Assembly: GCA_965223325.1 (NCBI GenBank) | Contig: CBDCWI010000001.1 | Location: 1,824,001-1,888,000 of the forward strand | DNA length: 64,000 nt | Origin: Candidatus Multivoradales bacterium | GTDB taxonomy: Bacteria > Acidobacteriota > Thermoanaerobaculia > Multivoradales > Multivoraceae | Direction: 5' to 3' | In this document: piece by piece, positions 1-64,000 of the stretch | Layout of the letters: each line of letters begins with the position of its first letter | Numbering within the stretch: the stretch's first letter is position 1 | Position numbers and translations under genes: made by a program | Notes under the pieces: model-generated | Database searches by the model: none | Told to the model about the DNA's origin: nothing | The model's input: only the letters and a program-made list of their open reading frames with translations

Positions 1-586
1 AGGGGCGGGCGGGAACGGTCGTTTCCGCGCCGGCAGCGCCAGGAGAAGCGCTCGCCGAACGACCCTCACTGGCTATCAACCGAAAGCGCCCCGCGAGGCT
101 CACGTCGCCTATGCCCTCGATGGTTTCGTTGCGATGATGAATGCTGGTGAACTCGGAACGTATGGCGCCGGTTTCATCTTCGAAGGCCGCTCGAGTTTCG
201 ACGCTGCGCAGTGGTACCTGAACCTCCAGGGCCGCCCGCTCGGTCAGGGCGTAGCTGCCGCGCACGACAACGGTGTCGAGCGACAGATCAACGTGATGGA
301 CACGCGGCTGGTCTACGAGCGGCACGCCCGGCTCGTACTGGTCAGGATCGACCCCGTGCGACGTCTCGACGCGAGTCGACAGCCACGTCAAATCGAGCCG
401 GAAAGCTCCGGGTTCGAGATCGACCGAGAGATGCGTCCCTCCAGCCTGGAGGTTGGGGTTCGTTCAGGCGGTTCAACCACTCGACGCCCAGGCAGCTGGA
501 ATCAGCTGGACGAGTGCCAGGGCGACGAGGATCGGCAGAGCCGCTTTCCGCCGCGAGGGCAACGAGGGCGAGGGGGTTCTTCTCAA
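1..586 (-). CDS. Putative exported selenoprotein with UxxU motif; probable outer-membrane beta-barrel/transporter (3' end runs off the window)
   Basis: Manual translation. TTG start at 586 overlaps the upstream stop (TTGA). Signal peptide MRRTPSPSLPSRRKAALPILVALALVQLIPAAWA, then SSG-TGA(475-473)-T-A-TGA(466-464)-TNPNLQAGG. The frame stays open to base 1, with amphipathic beta-strand patterns (FRLDLTWLST, VVVRGSYAL, LEVQVPL), HH motifs and IHHRNETIEGIGDVSLAGRFRL. A SECIS-like hairpin lies at 438-452. Confidence 0.75.
438..452 (-). promoter_or_regulatory. Putative bacterial SECIS element for the UxxU gene
   Basis: mRNA CCUCCA-GGC-UGGAGG: a 6-bp perfect stem with a G-containing apical loop, starting +12 nt after the second UGA (+21 after the first). 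Confidence 0.65.
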
Positions 587-1281
587 CGCCTCGCCTTCTC
601 GATCAGGCGGTCGAGCTTCTCGAAGTCGAGACCGGAAACGAACCCGACGCGGCGCGGGCCCTTCTTCTCGTGCAGATGCCAGACCTCGACATAGGGCAAA
701 CCCGAGACTTTGGTGAGGTAGCGCTTGGCGACCTCGGAGTCCCAGTCGACGACGTTGAGCTTGCGAACGGCCAGGCTGGGGTCTTTCCCGACTCGTTCGA
801 TCAGTCCGCGGTCGAGTTCGCGGCAAGGGCCACACCACTCGGCCCAGAAATCGAAGATGACGACCTTGCCAGCGGTAACCTCGGGCTCGATATCGGCGTC
901 CTTGCCGTCGCGCGACAGCCAGGCCACGTCGGCGTCTTTTGGAAAGTCTGCGGGCGGCAGGTAGAAGCCCTTGCCCTTCCCGACCACGACCTCTACACCG
1001 GGGTCGGCTGCGGCGACCGCTTCCGCGATGAGTGAATCAACCGACAGCAGGCTGTCGTCGAAATCGACCAACACTTCAGCCGCCTTCAAATCGAAAGACG
1101 CGGCGTTGACTCCCGAAAGAGCTTCGAGTTGCGCGACGACCGCCGCGCCGCAGCTCTGTCAGTCGAGCGCCCGCAAAGAGAGCGTTACCTCACGGGCCGC
1201 CAGGGGCCAAGAGACCGCGAAGAACAGGATGGCTGCGACACCGGCGCGAACTCGCGCAGGGTTCAAGATGGAGACCGACAT
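583..1281 (-). CDS. Putative exported selenoprotein: HMA (heavy-metal-associated, UxxC) domain fused to thioredoxin (WCGPC), 232 aa
   Basis: ORFs 1159..1347 and 583..1089 are in the same frame, separated only by TGA at 1161-1159. Readthrough gives signal peptide MSVSILNPARVRAGVAAILFFAVSWPLAA, then REVTLSLRALD-U-QSC-GAAVVAQLEALSGVNAASFDLKAAEVLVDFD (MerP/CopZ-like GMxCxxC pattern), then thioredoxin GKVVIFDFWAEWCGPC. GAGG RBS precedes ATG 1281. Confidence 0.85.
1131..1148 (-). promoter_or_regulatory. Putative bacterial SECIS element for the HMA-thioredoxin gene
   Basis: mRNA GCGCGGC-GGUC-GUCGCGC: a 7-bp stem at +11..+28 after UGA with a GGUC loop at +18..+21, similar to the E. coli fdhF SECIS loop in sequence and spacing. 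Confidence 0.75.
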
Positions 1282-1662
1282 TCTTGGGACCTCGTATTGG
1301 GACCGCCTCGCGAACTTACCGGCGACGCAGAGCGATTGGAGCGGCAAGACGGACGTTTAGCCTAGCCGATCTACGGCGCGCTCTGAATCGCTGACTGGTG
1401 GTTCGCATGGCGGCGCGGCGGGGCGTGTTCCCGGCGAAGGCGCCGGAGACAGTGCCTGCTAGGCTGTCCCAACGTTCGAGAGTTTCAGTCGGTCGGTCCA
1501 CGGTTGATCGTGGTTTCCGATGCACGCCTCTCAGTCGACAGCTCGCGAGAAGCAACGCGGAGCACGCCTGAGAGCGCTGGCTCCATGTTCTCCTTTGCTC
1601 TTTGACCGTCTGGTTCTTCTACGCCCTCTCCGGAGGCCACCATTCGATCAGGAGTCTGAACC

Positions 1663-4600
1663 ATGAGAACACCAACCGCCCCCTGCCGCTCCACCTTCGC
1701 TTCCCTCTCTGCTCGCGCAGTGGTTCTCGCGGTTCTCGGGCTCAGCCTCCTCGTCGTCGGCCAGCCGGCATTCGCCCAGACCGCCGGCTCGATCGAGGGT
1801 GCGGTCACCAGCGTCGACGGGGCCGCCATCCTAGGGGCAACGGTGACCCTGTCAGGTGAGGCGCTCCAGGGGCCACCGCTGGTGGCGACCACGGGTGCCG
1901 ACGGGCGCTACCGCCTTTCGCCGGTACCGGCCGGGACCTATGAACTGGCCGTCGAGTCGAGTGACGGGAGCTTCACGCGACCCGAGGTGATCGTGGGTGT
2001 CAACGCTTCGCTCACCATCGACTGGACCGTCGGCCAGCAAGACACCCTCACGGTCATCGGCGAGGCTCCCCTGATCGAGGTCACCCGCTCCGACTTGGCC
2101 TCACGGGTGCCCCAGCAGGCGATCGAAAACCTGCCGCTCAACGGCCGCAACGTCGAAGACCTCGTCAACCTGGTCCCGGGCGTCAAGCCCAACCCAGCCG
2201 GCGTTGCCGACCAGCAGTTCTCGATCTTCGGTGAACGGGCAGCCGCCACCTCATTCATCGTCGATGGCGCCGATAACAACGACCCGCTCGACGGCGGCGC
2301 CTTCCAGCGCTACTCACAGGACTCGATCCAGGAGTTCGAGGTCATCACCACAGGCTACGAGGCCGAGTTCGGCAAGGCCCAGGGGGGCGTGGTCAACGTG
2401 CTCACACGCTCCGGTGGCAACGACCTCAAGGGCTCGCTCTTCTACTTCATGCGCAATGACTCCTGGGACTCTTCGAACGTCTCCGGACAAGAAGTCCCCA
2501 AGCTCGAGCGCGACCAGTATGGAGCCTCGCTCGGAGGCCGTCTGGTCGAGGACCGCGCCTACTACTTCGTTTCGGCTGAGCTGCTCGACGAGAAGCGCGG
2601 CCGCAACCTCGACTTTTCCCAGGTGCCGTCCTGGGTGCAGAACGGCCTCGCCACGCCTGGTTCTCTCAGCGAGAACTTCGGCCTCGGCCCAGAGGACGAA
2701 GGTCTGGTGGCGCTCGGCAAGATCGACCTCGTGCCCAACGACTCACACCGCCTCTCCTTCAGCTATAACCGCACCGATGACGAAGCCGCGGGCGAGATCC
2801 CCAGCGGCATCGCCGGCTCGATCGTCATGCCCAGCGGCGCTCGCACCCAGGACCGCGCGTCCGACAGCTTCACTCTGCGCGACACCTGGATCGCTGGACC
2901 GTCGATGTTTCTCGAATCGAACGCCAAGTACCTCGACGGCACGACCGGCAGCAACCTCGACCGTGCGGACCGCGGCGAGACCGTGCTGCTTCTCTTGCGC
3001 TCTGGATTCATTCAGACTGGCGCGCCGGTCGGCGGTCGCTCGGAGCGCAACATCGAGCGCCTGCAGATCGCACAGGACTTCACCTGGATCCCGCAGGGCG
3101 CAACCAACCACACGTTCAAGTTCGGCTGGGACTACACCGACACCACGCTCGACGGTTTCAACGAGGTCTGGAACGATGTCGAGTATTCGGCGGCGTTCCT
3201 CAACCCGAACGCGGCCGGCGTGATGCAGGACCTGTTCTCGCGTTTCGGCTTCGAGCAGTCGGCCGCACGCTTCTTCAACCTCTCGGCCAACCCCGACGGT
3301 CGCTTAAACCTCGATATCTCGAACGAGGACGTTGGCGTCTTCGCTCAGGACCAGTGGCAGGTGGCCGACAACGTCACCGTCAACCTCGGCCTCCGGTGGG
3401 ATCGTGCCAGCCTCTTCGGCGACGACGAAGACAACTTCGGCCCGCGCGCCGGCATCACCTGGGATATCAGCGGTGACTACCGCACGATCCTCAAGGCCTC
3501 GGCAGGCATCTTCCACGATCGCAACGCCCTCGCCGCAGCGGCCGGGGTCCCCTCAAAGGGTGGCATCTTCACTCGCAACGCCTTCGACGTCGCCCTGCCA
3601 ACACTGGGCTACGACTACTCCGACTCGCTGATCGATCTAGTCATCACCTCGGGGTTCCCGATCGGCGGCGGAGCGCGCTCGCCGGCAGAGAACCCGTCCT
3701 ATCGCGCCTTCGCTGACGCCCTGCGCGCCAACCCGCTGGCGCTCTACGACATCCTCGGCATCGCAGTCAGCGATCCATCGCGTCCGCCAACCGTGACCGC
3801 CGACAACATCCAGGCGCTTTCGGGCATGTCTCCCGACCAGGCGGTCAACCTGCTCGAAACCATGTGGCCGGGCACCGACTGGGCGTTCTTCGATGTGCCG
3901 GGCGGCTCCATTCTCGGTGACCGGGTGCTTTCGTTCCTACCTCGCGGCCCGTTGAGCACCAGTCGCAACGTCCAGGTCTACGACCGTGACGAAACGCCCA
4001 TGACCACGGCCTTCACGATCGGCGTCGAGCACCAGTGGGGCCCTGACATCACGCTGGGTCTCGCCTACGTCCACCGTGAGACCGAGGATCTACTGACGCA
4101 GCGCATCGTCAACCTCTTCGACGCCCAACCGGGCGATCCCAACTTCGGCCAAACGACCGATGGCGGAGCGCGCATCACTCAGGTGGGCTACGACGGCTTC
4201 ATCGACTACGACGGCGTGGTCCTGAGCGTGCGGCGCCCGTTCCGAGATCGCTACGGCTTCTCCTTGTCCTATACCTGGTCGGACGCCGAAGACAACCTTC
4301 TCACCGGCAACGTCGGCTCAGGCTTCAGCAACAACAACCATCCCGAGTTCGACATCGGCGAGTCCAACCTGTCGGCACCGAACGTCGCGGTCGCAAGCAT
4401 CACTTCGCTTCTACCGCTCGACTTCCGGGTCAGCGCCGTCTTGTTCCATCGAGATGGCAACGCCTTCTCACCGCGCGGCATCGTCGACACCGACGGCGAC
4501 GGGCTCGTCGACCAGCGCGACCTTTCCGTTCCACGCAACTCCTTCCGGGTCGATGACTTCACGTCGCTTGACATTCGCCTAGAGAAGCCCTTCCAGCTAC

Positions 4601-4767
4601 CGGACGGCTACGAGATCAACCTGTTGATCGACGTCTTCAACGTCACCAACGAGCGCAACGTGGCAAACGTCAACCCAGTCTCAGGACCAGACTTCGGAAC
4701 TCCCAACGAGTTCTTCCCGGGCCGCGAGATCCAGGCAGGCGTGCGTTTCTACATCGGCGGTCGCTGA
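1663..4767 (+). CDS. TonB-dependent receptor (Oar-like) with N-terminal carboxypeptidase-regulatory-like domain
   Basis: Signal peptide (AFA-Q), GSIEGAVT..GATVTL domain, LPLNGRN plug motif, DSIQEFEVITTGYEAEFG, FAQDQWQV..NLGLRWD, C-terminal PGREIQAGVRFY. AGGAG RBS. Confidence 0.93.
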   Translation: MRTPTAPCRSTFASLSARAVVLAVLGLSLLVVGQPAFAQTAGSIEGAVTSVDGAAILGATVTLSGEALQGPPLVATTGADGRYRLSPVPAGTYELAVESSDGSFTRPEVIVGVNASLTIDWTVGQQDTLTVIGEAPLIEVTRSDLASRVPQQAIENLPLNGRNVEDLVNLVPGVKPNPAGVADQQFSIFGERAAATSFIVDGADNNDPLDGGAFQRYSQDSIQEFEVITTGYEAEFGKAQGGVVNVLTRSGGNDLKGSLFYFMRNDSWDSSNVSGQEVPKLERDQYGASLGGRLVEDRAYYFVSAELLDEKRGRNLDFSQVPSWVQNGLATPGSLSENFGLGPEDEGLVALGKIDLVPNDSHRLSFSYNRTDDEAAGEIPSGIAGSIVMPSGARTQDRASDSFTLRDTWIAGPSMFLESNAKYLDGTTGSNLDRADRGETVLLLLRSGFIQTGAPVGGRSERNIERLQIAQDFTWIPQGATNHTFKFGWDYTDTTLDGFNEVWNDVEYSAAFLNPNAAGVMQDLFSRFGFEQSAARFFNLSANPDGRLNLDISNEDVGVFAQDQWQVADNVTVNLGLRWDRASLFGDDEDNFGPRAGITWDISGDYRTILKASAGIFHDRNALAAAAGVPSKGGIFTRNAFDVALPTLGYDYSDSLIDLVITSGFPIGGGARSPAENPSYRAFADALRANPLALYDILGIAVSDPSRPPTVTADNIQALSGMSPDQAVNLLETMWPGTDWAFFDVPGGSILGDRVLSFLPRGPLSTSRNVQVYDRDETPMTTAFTIGVEHQWGPDITLGLAYVHRETEDLLTQRIVNLFDAQPGDPNFGQTTDGGARITQVGYDGFIDYDGVVLSVRRPFRDRYGFSLSYTWSDAEDNLLTGNVGSGFSNNNHPEFDIGESNLSAPNVAVASITSLLPLDFRVSAVLFHRDGNAFSPRGIVDTDGDGLVDQRDLSVPRNSFRVDDFTSLDIRLEKPFQLPDGYEINLLIDVFNVTNERNVANVNPVSGPDFGTPNEFFPGREIQAGVRFYIGGR

Positions 4768-4870
4768 GACGTCGGGCTCTGAAGCGGCGGGCGCTGCGGC
4801 AGCTCTGACGCCGCAGAGTCCGGCACACCTCTCCGACGATTTCGAGACTCGCATGAAACCTTCTCCAAGT

Positions 4871-4888
4871 TAGTTCGTACTAGAACCA
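4871..4888. promoter_or_regulatory. Candidate MarR operator 1
   Basis: TAGTTCGTACTAGAACCA is an AT-rich imperfect inverted repeat (GTTC-N6-GAAC) upstream of marR; it resembles the site at 5442-5459. Confidence 0.45.
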
Positions 4889-4924
4889 TCTGAGGACGGC
4901 CATCGCCGTCGTGGAAGAAGGTAT

Positions 4925-5395
4925 ATGGCACCACGATCTCCAAAGACGTTCACCTCGCAAGAAGCGCGCGGGGAGTCCTTTGTACCGGTCATGAGGGAGT
5001 TGGTGCGTGCCTATCAGGCGTTCGAGATGTTCGATTCGCGGCTTTTACGCTCGCAGGGGCTGACCACTTGTCAGGCCGACGTTCTCTTTACGCTGGGCAA
5101 CACCAGCGGCATGTCCTTCAAGGAGCTTGGCGAACGCACGCTGATCACCAAGGGCACTCTCACCGGCGTGGTCGATCGCATGGCTGCTAAAGGACTCGTT
5201 GTGCGTCGACCGTCGCCTGAGGACGGGCGAAGCACGATTGCCCTTCTCACTCGCAAGGGCGAGCGCCTCTTCGAGGAGCGTTTCCCGGCCCACATCGCCC
5301 GCCTCAAAGAGCGATTCGATCGCCTGTCGAAGCGTGAACTCGACCAGTCTCTGGAGACCCTCGAACGCCTGCGGGCAATCTTTGACGCTGACTGA
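4925..5395 (+). CDS. MarR family transcriptional regulator
   Basis: GLTTCQADVLFTL, winged HTH ITKGTLTGVVDRMAAKGLVVR, and DGRSTIALLTRKG. Confidence 0.92.
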   Translation: MAPRSPKTFTSQEARGESFVPVMRELVRAYQAFEMFDSRLLRSQGLTTCQADVLFTLGNTSGMSFKELGERTLITKGTLTGVVDRMAAKGLVVRRPSPEDGRSTIALLTRKGERLFEERFPAHIARLKERFDRLSKRELDQSLETLERLRAIFDAD

Positions 5396-5441
5396 GTCCG
5401 TTCCCGAGTTCGGTCGCACTCTCGCTCTCCTTTTCAACAAA

Positions 5442-5459
5442 TAGTACTAGTTAGTAGTA
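5442..5459. promoter_or_regulatory. Candidate MarR operator 2
   Basis: TAGTACTAGTTAGTAGTA contains the inverted repeat TACTA-GT-TAGTA, in the AT-rich gap before the SnoaL gene. Confidence 0.45.
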
Positions 5460-5493
5460 ACTCCCAACGAACAAACAACGAAAGGAAGACCCC

Positions 5494-5859
5494 ATGTCAA
5501 AAACAACCAGGCATGACCAGCAGCTGAACAAGATGGTCCTCGAGGGCCGTGCTCTCGAGGCCTTCGAGCGCTTCTACGCCGAAGACGTTGCGATGCGTGA
5601 GAACTCGCAGCCACCGACAGTCGGCAAGGACGCGAACCGCAGGCGTGAAGAAGAGTTCTTCGCTTCGATCGATCAAGTTCACACCCTGGAGCTCGTCTCG
5701 AGTGCCACGGCCGGCGACCTGAGCCTGTCGGAGTGGATCTGGGACCTGACCTTCAAAGGAGGTGATCGGGCGCGCATCGAGCAGGCGGTGAGTCGCCGGT
5801 GGCGAGACGGCCAAGTGGCCGAAGAGCGCTTCTACTACGAGGCCGGACAGCCTGCCTGA
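5494..5859 (+). CDS. SnoaL/NTF2-like domain protein
   Basis: EAFERFYAEDVAMREN..VGKDANR..RWRDGQVAEERFYY. AAGGA RBS. Confidence 0.85.
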   Translation: MSKTTRHDQQLNKMVLEGRALEAFERFYAEDVAMRENSQPPTVGKDANRRREEEFFASIDQVHTLELVSSATAGDLSLSEWIWDLTFKGGDRARIEQAVSRRWRDGQVAEERFYYEAGQPA

Positions 5860-5910
5860 GGCGTCACACCGAACCAATCCTCATAGGACTGAAACGAAAG
5901 GAAGCTCGAC

Positions 5911-6384
5911 ATGACCGACACAACAGAATCCGCACCCGCTCATCGCATCGCCCCAGACGATCTCGGTCTGGCGCTCATCCGCCTGATCCTCGGAGTCGTC
6001 TTCGCCTTTCATGGAGCTCAAAAGCTCTTTGGTTGGTTCGGGGGCTTCGGCATCGACGGCACGGCGCAGTTCTTCTCTGGCATCGGCCTTCCGCTTCCGA
6101 CGCTCAGCGCCTACCTGGCTGGGGGCGTGGAGCTCTTCGGGGGACTCCTTGTGATGGCAGGTCTCTTGACCCGCACGAGCGCAGCCGCAACAGCCTTCAC
6201 GATGTTCGTCGCCTCGTTCACGGCACACAGTGGCTTTGCGACCGCCAACAACGGGATGGAGTTCCCTCTCACCCTCGCCCTGGTGTCTGTTGCCCTGGTG
6301 CTGACCGGACCGGGGCGCCTCACGGTGGCATCGCTGGCGCTAGCGAGAGACCGTCAACAGGCGATCTCACGGGCAACGGTGTAA
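5911..6384 (+). CDS. DoxX family membrane protein
   Basis: RLILGVVFAFHGAQKLFGWFGG, ELFGGLL and NGMEFPL..GPGRL motifs. Confidence 0.92.
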   Translation: MTDTTESAPAHRIAPDDLGLALIRLILGVVFAFHGAQKLFGWFGGFGIDGTAQFFSGIGLPLPTLSAYLAGGVELFGGLLVMAGLLTRTSAAATAFTMFVASFTAHSGFATANNGMEFPLTLALVSVALVLTGPGRLTVASLALARDRQQAISRATV

Positions 6385-6457
6385 CTCAGCGCTCAGGCGA
6401 CTTCGGGCACCTCGCCCCCACGATGTGCCCGAAGGCCGCCCGTTCGCCTCGCGCGAC

Positions 6458-8245
6458 TCAGTGCTCGTTGCTCGTTTCTCTGGCGGCCCGGCCGGTCGAC
6501 GCGCTCGACAGGCGCTGGCGCTCGAAAACCCGTCGCTCGCCGACTTCCGGTAAGGCGAACGGCGCAAAGGAAAGGGCCCCGTCCATCTGCAACCACAGGT
6601 AGCTCTCTGCTTCGAGCGCCCGCGGAAACTCGTAGTCGACGACCAGGGGTTGGCCACGCCGGTCGACCTCCTGGATCACGACATCGAAGTTCTCGAGGTC
6701 GACCTCGTCGCCAGGGGCAAAGGGCCGGCCGGTATCGCGAAACAGAAAAAACGGGAAGCCGCCGTCTGGCGCGACCCGCAGGGTCCGCTCGCCGGGGCGT
6801 TCGACGACGACCCGGACTGGCAGGCCCCGGTTGGATGAAAGCGCGTGGCTCGCGGCCGGAACCGGCAGGTCATGTAGCTCCCGGTAGATCCAGGAGTAGG
6901 TCGGAACGAAGTAGTTTGGTGAGTCGACGATGAAAGCGACCCTGTTCTCGACTTCTGCTGGATATTCCTGTGCCGTGAAGGCGGCCCCCATCGCACGCGA
7001 TCCCACGCCCAGACCTGCTGCGACCAGCAAGAAGACCAGCGGCGCTACAACCAGGTGCAGGCCGCCGAAGAGCCCAGTGAGCAAGCGGGCGTGACTCGAC
7101 CTGAGTGAGGCCAAGAGCTCGGCGAGGAGTGCGGCCCCGCCAATCCCGGCGAAGACCAACAAGCGACCGGCAGGAAAGGTCGCCGCCGCCGGTACCAGCG
7201 ACAGGAGCATGCCGAGGCCCCAGAACTTCGCTAGCGCCGACTCGCGCAGAACTCTTCGCAGGAGGAACAGGGTGCCCACCGAGAGCACCAGGGCCACCGT
7301 CCAGTGAACGACCTTTCCGGCAGGGGAATGGAAGTGAAACGGCTCGGCCGGCAGGTTGGTCAGCTGAGCAGCCAGCAAGACAGGAATTCGCGCCACCGCA
7401 GCGACCAGGAAGCGCACCGGCGAAACACCCGGGTCGACGTAGACCTCGGAGCCCAGGGCGCCGAAACCCATGGCGCGATAGGCCAGCCGCCACACCAGGA
7501 CGATGGCCGCATACGGCACCAGCGAGAGTGCACGCACCCGCCACGCGCCCTTCTCGAGGAAAAGGGCATAGCCGACGAGGTAGCCCAGGACGGCGAGCGC
7601 CCCCTCGTTGGCGAGCAGCGCAAGCGCCAAGGCGCCACCCGCCAGAACGGCGCCACGAGACCCGCCCTCGTCTCGCCAACGATGATGCAAGACAAGGCAG
7701 AGGAGCCCCAGAACGAGTCCGAGCAGCGCATTCCGGTTGGCGAGCCAAGCCACGGGCATGGCGTGCGCTTCATCGACGACGAACAGGAGCGTCGAAAGGC
7801 CAGCGCTCGCGCCACCGCCGCCGAGTCGCCTGTAGAGCACCATCGCCAGCACGATGGCAACGCAGTACCAGCCAAGACTCTGCGCGTGCATGAGCATCGC
7901 CTGTTCCGCCCATAGTGCATCGTCAACGACGTGCGTCAGAACGGTCACCGGGCGCCAGAAGTCGAGCAGGATGTCTTCCGCAGTCCACCACGGGAAGAAC
8001 CCACTCTCGATTGCACCTCGATTGAGCTCGAGATCGCCGCTCGTGAAGGTGAACATCCGGGCCGGCGAGGTCATGAACTGCGAAACCACACCTACGCCTT
8101 GAAAGGCCGAGCGGTGGGTCAGGTCGTCGAGGAACCATCCTCCCCAGAGCGACGGCAGGCCGAGCAGGATCCCGAGCGCAATGAAGGTGAACGAACCCCG
8201 TAGGAAAGGCCTGCCTGGAGTGCCCATTCGATCGTTTCTCGCCAT
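6458..8245 (-). CDS. Polytopic membrane protein, possible GT-C-fold glycosyltransferase
   Basis: An N-terminal TM is followed by a loop with WFLDD, then FWRPVT, VAWLANR and LLANE motifs, about 11-13 hydrophobic segments and a soluble C-terminal domain. Start is uncertain (8260/8245/8227). Confidence 0.55.
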   Translation of the reverse strand: MARNDRMGTPGRPFLRGSFTFIALGILLGLPSLWGGWFLDDLTHRSAFQGVGVVSQFMTSPARMFTFTSGDLELNRGAIESGFFPWWTAEDILLDFWRPVTVLTHVVDDALWAEQAMLMHAQSLGWYCVAIVLAMVLYRRLGGGGASAGLSTLLFVVDEAHAMPVAWLANRNALLGLVLGLLCLVLHHRWRDEGGSRGAVLAGGALALALLANEGALAVLGYLVGYALFLEKGAWRVRALSLVPYAAIVLVWRLAYRAMGFGALGSEVYVDPGVSPVRFLVAAVARIPVLLAAQLTNLPAEPFHFHSPAGKVVHWTVALVLSVGTLFLLRRVLRESALAKFWGLGMLLSLVPAAATFPAGRLLVFAGIGGAALLAELLASLRSSHARLLTGLFGGLHLVVAPLVFLLVAAGLGVGSRAMGAAFTAQEYPAEVENRVAFIVDSPNYFVPTYSWIYRELHDLPVPAASHALSSNRGLPVRVVVERPGERTLRVAPDGGFPFFLFRDTGRPFAPGDEVDLENFDVVIQEVDRRGQPLVVDYEFPRALEAESYLWLQMDGALSFAPFALPEVGERRVFERQRLSSASTGRAARETSNEH

Positions 8246-8377
8246 GTTGTGGTCGGCCACGCGCCCCCTTCCTAGGCGAGAAGGGTACTGGACCGAGACC
8301 CGCCTGCCTCGAAGCCCGCGATAGGCTCGACGTCAAGCGTCCCACAGTCAAAGCTCCCGAACCGAAAGGAGAACCCT

Positions 8378-8935
8378 ATGGTCTCTCTCGCGTCGCTGTG
8401 GCTGCCGATCCTTCTCTCGGCCGCGTTCGTGTTCCTGTTGAGTTCGATCGTTCACATGGTCTTGCCCTACCACCGAAGTGACTACGACAAGTTGCCCGAC
8501 GAAGATGCGGTCCTCGATGTCATGCGCAAGTCAGGAGTCGGGCAAGGCAACTTCTACCTCCCGCACGCCGTGACGCCGGCGGAGCAGCGCAGCGAAGAAG
8601 TGAAGGAGAAGCTCGCTCGGGGCCCTGTTGCCTTCATCAATGTGTGGCCTCCCGGCCCGGTCAACATGGGCAAGAGTCTGGGTAGCTGGTTCGTGTTCTG
8701 TGTCGTGGTGTCGATCTTTTGTGGGTACCTCGCATCGACGACCCTCGCGGCCGGAGCGGAGTACCTCTCCGTTTTTCGCGTCGCCGGAACGGCGGCGTTC
8801 ATGACCTTCGGCCTGGGAGAGATCACGAGCTCGATCTGGAAGGCGCAGAAGTGGTCGACGACCACAAAGAGCCTCTTTGACGGTCTGCTCTACGCGTTGG
8901 TTACTGCTGGGACATTTGCCTGGCTCTGGCCCTGA
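8378..8935 (+). CDS. Hypothetical membrane protein (about 4-5 TM)
   Basis: Strong AAAGGAG RBS, coding-like codon usage, hydrophobic segments, HMVLPYH motif. Confidence 0.8.
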   Translation: MVSLASLWLPILLSAAFVFLLSSIVHMVLPYHRSDYDKLPDEDAVLDVMRKSGVGQGNFYLPHAVTPAEQRSEEVKEKLARGPVAFINVWPPGPVNMGKSLGSWFVFCVVVSIFCGYLASTTLAAGAEYLSVFRVAGTAAFMTFGLGEITSSIWKAQKWSTTTKSLFDGLLYALVTAGTFAWLWP

Positions 8936-8983
8936 GTTCCGAGTTCCCTCTGTAACGTTCCCCTCCCCTGCTCCTTTCCAATC

Positions 8984-11614
8984 GTGAACGAGGACCCCAC
9001 AGAACTCCCCGGCACCGACTCGCTGGCCGAAACCCGCCTCGAGTCGGGAAGTTCGGCGAAGGGTTCGGGAACGAGTGGTTCCGACCACCCGCGCTTTATT
9101 CCCGGCACTCTGGTCGCCGGCCGCTACCGAGTCGTCAGCCTGCTCGGGCGTGGCGGCATGGGCGAGGTCTATCGCGCCGACGATCTCGAGCTCGGAGAAA
9201 CGGTGGCGCTCAAGTTTCTGCCTGAGCACCTGGCCCGCGACCCGGCCCTTTTGCGCCGGATGCGCGACGAGGTGCGCCTGGCCCGTCGCGTCGCGAGCCC
9301 GCACGTCTGTCGGGTCTTTGACCTGACGGAGAACGACGGGCAACCGTTTCTTTCGATGGAGTGGGTCGACGGCGAAGATCTCTCTACCCTTCTGCGGCGG
9401 ATCGGGCGCCTGCCGGGTGACAAGGCGCTCGAAGTCGCCCGGCAGCTGTGTGTCGGCCTCGCGGCGGCACATGCCGAAGGCATCCTGCATCGCGATCTCA
9501 AACCCGCCAACGTCATGATCGACGGTCGCGGGCGGGCCAAGATCATGGACTTCGGCCTGGCGGTCCATGAATCACCCGACGACCCGGGGCAGGTGCGCGA
9601 AGGAACGCCCGCCTACATGGCACCCGAGCAACTTCGCGGCGAAGCGGTCACCGAGCGCAGCGACCTCTTCTCCCTGGGCCTGATCCTGCACGAGCTCACC
9701 ACCGGCCGCCCGGCCTTCGAGCCACGAAGCCTCGACGCTCTCAAAGAGCTGCACTCGTCTGGCTGGCAGCTCGATCGCACCTCGCAGTCGGGAGATCTCG
9801 ATCCGGTGCTCTCGCAGCTGATCGACCGCTGCCTGATGCCCGATCCCGAGGCGCGACCGCCCTCCGCCGTCGCCTTGCTGGGCGCGCTGCCTGGCCAGGA
9901 CCCACTGGCTGCCGCTCTCGCCGCTGGTGAAACACCCTCTCCAGAGCTGGTCGCTGCGGCCGAGGCTTCGCGCCCACTGTCGACACGTTGGGCACAGGCC
10001 CTCCTAGCGGCATTTGCCGTCACGCTGGTGGCCAACGCCTGGTTCTATCCGCGGCTTCACCCGATTGGGCGTTCAGCGCTACCGAAAGCACCGCTGGTGC
10101 TCGAAGAGAAGGCGCTCGAGATTCGACGGTCGTTTGGCTACGAGCCACTGCCCCATGATGCCTCGGGCCTCGATGTCGATCTCGACTACTTCGCGCACCT
10201 GCGCGAGAGCGACGATGCCGGCCGCTGGCAGCACCTCGAGACCGAAGACGCGCCGGCGATCACGTTCTGGAGCCGCGACAGCGAGAGAGTGCTCAATCCT
10301 GGCTACCCAGTGTGGCGCACAACCCCGACTTCTCCCCCACTGGGCCCAGGAATGACGCGTATCACCCTCACGCAGGAGGGCCGTCTAATCTCGTTCGAGG
10401 CGACTCCGCGCTCTCAACCAGCACATGCCAACGCGGTGTCGCCGGCACCAAACGACTGGCTGCCTCGAGCGCTCGAGGCTGCCGGGATCGAGCCCACGTC
10501 GCTGCGGGAGGCTCCGCCGACGCCCTATCCGAGCTCCTTCGCCGAACGACGTCGTCGGCTCACCGGGCCTGACCCCGCCGTCCCGGGGAGAGACCTCGAG
10601 ATCCATACGGCAACTCACGCCGCTCGACCCGTTCTTTTCAAGGTGCGACGGGCATGGCAACCAGAAGAGGCAACGGCTGGCGCGCGCGGGACCTGGGGAG
10701 TTCTTCAACCCATCATCGCCGGCATCACCGTCCTGGTGTTTGCGCTGGGGCTCTTCCTGGTGCGACGCAACTGGCGCTCGGGCCGCGGCGACCGTGAGGG
10801 CGCACGCCGACTCGGCCTCGCCGCCGGTCTCACCCATGCCGTCCTGTGGCTACTGGCCCACCCTCACGACGGCTCGCTCCTCGAGCAACTGACCGACGTC
10901 AGCCGGATCGGCGCCCACAGTTTGTGGCTCGGTGCCGTCTTTTGGTTCTGCTACCTGGCAATCGAACCGTCGTTGCGCCGCCGTCACCCGCAGATGCTGG
11001 TGTCCTGGACGCGCCTCTTGCAGGGGAGATGGAACGACCCACTGGTGGGGCGCGACGTGTTGTTGGGTGCGACTGCCCTCTTGTCTCTCAAGACGCTTTC
11101 CCTCGCGCTCCAGGAGATCAGCGTGCGAACCGGCATGAAGATTCCCATCAACGACGACCTCTGGATCTCCTCGATTGCTGGCATGCGGGCAACTGTCGAC
11201 ACGATCGACTCGGTGATCTTCGTCGCCCTCTCAAACGCCTTCGGCATTGCGTTTCTCTACCTCGCGCTGCTCTTGCTCCTCCGGAAACCTCGGCCCGCCG
11301 CGATCGCGCACGCCACACTGAGCGTGGTCGTGGTCACAGCGATCGGTGGCGACTGGACTAACCCCTGGATCCTCGTTCCGACCATTCTCACCAGTCTGGC
11401 GATCACCTGGCTCCTGGTGCGCATCGGCTTCCTGTGCTCCTTGGCGTTCTGGTTCATGCTCTTTCTGGTCGAAAAACTACCCCTGTCGACCGACTTCTCC
11501 ACCTGGTTCACGCCCTCGACGATGTTGACCTGGCTGATCGCCCTGGCGCTGGGCGCCTGGTGTTGGCGCGCCCTGGCGGGGGGCCGGTTGCATTCGACTC
11601 CCGGCATCCGGTGA
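8984..11614 (+). CDS. Ser/Thr protein kinase with extracytoplasmic and multi-TM C-terminal region
   Basis: GRGGMGEV, VALK, HRDLKPAN, DFG and GTPAYMAPE motifs; many TM segments in the C-terminal third. Confidence 0.92.
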   Translation: MNEDPTELPGTDSLAETRLESGSSAKGSGTSGSDHPRFIPGTLVAGRYRVVSLLGRGGMGEVYRADDLELGETVALKFLPEHLARDPALLRRMRDEVRLARRVASPHVCRVFDLTENDGQPFLSMEWVDGEDLSTLLRRIGRLPGDKALEVARQLCVGLAAAHAEGILHRDLKPANVMIDGRGRAKIMDFGLAVHESPDDPGQVREGTPAYMAPEQLRGEAVTERSDLFSLGLILHELTTGRPAFEPRSLDALKELHSSGWQLDRTSQSGDLDPVLSQLIDRCLMPDPEARPPSAVALLGALPGQDPLAAALAAGETPSPELVAAAEASRPLSTRWAQALLAAFAVTLVANAWFYPRLHPIGRSALPKAPLVLEEKALEIRRSFGYEPLPHDASGLDVDLDYFAHLRESDDAGRWQHLETEDAPAITFWSRDSERVLNPGYPVWRTTPTSPPLGPGMTRITLTQEGRLISFEATPRSQPAHANAVSPAPNDWLPRALEAAGIEPTSLREAPPTPYPSSFAERRRRLTGPDPAVPGRDLEIHTATHAARPVLFKVRRAWQPEEATAGARGTWGVLQPIIAGITVLVFALGLFLVRRNWRSGRGDREGARRLGLAAGLTHAVLWLLAHPHDGSLLEQLTDVSRIGAHSLWLGAVFWFCYLAIEPSLRRRHPQMLVSWTRLLQGRWNDPLVGRDVLLGATALLSLKTLSLALQEISVRTGMKIPINDDLWISSIAGMRATVDTIDSVIFVALSNAFGIAFLYLALLLLLRKPRPAAIAHATLSVVVVTAIGGDWTNPWILVPTILTSLAITWLLVRIGFLCSLAFWFMLFLVEKLPLSTDFSTWFTPSTMLTWLIALALGAWCWRALAGGRLHSTPGIR

Positions 11615-12318
11615 AGATCCTCTCTTGGAACATCCAACAGGGCGGTGGTCGACGGGTCACAGAAATTGGTGCGACGGTCACTGGCCTCGAGCCCGACGTG
11701 GTGGTCTTGGCCGAGTTTCGCAACAACGTTCGCGGTGAACGCCTCTGTGCGGATCTCGAGGCTGCCGGCTACACCCACCAGGTCACAACAAGCGCAGCAC
11801 CGCAAGTCAACTCAGTGCTGATTGCTTCGCAGCTTCCCGGTGAGCCGATCACCTGGGAGGCCGAAGGCGTTCTCTTCCACGGCTCGCTTGCAGTGCTCGA
11901 GCTCGAGGCACTCACCGTCTTCGGTCTCTATCTGCCGCACAAGAAAAAGCACGACCTCTTCGATCTTCTCCAGTGCGAGGCCACTCGCCGGCTCGAGACC
12001 GGCCGCCGCTTCGCACTGGTCGGGGACTTCAACACCGGGGTCAACGGAGTCGACCAGGCCGGCAACAGCTTCTGGTACACCCGTGAGCTCGAGCGGCTGC
12101 GCTCGGCCGGCACCATCGATGCGTTCCGTCACCTCCACGGCGATCTGCGTGAGTTCTCCTGGTGGAGCCACGGCGGCCGCGGCTATCGCTACGACCACTC
12201 CTGGGTCTCGAGAGACCTCGCTGTGGCAGTCAAACGCTGCTTGTATCTCCATGAGGTCCGCGAGGTGGGTCTGTCGGATCACTCGGCGATGTGGTTGGAG
12301 CTCTCACTTTCTTCTTGA
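11611..12318 (+). CDS. Endonuclease/exonuclease/phosphatase (ExoIII-like) family protein
   Basis: GTG start overlaps the kinase stop (GTGA). MKILSWNI, PDVVVLAE, GDFN, FSWWS, RYDH and SDH motifs. Confidence 0.88.
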   Translation: MKILSWNIQQGGGRRVTEIGATVTGLEPDVVVLAEFRNNVRGERLCADLEAAGYTHQVTTSAAPQVNSVLIASQLPGEPITWEAEGVLFHGSLAVLELEALTVFGLYLPHKKKHDLFDLLQCEATRRLETGRRFALVGDFNTGVNGVDQAGNSFWYTRELERLRSAGTIDAFRHLHGDLREFSWWSHGGRGYRYDHSWVSRDLAVAVKRCLYLHEVREVGLSDHSAMWLELSLSS

Positions 12319-13826
12319 CCCGTGCTGGTGGCAGCGACCTCGAAAGCAAGCTCTTCGAGTGCCTGCCAACCACCACCAAGAGCTCGATAGAGCAGAACAG
12401 CGCGTAGGGCATAGTCGGTCTCGGCGCGCGCCAGCGCGTCGTCAGAGGCGGTCTGGCTGCGCTGCGCATCGAGCAGCACCAGGTGGTCACGCAGACCCTC
12501 GTCATAGAGAACCTCGGCGTACTCCGAGGCGAGCGAGCTGGCCGCCGCGGCTTCTTGGAGAGACTGCAAGGCCTGGCCCGCCTCTTCGTACGCGACGTAG
12601 TTGGCTTCGACCTCGGCGAGCGCTGCAAGAACCGCCTGGCGATAGCTGGCAGAGGCCGCCGCGAGGCGTGCGCGAGCAGCCTCGACTCCAGCCTTGAGCT
12701 GACCGCCACGAAAGATCGGTAGATCGATCTGCGGTCCGAAGCTCCAGGTCCGGCTGGCGGTCTTGAACAAGTCCGATAGACGCGCAGCCTCCTGGCCCCG
12801 CGACCCACCGATGGTGATCCGCGGCAGCCGATCACCGATCGCCACCCCGACCTCAGCGGTCGCAGCGTGGAACTCTCGTTCGGCGGCGCGCAGATCGGGG
12901 CGTCGCCAAAGCAGATCCGCCGGCAGGCCGGCGGCGATGGCCGCGGGCGGTACCGGTACCGAAGCCTGATCCTCCAGGCCCGGACCCCCGAGAACATCCT
13001 CGAGGGAGTGCGGCAACTCGCCAACCAGGACGGCCAGGCGGTACTCAGCCGCCGCTCGCGCGGCGCGCAGGGGGGCAAGCGCTGCATGGAGCGAGGCACG
13101 CTGGGCAGTGGTGCGCTCACGATCGATAGGCGCAAGGAGGCCCGACTCGACCTTGGCGTCGATGACCTCGAGGCTCTCTTCTTGGATTCCGAGGTTGCGC
13201 TCAGCGAGGGCCAGACGCCGCTCGGCACCGCGCAGCTCGATGTAGGTACCGGCAGTTTCGGCAGCCACCAGGAGGACCGCGCCACGAAAAGATTCCTCGG
13301 CACCCTCGAGCCGTGCCTGCGAGGCTTCGCGGGCACGCCGCACGCGGCCGAAGAGATCGAGTTCCCAAGCGGCTTCGAAGCCGAAGGTAAAGAGCTCGTT
13401 CTCGAGTGACGCCAGACCCGCCTCGGCGAGCTCAGACAGAGGCCCTGGACCGTTGACGCTGGCCTTCGAGCGGCCACCGGTCGCCCGAGCATTCACCGCC
13501 GGCCACAACCGGCCACCCTGGGCCCGGCGTGCGGCGCGCGCCTCTTCGACACGGGCGAGTGCGACTTCGAGTTCCAGGTTCGAGGAAGCGGCCCGCTCGA
13601 CCAGTTCGGAAAGGACCGGGTCCTGGAAGCTCTGCCACCAGGCGATCTCGGCGTCGACTACCGCTGCCCGCTCGCCGACGCGTCCCGAGACTCGGGAGTC
13701 GCGACCGAGTGTCTCGGGAATGGGTGGTTCGATCGCCTGGTAGTTAGGCCCCACCGTGCAACCCACAAGGGCAAGAGCGACGGTGGCGGCCAGCGGCAGT
13801 CGGCGCGAGAGAGGGTGGGCGCTCAT
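12279..13826 (-). CDS. RND efflux outer-membrane factor lipoprotein (NodT/OprM family)
   Basis: Lipobox LVGC-TVGPNY, WWQSFQDPVL, WELDLFG, RRPDLRAAE and LYRALGGGW. Confidence 0.95.
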   Translation of the reverse strand: MSAHPLSRRLPLAATVALALVGCTVGPNYQAIEPPIPETLGRDSRVSGRVGERAAVVDAEIAWWQSFQDPVLSELVERAASSNLELEVALARVEEARAARRAQGGRLWPAVNARATGGRSKASVNGPGPLSELAEAGLASLENELFTFGFEAAWELDLFGRVRRAREASQARLEGAEESFRGAVLLVAAETAGTYIELRGAERRLALAERNLGIQEESLEVIDAKVESGLLAPIDRERTTAQRASLHAALAPLRAARAAAEYRLAVLVGELPHSLEDVLGGPGLEDQASVPVPPAAIAAGLPADLLWRRPDLRAAEREFHAATAEVGVAIGDRLPRITIGGSRGQEAARLSDLFKTASRTWSFGPQIDLPIFRGGQLKAGVEAARARLAAASASYRQAVLAALAEVEANYVAYEEAGQALQSLQEAAAASSLASEYAEVLYDEGLRDHLVLLDAQRSQTASDDALARAETDYALRAVLLYRALGGGWQALEELAFEVAATSTGQEESESSNHIAE

Positions 13827-16800
13827 GCCAGCACTCCTTCATTGAGGTCGTGGAGCAAGACTTCTTCGGCCGCCCCCACAGTTTCTGGGGCGGCCTCACC
13901 ACGGTCCCTGAAGAGAAGAACGTAGGCTGCCGGCACGAAGATCAGAGCCAGAATGGTCGCCCCACCGACACCGCCGGCAAGCACAATCGCCAGGGACGGC
14001 CAGAACTCGCCGCCGATGAAGAGGAGCAACGGCAGAAAGCCACCCATGGTGGTGAGGGTTGTCGACAGCACGTGGCGAGAACAACCGAGCGTCTCTTCGA
14101 GGATCGCATCGCGGTCGCCGCGGATTGCGAGTGGGTTGTCGCGAACCGCCGCGAGCACGACAATGCTGTCGTTGAGCGCTACACCGATCAGTCCGAGGGT
14201 GCCGAGGATCGTGTTGAAACTGATCGGGAAACCCCAGGTCCAGGTTGCCAGAAGAGCCAAACCGACCGAGAGACCGCCGACGAAAACCAGAATCAGGGCG
14301 ACCCGCAGGCTTCTGAACACCAGAACCACCGCCGCCACCATGATGGTCAAGAGCACCGGAGCGTAGGTGAGCAGGTTGCCGACGGCTTCGCGATCTTCCT
14401 CGGACGAGCCACCCGACTCGATTCGATAGCCCGGTGGCAACTCGAACCCTGCGGCGTCGAGGGCCGCACGCACGTCGCGATCGACTTCGATCGGTAGAGC
14501 ACCGACCGCGGTGTAGCCGAGCACCGAGTTGCAGCGTTCGCCATCGAAACGTGACACGCCACCGCGCTCGGGGCGCAGTGACAAGTCGCCGAGGGCCTCG
14601 AGGGGGAGGGTCGCGCCGCGGCCGGTGAAGCGCAACGAGCTCACTGCATCGAGATTCCCACGCGTCTCGTCGAGACGTATACGTACCGGCAACTGCTCTA
14701 GATCCTCGAGTACAACGCCGCCGGACACCCCTTCGAGCCCGGTCTGCAGCTGGACGGCGAGATCGGTGAGGCTCAAGCCGGCGCGCTCGGCCTCGTTCTC
14801 GTCGGCCTCCAACCAGACCTTCGGTTCGCCGCGCGGAATGGTGACCTGCGTATGTAGAACGCCGGGATGCGACTGCAGCGCGAGTCGAACCTCTTCGCCG
14901 AGATCCTGGAGCCGATCGATCTCTGGCCCGAAGATGCGGTACTCGACGCCGGCCTCGACCGGCGGCCCCTGAGCGAACTTGCGCACCACAACCTGAGCGC
15001 CCGGGACCTCCCGATCGAGCTCGCGCTGCAGCTGGGGAACCAACCTCTCGGTCGAATCGGCAGTGTCGACGGTGATCACCCCGCGGGCGTAGTCGGGGCT
15101 TCCCGTCCTTCGCATCACCAGGTTGTAGTAGACGCTCGGAAACGAACCGCCGACCAACCAGTGCACGTGTTCGACCTCTGGATGGCTACGGATCCTGGCC
15201 TCGATCTGCCGGGCCACGCGGCGCGTCTTGTCGATCGACGAGTCGCTCGGCATCCACAACTCGATATCGAACATGTTGCGGTCGGTGGGGGGAAAGAAGG
15301 AACGCCCGAGCTGACTGCCGGCGACGAAGCCGAGAATCGGAATGAGGGCCGCAATGAGGAGAGGAATGACCGGCCGCCTGAGTCCCCTGCGCATCGCCGC
15401 TCCGAAACGAGATGAGAGCGCGGTTCCCGAGAGGCCATGCCGCCACCACACGCGACGATGCTCTTCGCCTTCGCGATAAAAGCTGCCGAAGCGCCCGGCG
15501 AGGGCGGCGATCACGGTCAGCGAGATCAGGAAGCTGGCGCCGATCGCCAGAATGACACTCACCCCGATGTAGCCAACGAAGTCGCCCGCCGGCCCCGGAA
15601 GCAGAACGATCGGCGCAAAGGCGAGAACCGTCGTCAAAGTAGAGGCAAACAGTGGACCGCGCAGGTGACGGCCGGTCTCGGCGACCGCCGTGGTGGCACT
15701 CATTCCCTGCTCGCGACGTTTTCGAATCTCGTCGACCACGACGATGGCGTTGTCGATCAAGAGCCCGAGCGCGATGATCATGCCGAAGATCGACATCTGA
15801 TGAATCTGCCCACCGAGAAGCGAAATGCCGAACAGAACCGCTGCGACCGTCAACGGCAGCGCAGCGCCCACGAGCATCGAGAGGCGCCAGCCCATGGTGA
15901 ACAACACGACGAACATGATCACCAGGGCACCGAGCATCATGTTGCCGACCAGCTCGCGCAGTCGCGCGCCGGTGTAGAGGTTCTGGTCGAAGACCGTCAC
16001 CAGCTCGATCGGACCGCCGAGGCGCGGTTCGAAGCCGGCGATCGCGGAGTCGGCCGCCGCTGCCCACTGACCGATGCGCTGCCCCGAGGCAGCCCGCGCC
16101 GAAACGAAAATCGCCCGTCGACCGTCGACCAGGCCGATGGCCTTGGGCGGATCGAGGACCCCGCGGGTCACCCGGGCGACATCGCCGAGTTGCAGCTGGG
16201 TCCCGTCGCCGTCGGCGAGAAGCGGCACGGCGCGGATTCGATCGAGGGTGTCCAGGGCACCGTCGACTTCCACCAGCATGGTCGAGTCACGCGACCGTAG
16301 GACGCCGGCCGGTCGACGGGAGTCGGAGGCCTGGGTTCGACGGGCGATATCGGCGACAGTCAAGCCAAGGCTCTCGAGCCTTTTGGGGTCGGCCAACACG
16401 GTGATCTCTTCGTCGACCCCCCCATAGACCCGCACCAGTTCGGTCTGTGGAACCGACCGCAAGGCATCGGCGAGGTCTTCCGCCAGCCGATACAGAACGC
16501 CCATCGGCGGCTCGCCGGCGCCCGTCCAGGCGAGCGCCACCGTACGGGTAAACGCCACCGGCTCGAGCGTGTCGTCAACCAATGGTTCGAGGGCTCCCGG
16601 TGGCAGACTGCTCGCAGCACTCCTGATCTTCGTGCGCACGCGAGCGAAAACGTCGTCGCGAGTCTCGGCGGTCACCGAATCGGCAAGCTCGACCGAGATG
16701 ATTGCCTGACCAGCGCGCGAGGTCGACTGGACGGTCTTGATCTCCTCGATCTCATCGAGAGCGTTCTCGAGCGGCTCGGCGATCAACGCCTCGACTCTCT

Positions 16801-16963
16801 CTGCCGATGCACCGGGGAACGGCGCGATGACGAGCGGGAAACGCCCGACAATGCGAGGGTCTTCGAGGCGCGGCAGGTTGATGAATGCAGACAACCCTGC
16901 CACCGCCAGGATCACGATTGTGAGCGCCAGCAGGTAGGGGTTGCGCATGAAGGGGCCGCTCAT
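13823..16963 (-). CDS. RND efflux permease (AcrB/AcrD/AcrF family)
   Basis: 1046 aa. PGASAERVE, GLLIDNAIVVVD, NDSIVVL and LSTTLTTMGGFLPL. ATGA overlaps on both sides. Confidence 0.95.
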   Translation of the reverse strand: MSGPFMRNPYLLALTIVILAVAGLSAFINLPRLEDPRIVGRFPLVIAPFPGASAERVEALIAEPLENALDEIEEIKTVQSTSRAGQAIISVELADSVTAETRDDVFARVRTKIRSAASSLPPGALEPLVDDTLEPVAFTRTVALAWTGAGEPPMGVLYRLAEDLADALRSVPQTELVRVYGGVDEEITVLADPKRLESLGLTVADIARRTQASDSRRPAGVLRSRDSTMLVEVDGALDTLDRIRAVPLLADGDGTQLQLGDVARVTRGVLDPPKAIGLVDGRRAIFVSARAASGQRIGQWAAAADSAIAGFEPRLGGPIELVTVFDQNLYTGARLRELVGNMMLGALVIMFVVLFTMGWRLSMLVGAALPLTVAAVLFGISLLGGQIHQMSIFGMIIALGLLIDNAIVVVDEIRKRREQGMSATTAVAETGRHLRGPLFASTLTTVLAFAPIVLLPGPAGDFVGYIGVSVILAIGASFLISLTVIAALAGRFGSFYREGEEHRRVWWRHGLSGTALSSRFGAAMRRGLRRPVIPLLIAALIPILGFVAGSQLGRSFFPPTDRNMFDIELWMPSDSSIDKTRRVARQIEARIRSHPEVEHVHWLVGGSFPSVYYNLVMRRTGSPDYARGVITVDTADSTERLVPQLQRELDREVPGAQVVVRKFAQGPPVEAGVEYRIFGPEIDRLQDLGEEVRLALQSHPGVLHTQVTIPRGEPKVWLEADENEAERAGLSLTDLAVQLQTGLEGVSGGVVLEDLEQLPVRIRLDETRGNLDAVSSLRFTGRGATLPLEALGDLSLRPERGGVSRFDGERCNSVLGYTAVGALPIEVDRDVRAALDAAGFELPPGYRIESGGSSEEDREAVGNLLTYAPVLLTIMVAAVVLVFRSLRVALILVFVGGLSVGLALLATWTWGFPISFNTILGTLGLIGVALNDSIVVLAAVRDNPLAIRGDRDAILEETLGCSRHVLSTTLTTMGGFLPLLLFIGGEFWPSLAIVLAGGVGGATILALIFVPAAYVLLFRDRGEAAPETVGAAEEVLLHDLNEGVLA

Positions 16964-18129
16964 GACTCGGCTTCCTGAGCGCCAACCGACACAGTCTCGG
17001 TGTCAACCAGGACGTGCTGGCCCGCCACCAGTCGCTGCAGACCACGAGCAACCAGGCGGTCGCCTGGTTCGAGCGCACCACGAACAAGAGCACGAGCCCC
17101 ACCACCCTCGGCTGCCGTATCGACCTCGACGATCTCGACCGGTCGTTGCTCGACCCGCCACACGCCGCTGCCAGCCTCTTCGTCTGCTACCACTGCGAGC
17201 GCCGACCACAGGCCGCGTGACGATTCCGTCAACGCCTCGAGCGGCAGCACGTATCCACGGACCGGAGTGCCGGCGGCGAGCTCGAGGGTCGCGGTTTCAC
17301 CAACGCGAACCTCCCCCAGCGGCTCATCGAGCTCGAGCAGCAGATCGACCGTGCGGGTACGCTGGTTCTGCTCGCTCGCGAGCGACAGTCGCCGCGCCTC
17401 CCACGAGCGGCCGTTGACGTCGACGACCAGCTTGTCGTCGCTCGCCGGTAGCTGCCCCGTCGCATCCACCGGCATGCCGATGCGAACGCGAGGCTTGTCG
17501 ATCTCGATCAACGACAGCACCGACCCACCTGGCGACACCACTTGACCCTCGTCGACATGCCGGGCGGTGACGATCGCGCGATAAGGCGCTCGCAGGAGAG
17601 ACTTCGACTGGTCGACGCGGACCAGGTCGCGCTCGGCTTCGGTGCGCGCCAACGCCGCGGCAGCGGCGTCGCGTCCCCTTTGTGCTTCGTCGACGTCCTG
17701 CGGTGAGACCGCCGAGCGCTCGGCGGCACGCTTGAACCGAGTGAGGGTGCTCTCGGCGAGCTCGAGCCGGGTGGCGGCCTCGGCTACCGCCGAGTCGAGC
17801 TGGCGCCAACGTGCCTCCAGGCGCGAAGTGTCGAGAACGGCCAGCAGAGCCCCCCGCTCGACCCGGTCTCCCTCGTCGACGACCATACGCACCACCGTGC
17901 CTGATAGGTCGAAACCCACTTCGGAGCGCCGTTTGGCTTCGACCTGACCGCGGTAGGTGCGCGCCCGCGAGAGAGTGGTCTCTTCGAGGCTTTCGAGTGT
18001 TTGCACTGTGAGTAGCGAATCGATATCGACCGTCGCGTCGGCATGAACATCGGCATCGCCACCACAGCCCATGGTCAGGGGAACGAAGAGAGCCAGCGAA
18101 ACGGTAAAGAGATAGCGAGCGAGGGTCAA
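16960..18129 (-). CDS. RND efflux periplasmic adaptor (MFP) lipoprotein
   Basis: TTG start overlaps the tetR stop. Lipobox TMGC, lipoyl-like VDEGDRVERG and LRAPYRAIV..VDEGQVV, and a coiled hairpin. Confidence 0.9.
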   Translation of the reverse strand: MTLARYLFTVSLALFVPLTMGCGGDADVHADATVDIDSLLTVQTLESLEETTLSRARTYRGQVEAKRRSEVGFDLSGTVVRMVVDEGDRVERGALLAVLDTSRLEARWRQLDSAVAEAATRLELAESTLTRFKRAAERSAVSPQDVDEAQRGRDAAAAALARTEAERDLVRVDQSKSLLRAPYRAIVTARHVDEGQVVSPGGSVLSLIEIDKPRVRIGMPVDATGQLPASDDKLVVDVNGRSWEARRLSLASEQNQRTRTVDLLLELDEPLGEVRVGETATLELAAGTPVRGYVLPLEALTESSRGLWSALAVVADEEAGSGVWRVEQRPVEIVEVDTAAEGGGARALVRGALEPGDRLVARGLQRLVAGQHVLVDTETVSVGAQEAES

Positions 18130-18719
18130 GATGGTTCTCCGTTCATGAGGGCGCAATGGGCGACTTCGCGGGCACCTTCGAGAACCGCTTCAGCATCGGC
18201 TCGCGAGGGCAGAGCGCGGGCGATCGCCATTCCACCCACCATGGCTGCGATCACCCCGTAGGCGATCCGATCTCGTTCAGCGGCAGGCAATGCACCGAGG
18301 TGAGCTTTGACTTCGTTGCGAAACGCATCGATTCCGGCCGCAAAGGCCTCACGCGGATGCTCACCGGTGCGGCCGAGCTCAGGCGTGAGAGCCGGAAGGG
18401 GGCAGCCTTCTTCGACCGATTCGAAATGAGGTGTCGAGAGGTAGTTCGCGACCAGGCCCTTCACCCACTCCACGCCTTCGAGATCTTCGAGGCCCTGGGT
18501 GCGTTCTGGTGGTTGGTTGGTAAACGCTTCTCGGAGAACCTCTTCGAGCAGCGCTTCTTTGGACTCGAAGTGTCTGTAGAAGGCGCCCGCCGTCAGGCCA
18601 GCTTCCGCCATCAGGCCATCGATACCCGAGCCGAGATAGCCCTGGCGGCGGAAAACGCGACCAGCTGCTTCGAGAATGCGGCGCCGGGTGTCGCGTTTGT
18701 GCGCGGAGTCGTAACGCAT
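18126..18719 (-). CDS. TetR/AcrR family transcriptional regulator
   Basis: MRYDSAHKRDTRRRILEAAGRVFR..AGLTAGAFYRHFESKEAL and GCP motif. AAGGAG RBS; start at 18719. Confidence 0.92.
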   Translation of the reverse strand: MRYDSAHKRDTRRRILEAAGRVFRRQGYLGSGIDGLMAEAGLTAGAFYRHFESKEALLEEVLREAFTNQPPERTQGLEDLEGVEWVKGLVANYLSTPHFESVEEGCPLPALTPELGRTGEHPREAFAAGIDAFRNEVKAHLGALPAAERDRIAYGVIAAMVGGMAIARALPSRADAEAVLEGAREVAHCALMNGEPS

Positions 18720-18764
18720 CGACCTCTGCTCCTTGCGGTGAGAAATCTGGAAGGTTCCAAATGA

Positions 18765-18780
18765 GATTACGATCGTAATC
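18765..18780. promoter_or_regulatory. Candidate TetR operator
   Basis: Perfect 16-bp palindrome GATTACGATCGTAATC, 45 bp upstream of tetR. Confidence 0.7.
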
Positions 18781-18882
18781 CCAAAAGGTTTCGCACCGGT
18801 AATCTCAGGTTGGAAACCCTGCATGCTCCGGGGCCCCGAAGGCCCTAGGAACCGCACCCCGCGAGCCGAGGTCTCAAAGATC

Positions 18883-20178
18883 ATGAACCGGAGACGTAGA
18901 CCCACCTCCGCTCTTTGTTTGACGAAGGAGTTGAGCCATAGGATCTGGCTGATGAGCTGCCTGGCGCTCCTTGCCGCGCTGCCAGCGACCGCCCAGGAGA
19001 CAGCTCCCAGCAAAGAAGCACCAGAGGCAGGCGAAGATTTCAGCTACCCCACCATGGCCGAGCTCGTCGCCCGGGCCGAAGCCTCGGACGTCATGTATGA
19101 GCTGCGCATTTCCCCGCTTGCCGAGCCCGAGCCGCCGCCCCCGCCGAAGCCCGGGCAGCCCCCGCCTACGCGCGCCCGCAGCGTGGTGCACTTTCCGCGC
19201 GTTGTCTTGACCCCGGAAGGCCGCGCCCTCGAGGAGTGGACCTGCAGCGAAGCGGCGACGGCCGAGCTCGAGCGCGCCGAAGCGGCATTCGGCGAAGAGC
19301 GTTGGCAGGAGGCGGCAGCGCTCTATCGGGAGACCGTCGAACTCGACGAAAAGTGCTACGTCGCCCTTGCCCACCTCGGCGACGCCTTCTTCAAGCGTGA
19401 CCTCTACCAGGACGCCGAGCGCGAGTACTCGCGGGCGATCTCGATCAATCCGCTCGATCACCGCACCTGGACGTACCGCGCCCACGCGCGCTATCGCCTC
19501 GGCAAGATCGACGACGCAATCGCTGACCTGACCGAGGCGTTCACCCTCCGGCCTGGCTACTGGGTTGCGGTTTCGATGCTCGAGCACCTTCCCTTGCCGG
19601 TCGTCTACGACCCGCCCGCGATCGAACCACCCGTGGTCGTCGAACGCGTTGGGCCAAAGAAGATCGAGATCGCGGTCGTGGGAACCGTTGATGACATCGA
19701 GAAGAACGTGGCTTGGATGGCGTACGGTCTTTGCAAGGGCCTGGCGCTCGGCGAGGCCGGCGTCGCTGGTGAGATCGCCGCGGAAGCTACCGAGCAAGAA
19801 AGGCGCGGCAAGAAGCGGCGAAATAGAAGGAGAAGCCGTCGGGCGAAGGCCGAGCCGCCGCCCGAAGAGACCGCTGCGCCAGCGGAAAGCTCAGAGGACG
19901 ACAGCGTTTCGTTCGAAGTGGCCCTGGAGCATCGCTGCCTCCTGGCAACGCTCGACACCTACGCCAACGGGCGCGAGCCGGAAGACAACGAACCACCCAC
20001 GCCGGCAGACCCGAACCTCGACCGCTTGATCGACGTCGCCAAAGACGGCCGCCTCGACGAGGCCATCCTCTACCAGGCAGGGATCGATCGCTTTGCCGAG
20101 GTCACCCTGCTGCTCGACGACGCGGTGCGCGACCTGATGCGCGAGTACGTCTCGCGCCACGTCCTCGAGCCGCGCTAG
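18883..20178 (+). CDS. Secreted tetratricopeptide-repeat protein
   Basis: Signal-like LALLAALPATAQ, a Pro-rich linker, and TPR helices (ALAHLGDAFF..YQDAEREYSRAISINP; AIADLTEAFTLRP). Start is uncertain. Confidence 0.75.
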   Translation: MNRRRRPTSALCLTKELSHRIWLMSCLALLAALPATAQETAPSKEAPEAGEDFSYPTMAELVARAEASDVMYELRISPLAEPEPPPPPKPGQPPPTRARSVVHFPRVVLTPEGRALEEWTCSEAATAELERAEAAFGEERWQEAAALYRETVELDEKCYVALAHLGDAFFKRDLYQDAEREYSRAISINPLDHRTWTYRAHARYRLGKIDDAIADLTEAFTLRPGYWVAVSMLEHLPLPVVYDPPAIEPPVVVERVGPKKIEIAVVGTVDDIEKNVAWMAYGLCKGLALGEAGVAGEIAAEATEQERRGKKRRNRRRSRRAKAEPPPEETAAPAESSEDDSVSFEVALEHRCLLATLDTYANGREPEDNEPPTPADPNLDRLIDVAKDGRLDEAILYQAGIDRFAEVTLLLDDAVRDLMREYVSRHVLEPR

Positions 20179-20822
20179 GCGATCTCCGCCAGGGCAGCGA
20201 TCGTCTCGGCGGGCTCGGGGCGCCGCGTGTAGTCGGCGCTCTTGCTTGCCCAACGCACGACGCCAGCGCGGTCGATGAGGTAGCGCGCCGGAATCGGCAG
20301 AGTCCAACTGTCGTCGCCGTTCGCCGCCGGCAGGTCGATCCCGAAACCCTGATACACACCGCGCAGGTCGCCTTCGACGAGATGACGGAGGCCATAGGCA
20401 GCGGCGACGTCGTTCCGGGCGTCGCGGAGGATCTCGAAGCCGAGGCCTCGTTTCGCGATCAGCTCCTGGCTCTTCGCCCGGGATTGCGGAGAAAGCGCAA
20501 CCAGCGTCGCACCCGCGGCATCGAAGTCGGCCTTCACGGCTTGCAGAGCTTCCAGCTCCGCGTTGCAATACGGTCACCAATGGCCACGAAAAAAGGTGAG
20601 CACCACCGGCCCGACGGAGCGGAGCGTGACCAGGCTCACGGCGGAGCCTTGGCTGTCCGTGAGCTCGAACTGGGGGGCCTCGTCCCCTACCCCGATGGCG
20701 TTCTCAGCGATACCGGTCGCCTCCAACGCTGCGGTTGCGGCATGCATGATCTCGAGCGTGTCGGCCGGAATGCGCTTTGCTGCGCCACCGCGGATTCTGT
20801 CGAGTCGTTCGGTCAGGCTCAT
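20175..20822 (-). CDS. Peroxiredoxin-like (AhpC/TSA) selenoprotein with UPYC motif, 215 aa
   Basis: ORFs 20574..20822 and 20175..20537 are in frame. Readthrough gives APQFELTD..GPVVLTFFRGHW-U-PYCNAELEAL..LPIPARYLIDRAGVVRW..DYTRRPEP, so the TGA (20576-20574) replaces the first Cys of the family motif RGxWCPYC. Confidence 0.9.
20543..20561 (-). promoter_or_regulatory. Putative SECIS element for the peroxiredoxin-like gene
   Basis: mRNA GCGGAGCU-GGA-AGCUCUGC: an 8-bp stem at +13..+31 after UGA with a G-containing loop. Confidence 0.7.
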
Positions 20823-20917
20823 GTGGAACGTCCTTCGTGCATGTGATGATGACGGGCGAGCGGCGACGCAAGGCGCCTCGCCGCGGTTCCGGTTCTACGA
20901 GTACAAACCCCACCCGG

Positions 20918-21862
20918 ATGCCCAACACCCTCGCCCATTTCGGAGTCCACCATCTTGCCACGCGCCTCGGCCAACGCGCCGGGGGTTCAACATGGCAGGT
21001 GAGCGACCTCTTGTGGATCTGGACGGGCGCGGTTCTTCCCGATGTTCCTTGGCTGCTTCAACGCATCGCGCACTTCTTCGTCCATGGAGAGGCGCGCTAC
21101 GACCTGCGGCTCTACTTCGTCGTGCAGGCTTCGCTCCTCTTTTGTCTCGTGCTTGCCGCCGCCGTCGCCTTGCTCGCCGAGAAACCCCAGCGCGCCGCGG
21201 CGATTCTCTCGCTCGGTGCGGTCATCCACCTCCTGCTCGACGCTTGTCAGATCAAGTGGGCAAACGGAGTGCTTCTGTTCGCACCTTTCGACTGGCGATT
21301 GCTGCGCTTCGACCTGTTCTGGCCCGAGAGCCTGCTGACCTGGCTCCTGGTCGCGGGTGGGGTGGTCTCGGGCGTTCTGGCGGCGCCGGCGCTGTGGCAG
21401 AACCCGATCGGGCTCGTTCCGCGGCGTTGGCCGGTTGTATTGCCGCTGCTCGCCGTGTGGGTGTTCCTACCGATCGCCCTCTTGCGTCAGGCGGAGTCAG
21501 GCGACGTTCATTTCGTCGGGACGCTACGCAACCACGATCAGCGACCCGGCCGGCAGCTCGAGCTCTACAACGCCCACTGGTTTCCTGGACTAGCGGCCAA
21601 CGAAACTGCGCAAGGGGAAGGCGCCGTGGTGACGATGAGCGAGGAGCGGCTGATCGTCACGACCGGTGAAGCGGGCATCGCTCTTCCAGCAGAAGCTGCG
21701 CGGATGTCGATCAAAGGTCACTTCGAAACCTCTGGGCGGCTGCGCCTCGAGGACTTTCACGTCCATCGAGCGCGGCAACGTGACGCACTCTCGCTGCCGC
21801 CGCTCGCCGCCCTGGCACTCCTCTGGCTCCGCGCCGTCTTGCTGGCCAACCGCCGGGGCTAA
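20918..21862 (+). CDS. Membrane-bound metal-dependent hydrolase-like protein (YdjM-like)
   Basis: MPNTLAH, GAVLPDVP and HLLLD motifs with several TM segments. Confidence 0.65.
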   Translation: MPNTLAHFGVHHLATRLGQRAGGSTWQVSDLLWIWTGAVLPDVPWLLQRIAHFFVHGEARYDLRLYFVVQASLLFCLVLAAAVALLAEKPQRAAAILSLGAVIHLLLDACQIKWANGVLLFAPFDWRLLRFDLFWPESLLTWLLVAGGVVSGVLAAPALWQNPIGLVPRRWPVVLPLLAVWVFLPIALLRQAESGDVHFVGTLRNHDQRPGRQLELYNAHWFPGLAANETAQGEGAVVTMSEERLIVTTGEAGIALPAEAARMSIKGHFETSGRLRLEDFHVHRARQRDALSLPPLAALALLWLRAVLLANRRG

Positions 21863-22293
21863 GAACCGCGAAGGACCATCGTGCCTGGTGCGGTCTGCTG
21901 GAGCGAAGCGCGCTCGAACGACGCCTCCCCCACCCCAGCAGGCTCGGGCAGGAGCACAATGGCTGGGCATCGCTTGTACATCTCTCGCGCGACCGCCGCA
22001 CCGAGCACCAGAATCGGATCGATTTCATTCAAAACGAAGGCCGCAGGTGCGGTTTCTAAACGCACCGCCTCGAGGAGAATGCTTGAGGCGCTCGAAGAAC
22101 CGCGACCGCTCGGCAGGAACCAAATGCGGCCGGTCACGCACGCGCCCGAGCTCGGGTGACGGCGATCGATCACTTCGCCGGTCTCGGGATTGAGCCCGCC
22201 CCACAGCGAAAGCGGCTCCGGGCTTTTGAGAACAGCGCCTTCGACATCGGGACCGGGCACGAGCACGCGGCAGGCGGCCTCCAATGCCGTCAT
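21859..22293 (-). CDS. Aconitase X small (swiveling) subunit, DUF126
   Basis: PLSLWGGLNPETGEVIDRRHP, GRGSSSAS and APAAFVLNEIDPILVLGA. ATGA overlap with the large subunit. Confidence 0.88.
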   Translation of the reverse strand: MTALEAACRVLVPGPDVEGAVLKSPEPLSLWGGLNPETGEVIDRRHPSSGACVTGRIWFLPSGRGSSSASSILLEAVRLETAPAAFVLNEIDPILVLGAAVAREMYKRCPAIVLLPEPAGVGEASFERASLQQTAPGTMVLRGS

Positions 22294-23588
22294 GGCGCTT
22301 CGCCCCAGAGATTCCGATCGCGCCACACCGAGCCCTGGTGAGCAGAGCGCACGCACTCCGAAGTGCTGCCGTAGATCACGCCCATACCTAGGTTGCCGGG
22401 GGTGTAGTGCGAGAACTTCCCCGAATCGGTCATCAAGATGCCTTGCTCGCTGGTCAGGATCGGCGCGACCACAACGCAGGTGTCAACGACCACCCGCACT
22501 CCCTGCTCCTCGAGGCGCTGGCGAACACCCTGGGACTCAGCCAGGCCGGCCATGAAGCGGCTGGTGCAAGCAACCACCTCGACTGCTTCCTGCGGCGGGT
22601 ACTCCTCGACCAGTCGAGCGAGCCGGCGGAGCTCGACGAGCGACAGATGCGGCGAGCCAACCGCCACCGCGTTGATCGCTCCGTCGCTCTCGGTCGACAG
22701 GCGTTGGCGAGTACGGCGCACCGTCTCGAGGTCGAGGATTGCAACTTCTTCGGGAACCACGCCCTGACACGCCGCCTCGAGCGTTGGCGCTTCCGGTGTC
22801 ACTCCGACGGCATGGAAAAGCGCCAGCGCTCCCGACGACGCAGCCGCCGCCCCCAGCGCTTTGAGCTGGTCTTCAGAACAGTCCGTCGGCAAGCCTTCGA
22901 TCACCGGCACTCGCCGACCGGCTTCGCTCCCCAGCCAGTAGCCGAGCACTGGGAAAAAGGCATCGCTCCCCAGCAACGCCTCGGGAAGCCGGCTGACATC
23001 GACCCGCCAGGTCGCCCGGCGGTTGGCCTCGAGGTGAAGGCCAACCGCGGGCGCCCGTCCGGTGACCGCACAACAGATATCGAGAAAGTCACCGTAGCGC
23101 TCGGTGCGTGCGCCGAGAACTGAGTTGGCAAAGACAATGGCGTTGCTCTCGGCCCAGGCGACCTGTTGACCGAGCTGCGGACGGTTCCGCAGGTCGAGCG
23201 CCTGATAGGGCGCGCAGGTGTACATCGGCTCGCAGCCCATCAGGCGGTAGCACTCCATCAGGCGGGCGGCTTGTTGCTGGTGCCGGGCCGTACCGTGATG
23301 GTTCTGCGGTCGTAGGAGATCGGTTGCACCAACGTTCAGGGTCGTCGGAACCTGAACCTGCGCGCCACCAGCCACCATTCGCTCGGCGAATTCGAGCCCG
23401 GAGTACCCGTGAAGCAAGCAGCCGTCAACGTGCGAACCTTCGATGTCGAGGAGCTCACCGGCGCCTTGGGCTTGCGCCATGGTGACCAGAATGCGCATCG
23501 ACATCACGCCGGCTTCGCCCATGTCCCCGGCGAGAAACGCTCGATCGCGCTCGCTCAGTTTGAGGCGCGAGGCAAGAGAGTCGGTCAT
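22290..23588 (-). CDS. Aconitase X catalytic (large) subunit, DUF521
   Basis: HVDGC, VPTTLN, YTCAPY, WAESNAIVFANSVLGART, GSPHLS, DTC and TDSGK. Confidence 0.9.
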   Translation of the reverse strand: MTDSLASRLKLSERDRAFLAGDMGEAGVMSMRILVTMAQAQGAGELLDIEGSHVDGCLLHGYSGLEFAERMVAGGAQVQVPTTLNVGATDLLRPQNHHGTARHQQQAARLMECYRLMGCEPMYTCAPYQALDLRNRPQLGQQVAWAESNAIVFANSVLGARTERYGDFLDICCAVTGRAPAVGLHLEANRRATWRVDVSRLPEALLGSDAFFPVLGYWLGSEAGRRVPVIEGLPTDCSEDQLKALGAAAASSGALALFHAVGVTPEAPTLEAACQGVVPEEVAILDLETVRRTRQRLSTESDGAINAVAVGSPHLSLVELRRLARLVEEYPPQEAVEVVACTSRFMAGLAESQGVRQRLEEQGVRVVVDTCVVVAPILTSEQGILMTDSGKFSHYTPGNLGMGVIYGSTSECVRSAHQGSVWRDRNLWGEAP

Positions 23589-24364
23589 CGTTTCGGAGCG
23601 ACTTCTTCTGTCACCGCCCGCAACCTGGTGAAGCCATCCACCAGCCGCGGTGACGGTCGACCGAGATAAGCCTCGGGAACGACGTAGACCGCGCCATCTT
23701 GAATGGCCCTGAGGTCACTCCAGGCGGGATTGCCAAGCACCACGTCAGGGCGCAGCTTCTCGGGCTCCACGCCACACCACGACACGATGAAGGCATCGGG
23801 ATCGAGGGCATAGACCTCTTCGTCGGTGAGCGGGCGACTCTCGACGGCCTCGTGACCCAGCGGATTGCAAGCACCCACCCGCTCGAGCAGGTCGTGCGCC
23901 CAGCTCCGCTGGCCGGGCGCGATCACTGGCTTGGGCCACCACTGGATGAGAAGGTGCGGTCGCCGTACCCCCGACTCGACTTCGACCGGAGCGAGCCGTT
24001 CCTGCATGTCGCGCACGACCTCATGGGCACGATCCGCGACCCCGAGCGCCTCACCAATCTCACGAATGTCGCGATAGACGTCGTCGATGGAACGCGGTGC
24101 CGGCGCCATCACCCGCAGCTTCGTCTCTTTCAGAGCAGCCACGACCTTCTCGTGACCCGGCACCGTCAACGAGGCGAGGACCAGGTCGGGCTCGAGCGCT
24201 TCGACCCTGGCAACGTCGATGCCGAGGTCGGGGCCGACGCGCGGCAGTCCCGCAACCACGTCGATCGGCCAGTCCGAGTGGTCATCGACTCCAACCAGCG
24301 AGTCGGCACAGCCCAGGGCGGCGACGATCTCGGTGTTGGAACAGGTGCAGGAAACGACGCGCAT
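23585..24364 (-). CDS. BtuF-like (helical-backbone metal/cobalamin-binding) protein without a signal peptide
   Basis: RVVSCTCSNTEIVAALG..LVGVDDHSDWP, LEPDLVLAS and RPSPRLVDG. Confidence 0.8.
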   Translation of the reverse strand: MRVVSCTCSNTEIVAALGCADSLVGVDDHSDWPIDVVAGLPRVGPDLGIDVARVEALEPDLVLASLTVPGHEKVVAALKETKLRVMAPAPRSIDDVYRDIREIGEALGVADRAHEVVRDMQERLAPVEVESGVRRPHLLIQWWPKPVIAPGQRSWAHDLLERVGACNPLGHEAVESRPLTDEEVYALDPDAFIVSWCGVEPEKLRPDVVLGNPAWSDLRAIQDGAVYVVPEAYLGRPSPRLVDGFTRLRAVTEEVAPKR

Positions 24365-24393
24365 GCGCCACACCCTATCTTCACCAGCGACGG

Positions 24394-26676
24394 TTAGCCG
24401 ACCGGTTCCGCCAACCTGGCCTTCCTGAAACTCAGTCGCGTGGCGGCGATTTCACGGTCGCCATCCAGCCAACGCAGTTCGATCGTGTAGGCGCCCGGAG
24501 AAAAGTCCTGCAGCTGCAGAGTGCTGAGCCCGGCTGACCCTCCCGCAATGGGTCGCATCTCACCGAAACGAATCGGCGCCGGGTGAGCCACGTCGCCGCC
24601 AGCAGGGAGGATCTCGGCGACGAGCCGGCTGCTGGGACTCCATTCGCCCCAGGCTCTGACCAACAACGCACTGCCGTCTTCGAGCCGCGGCTCTGGGTTG
24701 GGTAAGAGACTGCTGGTGCCAATACGAAATGGCGAGCGTTCAGACTCGGCCGCCGAGTCGTGTGCCTCGCGCACCACGACGCTCTGGCCGCCCGGGCGCA
24801 CGAAGTAGGCCAGCAGTCGTGGATCTTGTGGAGACTCGTCGCCAGTTCTCAAGTCGTGGGTGCTGCGGTATTCGCGCCCGGTCACCGGGTCGCGCACTCT
24901 GAAGCGCACGCGATGGTGGCCCGCGGGAACCTCGAGGTCGCCCACGAACTTGAGCCCTCCGAGGTCGAGCAGCTCGCCGTGTTCTTCGAAGTCGAGCTCG
25001 ATCTCTTCACGGAAAATGTCGAGAACCACGTCGCGGCCGCTCTGCCAGTCGGAAGCAAAACCTTCGATGTCCAGCCGGAGTCTGCGCGCCGCGGACTCGT
25101 CGCTCACCAGCTCGGGCGACAAGGCAAGAACGACCGACACCAGGCTACGCTGGTCATCGATGGGCGACGTAGTCATGAAGGAGCGCACCGGGAGCTCACG
25201 GCTATCGGGTGCATCGAAGAGCTGCGACGCGGCGGCCAGACGCTTCTCCATCGCGCTCATCTCTTTCCAGGTTCGCGGCCCGTAGAAGCCCTCGCGCGCA
25301 CGCACCTTCACTCCGCGCTCACCCGGCACCCGCACGTCGAGCGCATGGTACGCACCGTCACGTCGCACATCGCTGGCCTGCACGATCAACCGGTAGATGA
25401 CCGCGGTCGAATCGAGCATCTTCGCGGCCGCCTCGTCGAGCCGGTTGTTCCAACGATAGATCTCGCCACCGGTTTCGGTGGCCATGAACGAAAGCGTGTC
25501 GAATCCCAGGCCGCCGACGTTCGAGGTCAGCCCCTCAGCTCCGCCGCCAATGTGGAACGCGTTGATCACCCAGCCTGCACGACGGAACGAATCGACCAGG
25601 GACTCGAAGGAACGCAAGAACCCGGCGCCGGTCCCCGTCCCCGGCCCAATGGCATCCTCGCCGCTCCCACGCAGGGCAATGGCACGCGCGGCCGCTCCCC
25701 GTTCACGCGAGAACAAGAGCAGGTAGCGCTCGCCGGGTACATCGCGCAGTACCGTGGCGAGACTCCCGAGCGAGTCGTTCATGCGCCGAATCGACGACAA
25801 AACGGCGCCGGCACTGTTAGCGGTGCCGATCTCGAACGCCTCCTCGACCTCCGATGCGATTCCATCGTCGCCCGGTGTATTGAGAAGCGATAGGTCAAGC
25901 TCGCCGAAACCGCCCGGGTCGGTGGGCACCTCGAGGCTACTACCCAACGCCAGCGCCGCCGTCGGCCCCACCGAGCGCGTGAGCTCTCGCAGACCCGACT
26001 CGCGACCCGCCGCCAGCTGCTCGGCAAGCTCACGTACCCGCCGACCCTTGGCGTCGAGCACCGCCTCGACCACGTCGAGGGCCAAGTTGATGCGTTCCTT
26101 GTCACTGGTGAAACCGAGGACGAAGTCGACCCCGCCGGCGCTCCAGAGAGCAACTCCGAGACGATCTGCCGGGTGCAATCGGTCGGCGGCGACGTCGCGC
26201 ACGCCCTGGACGGCAAGCGACAGGCGATGACGGTCGGGTTGGGTGACATCAAAGAGCGCCAGCAGATGGCGCTCCGGAAACACCTGCTCCGGTTGGGGTG
26301 CCACCTCGGCCCGGTTGCTGTTCGCCAGATCGGAAGCTATCGGCGCAGTCACCGAAAGGTCGACCGCTTCGAAGCCAATCACCTCGAGACGCTTCCCTTT
26401 CGAGTAGACCTCAAAGTCTTTCTGCTCGAGACCGCGCACCGGTTCTCCGCGACGAAGCACCCGCACCGGCACTTCGACCTCGAGAACTGCGATCTCGTCG
26501 TCGAAGGAGTCGAAAGGCGCCGGCTCGGTATCGCCGTCGGTTGCCTTGCTCGTCTCAATGGCGCCGAGTTGACCGATCGCCGGAATGGCAACGAGGGAGA
26601 TCGCCAAAGCAATCACGCTGATCAAGAGAAACGGCAAGAGTGCGGCATGCTTCCTCGCCAGACCTGCTCTATCCAT
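24394..26676 (-). CDS. Secreted VWA-domain protein (acidobacterial VWFA-related type)
   Basis: Signal peptide, VEVPVRV..PVRGLEQKDFEV, LSFMATETGG, and DGAYHALDVRV..VRAREGFY. Confidence 0.8.
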   Translation of the reverse strand: MDRAGLARKHAALLPFLLISVIALAISLVAIPAIGQLGAIETSKATDGDTEPAPFDSFDDEIAVLEVEVPVRVLRRGEPVRGLEQKDFEVYSKGKRLEVIGFEAVDLSVTAPIASDLANSNRAEVAPQPEQVFPERHLLALFDVTQPDRHRLSLAVQGVRDVAADRLHPADRLGVALWSAGGVDFVLGFTSDKERINLALDVVEAVLDAKGRRVRELAEQLAAGRESGLRELTRSVGPTAALALGSSLEVPTDPGGFGELDLSLLNTPGDDGIASEVEEAFEIGTANSAGAVLSSIRRMNDSLGSLATVLRDVPGERYLLLFSRERGAAARAIALRGSGEDAIGPGTGTGAGFLRSFESLVDSFRRAGWVINAFHIGGGAEGLTSNVGGLGFDTLSFMATETGGEIYRWNNRLDEAAAKMLDSTAVIYRLIVQASDVRRDGAYHALDVRVPGERGVKVRAREGFYGPRTWKEMSAMEKRLAAASQLFDAPDSRELPVRSFMTTSPIDDQRSLVSVVLALSPELVSDESAARRLRLDIEGFASDWQSGRDVVLDIFREEIELDFEEHGELLDLGGLKFVGDLEVPAGHHRVRFRVRDPVTGREYRSTHDLRTGDESPQDPRLLAYFVRPGGQSVVVREAHDSAAESERSPFRIGTSSLLPNPEPRLEDGSALLVRAWGEWSPSSRLVAEILPAGGDVAHPAPIRFGEMRPIAGGSAGLSTLQLQDFSPGAYTIELRWLDGDREIAATRLSFRKARLAEPVG

Positions 26677-29383
26677 TCCGCTCCCCGAGATCACTGATCC
26701 AGAGGTCACCCTCCCATTCAAGCTGGGACGCATAAAGGTGCGAGCGAGAGACCGGCAAGCTCAGCCCGTTCCAGGTCCACAGGTCGTACTTCGGAAACGG
26801 CCGGGTTCCCTCAGCAACGATTGCGTTCCCCTCGAGGCGCCATCGCCTCAACTTGCCACCGCGGCTGACGCCGATGCCGAGATCACCCAACGGCTGGACT
26901 TCGAGCGCCCCATCAAGAGCGACCACCTCATCCGTTCGGAGGTCGTGGACGACCCAGTTTGGCGGGCATACACCTATCCGCCGATGGGCATCCAGCCAGG
27001 CGGTTCCGCCTCGGAACGGAATACCCTCGGCACACGCCAGGCCCGACGTATCAACGAGCTCGACCGTTGCCCATGAGGCCGAGGAAGGCGAGGCGTCTCC
27101 TGGCTCGACGCGCCGATAGAGGCGGGGAAGGTGAGCTCCTCGTGACGTCGCCAGCCACTTACCGTCCGGCGACCAGGTGCCGATGTTCGCCGGGGCTTCG
27201 AGACCCTCGATCGCTTGCAGGCCCGTGCCGTCGACATGCACCACCCACTGGCCGTAGCCCTCGGGGCCGGCGAGACCATAGGTGATCCAACGAGAGTCTG
27301 GCGTCCAGGTGGGGAACCGCACCTCACTGAAGTGTTCGGCCAGGGTCGTCATGCGACCGGTCGCAACTTCCAGGACGACCACCGCCTGGGGAGGGAAGAA
27401 ACGTCGAAACGCGACGTAGCGCCCGTCGGGAGAAACCCTGGGCTCGACGTACTGGTTGGATCCCTCCGTCAGTAGTTCGGGTGTCTGGGAAGGCCAACCA
27501 TCAGGTTCTATCGGGTAGCGCACCACATTGCCGGTGAGTGTGTCGTCGGCAAAAAGAAGCCGGTCGGCAGAGGGCGCCACCGAGACCGCAGGCACTCGCG
27601 TTGCCGGAACGGCTAGCGGCACCACGGAGCCAGCTGCACGGCCCTGGGCACCGAGACGGAGGGTAAAAAGCGCCATTGCACCCCCGCGGTTACTCGGGAA
27701 CACCAACTCGCTCGAGCTCAACCATTCGGGTGGCCCTTCGATCGAAGGATCATCGGTGACCGGCCAGCCTTCACCAGAGTCGGCGGAAAACACCCAGATA
27801 TCGCGTACCGACTCGTCCGAGAGGTACCAACCGGCGATGAAGCGACCGTCTGGAGACCAGGCCGGGTCGGCGACGTCCAGATCGGTGAACGGCGAGACCT
27901 CGCGCGTTGTGAGATCGAGCACATCGAGACCTGGAGAAGGAAAGCGATACTCAGGCATCCAGGTCCTGGTGCGTGAAAAGACGAGGTGTCTCCCGTCAGG
28001 TGACCAGTCAGGCGCCGAACCACGTTCTGCAACCCGTCGCGGCGATTCGCCGCTCGCGCCAACGATATAGATGCCGGCAGGTTGATCGGGGCGCAGATCG
28101 AAAAGTCCGCGCTGGAACGCGAGCTCCGAGCCATCGGGAGAAAAGTCAGGCGCGAAGTAGTCGCCCTCGAGGGCTTCGGTGAGGTTCGTGGTTCGTGTCG
28201 CGCCTACGCGCTGGAGGTAGATGTTCCACCTGGGGCTGCCATCGGGCGCCGCGCTTTGCGCCGAATAGGCCAGGAACTTGCCGTCTGGCGAAAGGGCAGG
28301 AGTGATCTCGGCACCAGGTTTCGAGGTCACCTGAAAGCTGTAGGTGGGTACCGGCGCCCGAGCGCTCTGACTGTCTACCGGAGAGCTCACATCACGACCA
28401 AGGAGAAAGGCAGCCAGCCCGCCCAGCAGAAGGCCACCGACGAGCGCCGCGGCCACGGGAAGGACCGACCGTTTCGCGGTAGCCGTCTCGACCGACCCTT
28501 CGGCGACATCGCTGACGGCCTCCAGATCGAGACGCAGGTCGCCGACATGCTGGTAGCGCGCGCGCCGGCGCTTGGCGAGACAACGAAGGACAACGCGCCG
28601 AAGACTCTCGGGAATGCCCTCGAGTTGCGCCGCCTCTGGCTCCTGGCGAAGAACCGCTGCCACGGTGTCGACTACCGAGTCGCCCGCAAAGGGCCTCGAG
28701 CCCGTGAGCATCTCCCAGAGGACACAACCCAACGACCAGATATCACTCCTCGAGTCGACGGCATCACCGCGCGCCTGCTCCGGGCTCATATAGGACGCAG
28801 TGCCCACGACGACGCCCGGGTTCGTCGCCATCGCCAGGGTCGGCGAGTGGGTTGCCGACTCGTGGCCGCCCGCAACCGCGGCGGCCTGCGTGTCTTTGGC
28901 GAGACCGAAGTCGACGATCTTCACGCGCGCCTCGCCATCGATCATCAAGTTGGCGGGCTTGAGGTCGCGATGGACAACTCCGGCCCGGTGCGCCGCTTCC
29001 AGCCCACTCGCCACCTGCGCCGCGAGCTCGCGCGCCTCGGCCCAGGGCAGCGCCCCGCGCTCGCCAAGGTGCTCGGCGAGTGTTCGACCCTCTACCAACT
29101 CCATCACCAGGAACGAAACCGCTCGGCCCTGGCCGTCCGTTTCCTTGTCGAACCCGTGAACGGTCGCCACGTTGGGATGGTTGAGCGAAGCCAAAAGGGT
29201 CGCCTCGCGCTCGAATCGCAACACCCGCTCCGGGTCTTGTGAAACCTCCTCGGGCAGAACCTTGATCGCGACGTCACGCTTGAGGGATTGATCGCGCGCT
29301 CGGAACACCTCGCCCATGGCGCCTTCACCGAGCGCCGCAACGATTTCGTAGTTACCCAGACGTGTCCCTGGCCCAATCGTCAT
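26669..29383 (-). CDS. Ser/Thr protein kinase with TolB/PD40 beta-propeller repeats
   Basis: GEGAMGEV, VAIK, HRDLKPAN, DFG and GTASYMSPEQ; one TM; repeated SPDG motifs. Confidence 0.94.
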   Translation of the reverse strand: MTIGPGTRLGNYEIVAALGEGAMGEVFRARDQSLKRDVAIKVLPEEVSQDPERVLRFEREATLLASLNHPNVATVHGFDKETDGQGRAVSFLVMELVEGRTLAEHLGERGALPWAEARELAAQVASGLEAAHRAGVVHRDLKPANLMIDGEARVKIVDFGLAKDTQAAAVAGGHESATHSPTLAMATNPGVVVGTASYMSPEQARGDAVDSRSDIWSLGCVLWEMLTGSRPFAGDSVVDTVAAVLRQEPEAAQLEGIPESLRRVVLRCLAKRRRARYQHVGDLRLDLEAVSDVAEGSVETATAKRSVLPVAAALVGGLLLGGLAAFLLGRDVSSPVDSQSARAPVPTYSFQVTSKPGAEITPALSPDGKFLAYSAQSAAPDGSPRWNIYLQRVGATRTTNLTEALEGDYFAPDFSPDGSELAFQRGLFDLRPDQPAGIYIVGASGESPRRVAERGSAPDWSPDGRHLVFSRTRTWMPEYRFPSPGLDVLDLTTREVSPFTDLDVADPAWSPDGRFIAGWYLSDESVRDIWVFSADSGEGWPVTDDPSIEGPPEWLSSSELVFPSNRGGAMALFTLRLGAQGRAAGSVVPLAVPATRVPAVSVAPSADRLLFADDTLTGNVVRYPIEPDGWPSQTPELLTEGSNQYVEPRVSPDGRYVAFRRFFPPQAVVVLEVATGRMTTLAEHFSEVRFPTWTPDSRWITYGLAGPEGYGQWVVHVDGTGLQAIEGLEAPANIGTWSPDGKWLATSRGAHLPRLYRRVEPGDASPSSASWATVELVDTSGLACAEGIPFRGGTAWLDAHRRIGVCPPNWVVHDLRTDEVVALDGALEVQPLGDLGIGVSRGGKLRRWRLEGNAIVAEGTRPFPKYDLWTWNGLSLPVSRSHLYASQLEWEGDLWISDLGERNG

Positions 29384-29467
29384 TGGCTCAAACCCAATCG
29401 ATTCTTCGCGGAGTGATCAGGGACTACTCTACCCGGGTCCCTCCAGCCCCGACTTCAACCAGGCGCG

Positions 29468-30586
29468 TCAGCCCTTCTTCTTGATCCGCACGTCGCTGTG
29501 GGCGGTGCGGATCTCGACGCGATGTTCACCGCCGCCGTACTGGCCACGAATCTCGGTGCGGCCGGTGCCGAAGCGCATGGGACCTTCGGCCTTGATCTCG
29601 AAGTCGCTATCGAAGTCGCCGCCGGCGAGGTGCGCCTCGAGTGCCATCGAGTAGTCGGCTGGCAGGGTGAGGCTGACTTCTCCACCGGTGGCATCGATCC
29701 GGATGTCGCCTCCGGCGGTCTTCTTGACGTCGATCTCGCCAGCGGTCGTCTTTGCGCGGACGTTGCCCTCGCGACTTTCGATCCAGATGTCGCCACCGAG
29801 GGTCTCCGCATCGATGTCACCGTCGGTATCGACAACTCGAATCTCGCCGCCCTTTGTATGCACCCAAGCACCGCCGGTTGCACCGACGACACGTATGTCG
29901 CCACCGTAGGTCTCGAAACGCAGGGAGCCCTCGGCACTGGCGGCGCCGGCGCCGTCGTAGGACATGTCGCCACCGAGGGTGCGCACCGAGAGTTCTCCGG
30001 CGACCTCCTGAAGCGCGACATCGCCACCGCTGGTGCTCGCCGTTCCATCGAGCGACGAGTGCTCGATCCTGATCTCACCGCCCAGGGTGTTGAGCTTGAT
30101 CGTGCCCGCGCTGTCTTCGAGGGTGAGGCTGCCGCCACGAGAGTTGACCACCATCTCGCCGTTCAGGTGCTGGACCTCGAAGTCTCCACCGTTCGAGTCG
30201 AGCTTGACGTCGAAGGTTGTCGGCACAATGACATCGATGTCGATCGACCGGCGCCACTTCTTCGGTCGGGTGGACTTCGAGGCCACCAAGAGACCTTGGG
30301 GAGTCTCCCGGGCGGTGATCTCGACGAACTCGGCGTCACGCCCCTCAACATCGATCTCGATCCTGGCCTCGCCGCGCTGGGTCGCACTTTCGTCGCCACG
30401 CAGCTTGACGTCGCCGCCGGCATCGAGGGCAAAGCTAATGGTCTGGCCTGGTTTCACGTCGAAGGTGTATTCGGCATCCCACTCTTCCGCTCTGAGAGAC
30501 GTGCCCAGCAGCATCGAAACGGCCAGGACAAGGACTCCGCGCGCCGAGAAACTGGCTGCGGCTGGAAGGAATCGAGTAGAGGTCAT
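29468..30586 (-). CDS. Secreted DUF4097-like beta-strand-repeat (adhesin-like) protein
   Basis: Signal peptide and repeated (T/S)xGGD(I/V) units. Confidence 0.82.
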   Translation of the reverse strand: MTSTRFLPAAASFSARGVLVLAVSMLLGTSLRAEEWDAEYTFDVKPGQTISFALDAGGDVKLRGDESATQRGEARIEIDVEGRDAEFVEITARETPQGLLVASKSTRPKKWRRSIDIDVIVPTTFDVKLDSNGGDFEVQHLNGEMVVNSRGGSLTLEDSAGTIKLNTLGGEIRIEHSSLDGTASTSGGDVALQEVAGELSVRTLGGDMSYDGAGAASAEGSLRFETYGGDIRVVGATGGAWVHTKGGEIRVVDTDGDIDAETLGGDIWIESREGNVRAKTTAGEIDVKKTAGGDIRIDATGGEVSLTLPADYSMALEAHLAGGDFDSDFEIKAEGPMRFGTGRTEIRGQYGGGEHRVEIRTAHSDVRIKKKG

Positions 30587-31593
30587 AGCAATCGCTCCTG
30601 CGCCCGCTGGCGCACGGCTGGTGGAAGTCTTTCGGCGTGGGCCTCGAGGAGTTCCTCGAGCGCCTGGCGACTGGCGTCGTCGGGCTCGCGGGACAAAGCG
30701 TCGATCGCCCGCAAGCGCATTTGAACCGAGGCATCGCCCTCAATGACCGCCAGGAAGGCGTCGCGCACGGCAGGCGACGACGCCTGGCGCTCGAGACCTT
30801 CGAGTGCGCGCAGGCGCACCGCCACTTCAGGGTCACCATGGAGGGCTTCGATGAGCGCCGCCTCGACGCGCGGGTCGACGGTCGAGCCAACCAACTCGAT
30901 GGCTTCGAGTCGGGCTCCGAGCGCGTCGGGACTGGCGAACGAGGCCAGGAGGGTCTCGAGCACCATCGGATCGGTCGCCGGCCTGACGACGCGGTAGCTC
31001 CGCCGCAGGTCGAACGACATCTCGACCTCGCCGGTTTCCAATCGCGAGACTCTGAGGTCTTCGATCGACTCCTTGCGCACCTCCTCAGCATCGGCTGAGA
31101 AGCGCGCCAGCACGGTGTCGCCAAGGCCAGCGCCACCTGCGGCACCGGAGAGAGCCCCAGGGTTCTGCGCTGTCGCCTCTTCGGCCGAGGGTGAAGGAGT
31201 TCCAGGGGCAACGAAGCGCCCAAGGCCAAACCCCACCGCGAGCGCGATTCCTGCCGCGGCCGCCAGCCTTGGCAACCAACTCGCCCCGGCACGGCTCCGC
31301 AGCTGTCGGGGCGGGCCGGGCCGCGGTGAATCCTTGCGAGCCTCACCCTCAACGCCTGGTATGACCGCTTCGCGCATCGCCCGGAACTGGGAGGCCGGCG
31401 GCAGCACGACGGCCGTCTGCGCTTCGCGCAGCTCGACGAGATCGAAGTGCAGCTCGGTCAAGCGCTCGAGCTCGGGACCTTCCTGACCCCGAATCAAGCG
31501 CTCGGTCACCTCGGGCGATAGTTCGCCGGCCACGAGCTTTTCGAACAGGACGTTCTGTTCTTGATTCAACTGGTCTTCGGTAGGACGACTCAT
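30583..31593 (-). CDS. Putative anti-sigma factor with TM and HEAT-repeat domain
   Basis: Follows the ECF gene; TM LAAAAGIALAVGFGLG; HEAT repeats DPEVAVRLRALEGL and DASVQMRLRAIDAL. Confidence 0.75.
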   Translation of the reverse strand: MSRPTEDQLNQEQNVLFEKLVAGELSPEVTERLIRGQEGPELERLTELHFDLVELREAQTAVVLPPASQFRAMREAVIPGVEGEARKDSPRPGPPRQLRSRAGASWLPRLAAAAGIALAVGFGLGRFVAPGTPSPSAEEATAQNPGALSGAAGGAGLGDTVLARFSADAEEVRKESIEDLRVSRLETGEVEMSFDLRRSYRVVRPATDPMVLETLLASFASPDALGARLEAIELVGSTVDPRVEAALIEALHGDPEVAVRLRALEGLERQASSPAVRDAFLAVIEGDASVQMRLRAIDALSREPDDASRQALEELLEAHAERLPPAVRQRAQERLL

Positions 31594-31683
31594 TTCTCAC
31601 TCTCCTGTTGGCCAGCGAACCTTGCACGCACGACAGGTCGGCCGACCCGTTTGGGCACTCTCTTCTCCAGATCTTCGGTGGGC

Positions 31684-32346
31684 TCAAGCATCGGCGTCTC
31701 CTGCGAGCAGGGAGCGCAAGCGCCGCAAGGCGCGACAGAGCACGACGCGCGCCGCACCGTTGGTGCATTCGAGCTCGGCGGCGATTTCGTCGAGAGAAAG
31801 CTCTTGGATGTAGCGCAGCTCCACCGCCATGCGATAACGCTCGGGCAGCTGGGTCATGGCATGCAGAAGCTGCTCTTTCGACTCGCCGGCCAATAGCCCC
31901 GCTTCTTGATCGGGGCGCGACTTCGCGGCTCCCGCGGAAGCAACCTCGAGCATCTCGTCGTCTGCCGGATCGGCCGGCCGACGGTCGCGGTAGCGCACGT
32001 GGTTGATGCCGGTGTGGACGGCGATTCGCGACAGCCACGTCTTGAACTGGCTCCGGCCTTCGAAACTCTCGAGCTTGCCGAAGACCTTGAGAAAGACCTC
32101 CTGGGTGATGTCGAGGGCCTCGTCGGCGTCGCGAGCGTAGCGAAACACCGTCCGATAGACCCACGCCTCGTGTCGCTGCATCAACTCGTCAAAGCCCGCG
32201 CGCTCACCCCGTCGCGCCCTCGCCACGGCCATGGCGTCGGGGTCTGGCTCGGCCGCGGTCTCTAAATCCCGCACCGCGGCGGGGCCACCGGAGGTGGTCC
32301 AGGTGCGTTCGTTGGAGGGGCGGTCGTTGCGGGTCATCAGCTGCAT
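31684..32346 (-). CDS. ECF RNA polymerase sigma factor
   Basis: DITQEVFLKVF..FEGRSQFKTWLSRIA (region 2) and LPERYR..LSLDEIA (region 4). Start is uncertain. Confidence 0.92.
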   Translation of the reverse strand: MQLMTRNDRPSNERTWTTSGGPAAVRDLETAAEPDPDAMAVARARRGERAGFDELMQRHEAWVYRTVFRYARDADEALDITQEVFLKVFGKLESFEGRSQFKTWLSRIAVHTGINHVRYRDRRPADPADDEMLEVASAGAAKSRPDQEAGLLAGESKEQLLHAMTQLPERYRMAVELRYIQELSLDEIAAELECTNGAARVVLCRALRRLRSLLAGDADA

Positions 32347-32487
32347 CGTATGGGGCCTGTGCGGTCCTGGGGGCTGGCATCCACTGCAATGGACACCACT
32401 TTGTCCCAGGCGTTAGCCCCAGGCTTTCGAGCCCTAGGCGAGTTTTCGACTCGCCCCCTCTGACCGCCTCCTACAAGCCCCTTGTTT

Positions 32488-34148
<1,661 letters not shown>

Positions 34149-34152
<4 letters not shown>

Positions 34153-34631
34153 CGCTGTTCCCTCGCAGATACCACGATGCCATCGGCATCGGCGTACAAC
34201 CAATGACCCGGCACGAAGCGAACGCCACCGAAGTCGAGTACCACGTCTGTTTCGCCCTTGCCGGCCTTGGTGCTTCTGGTGGGGTTGGTACCCAGTGCCC
34301 GCACCGAGTAGTCCATCCCGTTGATGACCGCCGAGTCACGAATGGCGCCGTTGATCACCATACCGAACCAGCCACTGTCGCGACCGCGTTCCGCGAGAAT
34401 GTCGCCAACCAGCGCGCAACGCAGCGACCCGCCGCCATCGACGACCAGCACACGACCGTCACCGGGCTCTTCGAGCCGCTGACGAACGAGGACGTTGTCT
34501 TCGAGGCAGCGAACGGTGGCGATTGGCCCCGAAAAGGCCGTGCGCTGGCCCCAGTGTCTCAGTTGCAGCTCGCAGGCGAACACCTCGTCGGGTGCCGCGT
34601 CGTATAGATCGGCCGTCGCGAATTCACTCAT
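34149..34631 (-). CDS. rraA: RraA family protein (RNase E regulator / HMG aldolase-like)
   Basis: [34 protein letters not shown] and YADADGIV. Confidence 0.9.
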
Positions 34632-34681
34632 TCATGCAGAGTACCGCGACGACGAGTCCCGGGCCCGGCCAAGGGGGCCAG

Positions 34682-35293
34682 TCAGGGGGAGGCGAGTCGC
34701 AACGGCGGTTGCCTGTTGAAACCGCGCGCCGCTCGGCACTCGGCGCGCTTGACCGAACGCCTGAAGAGGTTGTTCGGCGACAGTTTGGCCATGATGTGGT
34801 GCCGACACGCGAGGGTACGAGGGGCATCGTCGAGACCCAGGACGTGTCCCAGCTCGTGCGCCAGGTTGAGCGCCGCATCTCCACAGCTGCGCTTGCTGCC
34901 GTTGCTCCTCACCGAGTAGCGATAGAGCACGATCTCATTGCCACGAAAGACGCCACAACGGCGACCGAGCGAGCGCATTTCACGGCGCACATAGAGGTTG
35001 CGGTCACCCGCCTGGCCGACCAGAAAACTCGGCATACCCCGTGGCGCCTCGCAGCTACTCCACAGCTCGACCGCTTGCCTGACATCGCGCGCGAGCCGGT
35101 CATCTTCGAACAGGATTCCGATCGTCTGGCCCTGGAACATTCGATCGGCAACGCTGGGAACACACTGGGGATCTGGCTCGGCGGCATGCGTTGTGGTGGC
35201 AAGAAGAACCCAACCGGCAAGGAACACCAGCGCGACCGCCGGCAACAGCGGCCGGCCGGAGCGCTTGCTGATCGTCTCGAGGCCCAGGGCCAT
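34682..35293 (-). CDS. Small secreted zinc metalloprotease (metzincin-like)
   Basis: Signal peptide (AHA-like), HELGHVLGLDD zinc motif, downstream HIM Met-turn, several Cys. Confidence 0.7.
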   Translation of the reverse strand: MALGLETISKRSGRPLLPAVALVFLAGWVLLATTTHAAEPDPQCVPSVADRMFQGQTIGILFEDDRLARDVRQAVELWSSCEAPRGMPSFLVGQAGDRNLYVRREMRSLGRRCGVFRGNEIVLYRYSVRSNGSKRSCGDAALNLAHELGHVLGLDDAPRTLACRHHIMAKLSPNNLFRRSVKRAECRAARGFNRQPPLRLASP

Positions 35294-35446
35294 AGGGTTG
35301 CGGGCCTTTCTCTACGTTGGGTTCTCGACGCAGAGCAACCTTCCCGCCTGAGGCCCGACCAGGTCTACAAGTGGGGGCTGAATCACTCCCTGAGGTGATG
35401 AAACGCCAGGTCGGTGCCATCAGAACGGGCGGAGCAAGAGGCGGCG

Positions 35447-35490
35447 CCCGGGCAATTCCCGGGCAATTCCCGGGCGTTTCCCGGGCAATC
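35447..35490. repeat. Tandem repeat, 4 x 11 bp (CCCGGGCAATT consensus)
   Basis: CCCGGGCAATT CCCGGGCAATT CCCGGGCGTTT CCCGGGCAATC in a divergent intergenic region. Confidence 0.85.
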
Positions 35491-35678
35491 GACTGGGGTG
35501 ATTCTGGGATTTCGCGGGGCGGAATGCCTTGGATGCTTCTTTCGTTCGGCGGGGGCTTTGAGACGGGGAACCGCCGGTTGGCCCCCCCAGCAGGGTCATC
35601 ATTGGTCCTCACCTGAACACTCCGGCACGCGCGCCGTAGGTGGCAACAGAAAGCCACTTCAAAAAGGAGGACTCCTCG

Positions 35679-36107
35679 TTGAGCACCCGTGAAACCGCCG
35701 GTACCTTAGGTGCCGTTGCCCCAGGCCGGTTCCTCAGCCGCGCGCTACTTGCCAATGCAGCCTTCTCGATCTTCTGCGCCGTCGCAGCTCTCGTCTTCGC
35801 TCAACCGATCGCCGCGTTCATGGGAGAGATCCAAGCTGCGGACCTTCGCTCGCTCGGCGTTTCGCTCTTCATCTGGGCAGCGGTGGCGCTCTTCGCGCGC
35901 ACCACGGTGCTCAAAGGCCGCACCAATCGCTGGCTCGTGGTCGCTATCATTGCCGGCGACCTTCTATGGGTCGCCGGTAGCGCCCTCTTGCTGGTGCAGC
36001 GTCCGGTCGAGCTCACCACTGGTGGAGCCCTTCTGATCGCCGACGTTGCGCTGGCAGTCGGCGCCTTTGCGGTGGCGCAGACCGTCGGACTCAGGCGACT
36101 CGGATGA
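35679..36107 (+). CDS. Hypothetical 4-TM membrane protein
   Basis: AAGGAGG RBS before TTG 35679; FLSRALLANAAFS..DLLWVAGS..Q pattern. Confidence 0.75.
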   Translation: MSTRETAGTLGAVAPGRFLSRALLANAAFSIFCAVAALVFAQPIAAFMGEIQAADLRSLGVSLFIWAAVALFARTTVLKGRTNRWLVVAIIAGDLLWVAGSALLLVQRPVELTTGGALLIADVALAVGAFAVAQTVGLRRLG

Positions 36108-36123
36108 GAAGCAACGGGAGGGC

Positions 36124-37326
36124 TCAGTCACCGGTCGCAACGACCCCCGCCGTCACCAGAGCGTCGATCGCGTCGGCAGAGAGACCGGCATCGCTGAGGA
36201 CCTCACGCGACTGTTCACCGAGGCGCGGTGCGTGGCCGGGGATTCGGCGCTTGGCACCGCTGAAGCCAGCTGCCGGTCGCGGTGCCCGCATGGCGCCACC
36301 CTCACGCTCTTCCAGCTCGACGATCGAGCCGCAGTGCTCGATCTGCCGATCGAGGTGGAGCTCGGGCAGGGTATTGACTGGTGCGCAGGGCACTTCATGC
36401 GCGTCGAGTAGGGCACAGACTTCGGCGGTCGTGCGCAGGGCGATCTCGCTGTCGGTCCAATCGATGATCTCGACGATGTGATGCATGCGCGACAAGAGGT
36501 CCTGAAAGCGCGGGTCATCGCGACGCTCGGGGCTGTCGAAGGCATCGCAGACCCCACGGAACTCGGCGTCTTGCCCCGCCACCATCACGATCGCGCCGTC
36601 ACGGGTCGCGGAGATGCGAAACATCGACGCCAGATCGGCTGTGCGCACGACCCCGTCTTCGCCCAGGAAACTGTGGTTCCACATCATGTCGCTCCAGTGG
36701 AAGGCGATGCTGGCGTCGAGCATGGACACCTCGACGTGTCGCGCAGGGCCGCCACGGGCGCGATCGAAGAGTGCTGCCGCGATGGCCTGTGAGGTCATAA
36801 GCGCGGTGACCTTGTCGCACACGATCGCCCGCACCAGCTGTGGCTCACCGGAGCCATCGGGTCGTTGACCCTGCGCCCAGGCGATTCCGCTTGCCGCCTG
36901 GATCAGTGGGTCGTAGACCTTCTTCTGGGCGTAGGGGCCGTCTGGCCCGAAGCCGGTGATCGAGACGTAGATCACGTCGGGCGCTTCAGACCGCAGAGCC
37001 TCGACCCCGATTCCCATGCGCTCGGCTGCACCCGGCCTGAAGTTCTGGACGAATACATCGGCGGTCTTGAGGAGCTGTTTGAAAGCAGCAAGGCCTTGCG
37101 GCTCTGTGAGATCGATCGCCAACGAACGCTTGCCACGGTTGACGGCGGCGAAGATCGCCGACACGCCGTTGCGCTGAGTGCCCATCGGGCGGGTGACGTC
37201 ACCGATGACGATCGGCTCGACCTTGATGACATCGGCACCCTGCTCCGCCATAAGCTGTGTACACAGCGGCCCCGAGATGACTGCCGAACAATCAACTACC
37301 CGAACACCAGCCAGTGGTCCGCCCAT
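36124..37326 (-). CDS. CaiB/BaiF family (class III) CoA-transferase
   Basis: PLAGVRVVD, GADVIKVE, NRGKRS, ADVFVQNFRPG, YDPLIQAASG and APRLGEQ. Confidence 0.95.
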   Translation of the reverse strand: MGGPLAGVRVVDCSAVISGPLCTQLMAEQGADVIKVEPIVIGDVTRPMGTQRNGVSAIFAAVNRGKRSLAIDLTEPQGLAAFKQLLKTADVFVQNFRPGAAERMGIGVEALRSEAPDVIYVSITGFGPDGPYAQKKVYDPLIQAASGIAWAQGQRPDGSGEPQLVRAIVCDKVTALMTSQAIAAALFDRARGGPARHVEVSMLDASIAFHWSDMMWNHSFLGEDGVVRTADLASMFRISATRDGAIVMVAGQDAEFRGVCDAFDSPERRDDPRFQDLLSRMHHIVEIIDWTDSEIALRTTAEVCALLDAHEVPCAPVNTLPELHLDRQIEHCGSIVELEEREGGAMRAPRPAAGFSGAKRRIPGHAPRLGEQSREVLSDAGLSADAIDALVTAGVVATGD

Positions 37327-37429
37327 CGTTCTCTCCGCTTGAAAGGAAGGGCGAGGCTACCAGCAGGGCTTCGAAGTCGAGGTCCCCATCTTCAGCATCC
37401 TTCATCCACGCCGACGTCCCGAGAGACCG

Positions 37430-38479
37430 GTGCGCCGGGGGTTCGTCCTCGTCGTAGTCGCCATCCTGGGGGCCGCATCAGCGGTCGGCACCTCTGCTTG
37501 GTCTCTAGAAGAGGAAACTCCCCCACTCCTCCCCGAGCCGCTGCCCAACGAAAGCGCCACCGCCTCTGACCAGGCGACGATGCAGCCCTACGTCGAGACG
37601 CTCGCTCACCTCGGAGTTGCCGCTCCGATGGTGCCGATCCCCGGCGGAACGTTGGAGATCACCTACGCCGGCGACGACGGCGAACAGGCCACCTCGGAGA
37701 CCATCGAGGTCGAACCGTTCTGGATCGCGACTCACGAAGTGACCTGGGACAGTTATCGCCTCTTCATGTTGTCGCTCGACCGCCCGAACGATGACGCCAG
37801 GCCGGCCAACCAGCAATATGCCGACGCCGTCGCACGACCGACCCCCCCGTACGTGCCGATGGATTTCGGCATGGGGGTCGACGGTTTCCCCGCCATTTCG
37901 ATGACCCAGTTCGCCGCCCGGCAGTACACCCGCTGGCTCTCGATGCAGACCGGCCGCTTCTACCGGCTGCCCACCGAGGCGGAGTGGGAATGGGCCTGCC
38001 GGGCCGGCGATCCCCAGGAGCAAGTGAGCGCATCACTCGACGACTACAGCTGGCACATTGGCAACAGCGGGCGCACGTACCACCAGGTGGCAACCCGCAA
38101 AGCCAACGCCTGGGGCGTTTTCGACATGCTGGGAAACGTCGCCGAATGGACGCTCGAAGACTACGACGTCATCGGTGTCGAGCCAGACCCTCTGACAGGA
38201 GTGCGTTGGCCTGATTCGCTCTATCCACGAAGCGTGCGCGGCGGCAGCTATCTCGACCCTCCGGCGAGCCAGACCTGCAACCGCAGACGGCCATCGAAAG
38301 CGGTGTGGAAGCGCTCCGACCCACAGATTCCACGCAGCATCTGGTACCACACCAACGCCCGCTTCCTCGGCTTCCGGGTCGTCCGTCCACTCGAGGCACC
38401 TGACGAGGAGACCATGCGCCGCGCCTGGGAGCCAGACACGGAGTCACTCCGCGAGATCCTCGCCGGCCAAAGCCATTAG
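37430..38479 (+). CDS. Secreted formylglycine-generating-enzyme (SUMF1/FGE-sulfatase) domain protein
   Basis: Signal peptide, HEVTW, YRLPTEAEWEWACRAG, NAWGVFDMLGNVAEW, RGGS and GFRVVR. Confidence 0.9.
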   Translation: MRRGFVLVVVAILGAASAVGTSAWSLEEETPPLLPEPLPNESATASDQATMQPYVETLAHLGVAAPMVPIPGGTLEITYAGDDGEQATSETIEVEPFWIATHEVTWDSYRLFMLSLDRPNDDARPANQQYADAVARPTPPYVPMDFGMGVDGFPAISMTQFAARQYTRWLSMQTGRFYRLPTEAEWEWACRAGDPQEQVSASLDDYSWHIGNSGRTYHQVATRKANAWGVFDMLGNVAEWTLEDYDVIGVEPDPLTGVRWPDSLYPRSVRGGSYLDPPASQTCNRRRPSKAVWKRSDPQIPRSIWYHTNARFLGFRVVRPLEAPDEETMRRAWEPDTESLREILAGQSH

Positions 38480-38482
38480 GCC

Positions 38483-38974
38483 TCAGGTCGCCTGGCGGCC
38501 GTTACGTCCAAAGAACCAGACGGCCGGAAGACTCATCACCAGCGCGCCGACGACCAACTGAAAGAAGATCAGAAGGGCAAACGGTGCGGGGCGCGCCAAC
38601 GCCTTGACCCGCGCAAGCTGAGCCGCGCCCTCCTCTCCAGCCAGCCCCTGTTCGGCGATCCTCTGCTCGGCAGAGAGAACGATCCAGCGCAGGAGCGAAT
38701 CATCGATCCAGGCGTTGATCACGAAAACCGAGACGGCGTACAGCGCACTCCCCACCAACGCCACGACGGCCGCAAAGCGAAGAGCCTTCTTCCAGCTTCG
38801 ACCACTGCCGTCTGTTCGCCAGAGCCCGACGAGAATCGCGAGTGGAATGCTGACATAGAACGCCCAGGCATGCGGCGGCGGCCCGCCGTCTGCCAGCCAA
38901 CGAACGACGATCCCAAAAGTGACCAAAGCGACTCCGCACCCAACGCCGTAGGCAAGCGCTCGCGATTCGAACAT
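38483..38974 (-). CDS. Membrane protein (DUF4199-like)
   Basis: AGGAGG RBS; 4 TM segments with a helical soluble loop before the last one. Confidence 0.6.
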   Translation of the reverse strand: MFESRALAYGVGCGVALVTFGIVVRWLADGGPPPHAWAFYVSIPLAILVGLWRTDGSGRSWKKALRFAAVVALVGSALYAVSVFVINAWIDDSLLRWIVLSAEQRIAEQGLAGEEGAAQLARVKALARPAPFALLIFFQLVVGALVMSLPAVWFFGRNGRQAT

Positions 38975-39121
38975 GTTGTCCTCCTGTGACTCTAGTTGGC
39001 GGTGGGTACGCGCGGTCCTCCGGTGTGGTTCGGGAAGGGCCCCTGATTTGTCTCAGAGTTGCGTCTCAGCGACGCCTGGCGATGCAACTGGGCGTAGCCG
39101 ACAAGCGTAGAAAGAAGCGTC

Positions 39122-39955
39122 ATGGCAACCCACGTCGCACAGAAGATCCTCTGGCGCGGAACCGAGCGAGATTTCGAAGCGGTTCGCGTCCTCCACCGCC
39201 GAGGGCATCGCCTGCCGGTGCACAACCATCGGTACCCAGGCTTCGTGCTTTCCCTCAGGGGCAGCTTCGATGCCTGGATCGAGGGCACGCACTTCCGTGT
39301 CCAGGCGGGACAGGCGTTGGTCGTGCCCTCGTTTCTCAGACACAGCGAGGCTGTCGGCGCGCGCGGATCCGACGCCGTCGTCGCCACGATGCGCTCCTCG
39401 TGGCAGGGGCCGCGCGGCACCCTGGTGCTCCCGCGGCTCTTCGAGGGTGTCACCTTCGAGAGGCTTGCCCGCTGCCTGCGACTCGAGTTCAAAGGCCACG
39501 CCGGCGACCTGCCCCAGCCCGAAAGAGTTCGCGAACGTCTACTCGACACCGGAGAGGCGATGACACGCTGCCACCCCTTGCAACCACAACGACAGGGGCG
39601 ACCGCTCTGGCTCGAAACCGCGCGACAGATGCTCGACGAAAGCGACCAACGCCTCGAACTGCGTGAACTCGCAGCCGCTACAGGCATCGATCGATCGCAC
39701 CTTGCGCGTACCTGGAAGAACGTGTACGGCGTCTCGGTCGGTGTGTACGGTCGCCTGCGGCGACTCGAGAAGGCCTGCACCGATCTCGAACGATCCAACG
39801 ACCCCATCGCCGAGATCGCCCGCCGCTACGGCTTCGCCGACGGCGCGCACCTCGCCCATCGGCTGCAAGATGCCTACGGCGCAACCGCTAGTTGCTTTCG
39901 GAACGCGTCGAGGAACTTCCGCGGCGCCCCAAGCGACGCTTCAAGTGCTCCATGA
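39122..39955 (+). CDS. AraC family transcriptional regulator
   Basis: Cupin N-terminus (HNH..LRGSF) and dual HTH LRELAAATGIDRSHLAR..IAEIARRYGFADGAHL. Confidence 0.88.
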   Translation: MATHVAQKILWRGTERDFEAVRVLHRRGHRLPVHNHRYPGFVLSLRGSFDAWIEGTHFRVQAGQALVVPSFLRHSEAVGARGSDAVVATMRSSWQGPRGTLVLPRLFEGVTFERLARCLRLEFKGHAGDLPQPERVRERLLDTGEAMTRCHPLQPQRQGRPLWLETARQMLDESDQRLELRELAAATGIDRSHLARTWKNVYGVSVGVYGRLRRLEKACTDLERSNDPIAEIARRYGFADGAHLAHRLQDAYGATASCFRNASRNFRGAPSDASSAP

Positions 39956-42311
39956 GACCCCAGGCGAGGAGAACTGGCCATAGGACGAGAACCGCCCACA
40001 TCCCGATCGAGGCTCGATTCGAGAGCGCCAGAAAGGTATTGCCGCCGAACACATTGTCGTTGACCAGGTAGGTCCAGGTTGCGCTCGGCCCAGTCAAGCC
40101 AGCGCGCTCCCAGTCGACTCCATCTGCTGTCACCTCAATGCGCTCGAAGGTCTCGTCGATCTGCTGGTCGATACGACTGATCATGTCCTCGAAGGCGACC
40201 TGTGCCGTGCGATAGAACTCGGTCACTGGGTCGCGTCCGTCGAGCGTCACCAGGTGGACCTCGTCGCGCAACGCCTGCATGTCTTCGAGGTGCTCGCTCC
40301 AACAGCGATCGATCGCAATGAGAGTGAGTCGCCGCTCGATACCCGCGAGGACCTGCTCGCCGCAAAGCACCTCGAGCTCCTGCCATCGAGAGTGCTGAGG
40401 CAGCAGTCGCTTCTTCGGTCGCCCTTCGAGCACCGCCTGGCGCCATTTCTCGAGCTCGAGGCGCTGGCGTTCGATCAGATGTGCGAAGCGCAGAAGTCGC
40501 GCTCGCACATCGGCGTGCTCGCCCTCGATGATGCGTTGCGCACGCTCGACCTCGCGACGCACGACGGCCGAGTCGAGCTCGGAACTGAGCGCAGGGTCGG
40601 CAGCCAGCGCCGCGCGCAGCTTCTTCGGCAGGAGCCCCTCGATACCGTAGCGTCGCAGCAAGGGGTCCTCGAGGCTGATGAAGAAGCGCGTCGTTCCCGG
40701 GTCGCCCTGACGCCCGGCGCGACCACGTAGCTGGTCGTCGATCCGCCGACTCTCGTGCCGGTTGGTGCCGAGAACGTACAGACCGCCGAGGTTCACCACT
40801 TCGTCGCGCTTGGCTTCGGTGGAGCCACCAAGCCTGATGTCGGTGCCTCGGCCGGCCATGTTGGTGGCGATCGTGATCGCCGAAGGAGCGCCGGCCTCGG
40901 CCACGATCTCGGCTTCTCGCGCATCGTGGCGGGCGTTCAACACCCGGCATTCGAGACCCCTCCCAGCGAGATCAGCCGCGAGGCCCTCCGACTCCTCGAC
41001 ACTGGCGGTGCCCACCAGAATCGGCCGACCCGCAGCATGCACCGTCGCAATCTCTTCCTGAACACGTCGCCGTTTGGCAAAAGCGTCGGCAAACAGGACG
41101 TCGTCCTGGTCGACCCGCGCACAAGGCCGGTGCGGCGGGATGGAAACGACCTCGAGGCCATAGACCGCGCGCAGCTCATCACGCGCCGTCTCGGCCGTAG
41201 CCGTCATGCCACACAACCATCGGTACCTCTGCAGCAAATGCTGCACGGTGATCGAGCCGAGTATCCGACCGTCGGCCTGGGAACTCACGCCCTCCTTGGC
41301 CAGGACCGCTGCCTGGAGACCGTCTGGCCACTGCCGATTCACAGCCACGCGGCCGGTCAGTTCGTCGACCAGCTCGACCTTGTCATTGCGCACCAGATAG
41401 TCGACGTCTCGTCGCAGGAGAACTTCGGCGTGAACGGCGTGGCGCAGCTCGGCCTGGAGGCGCGCATTCTCGGGCGCAAACAGGTTCCCACAGTGCAGAG
41501 TGCGCTCGGCGAAAGCGACGCCTTCTTCGGTCAGGAAGATGTTGCGGGCATGCTCGTCGGTCGCCCAGTGCTGGTCAACGCGGAGTCGTCGGGCCAACTC
41601 GGCCAGGCGCCCGAGCCCCCGCTGCTCACCGGCCTCATGTCCTGCGATCACCAGAGGGATTCGAGCTTCGTCGATCATCAGAGAATCCGCCTCGTCGACG
41701 AGTACGTTGGCGAACTCACGTTGGACCTGATCGTGCAGTTCGAGGCACAGCCCGTCGCGCAGGCAGTCGAACCCCGCCTCCTTGACCGTCAGGTAGGTCA
41801 CATGAGAGGCATAGGCGAGCTTGCGTTCGCACCTCGACATGTCGGCCGTTACACAGCCAACCGACAGACCGAGGGACTCATAGATCGGCCCCATCCACGC
41901 CGCATCGCGCTCTGCGAGGTAGTCGTTGTAGGTCAACACATGGACTCCGTCGCCGGAAAGAGCACGCCGCACCACCGGTGCCACCGCCGCCAGGGTCTTG
42001 CCTTCGCCGGTGCCCATCTCGATCAGGGATCCGGCGTCGAGGGCCAGCCCAGCCATGATCTGCGTTTCGAAGGGAGTCTCACCGAGCACTCGCCGCGCCG
42101 TCTCACCCACCAGCGCAAAGAGCTCGACCCGCGCCGCATCATCCACATCGCTCCGGCCATCGGGTGGACCGCACCGCTGGAGCGCCGAGAAGCGCGCCGA
42201 GAGCGCCTCCTGGTCGAGACCCATCATCTCGGCGGAGCGCGCGGCAACGCGGCTGGCGAGCTCCTCGAGGTGGGCGAGGTCAGGCGTCCTGGTTTTTCGT
42301 TCGGTCTCCAT
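39888..42311 (-). CDS. secA2: Accessory SecA paralogue (SecA2-like) with C-terminal hydrophobic segment
   Basis: EMGTGEGKT, NDYLAERDA, VDEADSLMIDEA, ATNMAGRGTDI and QLRGRAGRQGDPG. It is short (807 aa), has no C-terminal Zn motif and ends with PSATWTYLVNDN plus a hydrophobic stretch. Confidence 0.88.
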   Translation of the reverse strand: METERKTRTPDLAHLEELASRVAARSAEMMGLDQEALSARFSALQRCGPPDGRSDVDDAARVELFALVGETARRVLGETPFETQIMAGLALDAGSLIEMGTGEGKTLAAVAPVVRRALSGDGVHVLTYNDYLAERDAAWMGPIYESLGLSVGCVTADMSRCERKLAYASHVTYLTVKEAGFDCLRDGLCLELHDQVQREFANVLVDEADSLMIDEARIPLVIAGHEAGEQRGLGRLAELARRLRVDQHWATDEHARNIFLTEEGVAFAERTLHCGNLFAPENARLQAELRHAVHAEVLLRRDVDYLVRNDKVELVDELTGRVAVNRQWPDGLQAAVLAKEGVSSQADGRILGSITVQHLLQRYRWLCGMTATAETARDELRAVYGLEVVSIPPHRPCARVDQDDVLFADAFAKRRRVQEEIATVHAAGRPILVGTASVEESEGLAADLAGRGLECRVLNARHDAREAEIVAEAGAPSAITIATNMAGRGTDIRLGGSTEAKRDEVVNLGGLYVLGTNRHESRRIDDQLRGRAGRQGDPGTTRFFISLEDPLLRRYGIEGLLPKKLRAALAADPALSSELDSAVVRREVERAQRIIEGEHADVRARLLRFAHLIERQRLELEKWRQAVLEGRPKKRLLPQHSRWQELEVLCGEQVLAGIERRLTLIAIDRCWSEHLEDMQALRDEVHLVTLDGRDPVTEFYRTAQVAFEDMISRIDQQIDETFERIEVTADGVDWERAGLTGPSATWTYLVNDNVFGGNTFLALSNRASIGMWAVLVLWPVLLAWGLMEHLKRRLGRRGSSSTRSESN

Positions 42312-42424
42312 CGCACCGAATCTACGTGCTCGAGCGACTCGATCTTCGCATCCAGACCTCGAGTCGCCGTCCGATAGGCTCTGGGACGAATCCCACCTGC
42401 AGTCCAGACGACAGGAGCACCCCT

Positions 42425-43765
42425 ATGCCGAAGTCCCCCGCCGAGACACCCAGGAAGTCAGAGGTCGCTCTCGACCGGCGCCAACTCATCGGCGGCACCG
42501 CCGCTCTGGCGGCAGGCGCCGCCCTCTCAGGCACCCAGGCGCGCTCGCGCGCCGTCGACCAGATCGGTGGGCGCGAGATCCGCGTCGCGCTGGTGGGCTG
42601 CGGCGGGCGTGGCACCGGCGCAGCAGCGCAAGCGCTCGCCACCGAGGGGCCCGTCAAGCTAGTGGCCATGGCCGACGCCTTCGAAGACCGCCTCGGGAAA
42701 AGCCTCGAGAACCTCCAGAAGGTCACCGGGGAGCGCCAACAAGCTCAGCGCCTCGACGTGCCGCCCGAGAATCGCTACGTGGGCTTCGACGCCTACCGGA
42801 AAGCGATCGACGCCGGCGCCGACATGGTGATTCTGGCGACGCCACCGGGATTCCGGCCCGAACATTTCGCCTACGCCATCGAGTCCGGCAAACACGTCTT
42901 CATGGAAAAACCGGTTGCCGTCGACGCACCTGGCATTCGTTCAGTCATGGAGACTGCGAAGCTGTCGAAGGAAAAGGGCCTCAAGGTCGGCGTTGGCCTG
43001 CAGCGCCATCACTACCCGCTGTACCAGGAGACCGTCGCACGCATTCACGACGGCGCTATCGGCGACGTCGTCGCACAGCGCGTGTATTGGAACTCCTCGG
43101 GCGTCTGGGTGCGACCGCGCGAACCCCAGCAGACCGAAATGGAATACCAGATGCGTAACTGGTACTACTTCAACTGGCTGTGTGGCGACCACATCGTCGA
43201 ACAACACATCCACAACCTGGACGTTGCCAACTGGGTCAAGAACGCTCACCCCGTCGAAGCCCAGGGGCAGGGCGGGCGCCAGGTGCGCAACGGTCTCGAC
43301 CACGGCGAGATCTTCGACCACCACATGGTCGAGTACACCTACGCCGACGGCTCCACCATGTCGAGCCAGTGCCGCCACATCCCGGGTTGCTGGGAACAGG
43401 TCGCCGAGTTCGCTCACGGCTCGAAGGGAAGCGCCGAGGTCGCAGCCGGCGTTCTTCACATGAAGGGCCGGGACACCTGGTACTTCGGCGAAGACGAGGA
43501 CGACCCCTACCAGCTCGAGCATGACCACCTGTTCGCCGCCATGCGCGAAGGCACCGAGTTCAACGAGGCCGAGCACGGCGCCATCGCCACCATGACCGCG
43601 ATCCTCGGGCGCATGGCGACCTACACCGGTAAGAAGATCACCTGGGACGAGGCCCTGGCTTCGACCGAGCGTCTGGCGCCCGAGCGCTACGCTTTCGACG
43701 CCAACCCGCCCTCGCTGCCGGATGAGGACGGCCGCTACGCGATCGCGGTGCCTGGCAAGAGCTGA
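42425..43765 (+). CDS. Tat-exported Gfo/Idh/MocA family oxidoreductase
   Basis: Twin-Arg signal DRRQLI; LVGCGGRGTGA, ATPPGFRP, GKHVFMEKP and EQHIHNLDV. AGGAG RBS before ATG 42425. Confidence 0.92.
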   Translation: MPKSPAETPRKSEVALDRRQLIGGTAALAAGAALSGTQARSRAVDQIGGREIRVALVGCGGRGTGAAAQALATEGPVKLVAMADAFEDRLGKSLENLQKVTGERQQAQRLDVPPENRYVGFDAYRKAIDAGADMVILATPPGFRPEHFAYAIESGKHVFMEKPVAVDAPGIRSVMETAKLSKEKGLKVGVGLQRHHYPLYQETVARIHDGAIGDVVAQRVYWNSSGVWVRPREPQQTEMEYQMRNWYYFNWLCGDHIVEQHIHNLDVANWVKNAHPVEAQGQGGRQVRNGLDHGEIFDHHMVEYTYADGSTMSSQCRHIPGCWEQVAEFAHGSKGSAEVAAGVLHMKGRDTWYFGEDEDDPYQLEHDHLFAAMREGTEFNEAEHGAIATMTAILGRMATYTGKKITWDEALASTERLAPERYAFDANPPSLPDEDGRYAIAVPGKS

Positions 43766-43916
43766 GTTGGAATGACCCTCGGGGGGAATCGCTCGACCGA
43801 ATGGTGAAACCCTGGTGGCGGTCGGGAGGTAAGAACAGGAGCCCCCTTTCGGGGCGATCTCCCTACCACACCGTCTCCCAGGGTTCTGGCCAACCAGAGG
43901 ACGGGCCGAGGCTCCG

Positions 43917-45239
43917 ATGAACGACAGCGCGGCGCTCGCCGAACGACTGAATGAAGGCTGCCACTGTGTCTCGGTCGACCGTGTGGCCCTTCGGCAGGCA
44001 CTGGCCGAGCGGCTCCCGGCGGGGGTGGTTTCTCATGACCCCCAAGCAATTCTCCCAGGGCGGGACGCGCTCTTTTCCGACTCGCCGGTCTTTCTCGGTT
44101 CGTTCTGGCGCGATCGCATCAACCAGACGATTGAAGCGATCGCCACGCTCGTCGCCCATCCCGACTACCAGCGGCTGGCCCTCAACCGCGCTCCGCACTC
44201 CGCTCGGTTCGACCCTGGTACTTCGGGTGGTCTGCTCGGCTTCGACTTCCACCTCGCCGAAGACGGCCCCCAACTGATCGAGGTCAACACCAACCCCGGC
44301 GGAGCTCTCCTCGGCGTCTTGCAGGCCGACGCACAAGCTGCCTGCTGTAGCGAGGTCGCCGCCGCAACCACCGAGCGCCACGGGTTGGCCGAGCGCGAGC
44401 ACCAACTCGCCCGTGCGCTCCTCGGCGAAGCGAAGCCAGGGCAGACGGTCAAGACGGTCGCCATCGTTGATACCGACCCGACGTCGCAGTTTCTCTACCC
44501 TGAAATGCTGCTCTACCAACGCACCTTCGAGCGCCTCGGCCTCACCGCCCGTGTCGTCGGCCCGGAAGAAACAGTCTTCGACAACGGTCGGTTGCATTTC
44601 CGGGAAAGGGAACTCGGCCGAGACAAGGAACCTGGCCGAGATCGAGATCTCGGCACAGAGCCCATCGACCTGGTCTACAACCGGCTCACCGACTTCGGCC
44701 TTGTCGAACCAGCCCAGCAGCCGATTCTCGATGCCTACCTGAACGAGGCCATCGCGCTGACGCCCAATCCCCGCGACCACGCACTGTGGGCGGACAAGCG
44801 CAACCTGGTCGTCATTTCAGACCCGGAACTGCTCGCACGCATCGGAATCCCAGCGGCGGTTACCGCGACGCTGAGGCAACACGTTCCGCGGACCATCGAC
44901 GTCATGACGGCCGACCCTGAAGAGCTTTGGTCCGAACGCAAGCGCTGGTTCATGAAGCCCGTCGCCGGTTTCGGAAGCCGCGGCACCTACGATGGCGCAC
45001 GCATCACGCGCAAGACCTTCGCAAGGGTTTTAGAAGACGGCTACGTCGCCCAGCGGAAGGTGCCGCCCGGAGAGCGGGTCTTGCATGTCGACGGCGAGGA
45101 GCGCCGCCTCAAGGTCGACATTCGGGCACTCGCCTATCGTGGTGAGCTGCTGTGGCTCTCTGCCCGCCTCTACCGCGGTCAGACGACCAACATGCGAACC
45201 GAAGGCGGTGGGCTGGCGACCGTGTTCGTCGTCCCCTGA
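43917..45239 (+). CDS. ATP-grasp-like ligase (glutathione synthetase / circularly permuted ATP-grasp-like)
   Basis: GFDFHL..PQLIEVNTNPGG, IDLVYNRLTD, WADKRNL, FMKPVAGFGSRG, YVAQ and RLYRGQTTN..GG. Confidence 0.7.
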   Translation: MNDSAALAERLNEGCHCVSVDRVALRQALAERLPAGVVSHDPQAILPGRDALFSDSPVFLGSFWRDRINQTIEAIATLVAHPDYQRLALNRAPHSARFDPGTSGGLLGFDFHLAEDGPQLIEVNTNPGGALLGVLQADAQAACCSEVAAATTERHGLAEREHQLARALLGEAKPGQTVKTVAIVDTDPTSQFLYPEMLLYQRTFERLGLTARVVGPEETVFDNGRLHFRERELGRDKEPGRDRDLGTEPIDLVYNRLTDFGLVEPAQQPILDAYLNEAIALTPNPRDHALWADKRNLVVISDPELLARIGIPAAVTATLRQHVPRTIDVMTADPEELWSERKRWFMKPVAGFGSRGTYDGARITRKTFARVLEDGYVAQRKVPPGERVLHVDGEERRLKVDIRALAYRGELLWLSARLYRGQTTNMRTEGGGLATVFVVP

Positions 45240-45281
45240 GCTGGGGCACCCGAGCCCCGTCGACGTGGGCCCCTTGGGACC

Positions 45282-45857
45282 CTAGTCTGCGAGCTCGTCG
45301 ATCTCCACGACCACCCACAGCATGGGTGACGGGCCGTCGTCTGCGGGCCGCATCTGGGTCGTGATCATGGCGCGCTCGCCGAAGGCGGTGGCGATGGTGG
45401 GGGCCGAGAGGACTTCACCCTCTTTGGCGATCTCGAAGTAGACCCGAGCCAGAGGTTGGCCGTCGTCGGTCGTCATTCGGTCGACCTTCATCCGCACGTC
45501 GACCGACGTGCCCTGGACGATCGAACCCGCGGTGAGCTCGCCGCCAGTCGAGGCGAGATAGTCGGCCTGGGCGCGCATGGTGTGGATCGACTGCAGGCCG
45601 AAAAGGTTCGCGAGTTCCTCGTCGTCTCGCCGGAAGTCCCACTCGATCAGTTCGTCGACGACGTCTTCTCCCACCGGCGGTGGCGCCGTGAGGTTGCCAT
45701 CTCGATCACCGAGAAGGAGCGCCCAGCGCACGAGCAACCGCCCCTCTTCCTCGGAAGGACTGGCTTCCTGGGCCGTGATGAGTGTCATGGGTGCGAAGAC
45801 GAAAAGGGCAGCGGCAATCGCGGGCCCGCGTGAGACAAGAGGAAGGGAACGGATCAT
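45282..45857 (-). CDS. Secreted hypothetical protein, third gene of ECF triad
   Basis: ATGA overlap with the anti-sigma gene; signal peptide; beta-rich C-terminus. Confidence 0.65.
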   Translation of the reverse strand: MIRSLPLVSRGPAIAAALFVFAPMTLITAQEASPSEEEGRLLVRWALLLGDRDGNLTAPPPVGEDVVDELIEWDFRRDDEELANLFGLQSIHTMRAQADYLASTGGELTAGSIVQGTSVDVRMKVDRMTTDDGQPLARVYFEIAKEGEVLSAPTIATAFGERAMITTQMRPADDGPSPMLWVVVEIDELAD

Positions 45858-46216
45858 CCTTGGGGTCTCTTTCCTGGTTCATTGGTCGGGCCACCGGCCA
45901 GCTGGTCGAGTGGCACGTAGAGTCGTGTTCCCGTCGAGAGCGGAACCATCAGCACCGTCGCCGGAACCTCGACAACAGCCTCCCGACCCGCCTGCTCTGT
46001 CGTCGGTGCTTCGAAGCGAGCCGGCCGGAGGAAGAGGGCAACGGCCGCGAGCGCAACGATCGCCAGAGCAGCGGCCAGCGCCAACAGAGGCCGCCGGCGC
46101 GGTGGTGGCCGCTCGGGCAACATGCTGGCGAGTCTCGAATCGACGGTGCGAGCGGGGCGTTTGACCCAGCGTTCGATTTCTCCGAGCGCGGGCTCGATGT
46201 CGGGCTGTTCTTTCAC
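45854..46216 (-). CDS. Putative small single-TM anti-sigma factor
   Basis: GTGA overlap with the ECF stop; RRRPLLALAAALAIVALAAVALFL TM. Confidence 0.7.
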   Translation of the reverse strand: MKEQPDIEPALGEIERWVKRPARTVDSRLASMLPERPPPRRRPLLALAAALAIVALAAVALFLRPARFEAPTTEQAGREAVVEVPATVLMVPLSTGTRLYVPLDQLAGGPTNEPGKRPQG

Positions 46217-46818
46217 AACGAAACTCGGCCTTTCCTCACCGCACCGTCCTGGGCATTCTCGACCCGAGCCGAGAGGCCTCGATCCTCAGCTACCAGGGCG
46301 CGCAATCGACGGAGGGCGCGCCAACGATGGACCCGAACCGTGGCGACACTCATCCCGAGGCTCCGAGCGGCCTCACGATCCGAGTGGCCTTCGATCTCAC
46401 AGACAACCAGCACCGCCCGCTGCCGCGGTGACAACAGGGCGAGCAACCGCGGCACATCGAGATGCGCCGAGCCGTGCGCCGATACCGCCCAGTCATGGTC
46501 TGCGAGTGGCATCTCGCGCTCGAACCGGTGGGCGCTGCGAAAACAGCGACGGGCGACGATCCGTCGTAGCCACGAAGGAAACGCCTGGGGGGAACGCAGC
46601 TGCTGAAGCTTCTGCCAGGCGTCGATGACGGCTTCTTGCACGACGTCTTCGGCGTCGGCCTCGCGGACCAGGACCGAGCGTGCCAGGGCCACCAGTGACG
46701 GCCACTGGGCTTCGACGAGCGCTGCGAACGCGTCGCGGTCACCAAGAGAGGCGCGCTCGACCAGCGCAGCGTCGTGCTGTTGGTTGTTTGGCGGGCGAGC
46801 ATCACTTTCCTCCTCCAC
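46213..46818 (-). CDS. ECF RNA polymerase sigma factor
   Basis: GDRDAFAALV, DAEDVVQEA..AFPSWLRRI and LSPRQRAVL..SVATVRVHRWRA. Start is uncertain (46884 or 46818). Confidence 0.9.
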   Translation of the reverse strand: MEEESDARPPNNQQHDAALVERASLGDRDAFAALVEAQWPSLVALARSVLVREADAEDVVQEAVIDAWQKLQQLRSPQAFPSWLRRIVARRCFRSAHRFEREMPLADHDWAVSAHGSAHLDVPRLLALLSPRQRAVLVVCEIEGHSDREAARSLGMSVATVRVHRWRALRRLRALVAEDRGLSARVENAQDGAVRKGRVSL

Positions 46819-46900
46819 GACAGGAAGAGGCCCCAAAAGGGGGCAACCGTTTACAGCCGGCAGAGACAAATCAGAGGCCCTCACTCCCGCTCGCCAGGCG

Positions 46901-47854
46901 TCAGCTGAAGGCGTCGACCTCGCGATAGGCCTCGATCACTGCGCGCTCCCCTTCGCGCCCGGCACGCGAGTTGCCGTGCTCCATACCGACAACGCCAGCA
47001 AAGCCCTTCTGGTGCAAATGTCTGAAGACGTTCTTGTAGTTGATCTCGCCGGTCGTCGGCTCCTTGCGGCCGGGGTTGTCGCCGACCTGAATGTAGGCGA
47101 CCTCCGACCAGGCAGAGTCCAGGTTGGGGATCAAATGACCTTCGGTGATCTGCTGGTGGTAGAGATCATCGAGAATCTTCACTGACGGACTGTCGACCGC
47201 ACGACACACCATGTAGGCCTGAGGGATGCCGGTCAAGAACACGCCTGGATGGTTGACGCGGTGGTTGAGCGGCTCGAGCACCAGCACCAGCCCTGACGGT
47301 TCGCAGATCTCAGCCGCCCGCCGCAGGTTGTCGACCACGTTCGCAGTCTGGTACGCCATATGAAGCTTCGCATCGAGCCCGCCCGGCACCACCGTCGACC
47401 AGCGCGCGTTGACCCGCTTGGCGACTTCGACTGCGTTGCGGATGTCTTTCTCGATCGCCGGCCAGACATCGTCGTGATGACCTGCAAACGACACCTTGCC
47501 CCAGGACGTGTGGGCAACGAAGACCCCCATCGTCATATCGAGGCGTTGGAGGGTGGTGGCGATGCGCTTTTGTTCTTCGATGGGGCGCTCGCTCATGCCG
47601 TTGTCTTCGAGCGCCCGGAAGCCCTCGGCATGCATGAACTCGAGTTGGCCCACGAGGTCCTCGCCTGCGTGGTGGCGGAACATGCCGAAGTGGGGTGCAT
47701 AGTTGAGTTGGAAGGTCGAACCGGTAGGCGCTTTTTGGCCGATCGGTCGCGCTGCGGCGGGAGCCCCGGCAAGAGCAGCCGAGGCGGCACCGCCGAGCCC
47801 GAGCCCCAGCAGGCCACGCCGTGTCCACTCTACGGATTCTGTTGGTTGCGTCAT
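46901..47854 (-). CDS. Tat-exported hydroxypyruvate isomerase / xylose-isomerase-like TIM barrel protein
   Basis: TRRGLL Tat signal, LEPLN, DDLYHQQITEG, QVGDNPGRKEPTTGEINY and GMEH. Confidence 0.9.
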   Translation of the reverse strand: MTQPTESVEWTRRGLLGLGLGGAASAALAGAPAAARPIGQKAPTGSTFQLNYAPHFGMFRHHAGEDLVGQLEFMHAEGFRALEDNGMSERPIEEQKRIATTLQRLDMTMGVFVAHTSWGKVSFAGHHDDVWPAIEKDIRNAVEVAKRVNARWSTVVPGGLDAKLHMAYQTANVVDNLRRAAEICEPSGLVLVLEPLNHRVNHPGVFLTGIPQAYMVCRAVDSPSVKILDDLYHQQITEGHLIPNLDSAWSEVAYIQVGDNPGRKEPTTGEINYKNVFRHLHQKGFAGVVGMEHGNSRAGREGERAVIEAYREVDAFS

Positions 47855-47952
47855 GATGGAAGCAGCTTACCGCCCGCGCGGGAACTCCCGTCACCCCCTG
47901 GGGGTCGTATGGGTAGCCATATGCCGTTCCAACGAGTGAGACCACGAGCGAA

Positions 47953-50900
47953 ATGACCCAGCGAGGACGCCCGAAGCGCCGAGCGACTGCACCCGGTCTC
48001 CTTCTGCTGCTTGCTGGGGTTTGTTGGTTCGCCGGAATCTCCAGCGCTCAACTCGAGCAGCCGTTCGTGATCAGGGGAAGCGTTCATGCGCCAGAGGGCA
48101 ACGGCATCACGACGCGCTCGCCCCTGGCGGCGCAGGTCGAACTGCACCGCGAGCGTCACCGTTGGCAGAAGCTTCGCGATGCCACGCTCACCTCGGCAGA
48201 ATCGCCGGCAGAACTGAGAGTCGAAACGGACGCAAACGGCGACTTCCGGCTACGCGTGCCCGACGGCGGGCCCTGGACGGTACGGGTCATCGCTCCTGGT
48301 CACCTGCCCATGCAGCACGCCGTCATGCCAACAACTGCGGTCGTCGATCTGCCACCCGTCTGGCCTCCCGCTGCAACCTCCGAGGAGCTTCTGGTGCTCG
48401 ACCCGCGTGGCAACCCGGTGCCGTGGTCCTGGATCGTCCAGAAAACGAGTCGCCTGCCACCGGCCCTCGAAGTCAGAGCGGCCATGGACGGCTGGCGCCC
48501 TGTACCGGTGGGCGGCTGGGCAGGTGAAGATGCACGGCTGTCGTTTCTGCGCACGCCTGCCCAAGAACTCGAACTATTGGCGATCAACCAATGGGGCCGC
48601 GAGCGCTTGACTATCGGTCCGGCGAGAGGTGAGATCGAACATGGCTCGTTACCCGACCCGTTCCAGGTCCGACTCGAGAGAGCGACCGAGTGGCAAGCCG
48701 CGGGCCACGAGAACGTCGAAACTTTCCTTCGGGTTGATGGGCGACCCATCGCGCGTTTCGAGAGTGGCTTGGAGCTCAACCTCTCCCCTGGGTCGCTGCT
48801 CGAGGTCGCTGCGAGCGACGGGACCTGCCAGTCACTTCCGCTCACCGAGTCCCTCTTGGCGACCGGCACGGTGGCGGTCTACCCGAGAGAGCCCCCGACG
48901 GTTAGCGGTCGCGTCGTCGACCTCGTGGGTCGCCCGCTACGTGCCCTCGTTCGACTCGCCAAGCTCGGGAGTGCATCGACCGGTGCCCTGGGCAGAAGCG
49001 GGGCGAACGGCGAGTTCCGCCTACGCCTGGACTGCGGGCCGGCGCCGGATGACACAGTGCTCGAAGCCTTTGCTCCTGGCCACCTGCCCCTGTCGAGGCC
49101 GGTTCCGCTACCGGAGGCCGAGGGAACACGTGCCGACACAGCGCGCACGGCCATCGATCTCGATGATCTCGAGCTCGAACCTGCAGTGCTCGTCCACGGG
49201 GTGGTACTCGATCCGCGCGGCGAGCCGGTTTCGGGCGTCGAGATCGAAGCGCGAGGGGCGTCCGGCATCGTGCTGGCGACGGACTTCTCCGGCACCTCGC
49301 GTGGCAGGGCCTTGCCACCCCCCCGGTCGCTCGCCGCGCAACAGTTGAGTCGGGTTCGAAGCGAAGGCGACGGTCGTTTCCTGTTCGCCGCTCTATCCCA
49401 CGGCGAGAGCTACCACCTCATCGCTCGACCAGCCGACCGACCGGAAGTGCAGGAAACCATCGAGACTCCAGCGACCGGCAGCCAGGGCGGCCCGGTGATC
49501 ATTCGCCTACGCGAGCCACGGCCGGTCCTTGGCCTGGTGATCGACGAAGCGGGTCAGCCGGTGGCCGGTGCCGCGGTCGAAGTGCTCGCCGCGGCCGCAC
49601 TCACCGGCCAACGTGCACAAGCCTCGCCGGTGGTTGCCACGACCGATTCTCGGGGTGGGTTCGAGATCGCCGATCTCGCTGCCGGGCAGTACCTTTTCAC
49701 CGTTCAGGGCGAAGGGTTCGCGCGCAGCGAGGAACTACGCCTGATCCCGGATCCCGATCCGCGCTTTCCCATGGAACCCGCAACGCTCGATCCGCTCGTT
49801 CTCTGGTGGCCACGACAGCTCACCTTCCTGGTAACCGACACGGACCAGCAAGGAATCGAGAACGCCCGAGCCCGTATGCTTCTCCTTCCCCGCGCTCCTG
49901 GCGACACGAGCCCGCTCTGGCGGCCCTGGGAGCTCGAGTCGTGGCCGGGTCTTTCAGACGGGGAAGGAATCCTCCGCCTGGGCGATCTCACACCCGGGGT
50001 GGTGGCAGCCGCTGAGGTGTCGGCTCCTGGATTCGTCACCCGCGAGATCGGGCGCTTCGAGATCTCACCGGCAAACGATCCCCCGGCAGTCAAGCGTGTC
50101 GTGCTCGAGCGTGCCGCCTCGATCAGCGGGCGAATCGAGGACAGCCGCGACCGGCCCCTCGGTGGCGCGCACGTGCAGGCGGTCGCGCTCGAGAGCCTCC
50201 ACCTGCCGCCCGACCTGATCGCCCGAAGCGCGCGCGACGGCAGTTTCACGATCGCCGGCGTGCCAGCCGGGCGCGTCCGGTTGATCGCCCGCGCCGTCGG
50301 CGAGGCACAGATCGAGCCGTATGACCTCGAGCTGGTGCCCGGCGAGGAACGTGGAGGCGTGGTCCTCCGTGTTCCCCAGAGTGCCGCAATCCGCGGCATC
50401 GTCACCTCTTCTGACGGTCCCGTCGTAGGCGCCACCGTCGCGGCGGGCGGCCAGCTCGAGCACACCAGGCACGATGGAACGTTTGTTCTCGAGCCGGTAC
50501 CGCTCGGTTTGAACCAACTCGAGATTCGGAGTGCCGGAATGAGATCACTGGCACGCTCCGTCGAGGTCACAGAAGAAGGCGCCTGGGCCGAGATCCGACT
50601 CGAGAACGAGCTGACCGTCGCTGGCCGAGTCGTCGATCACGAAGGCCGTGCAATCGACCGCGCCTGGGTTTCTCTCGAGTCTTCGAGCGGCGGTTTCTCG
50701 AGCGTTTATACCGACCGAGGCGGTGGCTTCTCGTTCCACGGTCTCGAACCCGGCAACTTGCGCCTCACTGCCCGGCAGCAGGTCCTAGGGCTTCTGCCAC
50801 GACGGCCGCAGGACGTCGATGCCGACCGCGAGATCGCTTCCCTGGCAGCCGCGGAGCGCGAGTTCGCGATCGAAGATCAATCGTTGCTCGACCTCGAGCT

Positions 50901-51777
50901 CGTTTTGCAACCGGCAGCGTCGATCCGCGGCCGTATCGCCAACGTCCTGGAGGACCGCGTCTTCCAGCTGAAGGTCACGGCAGAGAGAAACGGCAGCACA
51001 GACGAGAACGAGAGGGCGACGCTTCGCGAAGGGGCCTTGCCAGCAGCGATCAGCTGGCCACGCGGCCCGAGGGATGCGAGCCGCGAACTGATCGACGCGA
51101 CGTACCTGATCGCGGGCGTTTCGGCGGGGAGTTGGAAGGTCACCGTCTTTCTCGGCGCTCGTTCCGCCATCAGTAGATCGATCGAGGTGCCAACGACCGG
51201 CACCGTCGACCTGGACTTCGAGCTCGAAGACCTGGGGGGTGTTTCGGCCTTCGGACAGTTGACCGTCGATGGAAGGCCGCAGGAAGGCATCGCCCTCGTG
51301 CTCATGAGCATGGACGTGGGCGGAGCCGCTGCGTACGGCAACACCGGTCTCGAGGGCGAGTTCGAGCTGCAGCCGGTCGAGCCCGGCAACTACGCCCTCG
51401 GGGTCGCCGTCGGTGCCAACGCGGTGAGCTGGCAGGAACCCTTCGCACTCACCCGCGACACCGAGATCCGTCTCGAACTCGAGCGCTTTCGGCTCGCCGG
51501 GCGCGTCGTGGACGGCCAGACTGGCGACCCGGTCGGCGGTGCTCTGCTCTATCTCGAACGAAACAGAGGCGCAGGTCGAAGCCAAACGCTTGGTTACCGA
51601 GGGCGACGGAGCGCACAGACGCTTCCCGACGGCACGTTTCGTGTCGAGATCTTGACCGATGTCCCGCCCGATGTCATACGAGTCGAGCACCCTCTTTATC
51701 GAACCGAGCTCTTGACACGCCCTGCAAGTGACGGTGCCGGAATCACCCTCGCGCTCGATCCCATCAAAGAGCGCTAG
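47953..51777 (+). CDS. Large secreted protein with multiple carboxypeptidase-regulatory-like (transthyretin-like) repeats
   Basis: Signal peptide and repeated GRVVD..GxP(V/I)xGA(x)V and TDxxGxF units. Confidence 0.85.
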   Translation: MTQRGRPKRRATAPGLLLLLAGVCWFAGISSAQLEQPFVIRGSVHAPEGNGITTRSPLAAQVELHRERHRWQKLRDATLTSAESPAELRVETDANGDFRLRVPDGGPWTVRVIAPGHLPMQHAVMPTTAVVDLPPVWPPAATSEELLVLDPRGNPVPWSWIVQKTSRLPPALEVRAAMDGWRPVPVGGWAGEDARLSFLRTPAQELELLAINQWGRERLTIGPARGEIEHGSLPDPFQVRLERATEWQAAGHENVETFLRVDGRPIARFESGLELNLSPGSLLEVAASDGTCQSLPLTESLLATGTVAVYPREPPTVSGRVVDLVGRPLRALVRLAKLGSASTGALGRSGANGEFRLRLDCGPAPDDTVLEAFAPGHLPLSRPVPLPEAEGTRADTARTAIDLDDLELEPAVLVHGVVLDPRGEPVSGVEIEARGASGIVLATDFSGTSRGRALPPPRSLAAQQLSRVRSEGDGRFLFAALSHGESYHLIARPADRPEVQETIETPATGSQGGPVIIRLREPRPVLGLVIDEAGQPVAGAAVEVLAAAALTGQRAQASPVVATTDSRGGFEIADLAAGQYLFTVQGEGFARSEELRLIPDPDPRFPMEPATLDPLVLWWPRQLTFLVTDTDQQGIENARARMLLLPRAPGDTSPLWRPWELESWPGLSDGEGILRLGDLTPGVVAAAEVSAPGFVTREIGRFEISPANDPPAVKRVVLERAASISGRIEDSRDRPLGGAHVQAVALESLHLPPDLIARSARDGSFTIAGVPAGRVRLIARAVGEAQIEPYDLELVPGEERGGVVLRVPQSAAIRGIVTSSDGPVVGATVAAGGQLEHTRHDGTFVLEPVPLGLNQLEIRSAGMRSLARSVEVTEEGAWAEIRLENELTVAGRVVDHEGRAIDRAWVSLESSSGGFSSVYTDRGGGFSFHGLEPGNLRLTARQQVLGLLPRRPQDVDADREIASLAAAEREFAIEDQSLLDLELVLQPAASIRGRIANVLEDRVFQLKVTAERNGSTDENERATLREGALPAAISWPRGPRDASRELIDATYLIAGVSAGSWKVTVFLGARSAISRSIEVPTTGTVDLDFELEDLGGVSAFGQLTVDGRPQEGIALVLMSMDVGGAAAYGNTGLEGEFELQPVEPGNYALGVAVGANAVSWQEPFALTRDTEIRLELERFRLAGRVVDGQTGDPVGGALLYLERNRGAGRSQTLGYRGRRSAQTLPDGTFRVEILTDVPPDVIRVEHPLYRTELLTRPASDGAGITLALDPIKER

Positions 51778-51789
51778 AGATCTGAACGT

Positions 51790-52761
51790 CTACTCCAGCT
51801 CCATGGTGATGTTCTGGTCGATGCCGATGCGCATGTTCATGGCCTCTTCGCCAGGCGCTGAAATCGCGATATCGACCGTCATCACCTGGTGCATCCTGCT
51901 GGTCAACAGGACGCCCGTATCGCGGCTCAAGCACATGGTGCCACTGGCTTCTTTGACGTCCATGTCCATCGTCATTTCTCCACCAAAGCTAGCCGCAAGC
52001 TGGTCGAGCATCTGGCTCGCACCGCCCATGCTCATGTCGATGTCCACCAGGAGCTCGAGACAGGGCGTGCCGTCGACCTCCGACGCGCCAGCCACCGTGT
52101 AGGTCGACTTCATGGCGAGCTCACCAAGGATCGGATTGGGCGCCTGCGCATCCCAGGTCCACGAGTCTCCAGTCTCGAGAGCGTGCTCTGGAAAGACCGG
52201 CATACTGCCTTGCATCATGGCAACCATCGACTCGTCGCCAAGCCCCTGCTTCATCATCTGGGCCTGCTGCTTCATCATCGGGTCATCGGATTCGGCCATC
52301 GCGTCCCACATCGCGTCGAGCCCCGAAACACTACGCACCTCTCCGCGATCACTCATGACGGTCTCGAAGGTCTGGTCGATCAGTGCGGACATCTCGCCGA
52401 GCTCCGACGCATCGCCTGCTTCAGGCGCGTTGCTGTCCCAGTGCATGATCGAGGCGCCGCCCTGCTTGACGTCCATGATCATGCTCTCGATCACCGACTC
52501 GAGCCTGAAATCGCTGCCGACCTTCTCCCTGGCCACCTGCGTCATCGTCATGGAAATGTCGTTCGACATTTTCTGGCCGCCCATCGGACCGAGGTCCATG
52601 TCCATTTCCTGCAGGGTCTGAGTGCGGTACTTGAGGACCTCGCCGATGGGTGGGTCGTAACGAAGTTCCCAGTTCTGAGCGTTGACTGAAGCGGCAGCGA
52701 ACACGAAGACCGCTACGATGGCGCCGCGCAGAACGAAGGAACCGGTGTTCAAGAAGGACAT
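51790..52761 (-). CDS. Secreted Met-rich beta-strand protein (DUF6263-like)
   Basis: GGAG RBS before ATG 52761; signal peptide (VNA-Q); ELRYDP..G..KY and FPEHALETGDSW. Confidence 0.7.
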   Translation of the reverse strand: MSFLNTGSFVLRGAIVAVFVFAAASVNAQNWELRYDPPIGEVLKYRTQTLQEMDMDLGPMGGQKMSNDISMTMTQVAREKVGSDFRLESVIESMIMDVKQGGASIMHWDSNAPEAGDASELGEMSALIDQTFETVMSDRGEVRSVSGLDAMWDAMAESDDPMMKQQAQMMKQGLGDESMVAMMQGSMPVFPEHALETGDSWTWDAQAPNPILGELAMKSTYTVAGASEVDGTPCLELLVDIDMSMGGASQMLDQLAASFGGEMTMDMDVKEASGTMCLSRDTGVLLTSRMHQVMTVDIAISAPGEEAMNMRIGIDQNITMELE

Positions 52762-52872
52762 CTGGATCTCCAGGTAGAGGAAAGAAACGGCGCCGGGGGA
52801 GCTCGACCCGGCGATGAATGTTAACGAAAGCTCAGCCTGCAGCCGAGCTGCACGAGCCCGTATGCTTCGGCC

Positions 52873-53619
52873 ATGCACGCCATCGAACTCAGGTCTTCAG
52901 CCTTTCTGCGGTTCTCTACGCTCGCCAGTATCGTGGCATTCGCTTCGGCAGTGGTCGTGGGCGAGGAAACCGCCCGCAGCGAGCCCGCCACCACGCGAAC
53001 CGTCACTCTTTCCGGTCAGGAGATCGAGTTCCTGGCGCCCGAAGGCTTCTTCGAGGTTTCTGGTTTCGCACCCGGCGTCCACGACCGGGTGGCCGCGACG
53101 CTCACGGCACAGCAACAGCTACTCGGAATCTTCCTGAGCCAAGACGACATCGACCGCATTCGACAGGGCGACCCTCCACGCTTCGAGCGCTACTTCAAGG
53201 TTTCTGCTCGCCGGGACGCGAGCGCGCACATGATCGACGAACCCGGCTTCGAGGCGGTTCGCAAGCGTTTCGCATCGAACACCGGCCTGATCGGCAAGAA
53301 CGGATTCGAAAAGGTACCGCCCAGCGAAATGCAACGCTTCGCACAGCCGGGAGCGGTCGCCTACGGCGAGACCCTGATCGTGCGAGTGATCTCGGAGAGC
53401 CCCTGGCATGTGACCCTGGGCACGCTTTCCAATCAAGACCCCAACGGCAACCCACCGATCCTCGTCGCGGGGACGACCAGCGTCGCGCGCCTCGGAAATC
53501 GAGTCGTCGACATCGATGGCTACGCGCTCATGACCGGGCCGCAAACAGCACGTGAGGTCGGCGAAGCGACGGTGGCCTGGATCGAAGCTCTGGTTCTTGC
53601 GGCGCGCGACGAGGAATAG
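52873..53619 (+). CDS. Secreted hypothetical protein
   Basis: N-terminal hydrophobic signal and coding-like composition; no family recognised. Confidence 0.6.
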   Translation: MHAIELRSSAFLRFSTLASIVAFASAVVVGEETARSEPATTRTVTLSGQEIEFLAPEGFFEVSGFAPGVHDRVAATLTAQQQLLGIFLSQDDIDRIRQGDPPRFERYFKVSARRDASAHMIDEPGFEAVRKRFASNTGLIGKNGFEKVPPSEMQRFAQPGAVAYGETLIVRVISESPWHVTLGTLSNQDPNGNPPILVAGTTSVARLGNRVVDIDGYALMTGPQTAREVGEATVAWIEALVLAARDEE

Positions 53620-53623
53620 ACCC

Positions 53624-54850
53624 TCAGGTACTGCTATCGCTCGCGCCGTCGGCCGGTAGGCCCATCACCCGGCGATACTCACGATCGAAGGCCGGCAGCA
53701 TGCTCTCGACCGAAGCGTAGGGCCCAGGAACGTAGCCGCGCGAGCTCACGCCACGCTGCACACGTTCACAGAGCGCCCAGTCCTGGCGGTTGGTCTGGTC
53801 CCAGAACTCGATCGCCGGCTGCGGGTCAGAGCCTTCTCGACCGGGCTCGAAGAGCCAGTGACAGTGGATGCGAGTGCGATCGCAGGCGAGGGGCTCCAAG
53901 CGGTGCAGCAAGACAAAGTCTGGATGCGCGGAAAGAAACAGATTGGGAAACAGCGTGTAGTAGCGCACCAGATCGAGGTCTTCGGGCAGGAGGCCCGGAA
54001 GAGGTGGCGCCGAGCGACCGCCATGGGTACTGAGACTAGTCTCGGCGCGGGCCAACCTCATGGGGCCACCGAGAACCGGCCCCTCGGTGACCTCGTTCCA
54101 ACTGTCGCGCCAGGGAGAGAGCTTGTTGAGCTGTGGATGCACGGTCGGACAGTGGTAGCACTCGCTGTAGTTCTGGAACAGGAGCTTCCAGTTCGTGGCA
54201 ACGTCATAGAGCTGGCAGTGCACCGAAAGGAGATCGGCGATTCTGTAGCGCTCGAGCGGCGTGTCGCACAGGGCGGTGAGGGCATCGAGAAGCGGCGGTG
54301 CTTCGGGGTCGGGGTTGATGAACACCAGGCCGTTCCACTCTTCGAGCCGCAGCTCGAGCAGCGGCCAGTCGGAGGGCTCGAAGCCAGGCGTGTCGGCCAT
54401 GTTGGGCGCCGACGCAAGGCGCCCGTCGAGCTTCCAGGTCCACGAGTGGTACGGGCACTGGATGCGGCCCGGTAACTCGCAGACAGCAGAAGGGGCCGAA
54501 TCCCGCGCTTCACAGAGCACCGCGCCGCGATGGCGACAAACATTCCAGAACGCATGCAGCGACGGTGTCCCAGGCGAGTCGTTCTCGCCGGCCACCAGCA
54601 AGACGCCATCGCCAAACGCTTCCAGTAAAAGGTAGCGACCCGTCGTTGGGACCTCCGATCGATGAGCCGCGAACTGCCACGAGCGTCCGAAGACCGACTC
54701 GCGCTCGCGTTCGAAGACTTCGTTTGCGGTGTAGTACTGAGCCGGCAGCATGCGCTCGAGGCGAGGGCGGGCAGCGGGCGCGGTCACTTCCACTCCCTCG
54801 AGACCGGTGTCCTGAGGCCCGAGATCCTCATGACGCCCAGACATCGACAT
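53624..54850 (-). CDS. Rieske non-heme iron oxygenase alpha subunit (choline monooxygenase/GbcA-like)
   Basis: Rieske NVCRHRG..CPYHSW; mononuclear iron NWKL..ENYSECYHCPTVHP-like segment (QNYSECYHCPTVH) and QDWALCERVQRG. Likely start 54850 or 54844. Confidence 0.9.
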   Translation of the reverse strand: MSMSGRHEDLGPQDTGLEGVEVTAPAARPRLERMLPAQYYTANEVFERERESVFGRSWQFAAHRSEVPTTGRYLLLEAFGDGVLLVAGENDSPGTPSLHAFWNVCRHRGAVLCEARDSAPSAVCELPGRIQCPYHSWTWKLDGRLASAPNMADTPGFEPSDWPLLELRLEEWNGLVFINPDPEAPPLLDALTALCDTPLERYRIADLLSVHCQLYDVATNWKLLFQNYSECYHCPTVHPQLNKLSPWRDSWNEVTEGPVLGGPMRLARAETSLSTHGGRSAPPLPGLLPEDLDLVRYYTLFPNLFLSAHPDFVLLHRLEPLACDRTRIHCHWLFEPGREGSDPQPAIEFWDQTNRQDWALCERVQRGVSSRGYVPGPYASVESMLPAFDREYRRVMGLPADGASDSST

Positions 54851-57800
54851 GGTAGCGACCCCGTTCAGCGAGGTCTTCCAGCCAGGCCTCCGCTGCGGCC
54901 TCGTCGCCACCCTTCTTGGCACGCCACACCTCGGCAAGGGCGCGGCGCACGGCCGGCGCCATCTCGCCGGCATCACCGCAGACGTAGACCACCGCACCTT
55001 CCTCGAGGAGATCCCAGACCTGGTCGCCATGCTCTCGGATGCGGTCTTGGACATAGACCTTCTCCTTTTGCGCGCGCGAGAAGGCCTGGATCGAGAGCAC
55101 GACGCCCTTCTTCTCGAAGGCGGCGATCTCGTCGCGATACAACCAGTCGTGATCAGGGTGGCGACAGCCGAAGAACAACAGGGACCCTGCGACCGGCCGC
55201 CCCTCCTCCATCGCACACGCTCGCTCCTGGAGAAAGCCACGGAAAGGCGCGATCCCGGTTCCCGGACCCACCATGATCATCGGCACGGCGAGGGACGGCG
55301 GCGGGCGGAATGGAGTCGCACTGTCGCGGACGAACGCATAGACCGAACTCCCCTTCTCCTTCAGCGCGAGGTAGTTCGAAGCCACCCCCTTGAAGATGCC
55401 GTGACCGGAAAGCGCCGGTGCCTCGACCACCGCGACCGTCAAGCTCAGAATCGAACCGGTGGCCCTGGGCGACGACGAGATCGAGTAGTACCGCGGCCGC
55501 AGCGGTGGCAGCAGCGAGAGGTACACACCGAACGGCACCTCGCAGGCTGGGAACTCATCCAGCAGGTCGATCAGCGACTTGCGCCTCTCGAGCACCTCGG
55601 CGCGGTACCGCGCCTGACCCTCGTCGTCGGCGGCAATCAGCGCCTCGAGCGCCGCACTGGTATGCGGGCACCGCGTGTGGTCGGCCAGGGTCTGAATCTG
55701 CTTGCGCGTGGCCGGTTCTTGAAGCTCGACGTAGTCGCGCAGCAGCTGATGAACGGCAATCGCCTCTCCGGTAGGAAAGTCGGCATGGCCGCCGCGGTCG
55801 AATACTTTGATGCGCGTCTGCTCGTCGAAGGCAAAGCGTTCGGCAACTCGCCGAACGATCGCGCTGTCGTTGTGCGCGATGACTCCCAGGTGATCTCCCG
55901 CTTCGTAGGCCACCCCCGGCGGAACGGCGAGCTCGATATGGCGGGTGGATCGTTCGGCACCGGGTGCTTGAAGCTCGCGGTTCTCGACCACCACCATCGG
56001 CCGCGCCGAGAACTGCGCCACGAACGGGTTGGGGTGGTGCTCGTTGACTACCTCGACTTCGAAGGCCGCCGGTCGCGCGCGCGCACCCTCGAGATCGAGA
56101 GATAGGTCGAGCACTTCGACGACCTGCGGCCAGAGCGGCTGGTACCAGGCCTCGAAGTCGCCGTCGAAGTCGGCGCTGCCGTCGCCCTCGCCTCGCTCGT
56201 GCACCCGGTTGGCGCCATGCTCGGCGAGCAATGCATCGATCAGCTGCGGCACCTGCTGATACGTCGCAGCCCAGTCTCGGTGACCGCAGCCGAAAACACT
56301 GTAGTTCACCCCTCTTAGGGCATCGCTCTCGAGATCGCCTGAGCGCAGCCAGTCGACGAAGCGACGGGCGTTGTCAGGCGGCGTTCCGTTGTAGGAAGCG
56401 GTCACGATACACACCGCGCCCTCGGTCGGCAAGGCACCGGCATACTCGTCGAGTGGCGCAATCGTCACGGCGAAGCCGCGCGCCTCACCGCCTTCGGCCA
56501 ACCGATGCGCAACTCCCTCAGCGGTTCCCATGTTCGAGCCGTAGAGCACCAGGAGCGGCGTGGCGTGCTGGGGAACGGCCGCGGGCTCCGAAGCGGTCGA
56601 CTCGGCGACTGCCGGTGCCTCTCCGGAGAGGTCAGGGGCCGCAACGGCAACGGCAGCCGAGGCGCGTTCGTGCACGCGTCGGCGAACCTGAATATGGAAA
56701 TCGTCGGGCTTGAGCGTCAACGTTTCTTTGACCTTGAGCTCGTAGTTGCGTGAATCGACCAGATCGAAGCGCTGCAAGATCATCCCGAGAGCGAGAGTCG
56801 CCTCGTGCATTGCGAACTGGCGGCCAATGCAGGCGCGTTGCCCATTGCCGAAGGGCTTGTACGCATTGACCGGCCGTCCTTGTACCTGTTCAGGTGCGAA
56901 ACGATCCGGATCGAACCTCTCGACATCGTCTCCCCACACCTCGGGATCGCGATGCAGCATCGGAGTGAGCACCACCAGGCCCTGTGTCTTGTCGATCTCG
57001 TAGCCGGTCTTGTCGTCGCCACCGATGTAGGTGCGCCCTTCTTTGGGGAAGAGCGAGAACATTGGCGCCGTCGGCCACAAGCGCAGCGACTCATCGAGCA
57101 CCTGGCGCACGTAGCGCAACTCGGTGACCTGGCGATAGGTCGGTTGGCGCGAGGTGTCGGTTCCGAACACGCGATCGACTTCCTCGCGCGCGCGCTCGAG
57201 CACCTCAGGGTGCTTGAGCAAGAAGTACGTTGCAAAGGCGAGGGTGCCGCTGGTGGTCTCGTGACCGGCGATCAGGAAGGTGATGATCTGGTAGCGAATG
57301 TTGAGGTCGTCGAGACCTTGCCCGGTTTCGCGATCGCGCCCCACCAGCATGTGGGCCAGGAGATCATCGTGCACCGCCAGGTCGACACCGGCCGCGCGGC
57401 GCTCTTGGATGATCTTGTCGACCGTTCGATTCATCAAATCGACGGCGCGCTCGAGCCGCTTGTTCTCGCGAAAGAAGAACTCTTTGGGCATCTTCGGCCG
57501 CCCCGAACGCTCCATGGCAATCGACAGCGAGCGCGTCATGGCGCGCACGAAGGGGTGCATGCGCTCCTTGTAGAAGGAGTTGAAGCGGTAGTCAAAACCG
57601 CACAGGCCGATGGTGTCGAGTGTCAGCCGGGTCATTTCATCGGCGACGTCGATCTCTTCTTCGGGGTTGAGCCGCTCCCAGCGCTCCATCATCTGCTCTG
57701 CAATGTCGAGCATCATCGGGTGGTAACGCTTCATCGCCGCCATCGAAAAACTCGGCATGAGAATCGAGTGCGCCAGTCGCCAGTTGGGTTCGAAGGTGTG

Positions 57801-58079
57801 CGCCGTGAAGAGCCCGTCGCCGGCGAAGGCGCGCACCTGTTGCAGCGGCGCCCAGACACGCTTGTCGAAACGCGTTTCGTCTGAGAGTTCATCGACGAGG
57901 CGATGACTCGAAACGAAGACCACTCGGAAGCCGCCGACTGCAATCGAGAAGATCTCGCCGTACTCGCGGGCGAGCTCCATCGTGTCCTGGGTCTGGCGAT
58001 CCGAAGCGATATCGAAGGCGTTGCCAACGATCGGTTTTTCAGGCGGATGCGGTATCGGCCGCCGGGCGGGAGCTGTCAT
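54828..58079 (-). CDS. cyp102: Self-sufficient cytochrome P450/NADPH-P450 reductase fusion (CYP102, BM3-like)
   Basis: FAGDGLFT, AGHETT, ESLRLWPTAP, heme motif FGNGQRACIG, flavodoxin YGSNMGTAE, RYYSISSS, GPGTGIAPFRGF, YVCGD and terminal DVWAS. Confidence 0.96.
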   Translation of the reverse strand: MTAPARRPIPHPPEKPIVGNAFDIASDRQTQDTMELAREYGEIFSIAVGGFRVVFVSSHRLVDELSDETRFDKRVWAPLQQVRAFAGDGLFTAHTFEPNWRLAHSILMPSFSMAAMKRYHPMMLDIAEQMMERWERLNPEEEIDVADEMTRLTLDTIGLCGFDYRFNSFYKERMHPFVRAMTRSLSIAMERSGRPKMPKEFFFRENKRLERAVDLMNRTVDKIIQERRAAGVDLAVHDDLLAHMLVGRDRETGQGLDDLNIRYQIITFLIAGHETTSGTLAFATYFLLKHPEVLERAREEVDRVFGTDTSRQPTYRQVTELRYVRQVLDESLRLWPTAPMFSLFPKEGRTYIGGDDKTGYEIDKTQGLVVLTPMLHRDPEVWGDDVERFDPDRFAPEQVQGRPVNAYKPFGNGQRACIGRQFAMHEATLALGMILQRFDLVDSRNYELKVKETLTLKPDDFHIQVRRRVHERASAAVAVAAPDLSGEAPAVAESTASEPAAVPQHATPLLVLYGSNMGTAEGVAHRLAEGGEARGFAVTIAPLDEYAGALPTEGAVCIVTASYNGTPPDNARRFVDWLRSGDLESDALRGVNYSVFGCGHRDWAATYQQVPQLIDALLAEHGANRVHERGEGDGSADFDGDFEAWYQPLWPQVVEVLDLSLDLEGARARPAAFEVEVVNEHHPNPFVAQFSARPMVVVENRELQAPGAERSTRHIELAVPPGVAYEAGDHLGVIAHNDSAIVRRVAERFAFDEQTRIKVFDRGGHADFPTGEAIAVHQLLRDYVELQEPATRKQIQTLADHTRCPHTSAALEALIAADDEGQARYRAEVLERRKSLIDLLDEFPACEVPFGVYLSLLPPLRPRYYSISSSPRATGSILSLTVAVVEAPALSGHGIFKGVASNYLALKEKGSSVYAFVRDSATPFRPPPSLAVPMIMVGPGTGIAPFRGFLQERACAMEEGRPVAGSLLFFGCRHPDHDWLYRDEIAAFEKKGVVLSIQAFSRAQKEKVYVQDRIREHGDQVWDLLEEGAVVYVCGDAGEMAPAVRRALAEVWRAKKGGDEAAAEAWLEDLAERGRYHVDVWAS

Positions 58080-58185
58080 GGCGAACCTCGCTCAACAAAC
58101 CCGCGGTGCGGGTCCAGAGAAGTGGCAGGGAGTCGCCCGATTCTACTCCGGCTGTCGGGCAGTCCGGGGGCGCCAGAGTCGTCTG

Positions 58186-58740
58186 CTACTGGACCTCGTA
58201 GGTCGCCATGTAAAGAAGCGCCGGCGAGTAGATGTGAAGGGTGACGAGGTCACCTCCGCAGCAATTCTCGACGGCGTGGATATCGGCCTCGTCGTTCGCA
58301 CAGATGAAGCCGGTCTCGAGTTGTCGACTCGACTTCACTTTGACCAGCGGTGGCGCGCCAGGAGCCGCGCCGGCGAGCGGTTGATAGATGCGCTCGGTGG
58401 CACATCCGTCGAGGACCCGAAAGGCGCAGCTCGACCCGCTATGGTCGTGGATCGGGCTGCCCTGGCCGTCCTTCCAGCACAACAGGAGAGCCTGGTAGCT
58501 CGGCCCCTCATGCAGCAGATTGCGGCAGTAACAACGATTGTCAAAGACGCACAGGTCGCGGAGGTCCTGACAGTCGATCACCAGTTCCCGCAGAGCTCGA
58601 TCGAGGGCTGCTAATGGCACGCGATCCTCGTAGACGTCGAGGCGCGCGAACATCTCTTGCAAGCGGGCGGGAACACGCGGCTCACAGGGGGCGATTCCGA
58701 GTTCAGCGGCGGTAGCTTTTGGTATTTCTTGGATCGCCAT
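58186..58740 (-). CDS. Cysteine dioxygenase (type I, Arg-type)
   Basis: YCRNL, SPIHDHSGSSC, IHAVEN and TLHIYSP. Confidence 0.88.
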   Translation of the reverse strand: MAIQEIPKATAAELGIAPCEPRVPARLQEMFARLDVYEDRVPLAALDRALRELVIDCQDLRDLCVFDNRCYCRNLLHEGPSYQALLLCWKDGQGSPIHDHSGSSCAFRVLDGCATERIYQPLAGAAPGAPPLVKVKSSRQLETGFICANDEADIHAVENCCGGDLVTLHIYSPALLYMATYEVQ

Positions 58741-58769
58741 GATTTCCCCAGATAATCCGTCCCTGGAAA

Positions 58770-58845
58770 GAGATTATCTCCCATTGGGAGCGCAAAATGT
58801 TTGCTTTCTTACCCCATCTATGCTCGATCTGAGGCAAAATTTTGC
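58770..58845. promoter_or_regulatory. Candidate Lrp/DecR binding sites in a divergent promoter
   Basis: AT-rich region with GAGAT-T-ATCTC (58770-58780), GCAAA-ATG-TTTGC (58792-58804) and perfect GCAAAATTTTGC (58834-58845). Confidence 0.55.
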
Positions 58846-58931
58846 TCGTACCGTTCCGCCCGCGGATCGAGGACGCCCTTGGCGACGGACCAAGGGAATT
58901 CAACTACCCCTCAGGATCGAGGAGCCTTTGC

Positions 58932-59408
58932 ATGGACAGCATCGATCGACGCCTCCTGCAACTCCTCCAGGAAGACGCCACCACACCAGTGGCCGACCTG
59001 GCCGACGCCGTCGGCCTGTCGACCTCGCCCTGTTGGCGCCGCATCCAGAAACTCGAGAAGTCCGGCGTGATTCGCTCGCGGGTGGCACTGCTAGACCCCG
59101 AGGCGCTGAACGTGGGAGTGACCTGCTTCGTGTTCATCCGCACCAACCAGCACAACCAGGAGTGGTTCGATCGCTTCGTCTCCACCGTTGACGAGATTCC
59201 CGAAGTGGTCGAGTTCTACCGCATGAGCGGGACGGTCGACTATCTTTTGCGGGTCGTGGTGCCCGATATCGCCGCTTACGACAGCGTCTATCGCCGCCTG
59301 ATCGAGCGCATCGAACTGTTTGACGTGTCGTCAAGCTTTTCGATGGAACGCATCAAGTTCACCACCGCGCTTCCGCTCCAGTACGCCCGGAACGACGGCG
59401 AACCCTGA
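58932..59408 (+). CDS. decR: Lrp/AsnC family regulator, DecR(YbaO)-like
   Basis: DRRLLQLLQED, GLSTSPCWRRI, FYRMSGTVDYLLRV and DVSSSFSMERIKFTTALP. GAGGAG RBS. Confidence 0.85.
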   Translation: MDSIDRRLLQLLQEDATTPVADLADAVGLSTSPCWRRIQKLEKSGVIRSRVALLDPEALNVGVTCFVFIRTNQHNQEWFDRFVSTVDEIPEVVEFYRMSGTVDYLLRVVVPDIAAYDSVYRRLIERIELFDVSSSFSMERIKFTTALPLQYARNDGEP

Positions 59409-59519
59409 GGCTCCCCGGGTCCGCGTGGAGAACTGAGCACCAAAAGCCGTCGCGCGGCGCGGCTGGTAGGTTGGGCGACCTCACCCCCCGAAAGACCGAC
59501 TGCGAAGGAAGCGCGCCTC

Positions 59520-61145
59520 ATGAAGCTCCGATTGAGAGGGTCGAAGCCCACCTGTTCCTGGCAACCCACTCCCTACCGAAAGTTCACGTCCACAGGGGTC
59601 GTGCTCGCTCTAGCCATCCCTGCGTTGTTGATCGGGGGCTGTGGTGAGAGCGCCGATCCTGCACTCACTTCGGCGACTCGCGTTGCTGACCACGGTCCCT
59701 TCGACCTCGTTCTCACCGGCGGAAGAGTGATCGACCCCGAGTCGGGCTTCGACCAGGTGGCCGACGTGGGTATCCGTGATGGTGTGATTCGAGCCGTGAC
59801 CGCCGAGTCACTCGCCGACGCAGTCCAGGAGGGTGGCGAGGTCATCGACACGAGCGGCCTGGTGGTCGCCCCCGGCTTCATCGATCTGCACGCGCACGGA
59901 CAGAGCAAAGAAGCCAACGCCTTCCAGGCGCGCGACGGTGTCACCACGGCGCTCGAGCTCGAATGGGGCTACCCGCGTCTGTCTTCATGGATCGCTTCGC
60001 GCGCCGACAATGCGCGCATTCACTACGGAGCGTCGGTCGCGCACGGCATGGTGCGTACGCTGGTCATGCCCGAGCTGGCCGAAGAAGCCGAAGCCCTCGA
60101 AGAGTCCCTCCGCCAAGCCTCGACCGAGGCCGAGCCGCTGCGCGCTTTACAGGGGACCTTGTCGCGCGGCTTCTACCTGCCGGTCGCACCGGAGCAGTTC
60201 GACGCCGTCGAGGCGGAGCTCAACCGCGGCCTGGCGGAAGGAGCACTCGGGATCGGCATGGCGCACCAGTACTACCCGGGCGCGACGCGCGGCGAGATCT
60301 ACCGCGTCTTCGAAGTCGCCGCGCTCAAAGACGCGCCGATCTACACCCACGTGCGTTCGATGGGCCTCGACGCGATGCAGGAAGTGGTCGCCAACGCCGC
60401 CGCTACTGGCGCGCCGCTTCATATCGTGCACGTCAATTCGTCGAGTCTCGGCGACCTGCCGTTGGTACTCGAGCTGATCAGAGGGGCGCGCGAACATGGC
60501 GTCGATGTCACCACTGAGAGCTATCCCTACACCGCCGGATCGACCTCGATTCAGTCCTCGATCTTCGACGAGGGTTGGCGCGAACGCCTCGACATCGACT
60601 ACGGCGACCTGCAGTGGGAAGCCACCAGCGAACGGCTCACCGCCGACACTTTCGCGCGCTACCGAGCGCGCGGCGGAACCGTGATCATTCACATGATGAA
60701 GGATGAGCTCGTCGACCTGGCCGTGGCGACTCCCTGGGTGATCGTCGGCTCAGACGGCATGCCTTACGCTCCCGGAGCCCATCCCCGCGGAGCAGGCACC
60801 TTTTCGCGTGTTCTCGGTCGCTACGTGAGAGAGCGTGGCGTACTCGATCTACCGACCGCGCTCGCCAAGATGACTATCCTGCCGGCCAAGCGATTGGAGT
60901 CCATCGCACCCCAGATGGCCAGGAAGGGTCGCGTGCAGGCAGGCGCCGACGCCGACCTGGTGGTGTTCGATCCCGAAACCATCATCGACACCGCCACCTT
61001 CGAAGGCGATCTCTCGCCCTCCGAAGGCGTCGAGCACACTCTGGTGCTCGGCACCTTCGTGGTGCGCGACGGGCAGCTCGTCGAGTCGGCGTTTCCTGGT
61101 CAGGCGATCACTGGCCGCTACCTCGGCGAGGGGCCTGTGGAGTAG
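59520..61145 (+). CDS. Amidohydrolase (N-acyl-D-amino acid / D-glutamate deacylase-like), probable lipoprotein
   Basis: LLIGGC lipobox, GGRVIDPE, VVAPGFIDLHAH, ESYPY, SDG, HPRGAGTFSR and GADADLVVFD. Confidence 0.88.
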   Translation: MKLRLRGSKPTCSWQPTPYRKFTSTGVVLALAIPALLIGGCGESADPALTSATRVADHGPFDLVLTGGRVIDPESGFDQVADVGIRDGVIRAVTAESLADAVQEGGEVIDTSGLVVAPGFIDLHAHGQSKEANAFQARDGVTTALELEWGYPRLSSWIASRADNARIHYGASVAHGMVRTLVMPELAEEAEALEESLRQASTEAEPLRALQGTLSRGFYLPVAPEQFDAVEAELNRGLAEGALGIGMAHQYYPGATRGEIYRVFEVAALKDAPIYTHVRSMGLDAMQEVVANAAATGAPLHIVHVNSSSLGDLPLVLELIRGAREHGVDVTTESYPYTAGSTSIQSSIFDEGWRERLDIDYGDLQWEATSERLTADTFARYRARGGTVIIHMMKDELVDLAVATPWVIVGSDGMPYAPGAHPRGAGTFSRVLGRYVRERGVLDLPTALAKMTILPAKRLESIAPQMARKGRVQAGADADLVVFDPETIIDTATFEGDLSPSEGVEHTLVLGTFVVRDGQLVESAFPGQAITGRYLGEGPVE

Positions 61146-61237
61146 CGAGGCGTCTGCATTTCATCCCAGGCCGATCAAGACAAACCGAACCTGAAACAGC
61201 GGCTTGACACGGCGAACGCACTCCAAGGGCCTTATCG

Positions 61238-62092
61238 ATGAAGAGCTTCAATGGACGGGTGGCAGTCGTCACCGGCGCAGCCAAAGGGATCGGCCGTGCC
61301 CTGGCTTTCCGCCTCGCGCAAGAAGGTGCTCACCTCGCCCTCTCCGACATCGACGACGACGGGCTCGCCGCAACCGCTCGTGAAGCGTCCGAGGTCGCCG
61401 AGGCAGCCGGTCGAGCGATCGACATCCATCAGGCGATACTCGACGTCGCCGATCGTGCCGCCTTCACTGCCTACGTGACGGAGGTCACTGGACACTTCGA
61501 GCAGGTTCATCTGGTCTTCAACAATGCCGGCGTGGCGCTCGGAGCCCACATCCGTGAGATGTCCTTCGAAGACATCGAATGGCTGATGGGAATCAACTAC
61601 TGGGGTGTCGTCTATGGAACGATGCTCTTCCTGCCTCACCTCGAGCGCGCCGACGAAGCGCACATTGTCAACATCTCGAGCGTCTTTGGACTCGTTGGTG
61701 TGCCTTCGCAAGCGGCCTACAACTCGGCGAAGTTTGCAGTCCGTGGGTTCACCGAGGCACTGCGCATGGAGCTGGCAGTCGACGACAGCACGGTGAGCTG
61801 CACGTGTGTCCACCCCGCCGGCGTCGCGACCGACATCGCTCTCGCGAGTCGCGTTGGTTCGCTGCGCACCGATGCACCGAGCCGCCAGGAGGCAGACGAG
61901 TACTTCCGCAAGATCGCACGCCGCACGCCGGAGAGCGCCGCGCGCATCATCCTCCGCGGAGTCAAGCGCAAGAAGCGCCGGATCAGGGTCGGCTTCGACG
62001 CCGTCCTACTCGACTGGTTCCAACGCCTCCTCCCCACCGGCTACCAGCGCATCATCGAGTTCTCTGTGCGGCGCAACCCGATTCCGATGTAG
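61238..62092 (+). CDS. Short-chain dehydrogenase/reductase
   Basis: TGAAKGIG, NNAG and YNSAK. Confidence 0.95.
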   Translation: MKSFNGRVAVVTGAAKGIGRALAFRLAQEGAHLALSDIDDDGLAATAREASEVAEAAGRAIDIHQAILDVADRAAFTAYVTEVTGHFEQVHLVFNNAGVALGAHIREMSFEDIEWLMGINYWGVVYGTMLFLPHLERADEAHIVNISSVFGLVGVPSQAAYNSAKFAVRGFTEALRMELAVDDSTVSCTCVHPAGVATDIALASRVGSLRTDAPSRQEADEYFRKIARRTPESAARIILRGVKRKKRRIRVGFDAVLLDWFQRLLPTGYQRIIEFSVRRNPIPM

Positions 62093-62114
62093 GCCCACCG
62101 CGCGATGCGACTCT

Positions 62115-62477
62115 CTAGGTGAGTTCGACCGCTTCCTGGCAGGGCATGCACAGGGGCGCTTCGGGCAGTGCCTCGAGACGCTCGATGGCGATCCAGTCTT
62201 TGCAACGATTGCACTGACCGAAGCGGCCGGCGTCAAATGCAGCCAGCGCCGCTTTGATCTGCGCCAGTCGTACGTGGAGCTGGCCACGGTTGAGTTCGGA
62301 CATGCCCTGGAGCTGAATCGCATCGATGCGCGTCAAGCGACCGATGGTGCCGCCGCTGGTCTCGACGCTCGCAACGCCATCGTTGGGTTGTGCGAGCAGC
62401 GCCTCGGCAGCGGCTTGTGAGGCCAGCAGCCGCTCGTGAAAGTCGCGCAGTTGCTCCTTGGTGAGGGTCTTGTCCAT
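62115..62477 (-). CDS. TraR/DksA family C4 zinc-finger protein
   Basis: GRLTRIDAIQ coiled coil and FGQCNRC..ERLEALPEAPLCMPC. Confidence 0.9.
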   Translation of the reverse strand: MDKTLTKEQLRDFHERLLASQAAAEALLAQPNDGVASVETSGGTIGRLTRIDAIQLQGMSELNRGQLHVRLAQIKAALAAFDAGRFGQCNRCKDWIAIERLEALPEAPLCMPCQEAVELT

Positions 62478-62484
62478 GTCCTCT

Positions 62485-63735
62485 TCAGTCTAGTGGGCCC
62501 TGGCCAGCGACACGGTGCCCGGCGCGCCAGGTGGAGACGACGGCGTTGGCTTCGAAGTGGTAGATCCAGTCACGCTCAGACGGTGCGTCGACGAGAATGA
62601 AGTCGGCCTGCTTGCCGACCTCGAGGGAACCCAGGGTGTCCTCGAGGTCCAGAGCGCGGGCGGCGTAACAAGTCGCCCCTTTGATCACTTCGGCAGCGGT
62701 CATCTTCTGCATGACCGAGGCGAGCAGCATCGCCAGAGGTAGATGATGACTCGGTGCCGAACCGGGGTTCCAGTCCGTGGCGACCGCGACCGGAACGCCT
62801 GCCTCGATACAGGCGCGTGCCGGCATCGGCGTCTGGCCGAGAAAGAGGGTGGCCAACGGCAAACTCACCGCCACGACTCCACTGGTCGCCATCGCCTCGA
62901 TCCCGGCAGCTGAAACGTACTCGAGGTGGTCGGCAGATGTGGCACCCACCGACGCCGCCAACTCACCTCCGCCAGTGTCGCTCAACTGGTCGACGTGCAA
63001 CTTCGGGCGCATGCCCAGCTCCTTGGCCTGCTCGAGAATCCGTCGTGCCTCCTCGGGAGTAAAGGCACCCTCCTCGACGAAGACATCACAGAAGCGGGCG
63101 AGGCCGCGTTCGGCGATCGTCGGCAGCATCTTCTCGATCACCAGGTCGACGTAGGCCAAACGGTTCTCGCGATACTCCGGCGCAACGACGTGCGCGCCCA
63201 GAAACGTCGGCACGATCCGAGCGCTCCCGGGCCGATAGTGAGTGCCTTCTCTGGCAAGCTCTTCGTAGACTTCGAGCTGACGAAGCTCGGTCGCCAGCTC
63301 GAGACCGTAACCGCTCTTGCACTCGACGGTCGTCACGCCGAGCTCCACCATCTTCCGAAGCCGGGCGCGCGCTGTATCGAGCAACTCGTCGCGCGAGGCC
63401 TCGCGGGTAGACCTGACCGTCTTCTGAATCCCGCCGCCCGAAGCCGCGATCTCGAGGTAACCCTCGCCAGCAATTCGACGCTCGAACTCGTCGGCACGCG
63501 ATCCAGCGAAAGCGAGATGGGTGTGGCAGTCGACCAGGCCTGGAAAGACGAGATGACCCCGAGCATCGATGCGCTCCTCGCTGGCGAAGTCGGCTGGCAG
63601 GTCGCCGGCAACACCGACGAACTCGAGCGTTCCATCGCGCCACGCCAGCACACCCTCTTCGACCACGTGAAGCGTGCTCTGCCCGCCGGCCGGGGCGCAC
63701 GTGTAGACCGTGCCAGTGTTGACAAGAACCGGCAT
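62485..63735 (-). CDS. hutI: Imidazolonepropionase
   Basis: PGLVDCHTH, GGGI, GVTTVECKSGYGL, FLGAH, CDVFVE, SADHLE and TDWNPGS. Confidence 0.95.
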   Translation of the reverse strand: MPVLVNTGTVYTCAPAGGQSTLHVVEEGVLAWRDGTLEFVGVAGDLPADFASEERIDARGHLVFPGLVDCHTHLAFAGSRADEFERRIAGEGYLEIAASGGGIQKTVRSTREASRDELLDTARARLRKMVELGVTTVECKSGYGLELATELRQLEVYEELAREGTHYRPGSARIVPTFLGAHVVAPEYRENRLAYVDLVIEKMLPTIAERGLARFCDVFVEEGAFTPEEARRILEQAKELGMRPKLHVDQLSDTGGGELAASVGATSADHLEYVSAAGIEAMATSGVVAVSLPLATLFLGQTPMPARACIEAGVPVAVATDWNPGSAPSHHLPLAMLLASVMQKMTAAEVIKGATCYAARALDLEDTLGSLEVGKQADFILVDAPSERDWIYHFEANAVVSTWRAGHRVAGQGPLD

Positions 63736-64000
63736 CAGTCGAGTGCTCCGGTGACCGCTTCGACGGCAGCCAGAAAATCGGTCCCCGAAAGCTCTCTAAT
63801 GCACGACTTGAGGTCATTGCCGAGCAGGTCGTCCTCTTCACGGTGCGGCAGACGCTCGCGCAGGTAGGCGTGCGCCTCTTCGACCCCCCGACCCGGGCGC
63901 AGAGGCTTGCGGTAGTCGAGCGCCTGGGCGACGGTGAACAGCTCGATCGCGAGGACTCGGCTCGTGTTCAAGTACACGTCGTACAGCTTGGTGGCACCAA
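63735..64000 (-). CDS. hutH: Histidine ammonia-lyase, C-terminal fragment (5' part outside window)
   Basis: GATKLYDVYLNTSRVLAIELFTVAQALDYRKPL; TGATG coupling to hutI. Confidence 0.85.
   Translation of the reverse strand, partial: GATKLYDVYLNTSRVLAIELFTVAQALDYRKPLRPGRGVEEAHAYLRERLPHREEDDLLGNDLKSCIRELSGTDFLAAVEAVTGALD

Follow-up and report, generated by a model that had tools for sequence, protein, structure and literature searches.

A predicted operon of two exported selenoproteins, an outer-membrane barrel and its HMA-thioredoxin partner: a candidate soft-metal relay of the bacterial envelope

Gene layout

In the 64,000-nucleotide window analyzed here (the whole stretch, taken from a Candidatus Multivoradales genome designated G000), positions 1 to 1281 hold two genes on the reverse strand, the second of which runs past the left edge. 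Their features, in window coordinates, are as follows.

583..1281, minus strand: gene 1, start ATG 1281-1279, stop TGA 585-583; 232 aa when translated with TGA=U
1015..1182, minus strand: HMA domain of gene 1, residues 34-89; Pfam PF00403, 32.6 bits against a cut-off of 24.8, E 1.1e-07
1159..1161, minus strand: putative Sec codon TGA of gene 1, residue 41, context LD-U-QSCG, first ligand position of the HMA CxxC motif
1131..1148, minus strand: SECIS-like hairpin of gene 1, GCGCGGC-GGUC-GUCGCGC, a 7-bp stem beginning 10 nt past the UGA
634..888, minus strand: thioredoxin-fold domain of gene 1, residues 132-216, WCGPC; Pfam PF00085, 31.4 bits against a cut-off of 23.5
583..586, minus strand: TTGA overlap, gene 2 start TTG overlapping gene 1 stop TGA by 4 nt
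1..586, minus strand: first 195 codons of gene 2, TTG start 586-584; signal peptide, U38-T-A-U41 and barrel start
464..475, minus strand: putative Sec codons of gene 2, TGA 475-473 and TGA 466-464, separated by two sense codons; residues 38 and 41, context SSG-U-TA-U-TNPNL
438..452, minus strand: SECIS-like hairpin of gene 2, CCUCCA-GGC-UGGAGG; its start lies 11 nt downstream of UGA 466-464 and 20 nt downstream of UGA 475-473
1282..1662, no strand: stretch separating gene 1 from a divergent TonB-dependent-receptor-like gene on the ORF map, presumed to hold the promoter

The product of gene 1 consists of a signal peptide, an HMA domain (U41-Q-S-C) and a thioredoxin domain (W149-C-G-P-C153); both Pfam scores exceed the gathering cut-offs, in line with the domain assignment in an earlier note on this DNA. 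Gene 2 has 371 codons as a whole (G000:C1:1823474-1824586), with 528 nt extending left past the window edge. In the read-through translations, both products begin with a signal peptide composed of a basic n-region followed by a hydrophobic h-region, which, together with the TTGA overlap at 583-586, bears out the earlier description of a coupled pair of exported proteins. The identical 4-nt overlap is found in the all-Cys locus L028. At the sequence level, the operon is thus a pair of translationally coupled genes for two predicted exported selenoproteins. Terminator scans detected none between gene 1 and gene 2 and none after gene 2, a promoter scan of the upstream region of the operon detected no sigma-70-like or promoter-like site, and a search for RNA runs containing the window stretch returned none.

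As the earlier note had remarked, standard gene calling breaks both genes: under table 11, gene 1 shrinks to 168 aa beginning within the HMA domain, and gene 2 to 306 aa (MTWLST...) without the signal peptide. Exactly these truncated forms are present in the public protein collection (P0004 and P0179). Sequencing error had been named as a possible origin of the TGAs; contigs from three samples of one study, which are possibly the source of the assembly itself, matched positions 1-1400 with 0 differences and no indels.

Selenocysteine codons and SECIS-like hairpins

The proposal that the TGAs encode selenocysteine holds up in comparison: they are conserved or correspond to Cys in homologues, a hairpin lies at a characteristic offset, and the genome encodes the Sec machinery. 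The TGA of gene 1 is retained in G003, and its U aligns with the first Cys of CxxC in 12 of 12 neighbouring Cys-form HMA genes and in 70 database relatives. When 60 relatives were searched with the gene 2 barrel (query P0003), gene 2 was found in two other genomes, each with two in-frame TGAs; conservation of the two TGAs thus extends to relatives at 61% and 40% identity. Across 83 loci compared (L008-L090, L008 being the G000 locus itself), the motif was visible in 80, with the states UxxU in 51, CxxU in 15 and CxxC in 14; UxxC was never seen among these 80 barrel loci. Cys forms of the barrel motif include P0020, P0025 and P0027.

We examined the hairpins by position. In U-forms, a stem lying 9-11 nt after the second UGA of gene 2 reached at least 5 bp in 61 of 66 loci, at least 6 bp in 56 and at least 7 bp in 37, against background rates of 0.227, 0.104 and 0.040, respectively, measured over 16,395 further codons in these genes. 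None of the 14 CxxC forms had a stem of at least 5 bp at this offset, and five U-forms (Kofleriaceae) had a perfect stem of only 4 bp. The stem covaries at wobble bases, where Leu CUC/CUG/CUU pairs with Gly GGG/GGC/GGA, and the commonest loop in the family is GGUC. The gene 1 hairpin is identical in G003 and of the same design as that of gene 2; a 7-bp stem with a GGUC loop occurred in 0 of 12 Cys-form HMA genes in a scripted search. This comparative test was informative, whereas single-sequence folding energies of the regions after the UGAs were no better than those of shuffles (z −0.17 and +0.20). Rfam searched over the operon at E up to 1 gave no match. The earlier note had assigned a SECIS element to each TGA, which does not stand, as two hairpins face three UGAs: in gene 2, no separate hairpin accompanies the first UGA, and the single hairpin at 452-438 probably serves both UGAs.

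The G000 genome contains tRNA-Sec, SelA (369 bits), SelB (64 bits) and SelD (223 bits), so that all four components named in the earlier note (selA, selB, selC and selD) are accounted for. In 20 genomes picked by hand, whose completeness is not established, SelA was found in 10 of 10 with U-forms but in only one of 10 with CxxC forms. Taken together, these comparisons identify all three TGAs as predicted Sec codons. The contrary view, that they are true stops, sequencing errors or pseudogene marks, is prompted by standard gene callers, which end or begin genes at them. It is hardly credible, given that the TGAs are conserved across phyla and replaced by Cys in other lineages, the hairpin occupies a specific position and covaries, Sec machinery co-occurs with the U-forms, the three samples agree exactly, and truncation would remove the signal peptide needed by both a barrel and an exported thioredoxin.

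The outer-membrane barrel

An AlphaFold model of the gene 2 product (pLDDT 80.1, pTM 0.78) contained 12 strands, and its best fold matches were a COG4313 channel (4rl8_A, Z 23.8, rmsd 2.9 over 252 residues) and FapF (5o65_A, Z 23.3), which were also the top two Foldseek matches. The earlier view of gene 2 as an outer-membrane beta-barrel is therefore borne out by model and fold matches alike, and the product is best modelled as a 12-stranded barrel of the COG4313/FapF fold class. Weaker matches included LpxR (Z 14.3), 7pge_B (Z 13.2, rank 19) and OMPLA (Z 11.4). At the sequence level, a Pfam search with P0003 gave no match up to E 10, for PF13557 or any other family, and a barrel-family profile had 0 matches among PDB sequences at E up to 1; a precomputed PF13557 match was present in three of 26 barrel relatives.

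The signal peptide directly precedes the motif [Sec/Cys]-x-x-[Sec/Cys]-x-N-P-N-L-P. The residue at −1 relative to the first Sec/Cys was Ala in 59 and Gly in 12 of 80 loci, that at −3 was Ala in 44 and Gly in 24, and a (−3,−1) cleavage site lay immediately before the first Sec/Cys in 68 of 80 loci. On this basis, the mature barrel is predicted to begin with the first Sec (residue +1). We also considered a lipoprotein ("seleno-lipobox") reading of this N-terminus and rejected it because position −3 is Ala or Gly instead of Leu, Val or Ile.

Eight barrel residues are invariant (H150, H151, R152, E154, D161, E212, H225 and H227). From strand order in the model alone, this cluster (HHRxE...D...E...HQH) would lie in extracellular loops 2 and 3. 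Residues 1-46 of the model have a pLDDT below 50, and the lumen position of the N-terminal segment considered below is consequently an analogy and not a prediction.

The thioredoxin partner and optional metal-binding modules

A thioredoxin domain is adjacent or fused to the barrel in 76 of 83 loci, and 31 of the best 150 barrel-family representatives carry a C-terminal thioredoxin after a His-rich linker. Judged from these sequences, thioredoxin is thus the fixed partner of the barrel in different phyla, encoded next to it or fused to its C-terminus. These partners contain a WCxPC motif, and a lipobox is present in most of them; in most lineages, the dedicated thioredoxin would be a lipoprotein. 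HMA, in contrast, is adjacent in only 15 of 83 loci and absent from 68. Thioredoxin and barrel thus form the conserved core, and HMA is an optional add-on.

The same applies to selenium in the HMA domain, whose CxxC-type motif in gene 1 is U-Q-S-C. Among thioredoxin partners with a recognizable HMA in the 83 loci, two of 14 have Sec and 12 have Cys. In the protein collection, 70 of 75 gene 1 relatives are HMA(CxxC) plus thioredoxin, 48 of which read CQSCG, and Sec is implied for four truncated close relatives. A Sec-containing HMA, put forward earlier as a feature of the system, thus fails as such and is restricted to the small clade of gene 1. These relatives form an unnamed HMA-thioredoxin family that the sources label automatically as "thioredoxin" or "CopZ".

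In Archangium, Myxococcus and Polyangia, paired Cys-rich repeats stand in for HMA. Those of the Archangium type matched Cytochrome_C7 only below threshold (E 0.0098), and a heme-site reading was dropped because one of the repeats varies between species, reading CxxCH or CxxCN.

Distribution and relation to known systems

Searched against 1.84 billion representatives with a cut-off of E 1e-30, the barrel family comprised 330 clusters, a number that rose to 617 with a cut-off of E 1e-10. Its carriers are soil and freshwater Myxococcota and Acidobacteriota, together with genomes labelled Verrucomicrobiota, Gemmatimonadota and Eisenbacteria. The N-terminal motif is missing in 141 of the best 150 family representatives, and gene callers thus drop the key N-terminal part of the family. 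On the tree, the CxxC, CxxU and UxxU forms are related by at least eight state changes. Most selenoproteins of bacteria are redox enzymes in the cytoplasm of anaerobes; the barrel family stands apart in being large, in its outer-membrane location, in having two Sec at the predicted mature N-terminus and in its soil and freshwater hosts. Neither Pfam nor NCBIfam has a model for the barrel, which is also absent from a May 2026 inventory of 119 selenoprotein families, in keeping with the earlier suggestion of novelty as far as these libraries and this inventory extend. The barrel or the pair was not found in the literature on UxxU, outer-membrane or Myxococcus selenoproteins, a scope outside of which supplementary selenoproteome tables may list the barrel.

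Several known systems share single traits with the pair. In TlpA-ScoI/CoxB, an exported thioredoxin reduces the CxxC/CxxxC site of a metal-receiving protein. The present pair resembles TlpA, ResA and DsbE in combining an exported WCxPC thioredoxin fold with a Cys/Sec-pair target, but the presumed target is an outer-membrane barrel, and the partner has its own metal-binding module; gene 1 scored below the cut-offs of TlpA (25.1 bits against 230), DsbE (23.4 against 123) and ResA (18.5 against 170). It also scored below those of MerP (TIGR02052; 31.5 against 92.55) and CopZ (NF033795; 34.9 against 91), and TIGR01068 matched residues 132-216 with a score under its cut-off. PcoB/CopB (PDB 7PGE) is a small outer-membrane barrel linked to copper, with a flexible metal-binding N-terminal region, a combination that the gene 2 product would share. 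The ligands of PcoB/CopB are Met and His and not Sec/Cys, its fold matches the gene 2 model less well than the top matches do, no Pfam match connects the two, and PcoB/CopB is not known to have a thioredoxin partner.

The eukaryotic SelL is a UxxU selenoprotein with a diselenide. UxxU pairs also occur in a Prx-like oxidoreductase, an FmdB-family protein and NF041115, according to the part of PMC13188914 available. All of these share with gene 2 two Sec in a CxxC-like register, but they differ in fold and compartment: the gene 2 pair lies at the extreme N-terminus of an outer-membrane protein, and one SECIS is placed for the second UGA. As for gene 1, Sec in place of a Cys ligand of the HMA CxxC is listed in Table 1 of PMC13188914 for NF041115, NF045683 (MerT/CopZ fusion-like) and UxxC-HMA P-type ATPases. 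Gene 1 differs from NF041115 and NF045683 in its UxxC motif, thioredoxin fusion and export, and it scored 27.2 bits (cut-off 95) against NF041115, the "UxxU metal-binding (seleno)protein", and 17.8 (cut-off 375) against NF045683.

With the COG4313 channels (Pput2725, PDB 4RL8; PF13557) and FapF (PDB 5O65), the gene 2 family has in common the 12-stranded barrel and an N-terminal segment before strand 1, but it lacks membership at the sequence level. The Sec/Cys pair at the mature N-terminus, the invariant His cluster and the obligatory thioredoxin partner belong to the gene 2 family, and the excerpts available for COG4313 and FapF describe none of them.

Genomic neighbourhood

Hints of metal handling recur around the module. 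A cupredoxin domain is fused in five loci, and adjacent genes encode a MerR-family regulator (five loci), a P1B ATPase (four), a multicopper oxidase (one) and a MerTP-like protein (one). These hints diverge in the metal: the multicopper oxidase and cupredoxin point to Cu, and the L024 ATPase is of the Zn/Cd/Pb/Hg type. In the 20 loci whose neighbours were scanned, most flanking genes were unrelated to metals, and no catabolic genes recurred beside the module. A DsbD_TM protein is encoded elsewhere in G000.

Some neighbours were set aside. Glutathione reductase (eight loci), proline dehydrogenase (10) and PadR (six) reflect only synteny within the Archangium/Myxococcus group, and a GNAT gene abutting gene 2 in G000 had its sole match in L008, that is, G000 itself, being absent from L009-L090.

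Proposed function and alternatives

The HMA, His-rich, Cys-rich and cupredoxin add-ons lead us to infer a soft-metal relay, with copper as the first candidate. That the pair relays a soft metal through the envelope, most likely Cu(I), with Hg, Cd and Zn also possible, has about an even chance of being correct. As an overall explanation, a coupled two-selenoprotein operon acting as such a relay is, in our estimate, slightly favoured. Soft-metal handling in the envelope, as suggested earlier, is thus plausible in that accessory domains and some neighbours fit, and it is weakened in that most flanking genes are not metal-related.

In Pput2725, about 14 N-terminal residues fold into the lumen and occlude it (PMC4493636, in the part available). 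By analogy, the N-terminal segment of the gene 2 barrel may lie in or at the periplasmic mouth, below the invariant His cluster. A metal ion caught at this cluster would be handed on to the two selenolates and from there to the HMA site in the partner protein, and the thioredoxin domain, supplied by a DsbD-type pathway, would prevent the two Sec from remaining trapped in a diselenide under the oxidizing conditions of the periplasm. The direction of transport could be that of either uptake or detoxification. A bolder and tentative version, which we consider doubtful, is that the mature protein starts with Sec and its N-terminal Sec-x-x-Sec forms a "selenium hook" in the channel mouth, under the invariant His cluster, kept reduced by its dedicated thioredoxin and delivering a soft metal ion, Cu(I) or Hg(II), through the outer membrane to the HMA chaperone. 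If true, this would be the first outer-membrane metal channel on selenium ligands, widespread in aerobic soil Myxococcota and Acidobacteriota and masked by truncated gene calls, and a naturally occurring instance of two UGAs, spaced by 9 nt, that are decoded by a single bacterial SECIS.

Other readings start from the thioredoxin or from the fold. The Sec pair might form a catalytic redox centre that reduces, for example, peroxides, lipid hydroperoxides or further oxidants at the outer membrane and is recycled by thioredoxin as in Prx/GPx-Trx, with the metal add-ons being secondary. We regard such an envelope redox defence as unlikely, although the partner that never varies is a thioredoxin whose WCxPC is of the reducing type, known selenoproteins listed in Table 1 of PMC13188914 use CxxU and UxxU as redox motifs, most loci have no metal gene nearby, and the small barrel enzymes LpxR and OMPLA share the general fold. 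It leaves unexplained both the invariant His cluster and the recurrent HMA, His-rich, Cys-rich and cupredoxin modules of the partner. The glutathione reductase gene convergent to the module in the eight Archangium-group loci would also suit a redox role, but this link is not independent because it reflects synteny within one genus group. Alternatively, the barrel may be akin to COG4313/FadL-type channels for a non-metal cargo, with CxxC/UxxU as a disulfide/diselenide lock on a plug opened by thioredoxin. The closest folds, the precomputed PF13557 matches in some relatives and the lumen occluded by the N-terminal segment in Pput2725 (PMC4493636, in the part available) agree with such a redox-gated channel. 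We nevertheless judge it somewhat less probable still, since P0003 lacks a PF13557 match even at E 10, no catabolic genes recur beside the module, and the family-specific His/Glu/Asp cluster and the metal-binding add-ons would be left without a role.

Selenium-specific uptake or storage, in which the Sec pair binds selenium species for import, had been raised earlier as an alternative and is very improbable. Its sole support is the selenium in the protein itself, and the module is Cys-only in 14 of 80 loci (e.g., L028). Because the all-Cys module occurs where SelA was not found (nine of 10 such genomes), the function cannot depend on selenium metabolism.

With the soft-metal relay as the preferred reading, the family is a candidate for a missing step in the passage or handling of soft metals at the outer membrane. 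It also offers a case of two adjacent UGAs apparently read via one SECIS, and its natural CxxC, CxxU and UxxU series asks what selenium contributes at each position. Experiments are feasible, since CxxU carriers exist in culture: Archangium violaceum Cb vi76, A. gephyra SDU49, Myxococcus sp. RHSTA-1-4 and Pyxidicoccus caerfyrddinensis CA032A.

Results and discussion

Two overlapping genes at the start of the window form a real exported selenoprotein operon, as the earlier note had proposed, and five independent lines of evidence agree that their in-frame TGAs are selenocysteine (Sec, U) codons.

Features of the operon
1281 (ATG) to 583 (TGA), minus strand: gene 1, 232 residues with TGA read as U
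1161-1159, minus strand: in-frame TGA of gene 1 (residue U41)
586 (TTG) to position 1, where it exits the window, minus strand: gene 2, 371 codons with the remainder taken from the genome
475-473 and 466-464, minus strand: in-frame TGAs of gene 2 (the Sec pair)
Four letters TTGA, minus strand: common to the gene 2 start and the gene 1 stop

From the N- to the C-terminus, the gene 1 product comprises a signal sequence, an HMA domain with the metal motif U41-Q-S-C (Pfam HMA, 32.6 bits; gathering cut-off, 24.8), and a thioredoxin domain with W149-C-G-P-C153 (Pfam Thioredoxin, 31.4 bits; gathering cut-off, 23.5). The gene 2 product has a signal peptide, then SSG-U-T-A-U-TNPNL, and then about 320 residues without a Pfam match at E up to 10 or an NCBIfam match at E up to 1. 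Under the standard code, gene calling yields ORFs truncated at the N-terminus (168 and 306 aa), and the public protein collection carries exactly these calls (P0179 and P0004, respectively). Just beyond the left end of the window, a gene for a GNAT acetyltransferase (L002:12904-13470, minus strand) begins right after the gene 2 stop codon, an arrangement absent from the loci of other genomes (L009-L090). Divergent from the operon (window 1663-4767, plus strand) lies a gene for a 1034-aa outer-membrane protein with a TonB-dependent-receptor-like barrel and a carboxypeptidase-regulatory-like domain (PF25183, PF13620, PF00593), for which no tie to the selenoprotein pair was found in other genomes.

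The genome encodes tRNA-Sec together with SelA, SelB, and SelD above curated cut-offs. Its selD match (G000:C1:1389082-1390062) lies inside a 769-aa open frame, much longer than plain SelD, which may encode a fusion protein. When 60 relatives were searched with the gene 2 product (P0003), gene 2 was found in two (61% and 40% identity), both with two in-frame TGAs. Scanning one genome per species gave 138 relatives; the best 80, together with three loci from the genome search, made up a set of 83 barrel loci. The N-terminal motif was detected by script in 80 of them, where the U sites held either Cys or a kept TGA: UxxU in 51, CxxU in 15, CxxC in 14, and UxxC in none (a contig end cuts the motif in L025; the others without it were L054 and L060). 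The distance from this motif to a downstream HQH motif was constant (158-187 residues) in the 80 loci. SelA was detected in 10 of 10 genomes with U-forms (UxxU or CxxU) versus 1 of 10 CxxC genomes, the 20 being hand-picked across clades, with completeness not reported. Contigs from three samples of one study, possibly the source of the genome itself, matched window 1-1400 with 0 differences and 0 indels; the TGAs are not an assembly error. In metagenome runs, contig depth peaked at window 800-893, the WCGPC region of the thioredoxin domain, which is not a copy-number signal, because short conserved thioredoxin stretches of other organisms map there.

In gene 2 U-forms, a stem-loop begins 9-11 nt past the second UGA, typically CCUCCC-GGUC-GGGAGG or CCUCC-CGGGN-GGAGG. 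Perfect stems of at least 5, 6, and 7 bp occurred in 61, 56, and 37 of 66 U-forms, against background frequencies of 0.227, 0.104, and 0.040 elsewhere in these genes (16,395 codon positions), and stems of at least 5 bp in 0 of 14 CxxC forms. The stem covaries at synonymous sites, the Leu third base (CUC, CUG, CUU) pairing with the Gly third base (GGG, GGC, GGA), and pairing is also preserved in CCUCGCC/GGCGGGG, UCUGUC/GGCAGA, and the window's CCUCCA/UGGAGG. The gene 1 hairpin (GCGCGGC-GGUC-GUCGCGC, 10 nt past the UGA) has the same design and is identical in another genome, G003. None of 12 Cys-form gene 1 relatives had the 7-bp stem with a GGUC loop, and four had unrelated 5-6 bp hairpins.

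Several observations count against Sec decoding: single-sequence folding energies near the UGAs were unremarkable, Rfam gave no match over the operon, five Kofleriaceae U-forms had a perfect stem of just 4 bp, and gene 2 offers no separate hairpin for its first UGA. The last point also corrects the claim that each TGA has its own SECIS-like hairpin; in gene 2, one hairpin near the second UGA must serve two UGAs 9 nt apart. The commonness of CxxU and the absence of UxxC fit a SECIS whose placement suits the second position, first-position Sec having arisen secondarily.

Gene 1 belongs, as a Sec variant, to an as yet unnamed HMA-thioredoxin family: 70 of its 75 relatives in the protein collection are HMA(CxxC)-thioredoxin proteins, 48 of them with CQSCG. 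In the four closest relatives, the N-terminus is cut within the HMA domain, a truncation that Sec forms would be expected to show. Among neighbor genes of the 83 barrel loci, Sec occurred in the HMA domain only in the window's genome and G003.

The reading of gene 2 as a beta-barrel is borne out by a confident AlphaFold model (alignment of 24 family members; pLDDT 80.1, pTM 0.78) with 12 strands. The family profile matched no PDB sequence. Foldseek and an independent all-against-all aligner gave the same top two structures, the COG4313 channel Pput2725 (4rl8_A; Z 23.8, rmsd 2.9 Å over 252 residues) and FapF (5o65_A; Z 23.3), ahead of autotransporter barrels (next-ranked, Z 17-19); PcoB scored Z 13.2. 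Invariant residues H150, H151, R152, E154, D161, E212, H225, and H227, in the motifs HHRNET and TEEDPF..G..GL.HQH.FGSGT, would, judging from strand order, sit in extracellular loops two and three. A signal-peptidase-type site directly precedes the first Sec/Cys in 68 of 80 loci (position −1: Ala 59, Gly 12; position −3: Ala 44, Gly 24), so the Sec pair is predicted at the mature N-terminus or within three residues of it. As described for Pput2725 (PMC4493636), some 14 residues at the N-terminus enter the barrel lumen from the periplasm; an analogous arrangement could put the Sec pair in the channel mouth. Model residues 1-46 have pLDDT below 50 and are hence uninformative on its position.

A thioredoxin domain resembling the one in gene 1 adjoins the barrel in 76 of 83 loci, mostly directly upstream and, in Kofleriaceae, Polyangiaceae, and others, directly downstream. 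One locus (L028) is an all-Cys version of the window's architecture, including the 4-nt gene overlap. Barrel-thioredoxin fusions, joined by His-rich linkers, make up 31 of the best 150 family representatives; both ends of a 12-stranded barrel are periplasmic, so the thioredoxin in them would be next to the N-terminal Sec pair. The HMA domain is an optional part of the module. Two Cys-rich repeats, C-EH-x5-6-C-x-x-C-[HN]-P, take its place in Archangium, Myxococcus, and Polyangia, where most thioredoxin partners have a lipobox. The repeats matched no Pfam family, with only sub-threshold Cytochrome_C7 (E 0.0098), and could represent a metal-binding or heme-binding module not yet described.

Thioredoxin partners with Cys-rich repeats
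L038:5315-5950
L053:5285-5950
L064:4874-5950
L074:4757-5989

Flanks differ between lineages and are mostly unrelated to metals; the gene pair is a self-contained module.

Metal-linked elements of the module
HMA domain adjacent: 15 of 83 loci, on the thioredoxin partner itself in 14
Cupredoxin domain fused after barrel-thioredoxin: 5 loci
MerR-family regulator adjacent: 5 loci
P1B-type ATPase adjacent: 4 loci
Multicopper oxidase directly upstream: 1 locus (L010, genome G010)
MerTP-like protein adjacent: 1 locus
His-rich linkers or tails in fusions: 31 of the best 150 family representatives

In Kofleriaceae, a single gene joins the barrel, the thioredoxin, and a cupredoxin-like domain (PF13473, E 1.9e-10) in a triple fusion (L029:6124-7884; also L030, L034, L069, and L076). 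A resistance-island-like locus of a Myxococcales MAG (L024:3439-9461) encodes a MerR-family regulator, a MerT-HMA fusion, an HMA-thioredoxin protein, a UxxU barrel, and a convergent heavy-metal P1B ATPase. This ATPase resembles the Zn/Cd/Pb/Hg type, and the adjacent regulators and MerTP-like protein score under NCBIfam equivalog cut-offs; copper is therefore a tentative first guess at the metal. In L010 (2840-2930, minus strand), the all-Cys HMA segment (CRTC) and the thioredoxin segment are out of frame with each other, the break falling at a run of five A (an assembly homopolymer error or a real frameshift).

Soft-metal or selenium uptake or detoxification had been suggested for the pair. 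The recurrence of metal-linked elements makes the metal part plausible, although flanks are mostly unrelated. The all-Cys module occurs in genomes in which no SelA was detected, which makes selenium uptake an unlikely role. We hypothesize from the module's anatomy a three-part metal relay, to which we give roughly an even chance: metal would be captured at the barrel His cluster, passed on to the Sec pair, and delivered from there to the HMA site, while thioredoxin would keep the pair reduced. A DsbD-type membrane reductase encoded elsewhere in the genome could feed the thioredoxin.

Gene 2 belongs to a large, apparently undescribed double-Sec outer-membrane family. Table 1 of a May 2026 review of prokaryotic selenoproteomes (PMC13188914) lists 119 families; two are outer-membrane proteins, one a barrel of the MtrB/PioB type and the other a TonB-dependent receptor, and three are UxxU entries. 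Neither the gene 2-type barrel nor the HMA-thioredoxin fusion matches any family in that table. A literature search, with supplementary tables outside its scope, found no description of this barrel. Among 1.84 billion representatives, the barrel profile matched 1763 at E ≤1e-3, 617 at ≤1e-10, and 330 at ≤1e-30. Within the phylum of the window's genome, the distribution was patchy (matches at E ≤1e-10 in 21 of the 301 genomes sampled and in 12 of the 186 genera). On a FastTree of 80 barrels (no bootstrap, midpoint root only), U/C states required at least eight changes; UxxU was spread across Acidobacteriota, Myxococcota, and single genomes of other phyla, and CxxC forms fell mostly in one clade of 12.

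Follow-up and report, generated by a model that had tools for sequence, protein, structure and literature searches.

A predicted two-selenocysteine UxxU motif in a family of outer-membrane beta-barrels with a thioredoxin partner

Introduction

Selenoprotein L of aquatic eukaryotes has a UxxU motif that forms a diselenide, set in a soluble thioredoxin fold and served by a eukaryotic SECIS in the 3'-UTR, and TlpA-type periplasmic thioredoxins reduce the cysteines of copper chaperones. In bacteria, the family NF041115 ("UxxU metal-binding (seleno)protein") is a small soluble HMA-like protein with two Sec two residues apart, and outer-membrane selenoproteins are represented by the MtrB/PioB-type barrel of the GSU2204 family (NF041027) and by a TonB-dependent receptor with an FCYXU motif (NF049945) (PMC13188914, Table 1). 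The available portions of the literature on PcoB/CopB describe a 12-stranded outer-membrane copper channel whose periplasm-facing N-terminal tail carries metal ligands and is required for copper efflux, the PcoB gene adjoining that of the multicopper oxidase PcoA (PMC9210255, PMC12509749). Pput2725, a solved member of COG4313/PF13557, has an N-terminal segment ahead of strand 1 that folds into the lumen on the periplasmic side, and the available text of that report links characterised COG4313 proteins to amphipathic or hydrophobic substrates, not to metals (PMC4493636).

Here we describe a locus at the left edge of a 64,000-nt stretch of a Candidatus Multivoradales genome (the window; contig CBDCWI010000001.1, positions 1,824,001 to 1,888,000), in which the gene of a predicted outer-membrane barrel with a UxxU motif adjoins that of a secreted thioredoxin. 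Membership in PcoB/CopB, NF041115, NF041027 (GSU2204) and NF049945 (the FCYXU receptor) was ruled out by model scans. Like PcoB, the barrel has 12 strands and, in one relative (G010), the module follows a multicopper oxidase gene located directly upstream; however, going by the available PcoB/CopB descriptions, the tail of those proteins is long, poorly conserved, His/Met-rich and disordered, whereas that of the barrel family is short, strictly conserved and contains Sec/Cys, and the thioredoxin partner has no counterpart in the Pco system described there. The Pfam CopB model had no match among 67 barrel family members. With Pput2725 and COG4313 the barrel has in common its approximate size, its 12 strands and a segment N-terminal to strand 1, but neither a CxxC/UxxU motif nor a thioredoxin partner is described for COG4313 in the available text. 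NF041115 resembles the barrel in being a bacterial UxxU protein in a soft-metal setting with the same problem of decoding two UGAs; it is nevertheless a soluble protein of HMA fold to which the membrane barrel shows no similarity, and the HMA domain of the partner protein scores weakly against its model (27.2 bits, cut-off 95). NF041027 and NF049945 are, like the barrel family, outer-membrane beta-barrels with Sec, but they have one Sec each and belong to other barrel families in other contexts (cytochrome conduits and TonB, respectively). Selenoprotein L shares the diselenide-capable UxxU and differs in fold and SECIS type, and TlpA is similar to the role proposed below for the partner in that it keeps metal-binding thiols reduced, although its partners are Cys proteins and not barrels.

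Results and Discussion

The barrel gene and its reading frame

The preliminary description had reported two TGAs three codons apart after a signal peptide, followed by more than 150 open codons, and this is exactly the arrangement on the minus strand (Table 1), where 154 codons are open between the second TGA and the window edge. It had also proposed retrieving the full gene from the adjacent sequence; this gave 1,113 nt in all (371 codons), running left of the window to G000:C1:1823474 (L001 971-2086) and ending outside the window at a stop other than TGA. The putative TTG start of the barrel gene overlaps the TGA stop of the partner gene (585-583). With TGA read as U, the N-terminal region translates as ...LIPAAWA SSG U TA U TNPNLQ..., which would give a mature N-terminal tail of Ser-Ser-Gly-Sec-Thr-Ala-Sec-Thr-Asn-Pro-Asn-Leu, the barrel beginning ~20 residues further on, and the VHHVD, IHHRNE and GIGD motifs noted earlier were all recovered in the translated protein. 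Relatives' gene models have similar signal peptides ahead of the motif. The Ser-Arg-Arg-Lys of the barrel signal peptide was considered as a Tat motif and set aside as incidental, most relatives' signal peptides having no Arg-Arg pair.

Table 1. Positions of the features of the module in the window.
Feature	Position	Strand	Basis
Barrel gene, first 195 of 371 codons	586..1	minus	translation of window 2-586 with TGA=U
Putative start codon TTG	586-584	minus	TTGA overlap and relatives' signal peptides
Predicted signal peptide, codons 1-35	482..586	minus	by inspection; basic n-region, hydrophobic core, AWA then cleavage
UGA 1, predicted Sec38, UxxU first position	473..475	minus	translation, codon 38
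UGA 2, predicted Sec41, UxxU second position	464..466	minus	translation, codon 41
SECIS-type hairpin, 6-bp stem CCUCCA/UGGAGG, loop GGC	438..452	minus	folding MFE -8.9 kcal/mol and covariation
Conserved barrel residues: H77 358-356, H97 298-296, H150-H151-R152 139-131, D161 106-104	104..358	minus	alignment A3
Partner gene, secreted HMA-thioredoxin fusion, 232 codons and TGA stop	583..1281	minus	Pfam
Partner UGA, predicted Sec41, first Cys position of the HMA CxxC metal site (UQSC)	1159..1161	minus	translation
Stem-loop past partner UGA, apical loop GGUC 1141-1138	1118..1157	minus	MFE structure, one sequence; z = -0.29 against shuffles
Partner thioredoxin active site WCGPC	837-823	minus	translation

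Conservation of the two motif positions

Homologues beginning downstream of the TGAs, or without Cys or Sec at these positions, had been named as evidence against a two-Sec motif; instead, among 80 further loci the motif was present at 77, in each case directly after a signal peptide, and no motif was found at three. The variants proposed for alignment were distributed as UxxU at 52 loci, CxxU at 14, CxxC at 11 and UxxC at none. Counted by position over the 77 motif-bearing loci, U occupies the first position 52 times and the second 66 times, against 25 and 11 times for C, at least the second UGA being kept in 66 of the 80 loci. Among full-length database entries 14 of 17 are CxxC, as are P0020, P0025 and P0027; CxxU is the form of, e.g., Archangium and Myxococcus strains; and in three proteins of QATC type the second position is the sole Cys kept. 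The earlier argument that two chance nonsense mutations were unlikely is borne out by relatives G003 and G010, which keep both UGAs at protein identities of 61% and 40%. Its emphasis on the rarity of UxxU needs correcting, as UxxU is the commonest state within the barrel family. The CxxC forms and the QATC-type proteins would fit a disulfide that serves structure or folding alone and on which envelope thiol-disulfide systems act, without any function of its own; however, a purely structural bond would not be expected to have Sec in place of both Cys at 52 of 80 loci when this entails keeping a SECIS, and the U/C motif with the NP that follows it is invariant in all 52 alignment rows that span the N-terminus, so that we consider this explanation very unlikely.

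The genome has a tRNA-Sec and the genes selA (449 bits, cut-off 268), selB (297 bits, cut-off 242) and selD (223 bits, cut-off 125), and selA was present in five of five genomes with U-forms versus one of five with CxxC forms. Because the TGAs are conserved, Cys homologues exist, a SECIS-type hairpin follows (see below) and the Sec machinery is present, the barrel gene is almost certainly, as judged from sequence comparison, a genuine double selenoprotein gene in which both UGAs are read as selenocysteine. The opposing view, that the TGAs are real stops in a pseudogene or in front of a gene starting downstream, has in its favor that, of the best 150 representatives in the database, 133 start only past the motif and that gene callers choose a downstream TTG start (for the window gene and for P0004), yet the upstream frame encodes a signal peptide, which an outer-membrane barrel requires and which a protein begun at the downstream TTG would not have, and the conserved TGAs, hairpin and Cys homologues together with the Sec machinery make it extremely improbable. 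Most database entries of the family are cut off after the TGAs, a systematic annotation error, and the family is hard to see in databases because gene calls are cut there.

A SECIS-type hairpin

In the window, the stem of the hairpin begins 11 nt past UGA 2 and its loop lies 17 nt past UGA 2 and 26 nt past UGA 1, and family-wide, among the Sec-bearing sequences, the stem begins ~11 nt past UGA 2 and the loop lies 16–17 nt after UGA 2 and 25–26 nt after UGA 1. Published criteria for bSECIS elements are a loop of 3–9 nt with a G in its first two positions, a stem of 4–16 bp, a UGA-to-loop distance of 16–37 nt and an MFE of -7.5 kcal/mol or lower (PMC13188914, section 5), so that one hairpin satisfies the published spacing for both UGAs. 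UGA 1 sits 9 nt further from the hairpin than UGA 2. In single-sequence folds the hairpin was found in 68 of 68 Sec sequences versus 0 of 11 CxxC sequences, with mean MFEs of -11.0 and -4.2 kcal/mol, respectively; the MFE limit was reached by 66 of the 68 Sec sequences, and a G stands early in the loops of Sec members, as read by eye from the folds. In part of the family these folds place the hairpin in a register shifted by one. Across the hairpin alignment 88% of cells pair, and double-sided changes number 21 cells versus 6.6 expected, a value reached by 0 of 500 shuffles, although the sequences are related and the counts therefore exaggerate how independent these changes are; every slid register scores lower. 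One pair (27–36) joins two synonymous third positions and occurs as CG in 35 sequences, GC in seven and UA in three. RNAalifold on the 68-sequence alignment predicted only two pairs, the folding energies of the whole post-UGA segments of barrel and partner were no better than those of shuffles (z = 0.48 and -0.29, respectively), and an Rfam search returned noise and no match.

The barrel fold and its conserved residues

The preliminary description had proposed a beta-barrel and counted any other fold as evidence against its reading, and the AF2 model is indeed of a 12-stranded barrel (pLDDT 85.3, pTM 0.81). Residues 28–41, including the UxxU tail, have a pLDDT below 50, with no confident position for the motif; the mature tail ahead of strand 1 is ~25 residues long and includes the conserved U/CxxU/C-xNP motif. 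H97, H150, H151, D161, H225 and H227 are invariant in all 67 alignment rows and H77 is kept in 97% of them, H225 and H227 lying outside the window. Conserved polar residues of the strands are predicted to point inward, and in the model the conserved His, Asp, Glu and Arg line the lumen or occupy loops at one end of the barrel. A likeness to Phenol_MetA had also been suggested; this holds weakly for the family, PF13557 (Phenol_MetA_deg) being matched by 12 of 67 relatives at E ≤ 0.01 (best E = 6.8e-8), but not for the window protein itself, which matched no Pfam family at E ≤ 1, PF13557 included. A profile search of PDB sequences found nothing below E = 0.5.

The thioredoxin partner

The partner protein scores above the Pfam cut-offs for both HMA (32.6 bits, cut-off 24.8) and Thioredoxin (31.4 bits, cut-off 23.5). 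A gene for a WCxxC thioredoxin adjoins that of the barrel at 76 of 82 loci, the WCxxC being present in all 76 partners, and in 21 of 76 gene models the two are fused in frame with the thioredoxin at the C-terminus of the barrel. On this evidence the barrel is very probably coupled in function to a periplasmic thioredoxin. An HMA domain is present in the partner at the window locus and at 12 more loci; its metal site is likewise UQSC in the partner of G003 and CxxC in other partners (e.g., CQSC, CATC). The predicted apical loop past the partner UGA lies at a distance of 17 nt, i.e., the same geometry as that of the barrel hairpin.

Metal context

Ten fusion proteins were scanned, of which four had Cupredoxin_1 and one had HMBD; His-rich linkers were also present. 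The added domains of some family members carry Cys/His motifs, and the C-terminal tails and linkers of relatives carry His-rich segments. Genes for a P-type ATPase, MerR, MerT-HMA, HMA or Cus-like proteins flank the module at five of 30 surveyed loci, and no recognisable metal neighbor was found at the other 25. A neighbor at L040 taken at first for a MerA-like mercuric reductase was left out of this count, Pfam giving only a generic Pyr_redox and no HMA. No multicopper oxidase lies beside the module in the window genome or at the 30 surveyed loci, and in the window genome its flanking genes encode a GNAT acetyltransferase and an Oar-like barrel of TonB type, neither of them a metal gene. In our assessment the chances are balanced that the role of the module at the outer membrane is in handling a soft metal, of which copper is the likeliest.

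Possible mechanisms

The preliminary description had speculated on a redox- or metal-gated plug segment. Such a plug is still an inference, but several results point that way, namely the thioredoxin partner, the metal-binding domains of some members and the lumen-folded N-terminus of the nearest solved barrel family. In a 12-stranded barrel both ends of the chain would be periplasmic, and the diselenol tail would therefore be on the side of the thioredoxin. The tail could bind metal, or toggle between diselenide and diselenol, at or within the channel mouth; the thioredoxin would hold it in the reduced state, the His-lined lumen would carry the metal across the membrane, and the HMA domain (or, in other members, cupredoxin, HMBD or Cys/His domains) would pass it on. 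For this soft-metal channel as a whole, from Sec tail and thioredoxin to HMA hand-over, we see an even chance of being right. A more detailed version, which we put forward tentatively as possible but somewhat doubtful, is a new class of outer-membrane soft-metal gate widespread in soil Myxococcota and Acidobacteriota, in which one SECIS directs the insertion of two Sec, the tip of the tail forms a diselenol claw threaded into the lumen beside six His to make a site for Cu(I), Hg(II) or Ag(I), and the redox state set by the thioredoxin opens or closes the channel.

The same tail could instead gate a COG4313-like channel through its diselenide/diselenol state for another, perhaps hydrophobic, substrate, or sense oxidants, with the thioredoxin resetting it and no role for metal. 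PF13557/COG4313 is the only sequence-family link of the barrel, and in the available text on the solved member ~14 residues at the N-terminus block the lumen and the substrates are thought to be amphipathic (PMC4493636). The thioredoxin is also near-general at the loci counted above, whereas metal domains occur in only part of the family, and most surveyed loci are those with no metal neighbor. Such a gate would leave unexplained, however, why the added domains, whenever present, bind metals (HMA, HMBD, cupredoxin, His-rich linkers, Cys/His motifs), and it offers no explanation for the invariant His cluster of the lumen; we think it rather unlikely.

In a further alternative the barrel would be an anchor and the Sec pair the catalytic center of an envelope oxidoreductase that depends on the thioredoxin for recycling. 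It might, e.g., act as a peroxidase or reduce chalcogen oxyanions or disulfides. Most Sec/Cys pairs of CxxC-type motifs are catalytic redox centers (PMC13188914, section 7), such centers are usually recycled by a WCxxC thioredoxin dedicated to them, and available accounts of the porin-like ExtI of Geobacter link it to selenite and tellurite reduction. Against this, no catalytic fold or family of that kind was found, the motif is in a short flexible tail and not in a thioredoxin or peroxiredoxin fold, and the accessory domains bind metals and not redox cofactors, all of which makes an oxidoreductase improbable.

Occurrence and significance

The barrel family comprises 2,211 cluster representatives at 50% identity, and the species-representative genome set contains relatives in 224 stretches. 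No copy of the module turned up in the same-genus genome or, within the taxonomic family, in 34 of the 36 genomes searched. NCBIfam release 20 had no family for the window barrel or for any of the 67 members, the 2026 catalogue, which lists 119 selenoprotein families (Table 1, PMC13188914), does not include the barrel family, and we found no prior description in the literature, although the supplementary tables of selenoproteome papers might list it. If both UGAs are read as proposed, the family would be a large addition to the prokaryotic selenoproteome and the first case of two Sec residues in a family of outer-membrane proteins. Its forms (UxxU, CxxU, CxxC and xxxC, but never UxxC) make up a natural series that bears on how one bacterial SECIS serves two UGAs and on why it is the second position that cannot be dispensed with. 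The module may also point to a component of copper or soft-metal handling at the outer membrane that has gone unrecognised in abundant soil phyla and is coupled to thiol-redox chemistry in the periplasm.

Two In-Frame TGA Codons in an Outer-Membrane Barrel Gene

A probable outer-membrane protein with two selenocysteine (Sec) codons directly after its signal peptide had been proposed in the preliminary description, and both TGA codons, three codons apart, were present on the minus strand along with every sequence feature quoted in its support. Translation of this strand gives a leader that is basic, then hydrophobic, ending in Ala-Trp-Ala and followed by Ser-Ser-Gly, and past the second TGA the frame is open up to the window edge; the full gene, whose retrieval had been advised, extends into the adjoining DNA to a non-TGA stop and comprises 371 codons. 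The start is probably a TTG, as the sole alternative in this frame, a GTG at 838, would give an overlap of ~250 nt with the upstream gene.

Coordinates of the window and of the features discussed
Feature	Position	Strand	Details
Window	G000:C1:1824001-1888000
Barrel gene, start codon (inferred)	TTG 586-584	minus	TTGA overlap with TGA stop of upstream gene
Barrel gene, TGA 1	475-473	minus	after Ser-Ser-Gly
Barrel gene, TGA 2	466-464	minus	ACC and GCC between the two TGAs
Barrel gene hairpin, CCUCCA-GGC-UGGAGG	452-438	minus	-8.9 kcal/mol
Partner gene, secreted HMA domain + thioredoxin (Pfam)	1281-583	minus	co-oriented, upstream of barrel gene
Partner gene, in-frame TGA	1161-1159	minus	replaces first Cys of HMA metal site, giving UQSC
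Oar-like TonB-type outer-membrane protein, 1,034 residues	1663-4767	plus	divergent; CarboxypepD_reg + OMP_b-brl_4

The genome containing the window (G000; 98.2% complete, 2 contigs) encodes a tRNA-Sec with anticodon TCA as well as selA (449 bits, cut-off 268), selB (297, cut-off 242) and selD (223, cut-off 125); ordinary TGA stops are also used, e.g., by the gene upstream of the barrel gene. A six-frame search of G000 and 60 relatives identified the barrel gene in three of these 61 genomes, and the genes of both relatives (61% and 40% identity) had two TGAs at the same positions. The same-genus genome and 34 of 36 same-family genomes gave no match, and the gene's distribution is therefore patchy.

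Among 5.8 billion proteins there were 26 matches to the barrel, most of ~300 residues and beginning past the motif; the full-length matches P0020, P0025 and P0027 have CAGC where G000 has UxxU. A scan of species representatives (one genome per species) gave 224 relatives, of which 80 loci were retained, from Acidobacteriota, Myxococcota, Gemmatimonadaceae, Bradymonadia and others. Read with TGA as Sec, the motif immediately follows the signal peptide in 77 of these, i.e., the homologs do not begin past the TGAs. The suggested comparison of Cys and Sec variants returned UxxU in 52 loci, CxxU in 14, CxxC in 11 and UxxC in none, with no motif found in L024 (cut by a contig end), L058 and L059. 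We detected selA in five of five U-form genomes vs. one of five CxxC-form genomes, a missing match being weak evidence as the sampled genomes are mostly MAGs.

When 1.84 billion representatives were searched exhaustively with a profile, 2,211 proteins scored E ≤ 1e-3; 706 of them reached ≤ 1e-10 and 347 reached ≤ 1e-30. The motif lies at about profile positions 22-25; among the best 150 of the 2,211, 133 match solely from position 28 or later and 17 from position 16 or earlier. All 17 of these full-length proteins are Cys forms (14 CxxC, 3 QATC), and public data thus contain the Sec forms almost exclusively as gene calls lacking the N-terminus.

A Single SECIS Hairpin Within Range of Both Codons

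Folded alone, the 81 nt following UGA 1 were uninformative (z = 0.48 vs. shuffles). When 68 Sec-bearing sequences (those of 66 loci, G000 and the relative G010) were placed in a gap-free alignment, the comparative signal was clear: each, when singly folded, formed a 5-9 bp stem after UGA 2 with its apical loop in columns 29-34, a hairpin formed by none of 11 CxxC genes. The mean MFE was -11.0 kcal/mol for Sec sequences vs. -4.2 for CxxC genes (Mann-Whitney p = 2e-7, uncorrected for relatedness), and 66 of the 68 reached -7.5 kcal/mol. For covariation we drew a stem pairing columns 24-29 with 34-39; pairing held in 88% of cells, any slid register scored lower, and both sides had changed in 21 cells vs. 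6.6 expected, a value as high in 0 of 500 shuffles, although this control overstates independence because the sequences are related. The pair 27-36 joins the third bases of a Leu and a Gly codon (CG 35, GC 7, UA 3), a case of covariation at synonymous sites. Counting against the hairpin, RNAalifold unaided found only two pairs, owing to a one-shifted register in part of the family, and Rfam had no match for the hairpin.

A 2026 prokaryotic selenoprotein catalog gives the bacterial SECIS consensus as a 4-16 bp stem, a 3-9 nt loop with a G among its first two bases, a UGA-to-loop distance of 16-37 nt and MFE ≤ -7.5 (PMC13188914). In G000 the stem starts 11 nt past UGA 2 and the loop lies 17 nt past UGA 2 and 26 nt past UGA 1, so one hairpin meets this model for both codons. 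UGA 2 is the codon at the canonical hairpin distance and is never Cys while position 1 stays Sec, and three distant proteins retain the second Cys alone, as QATC; the motif variants (CxxU present, UxxC absent, QATC) fit a single-hairpin model.

A Thioredoxin Partner

The partner scored above cut-off in Pfam for both HMA (32.6 bits) and Thioredoxin (31.4 bits). Its UGA is followed by a candidate stem-loop with a GGUC loop 17 nt downstream (single-sequence fold); UQSC also occurs in the partner of the relative G003, other partners having CxxC at the HMA site. In G010 (L007, ~2480-3100, minus strand) the HMA part (site CRTC) and thioredoxin part lie in different frames, which suggests a frameshift or sequencing error between them.

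A thioredoxin homolog adjoins the barrel gene on the same strand, before or after it, in 76 of 82 loci; none was found in L016, L023 and L026, nor in L024, L042 and L046, which are cut short by a contig or locus end. All 76 have WCxxC, and 21 of the 76 gene models are in-frame fusions with thioredoxin at the barrel C-terminus, domains being confirmed in nine of ten fusions scanned. Both termini of a 12-stranded barrel lie on one side, so these fusions put thioredoxin on the side of the N-terminal motif, and on this geometric basis we propose that it may act on the motif. The preliminary reading is supported: from the comparative evidence we are close to certain that this is a genuine double outer-membrane selenoprotein with a dedicated thioredoxin partner.

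Barrel Fold and Conserved Residues

The resemblance to Phenol_MetA barrels held for the family in part: PF13557 (Phenol_MetA_deg) was matched by 12 of 67 aligned members (best E = 6.8e-8), but the window's own protein matched nothing in Pfam or NCBIfam at E ≤ 1, and no aligned member matched any NCBIfam model. Structure prediction with U entered as C, another suggested step, bore out the barrel; AlphaFold2 (67-row alignment) modeled 12 strands from residues 61 to 367 with mean pLDDT 85.3 and pTM 0.81, the motif-bearing residues 28-41 scoring < 50. No solved structure is related to it by sequence.

H97, H150, H151, D161, H225, H227 and W306 are invariant in all 67 rows and H77 is conserved in 97%, while C/U38, C/U41, N43 and P44 are invariant among the 52 rows reaching the N-terminus. 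H77, H97, R127, E154 and R316 are predicted to face inward (family-mean hydropathy alternation along predicted strands), and H150/H151 and H225/H227 fall in loops at the same barrel end, which would be extracellular assuming the usual topology (N-terminus periplasmic). In the Myxococcota branch (P0019, P0020, P0023, P0025, P0027, P0028 and many loci), the loop that follows strand 1 contains a further conserved Cys pair, C-P-D/E-I-G-P-I/V-C; this pair is absent from the Acidobacteriota branch, to which the window's protein belongs. A distant clade (P0141, P0145, P0162) has QATC-SNPG vs. CxxC-SNPN, retaining the second Cys alone, and in two of these proteins the barrel is fused to thioredoxin.

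A Possible Link to Soft Metals

By tblastn, 13 of the 82 loci have an HMA domain ahead of thioredoxin, and alignment shows one in further loci. Myxococcaceae partners (e.g., L040 4315-4947, L057 4285-4947) have, in place of HMA, an N-terminal domain of two repeats, roughly C-x-H-x-V-P-x-x-x-C-x-x-C-H/N-P; no Pfam model matches this domain, which resembles an as yet unnamed metal-binding module. In four Kofleriaceae fusions (L029, L030, L075, L084; 659-682 residues) the barrel is joined to thioredoxin through a long linker rich in His, Glu, Asp and Gly, and thioredoxin in turn through a Pro-rich linker to a terminal Cupredoxin_1 domain, at whose end lie Cys and Met residues resembling ligands. 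One other fusion has a heavy-metal-binding HMBD domain at its end, and among the unfused barrels several carry C-terminal tails rich in His, Asp and Glu.

A multicopper oxidase gene lies immediately upstream of the module in G010. We surveyed the five ORFs closest to the module at each of 30 loci and saw adjoining metal genes at five: L013 (P-type ATPase), L017 (two HMA proteins), L022 (MerR, MerT-HMA, P-type ATPase), L056 (RND pump with CusB-like adaptor) and L081 (MerR, ArsR); the other 25 had none. In L022, from a Myxococcales MAG, the MerR, MerT-HMA fusion, HMA-thioredoxin partner and UxxU barrel form a compact island (~2400-8500), with the P-type ATPase next on the opposite strand. The window's module is flanked by the Oar-like protein, with no evident link to it, and by a GNAT acetyltransferase gene. 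Because it rests on domain fusions and a minority of neighborhoods, we consider the soft-metal link an even call.

Comparison with Known Systems

The closest working analog is PcoB, described as a 12-stranded barrel whose periplasm-facing N-terminal metal-ligand tail is required for copper efflux, its gene adjoining that of a multicopper oxidase (PMC9210255, PMC12509749). However, no barrel-family member of the 67 matches the CopB model, the tail of our family is short and conserved, and the barrel has a thioredoxin partner, which the Pco system as described there lacks. The nearest sequence relatives are instead COG4313/PF13557 channels; in the solved member Pput2725 the lumen is reportedly occluded by the first ~14 residues (PMC4493636), and by analogy the UxxU tail could reasonably be a plug, as the preliminary description suggested. 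The best-supported mechanism, still an inferred one, is a redox-controlled soft-metal channel.

Our family is not among the 119 in Table 1 of the 2026 catalog. There the outer membrane is represented solely by the GSU2204 MtrB/PioB-type barrel and an FCYXU TonB receptor, with one Sec each, and the UxxU motif by a Prx-like family, the HMA-like NF041115 and an FmdB-family protein (PMC13188914). Our literature searches gave no description of the family, though supplementary files might contain one. Selenoproteins with Cys homologs and outer-membrane metal channels with a ligand-bearing tail are kinds already known; the barrel described here also belongs to a large, unnamed family.

What the first reader, a model, noticed from the sequence alone, without database searches (positions are those of the whole stretch)
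583..1281. Exported HMA-thioredoxin fusion with Sec in the metal-binding loop rather than in the thioredoxin site
Seen: LRALD-U-QSC occupies the GMxCxxC position of an HMA fold, while the thioredoxin domain keeps the ordinary WCGPC. In most redox selenoproteins Sec is the catalytic residue of the Trx fold, so this placement is reversed. Inference: the Trx domain may keep the HMA selenol/thiol reduced in the oxidising periplasm so that it can bind Cu(I)/Hg(II)/Ag(I).
Basis: partly seen in the sequence, partly recalled or inferred. Interest (0 to 1): 0.78.

Follow-up and report, generated by a model that had tools for sequence, protein, structure and literature searches.

The report
Selenium metal-binding thioredoxin beside selenium pore
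This gene very probably encodes a real exported selenoprotein that joins a metal-binding domain carrying selenocysteine to a thioredoxin, and it sits next to a previously unlisted outer-membrane pore protein that begins with two selenocysteines.

Summary
Window 1281..586 (minus strand), read through TGA 1161-1159, gives a 232-aa protein with a signal-peptide-like N-terminus, an HMA domain whose metal loop reads D-U41-QS-C44, and a thioredoxin domain with WCGPC.

Evidence that the TGA encodes Sec:
- 57 of 57 aligned full-length homologues have Cys at that column.
- An orthologue in another genus keeps the TGA.
- A 7-bp/GGUC hairpin follows it 10 nt downstream, with raised synonymous conservation and the same geometry as this genome's formate-dehydrogenase-like SECIS.
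- tRNA-Sec, SelA, SelB and SelD are all present.

Sec in HMA loops has precedent (P-type ATPase UxxC, NF041115, NF045683), so the placement is unusual but not new. The fusion itself matches no curated selenoprotein family.

The next gene, which abuts or overlaps this one, encodes a FapF/COG4313-like outer-membrane barrel. Its mature N-terminus is SSG-U-TA-U-TNP. All 30 homologous loci examined keep both TGAs, followed by a covarying GGUC hairpin. Every one sits beside, or is fused to, this thioredoxin module. HMA is optional.

Most likely reading: the HMA-Trx protein is the periplasmic reductase and metal-loading partner of the diselenol barrel. The mechanism is inferred, not shown.

The parts
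586..1281 (-). CDS of the 232-aa HMA-thioredoxin selenoprotein (ATG 1281-1279; stop TGA 585-583)
1195..1281 (-). Signal-peptide-like N-terminus (residues 1-29: basic n-region, hydrophobic AGVAAILFFAVSW, PLAA|RE)
   Evidence: Read from the sequence. pLDDT is 52-66 with no secondary structure. Homologues have comparable hydrophobic N-termini. No SignalP tool was available, so this is inferred.
982..1197 (-). HMA domain, residues 29-100 (beta-alpha-beta-beta-alpha-beta)
   Evidence: Pfam 32.6 bits; model topology; MerP/CopZ/ATP7B fold matches
1159..1161 (-). In-frame TGA = Sec41, first ligand position of the metal loop (U-Q-S-C44)
1131..1148 (-). SECIS-like hairpin: 10-nt spacer after UGA, 7-bp stem GCGCGGC/GUCGCGC, loop GGUC
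   Evidence: Folds (-13.4 kcal/mol). Identical in G003. 9 of 10 codons identical against 41% gene-wide. Same geometry as the FDH-like SECIS of this genome.
589..927 (-). Thioredoxin-fold domain, residues 119-231
823..837 (-). WCGPC active-site motif (C150, C153)
   Evidence: W149/C150/P152/C153 invariant in 59 sequences
1..586 (-). 5' part of the downstream gene, a UxxU outer-membrane barrel (start TTG 586-584, which overlaps the upstream stop, or TTG 562-560). It runs off the window to G000:C1:1823474. The protein is 363 aa counted from the second TTG.
473..475 (-). First in-frame TGA of the barrel gene (U30 of P0078)
464..466 (-). Second in-frame TGA of the barrel gene (U33)
438..452 (-). 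SECIS-like hairpin of the barrel gene: 11 nt after the second UGA, stem CCUCCA/UGGAGG, loop GGC
   Evidence: In 13 related genes the equivalent hairpin has an invariant GGUC loop, 92.3% paired cells and 2 of 6 pairs with compensatory change.

Best explanation
The gene encodes an exported (periplasmic) selenoprotein. UGA-41 is read as selenocysteine with the help of a SECIS hairpin 10 nt downstream. This puts a selenol next to Cys44 in the metal-binding loop of an HMA domain, which a well-ordered linker joins to a thioredoxin domain (WCGPC). It is the first gene of a two-gene cassette. The second gene abuts or overlaps it and encodes a FapF/COG4313-like outer-membrane barrel (12-stranded per its solved-structure look-alikes, recalled). 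The barrel's mature N-terminus carries two selenocysteines (SSG-U-TA-U-TNP), and the barrel has six invariant histidines. The HMA-Trx protein most likely works as the barrel's dedicated periplasmic partner in two ways. The Trx module would keep the N-terminal U-x-x-U in the reduced diselenol state. The HMA loop, with Sec or Cys, would bind a soft metal ion such as Cu(I) and pass it to, or take it from, the diselenol/histidine site of the barrel. Shown: the domain folds, the Sec/Cys pairing, the SECIS-type hairpins, the Sec machinery, and the strict gene pairing and gene fusions. Inferred: export, the direction of electron flow, the identity of the metal, and any physical contact.
For: Sec decoding:
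- C41 and C44 are invariant in 59 aligned sequences.
- The TGA is conserved in G003 at 63% identity, with conserved sequence on both sides.
- The hairpin is identical in G003.
- 9 of 10 codons from U41 to A50 are identical, against 55 of 133 across the gene. This is the top window; binomial P = 0.002.
- An FDH-like gene of the same genome (...CAAT-U-HAP...) has UGA + 11 nt + 7-bp stem + GGUCU loop, the same layout.
- tRNA-Sec scores 71.9 bits with anticodon TCA. SelA, SelB and SelD are present.
- No start codon lies between the TGA and TTG 1089, yet residues 42-64 are conserved.

Partnership with the barrel:
- tblastn with the barrel protein hits 34 rows among loci that had been fetched only for the Trx gene.
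- 30 of 30 examined (27 distinct) carry U-x-x-U-[ST/A]-N-P straight after a signal peptide.
- 13 ORFs fuse the barrel, a His-rich linker and Trx, and 5 of those add a cupredoxin-like end region (Pfam-confirmed as PF13473 in the 3 scanned).
- In the 12 loci with a separate HMA-Trx gene and enough flank, the barrel gene follows it.
- In G000 the Trx stop overlaps a possible barrel start (TTGA).

Metal theme:
- HMA, His-rich linkers and Cupredoxin_1.
- Invariant H69, H89, H142, H143, H217 and H219 in the barrel.
- The barrel model has pLDDT 82.8. Its best structural matches are FapF and the COG4313 channel 4rl8.
Against: - There is no direct evidence of selenium insertion, export, metal binding or contact between the two proteins.
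- Hairpin energy alone does not separate Sec forms from Cys forms. Cys-form genes reach -16.3 and -13.2 kcal/mol, against -13.4 here. The 81-nt fold has z = 0.31 against shuffles.
- DNA is in hand for only two Sec-form HMA-Trx genes, G000 and G003.
- The UxxU segment of the barrel model has low confidence (pLDDT below 50 for residues 19-32), so its position relative to the histidines is unknown.
- No periplasmic electron donor (DsbD/CcdA type) or other conserved neighbour was found next to the pair (crude ORF clustering).
- G283 carries a UxxU barrel and a tRNA-Sec, but no SelA was detected in its 95%-complete assembly.
- A thioredoxin reducing a diselenide is thermodynamically uphill by general chemistry (recalled).
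Confidence: 0.6

Rival explanations
1. Self-contained periplasmic metallochaperone. The Trx domain only keeps its own HMA selenol/thiol pair reduced so that it can bind Cu(I), Hg(II) or Ag(I). The neighbouring barrel is merely co-transcribed.
For: The two domains are modelled as one rigid unit (pTM 0.82; linker pLDDT about 97). About 70 HMA-Trx homologues exist as a stable architecture. A second HMA(UMGU)-Trx(WCAPC) selenoprotein in G007 has no barrel gene within the 10 kb fetched.
Against: The Trx module persists next to, or fused to, the barrel in lineages that have no HMA. Every HMA-Trx locus with enough flank has the barrel gene directly downstream.
Confidence: 0.15
2. Pure redox relay with no metal. 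The HMA-like U41/C44 pair works as a selenenylsulfide shuttle, carrying reducing equivalents from the Trx site to the barrel's diselenide. The barrel could equally be an outer-membrane enzyme or channel for a non-metal substrate such as a selenium or sulfur species.
For: Selenol/diselenide exchange is kinetically favoured (general chemistry, recalled). The barrel's Sec pair is obligate: no Cys form appears among 30 loci and 33 database hits. That fits catalysis better than simple metal ligation. The COG4313/FapF relatives are not metal channels.
Against: The accessory modules are all metal-binding types: HMA, His-rich linkers and Cupredoxin_1. The barrel has six invariant histidines.
Confidence: 0.2
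3. Not a selenoprotein. The TGA is a nonsense mutation or a true stop, so the locus yields a 40-residue peptide plus, at most, a cytoplasmic Trx fragment restarted at TTG 1089.
For: Gene callers made exactly that call: P0002-P0005 are truncated Trx-only proteins. The gene's own stop codon is also TGA.
Against: - The TGA is conserved in a genome with only 62% nucleotide identity.
- Residues 42-64, between the TGA and the next possible start, are conserved.
- Cys is invariant at that column.
- There is a SECIS-type hairpin with raised synonymous conservation.
- The full Sec machinery is present.
- The adjacent gene has the same features.
Confidence: 0.05

Closest known systems
[quoted passage not shown]
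   Same: Sec replaces a Cys ligand in a CxxC-type metal loop of an HMA or HMA-like domain (review Table 1; NCBIfam names).
   Different: P0001 scores far below their cut-offs: 27.2 against 95 for NF041115, and 17.8 against 375 for NF045683. The motif here is UxxC in a signal-peptide-bearing HMA fused to a thioredoxin and paired with a UxxU barrel. No such architecture appears in the 119 families of the review table (parts 1-2 of section 7 read).
MerP / CopZ periplasmic and cytoplasmic HMA metallochaperones
   Same: Same fold (TM 0.87-0.91), and the ligand pair sits at the beta1-alpha1 loop.
   Different: Scores fall below the equivalog cut-offs: MerP 31.5 against 92.55, CopZ 34.9 against 91. 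The first ligand is Sec, the loop reads D-U-Q-S-C rather than the usual G-M-T-C-x-x-C, and the domain is fused to Trx.
Periplasmic thioredoxin-like reductases of the TlpA/ResA/CcmG type. TlpA reduces the Cys pair of the copper chaperone ScoI before copper loading (recalled; only a search listing of PMC6669012 was seen).
   Same: An exported Trx fold with W-C-x-P-C that is proposed to reduce a metal-binding chalcogen pair in the periplasm.
   Different: Only weak hits: TlpA 25.1 against 230, ResA 18.5 against 170. Here the reductase is fused to a chaperone-like domain, and the presumed client is a diselenol on an outer-membrane barrel.
FapF and COG4313 (PF13557, Phenol_MetA_deg) outer-membrane barrels with an N-terminal plug; their 12-stranded architecture is recalled (compared with the neighbouring gene)
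   Same: Best structural matches are 5o67/5o65 at E about 4e-13 and 4rl8 at E 7.5e-12 with TM 0.70. PF13557 is just at threshold in one member, 22.2 against 22, and is precomputed for 4 of 33 database hits.
   Different: P0078 itself has no Pfam or NCBIfam hit. It has an obligate N-terminal UxxU, six invariant histidines and a constant Trx partner. None of these is known for FapF or COG4313 (recalled).
UxxU selenoproteins such as eukaryotic SelL (diselenide in a Trx-fold redox motif; recalled), and the Prx-like and FmdB UxxU families (review table)
   Same: Two Sec residues spaced as in a CxxC redox or metal motif.
   Different: Here the UxxU lies two or three residues from the mature N-terminus of a beta-barrel, not inside a Trx fold.

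Membership tests
Bacterial selenoprotein (UGA decoded as Sec) | In-frame UGA aligned with Cys in homologues, with conserved sequence on both sides | tested here: met
   C41 is invariant in 59 sequences. G003 has TGA at the same column.
Bacterial selenoprotein (UGA decoded as Sec) | SECIS stem-loop shortly downstream of the UGA | tested here: met
   10-nt spacer, 7-bp stem and GGUC loop. It is identical in G003, with 9 of 10 codons identical against 41% gene-wide. It matches the layout of the FDH-like SECIS of the same genome. Energy alone is not discriminating. Rfam found no match, and whether Rfam holds a bacterial SECIS model was not checked.
Bacterial selenoprotein (UGA decoded as Sec) | Genome encodes tRNA-Sec, SelA, SelB and SelD | tested here: met
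Bacterial selenoprotein (UGA decoded as Sec) | Selenium demonstrated in the protein | not testable with these tools
   No RNA or proteomic data are available. No RNA holder was listed.
HMA domain (PF00403) | Profile score above the gathering threshold | tested here: met
   32.6 bits against 24.8. The G003 orthologue scores 35.5.
HMA domain (PF00403) | beta-alpha-beta-beta-alpha-beta fold with the ligand pair at the beta1-alpha1 junction | tested here: met
   Model topology; MerP 1osd TM 0.91
HMA domain (PF00403) | Binds a metal ion | not testable with these tools
   Needs biochemistry
Thioredoxin fold (PF00085) | Profile score above threshold, CxxC active site, Trx fold | tested here: met
   31.4 bits against 23.5; WCGPC; Foldseek TM 0.70-0.77 to thioredoxins
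Thioredoxin equivalog TIGR01068 / TrxA | Score above the curated cut-off | tested here: not met
   41.9 bits against 96.8
NF041115 UxxU metal-binding (seleno)protein | Score above the cut-off and a UxxU motif | tested here: not met
   27.2 bits against 95. The motif is UxxC.
NF045683 MerT/CopZ fusion-like selenoprotein | Score above the cut-off and a MerT membrane part | tested here: not met
   17.8 bits against 375. No MerT region is present.
MerP (TIGR02052) | Score above the cut-off | tested here: not met
   31.5 bits against 92.55
PF13557 / COG4313 outer-membrane channel (neighbouring gene) | Profile match and beta-barrel fold | tested here: inconclusive
   P0078 has no Pfam hit. L050 scores 22.2 against 22. 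The fold matches 4rl8 at TM 0.70.

The most novel reading that the evidence does not exclude
The cassette is a previously unlisted outer-membrane selenoprotein system. It consists of a FapF/COG4313-like barrel whose mature N-terminus is an obligate diselenol (U-x-x-U-S/T-N-P, with no Cys form seen), placed to work with six invariant histidines. This barrel is served by a dedicated periplasmic thioredoxin that has recruited different metal modules in different lineages: HMA with Cys, HMA with Sec, His-rich linkers, or cupredoxin. It would move or transform a soft metal (or a chalcogen species) across the outer membrane. The Sec in the HMA loop of this window would be an adaptation for selenium-to-selenium ligand or electron exchange with the barrel.
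Probability: 0.4. Interest if true: 0.85.

Novelty: new variant of a known kind. Interest (0 to 1): 0.7.

Why it matters
Gene callers truncate both genes at their TGA codons. The Trx gene is called as a 140-176 aa fragment. The barrel is called as a 'hypothetical protein' without its signal peptide or its UxxU. As a result the cassette is invisible in current annotation.

Recognising it adds an HMA-Trx fusion to the short list of proteins that use Sec as a metal ligand. More importantly, it exposes a family of outer-membrane proteins that appears to require two selenocysteines and a private thioredoxin.

That gives a concrete system in which to test two open questions. Why is selenium chosen over sulfur for metal handling outside the cytoplasm? 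How is a diselenide kept reduced in the periplasm?

Tried and rejected
- Rfam scan of window 1-3000 at E<=10 gave only chance miRNA/snoRNA-type hits and no SECIS family.
- RNAalifold on all 28 UxxU regions gave no consensus structure. Three subgroups place the hairpin in different registers, so I tested the 13-member GGUC subgroup separately.
- Hairpin free energy does not discriminate Sec forms from Cys forms.
- The metagenome scan for more Sec-form HMA-Trx genes found none closer than 45% identity.
- Crude ORF clustering found no third conserved gene, and spurious antisense ORFs dominated the second cluster.
- The window's own neighbours are unrelated and are not shared with G003: a TonB-type outer-membrane protein, MarR, SnoaL, DoxX, GNAT and an M14 peptidase.
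- The search of earlier findings was not open.
- No RNA holder was listed for the stretch, so expression is untested.
- X5 and the other small-share runs covered only short conserved parts and carry no weight.
- Literature searches found no description of an HMA-Trx selenoprotein or of a UxxU barrel. Supplements of the cited reviews were not opened and could list such families.
Full report
OBSERVATION

On the minus strand, window 1281..586 reads as one frame if TGA 1161-1159 is translated. The product is MSVSILNPARVRAGVAAILFFAVSWPLAAREVTLSLRALD-U-QSCGAAVV...FWAEWCGPCREL...EKARR, 232 residues, ending at TGA 585-583. Table-11 ORF calling splits it into a 62-aa piece and a 168-aa piece that starts at TTG 1089.

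Pfam finds both domains above their gathering scores:
- HMA, 32.6 bits against a cut-off of 24.8, residues 34-89.
- Thioredoxin, 31.4 bits against 23.5, residues 134-201.

An AlphaFold2 model built on 59 sequences has pLDDT 92.0 and pTM 0.82. Residues 29-100 form beta-alpha-beta-beta-alpha-beta, with U41 in the beta1-alpha1 loop and C44 at the start of helix 1. Residues 119-231 form a thioredoxin fold. Residues 1-28 are unstructured.

Foldseek matches the first domain to MerP 1osd (TM 0.91, rmsd 1.5 A over 75 columns), a CopZ-like protein 2l3m (0.87) and an ATP7B metal-binding domain 6a71 (0.86). It matches the second domain to many thioredoxins at TM 0.70-0.77.

IS THE TGA A SELENOCYSTEINE CODON?

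Six lines of evidence agree.

1. Cys at the same column in homologues. A search of 5.8 billion proteins returned 75 hits. About 70 are full-length 209-270 aa HMA-Trx proteins. I aligned 57 of them with the query and the G003 orthologue. The dropped hits were the four truncated calls P0002-5, P0075/76, which lack HMA, and 12 others left out to keep the set small. The U41 and C44 columns are invariant Cys, in the consensus S-L-Q-x-I-D-C-Q-S-C-G (the 29-sequence alignment shows the same).

2. Truncated calls among the closest relatives. The four closest hits (99, 66, 64 and 66% identity) are all calls of 140-176 aa that begin downstream of the TGA. This is what an in-frame stop does to gene callers.

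3. A conserved TGA in a second genome. Among 61 related genomes only G000 and G003 give a full-length match. Both have exactly one TGA inside it. G003 reads ...IELSLRGLT-U-QSCGAAVVAH....

4. A SECIS-type hairpin. Ten nucleotides after the UGA lies a perfect 7-bp stem, GCGCGGC/GUCGCGC, capped by GGUC (window 1148-1131). It is letter-for-letter identical in G003, although the two genes share only 62% nucleotide identity. Among codons that encode the same residue in both genes, 55 of 133 are identical overall. From U41 to A50, 9 of 10 are identical, which is the highest-scoring window in the gene (binomial P = 0.002).

5. A same-genome control. A formate-dehydrogenase-like gene on the other contig reads ...CAAT-U-HAP... 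It has UGA, an 11-nt spacer, a 7-bp stem GGUCGCC/GGUGACC and a GGUCU loop, which is the same geometry and loop.

6. The Sec machinery. The genome encodes tRNA-Sec (71.9 bits; ARAGORN anticodon TCA), SelA, SelB and SelD.

Three caveats apply. Folding energy alone is not diagnostic in this GC-rich DNA: the 81-nt z-score is 0.31, and some Cys-form genes fold as well or better. Rfam gave no SECIS match. DNA is in hand for only two Sec-form genes.

The TGAs are unlikely to be a one-off assembly error. Contigs from three runs of one study carry the 1700-nt stretch with no differing letter, although one of those runs may be the source of the assembly.

THE NEIGHBOUR CHANGES THE PICTURE

Directly downstream, a second frame opens at TTG 586-584, which overlaps the stop as TTGA, or at TTG 562-560. 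It encodes a typical signal peptide (...LPILVALALVQLIPAAWA) followed by SSG-U-TA-U-TNPNLQAGG. The two in-frame TGAs lie at 475-473 and 466-464. About 330 further residues run off the window into G000:C1.

G003 has the same arrangement...IPAAWASTG-U-TA-U-TNPNLRAGG.

The protein (P0078, 363 aa) has no Pfam or NCBIfam hit. Its model is a beta-barrel with pLDDT 82.8 and pTM 0.80. The best structural matches are the FapF secretion channel (E about 4e-13) and the COG4313 channel 4rl8 (E 7.5e-12, TM 0.70).

tblastn of P0078 against all loci fetched for the Trx gene gave 34 hit rows. I examined 30. The four dropped were the query's own two copies, a duplicate of G003, and one hit whose N-terminus lies off its contig. 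All 30 (27 distinct sequences) show a signal peptide followed by U-x-x-U-[S/T/A]-N-P. Examples are UAGUSNPNLPVGG, UPAUSNPAIPRGG and USGUSNPNLPGGG.

No Cys form was seen there or in other searches:
- A database search for the barrel gave 33 hits, none covering more than 87% of the query. The 11 sequences I printed all start downstream of the UxxU.
- A sample of 401 genomes of the phylum gave 5 with the barrel at E<=1e-10. The 4 matches that reach the N-terminus each contain '2 TGA'.

A hairpin follows the second UGA. In G000 it has an 11-nt spacer, the stem CCUCCA/UGGAGG and a GGC loop (window 452-438). In a 13-member subgroup the loop GGUC is invariant, 92.3% of cells pair, 2 of 6 pairs show compensatory changes, and 0 of 500 shuffles reach the observed covariation.

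The Sec machinery was checked in nine other carrier genomes:
- SelA is clear in G003, G010, G129 and G370 and in G007, G099, G302 and G135.
- SelA was not detected in G283.
- tRNA-Sec scores above 70 bits in all five genomes tested for it, including G283.

ARCHITECTURE ACROSS LINEAGES

The thioredoxin module is the constant companion of the barrel, and HMA is not.

- In 13 loci one ORF of 441-673 aa contains the UxxU barrel, a His/Asp/Glu-rich linker and the Trx domain (W-C-x-P-C). In five of them a cupredoxin-like region follows at the C-terminus; the three scanned score above the Pfam threshold for PF13473.
- In 3 loci a short Trx without HMA precedes the barrel.
- In 12 loci an HMA-Trx gene precedes it. 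Ten have CxxC, and two (G000, G003) have UxxC.
- One further HMA-Trx locus (L041) ends at the contig edge.

By matching contig lengths, P0003 with P0084 and P0004 with P0083 also appear to be pairs. This is an inference.

The barrel alignment has invariant U30, U33, N35, P36, H69, H89, H142, H143, H217, H219, D153, W298 and N305. No third gene is conserved. The window's other neighbours are unrelated.

HOW IT MOST LIKELY WORKS

These points are shown:
- Two adjacent genes carry SECIS-type recoding signals.
- One encodes an exported-looking HMA-Trx, the other an outer-membrane-type barrel with an N-terminal U-x-x-U.
- The pairing is strict, and the Trx module is repeatedly fused to the barrel.

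These points are inferred:
- The barrel's N-terminus faces the periplasm, as in outer-membrane barrels generally. In FapF and COG4313 channels the N-terminal segment plugs the pore (recalled).
- The Trx module keeps the diselenol reduced in the oxidising periplasm.
- The metal modules (HMA, His-rich linkers, cupredoxin) deliver or receive a soft metal ion that the two selenolates and the histidines bind.

In G000 and G003, Sec in the HMA loop would give a ligand or redox partner of matching chemistry. The metal, the direction of transport and the electron source are all unknown. The rivals are listed separately: a self-contained chaperone, a metal-free selenium redox relay or enzyme, and a pseudogene.

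COMPARISON WITH WHAT IS KNOWN

A 2026 review lists 119 prokaryotic selenoprotein families. I read Table 1 in section 7, parts 1-2, and found passages in the text. The table includes a P-type ATPase with UxxC, the NF041115 UxxU metal-binding protein and a MerT-type protein. NCBIfam also holds NF045683. Sec as a ligand in HMA-type loops is therefore known.

P0001 fails the cut-offs of all these models and of MerP, CopZ, TrxA and TlpA. Neither an HMA-Trx fusion nor a UxxU barrel appears in the review table, in a 2022 review (passages only), or in four full-text searches. Supplements were not opened.

A second, independent HMA-Trx selenoprotein exists in G007. Its HMA loop reads G-A-T-U-M-G-U-P, its Trx site is WCAPC, and it scores 42.5 bits against NF041115, below the cut-off of 95.

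VERDICT

The finding is real and the gene is very probably a selenoprotein, at about 0.9. As 'Sec in an HMA loop' it is a new variant of a known kind.

Its main value is the context. It is one half of a cassette whose other half looks like an unlisted, obligately two-Sec outer-membrane protein family. The functional model is plausible and testable but unproven.

Noticed in passing
L025:1489-2289 (minus strand; genome G007): A second HMA-thioredoxin selenoprotein of a different type. Its HMA loop reads ...SGAT-U-MG-U-P, its Trx site is WCAPC, and it scores 42.5 bits against NF041115 (cut-off 95). It is followed by another HMA-like/Trx-like gene. No UxxU barrel was found in the 10 kb fetched.
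   Followed up: partly
G000:C2 about 861-862 kb (L181, minus strand): A formate-dehydrogenase-like molybdopterin enzyme with one in-frame TGA (...CAAT-U-HAP...) and a 7-bp/GGUCU SECIS hairpin 11 nt downstream. It was used here as a same-genome control.
   Followed up: partly
L046, L047, L049, L102, L110 (metagenome and genome contigs): Single ORFs of 569-673 aa fuse the UxxU barrel, a long His/Asp/Glu-rich linker, thioredoxin and, in L047 and L102, Pro/Thr-rich spacers. A cupredoxin-like end region follows; it is Pfam-confirmed as Cupredoxin_1 (PF13473) in L046, L047 and L110, the three scanned.
   Followed up: partly
L095 (genome G302), minus strand 1076-1495: The UxxU barrel ORF here stops after 140 residues (TAG). 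This may be a broken copy or a frameshift and was not resolved.
   Followed up: no
Genome G283: It carries a UxxU barrel with both TGAs and a tRNA-Sec (71.6 bits). No SelA above the cut-off was found in the 95%-complete assembly, while its congener G302 has one.
   Followed up: partly
G000:C1:1389082-1390062 (L018): The SelD match lies in an open frame of 769 aa, which suggests SelD is fused to another domain.
   Followed up: no
P0075 (metagenome protein, 211 aa): A Trx homologue that lacks HMA. Its N-terminal region instead has repeated Cys/His motifs (C-x-E-H-x-V-P-x-x-x-C type), possibly an alternative metal-binding module.
   Followed up: no
window 1663-4767 (+), 4925-5395 (+), 5911-6384 (+): A divergently transcribed TonB-type outer-membrane protein with a CarboxypepD_reg domain, then MarR, SnoaL-like and DoxX genes. 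They are not conserved next to the cassette in G003.
   Followed up: partly
window 799-862: Contig depth in public runs spikes here. Many unrelated organisms' contigs match the conserved WCGPC-coding stretch. This is an artefact of conservation, not of copy number.
   Followed up: yes
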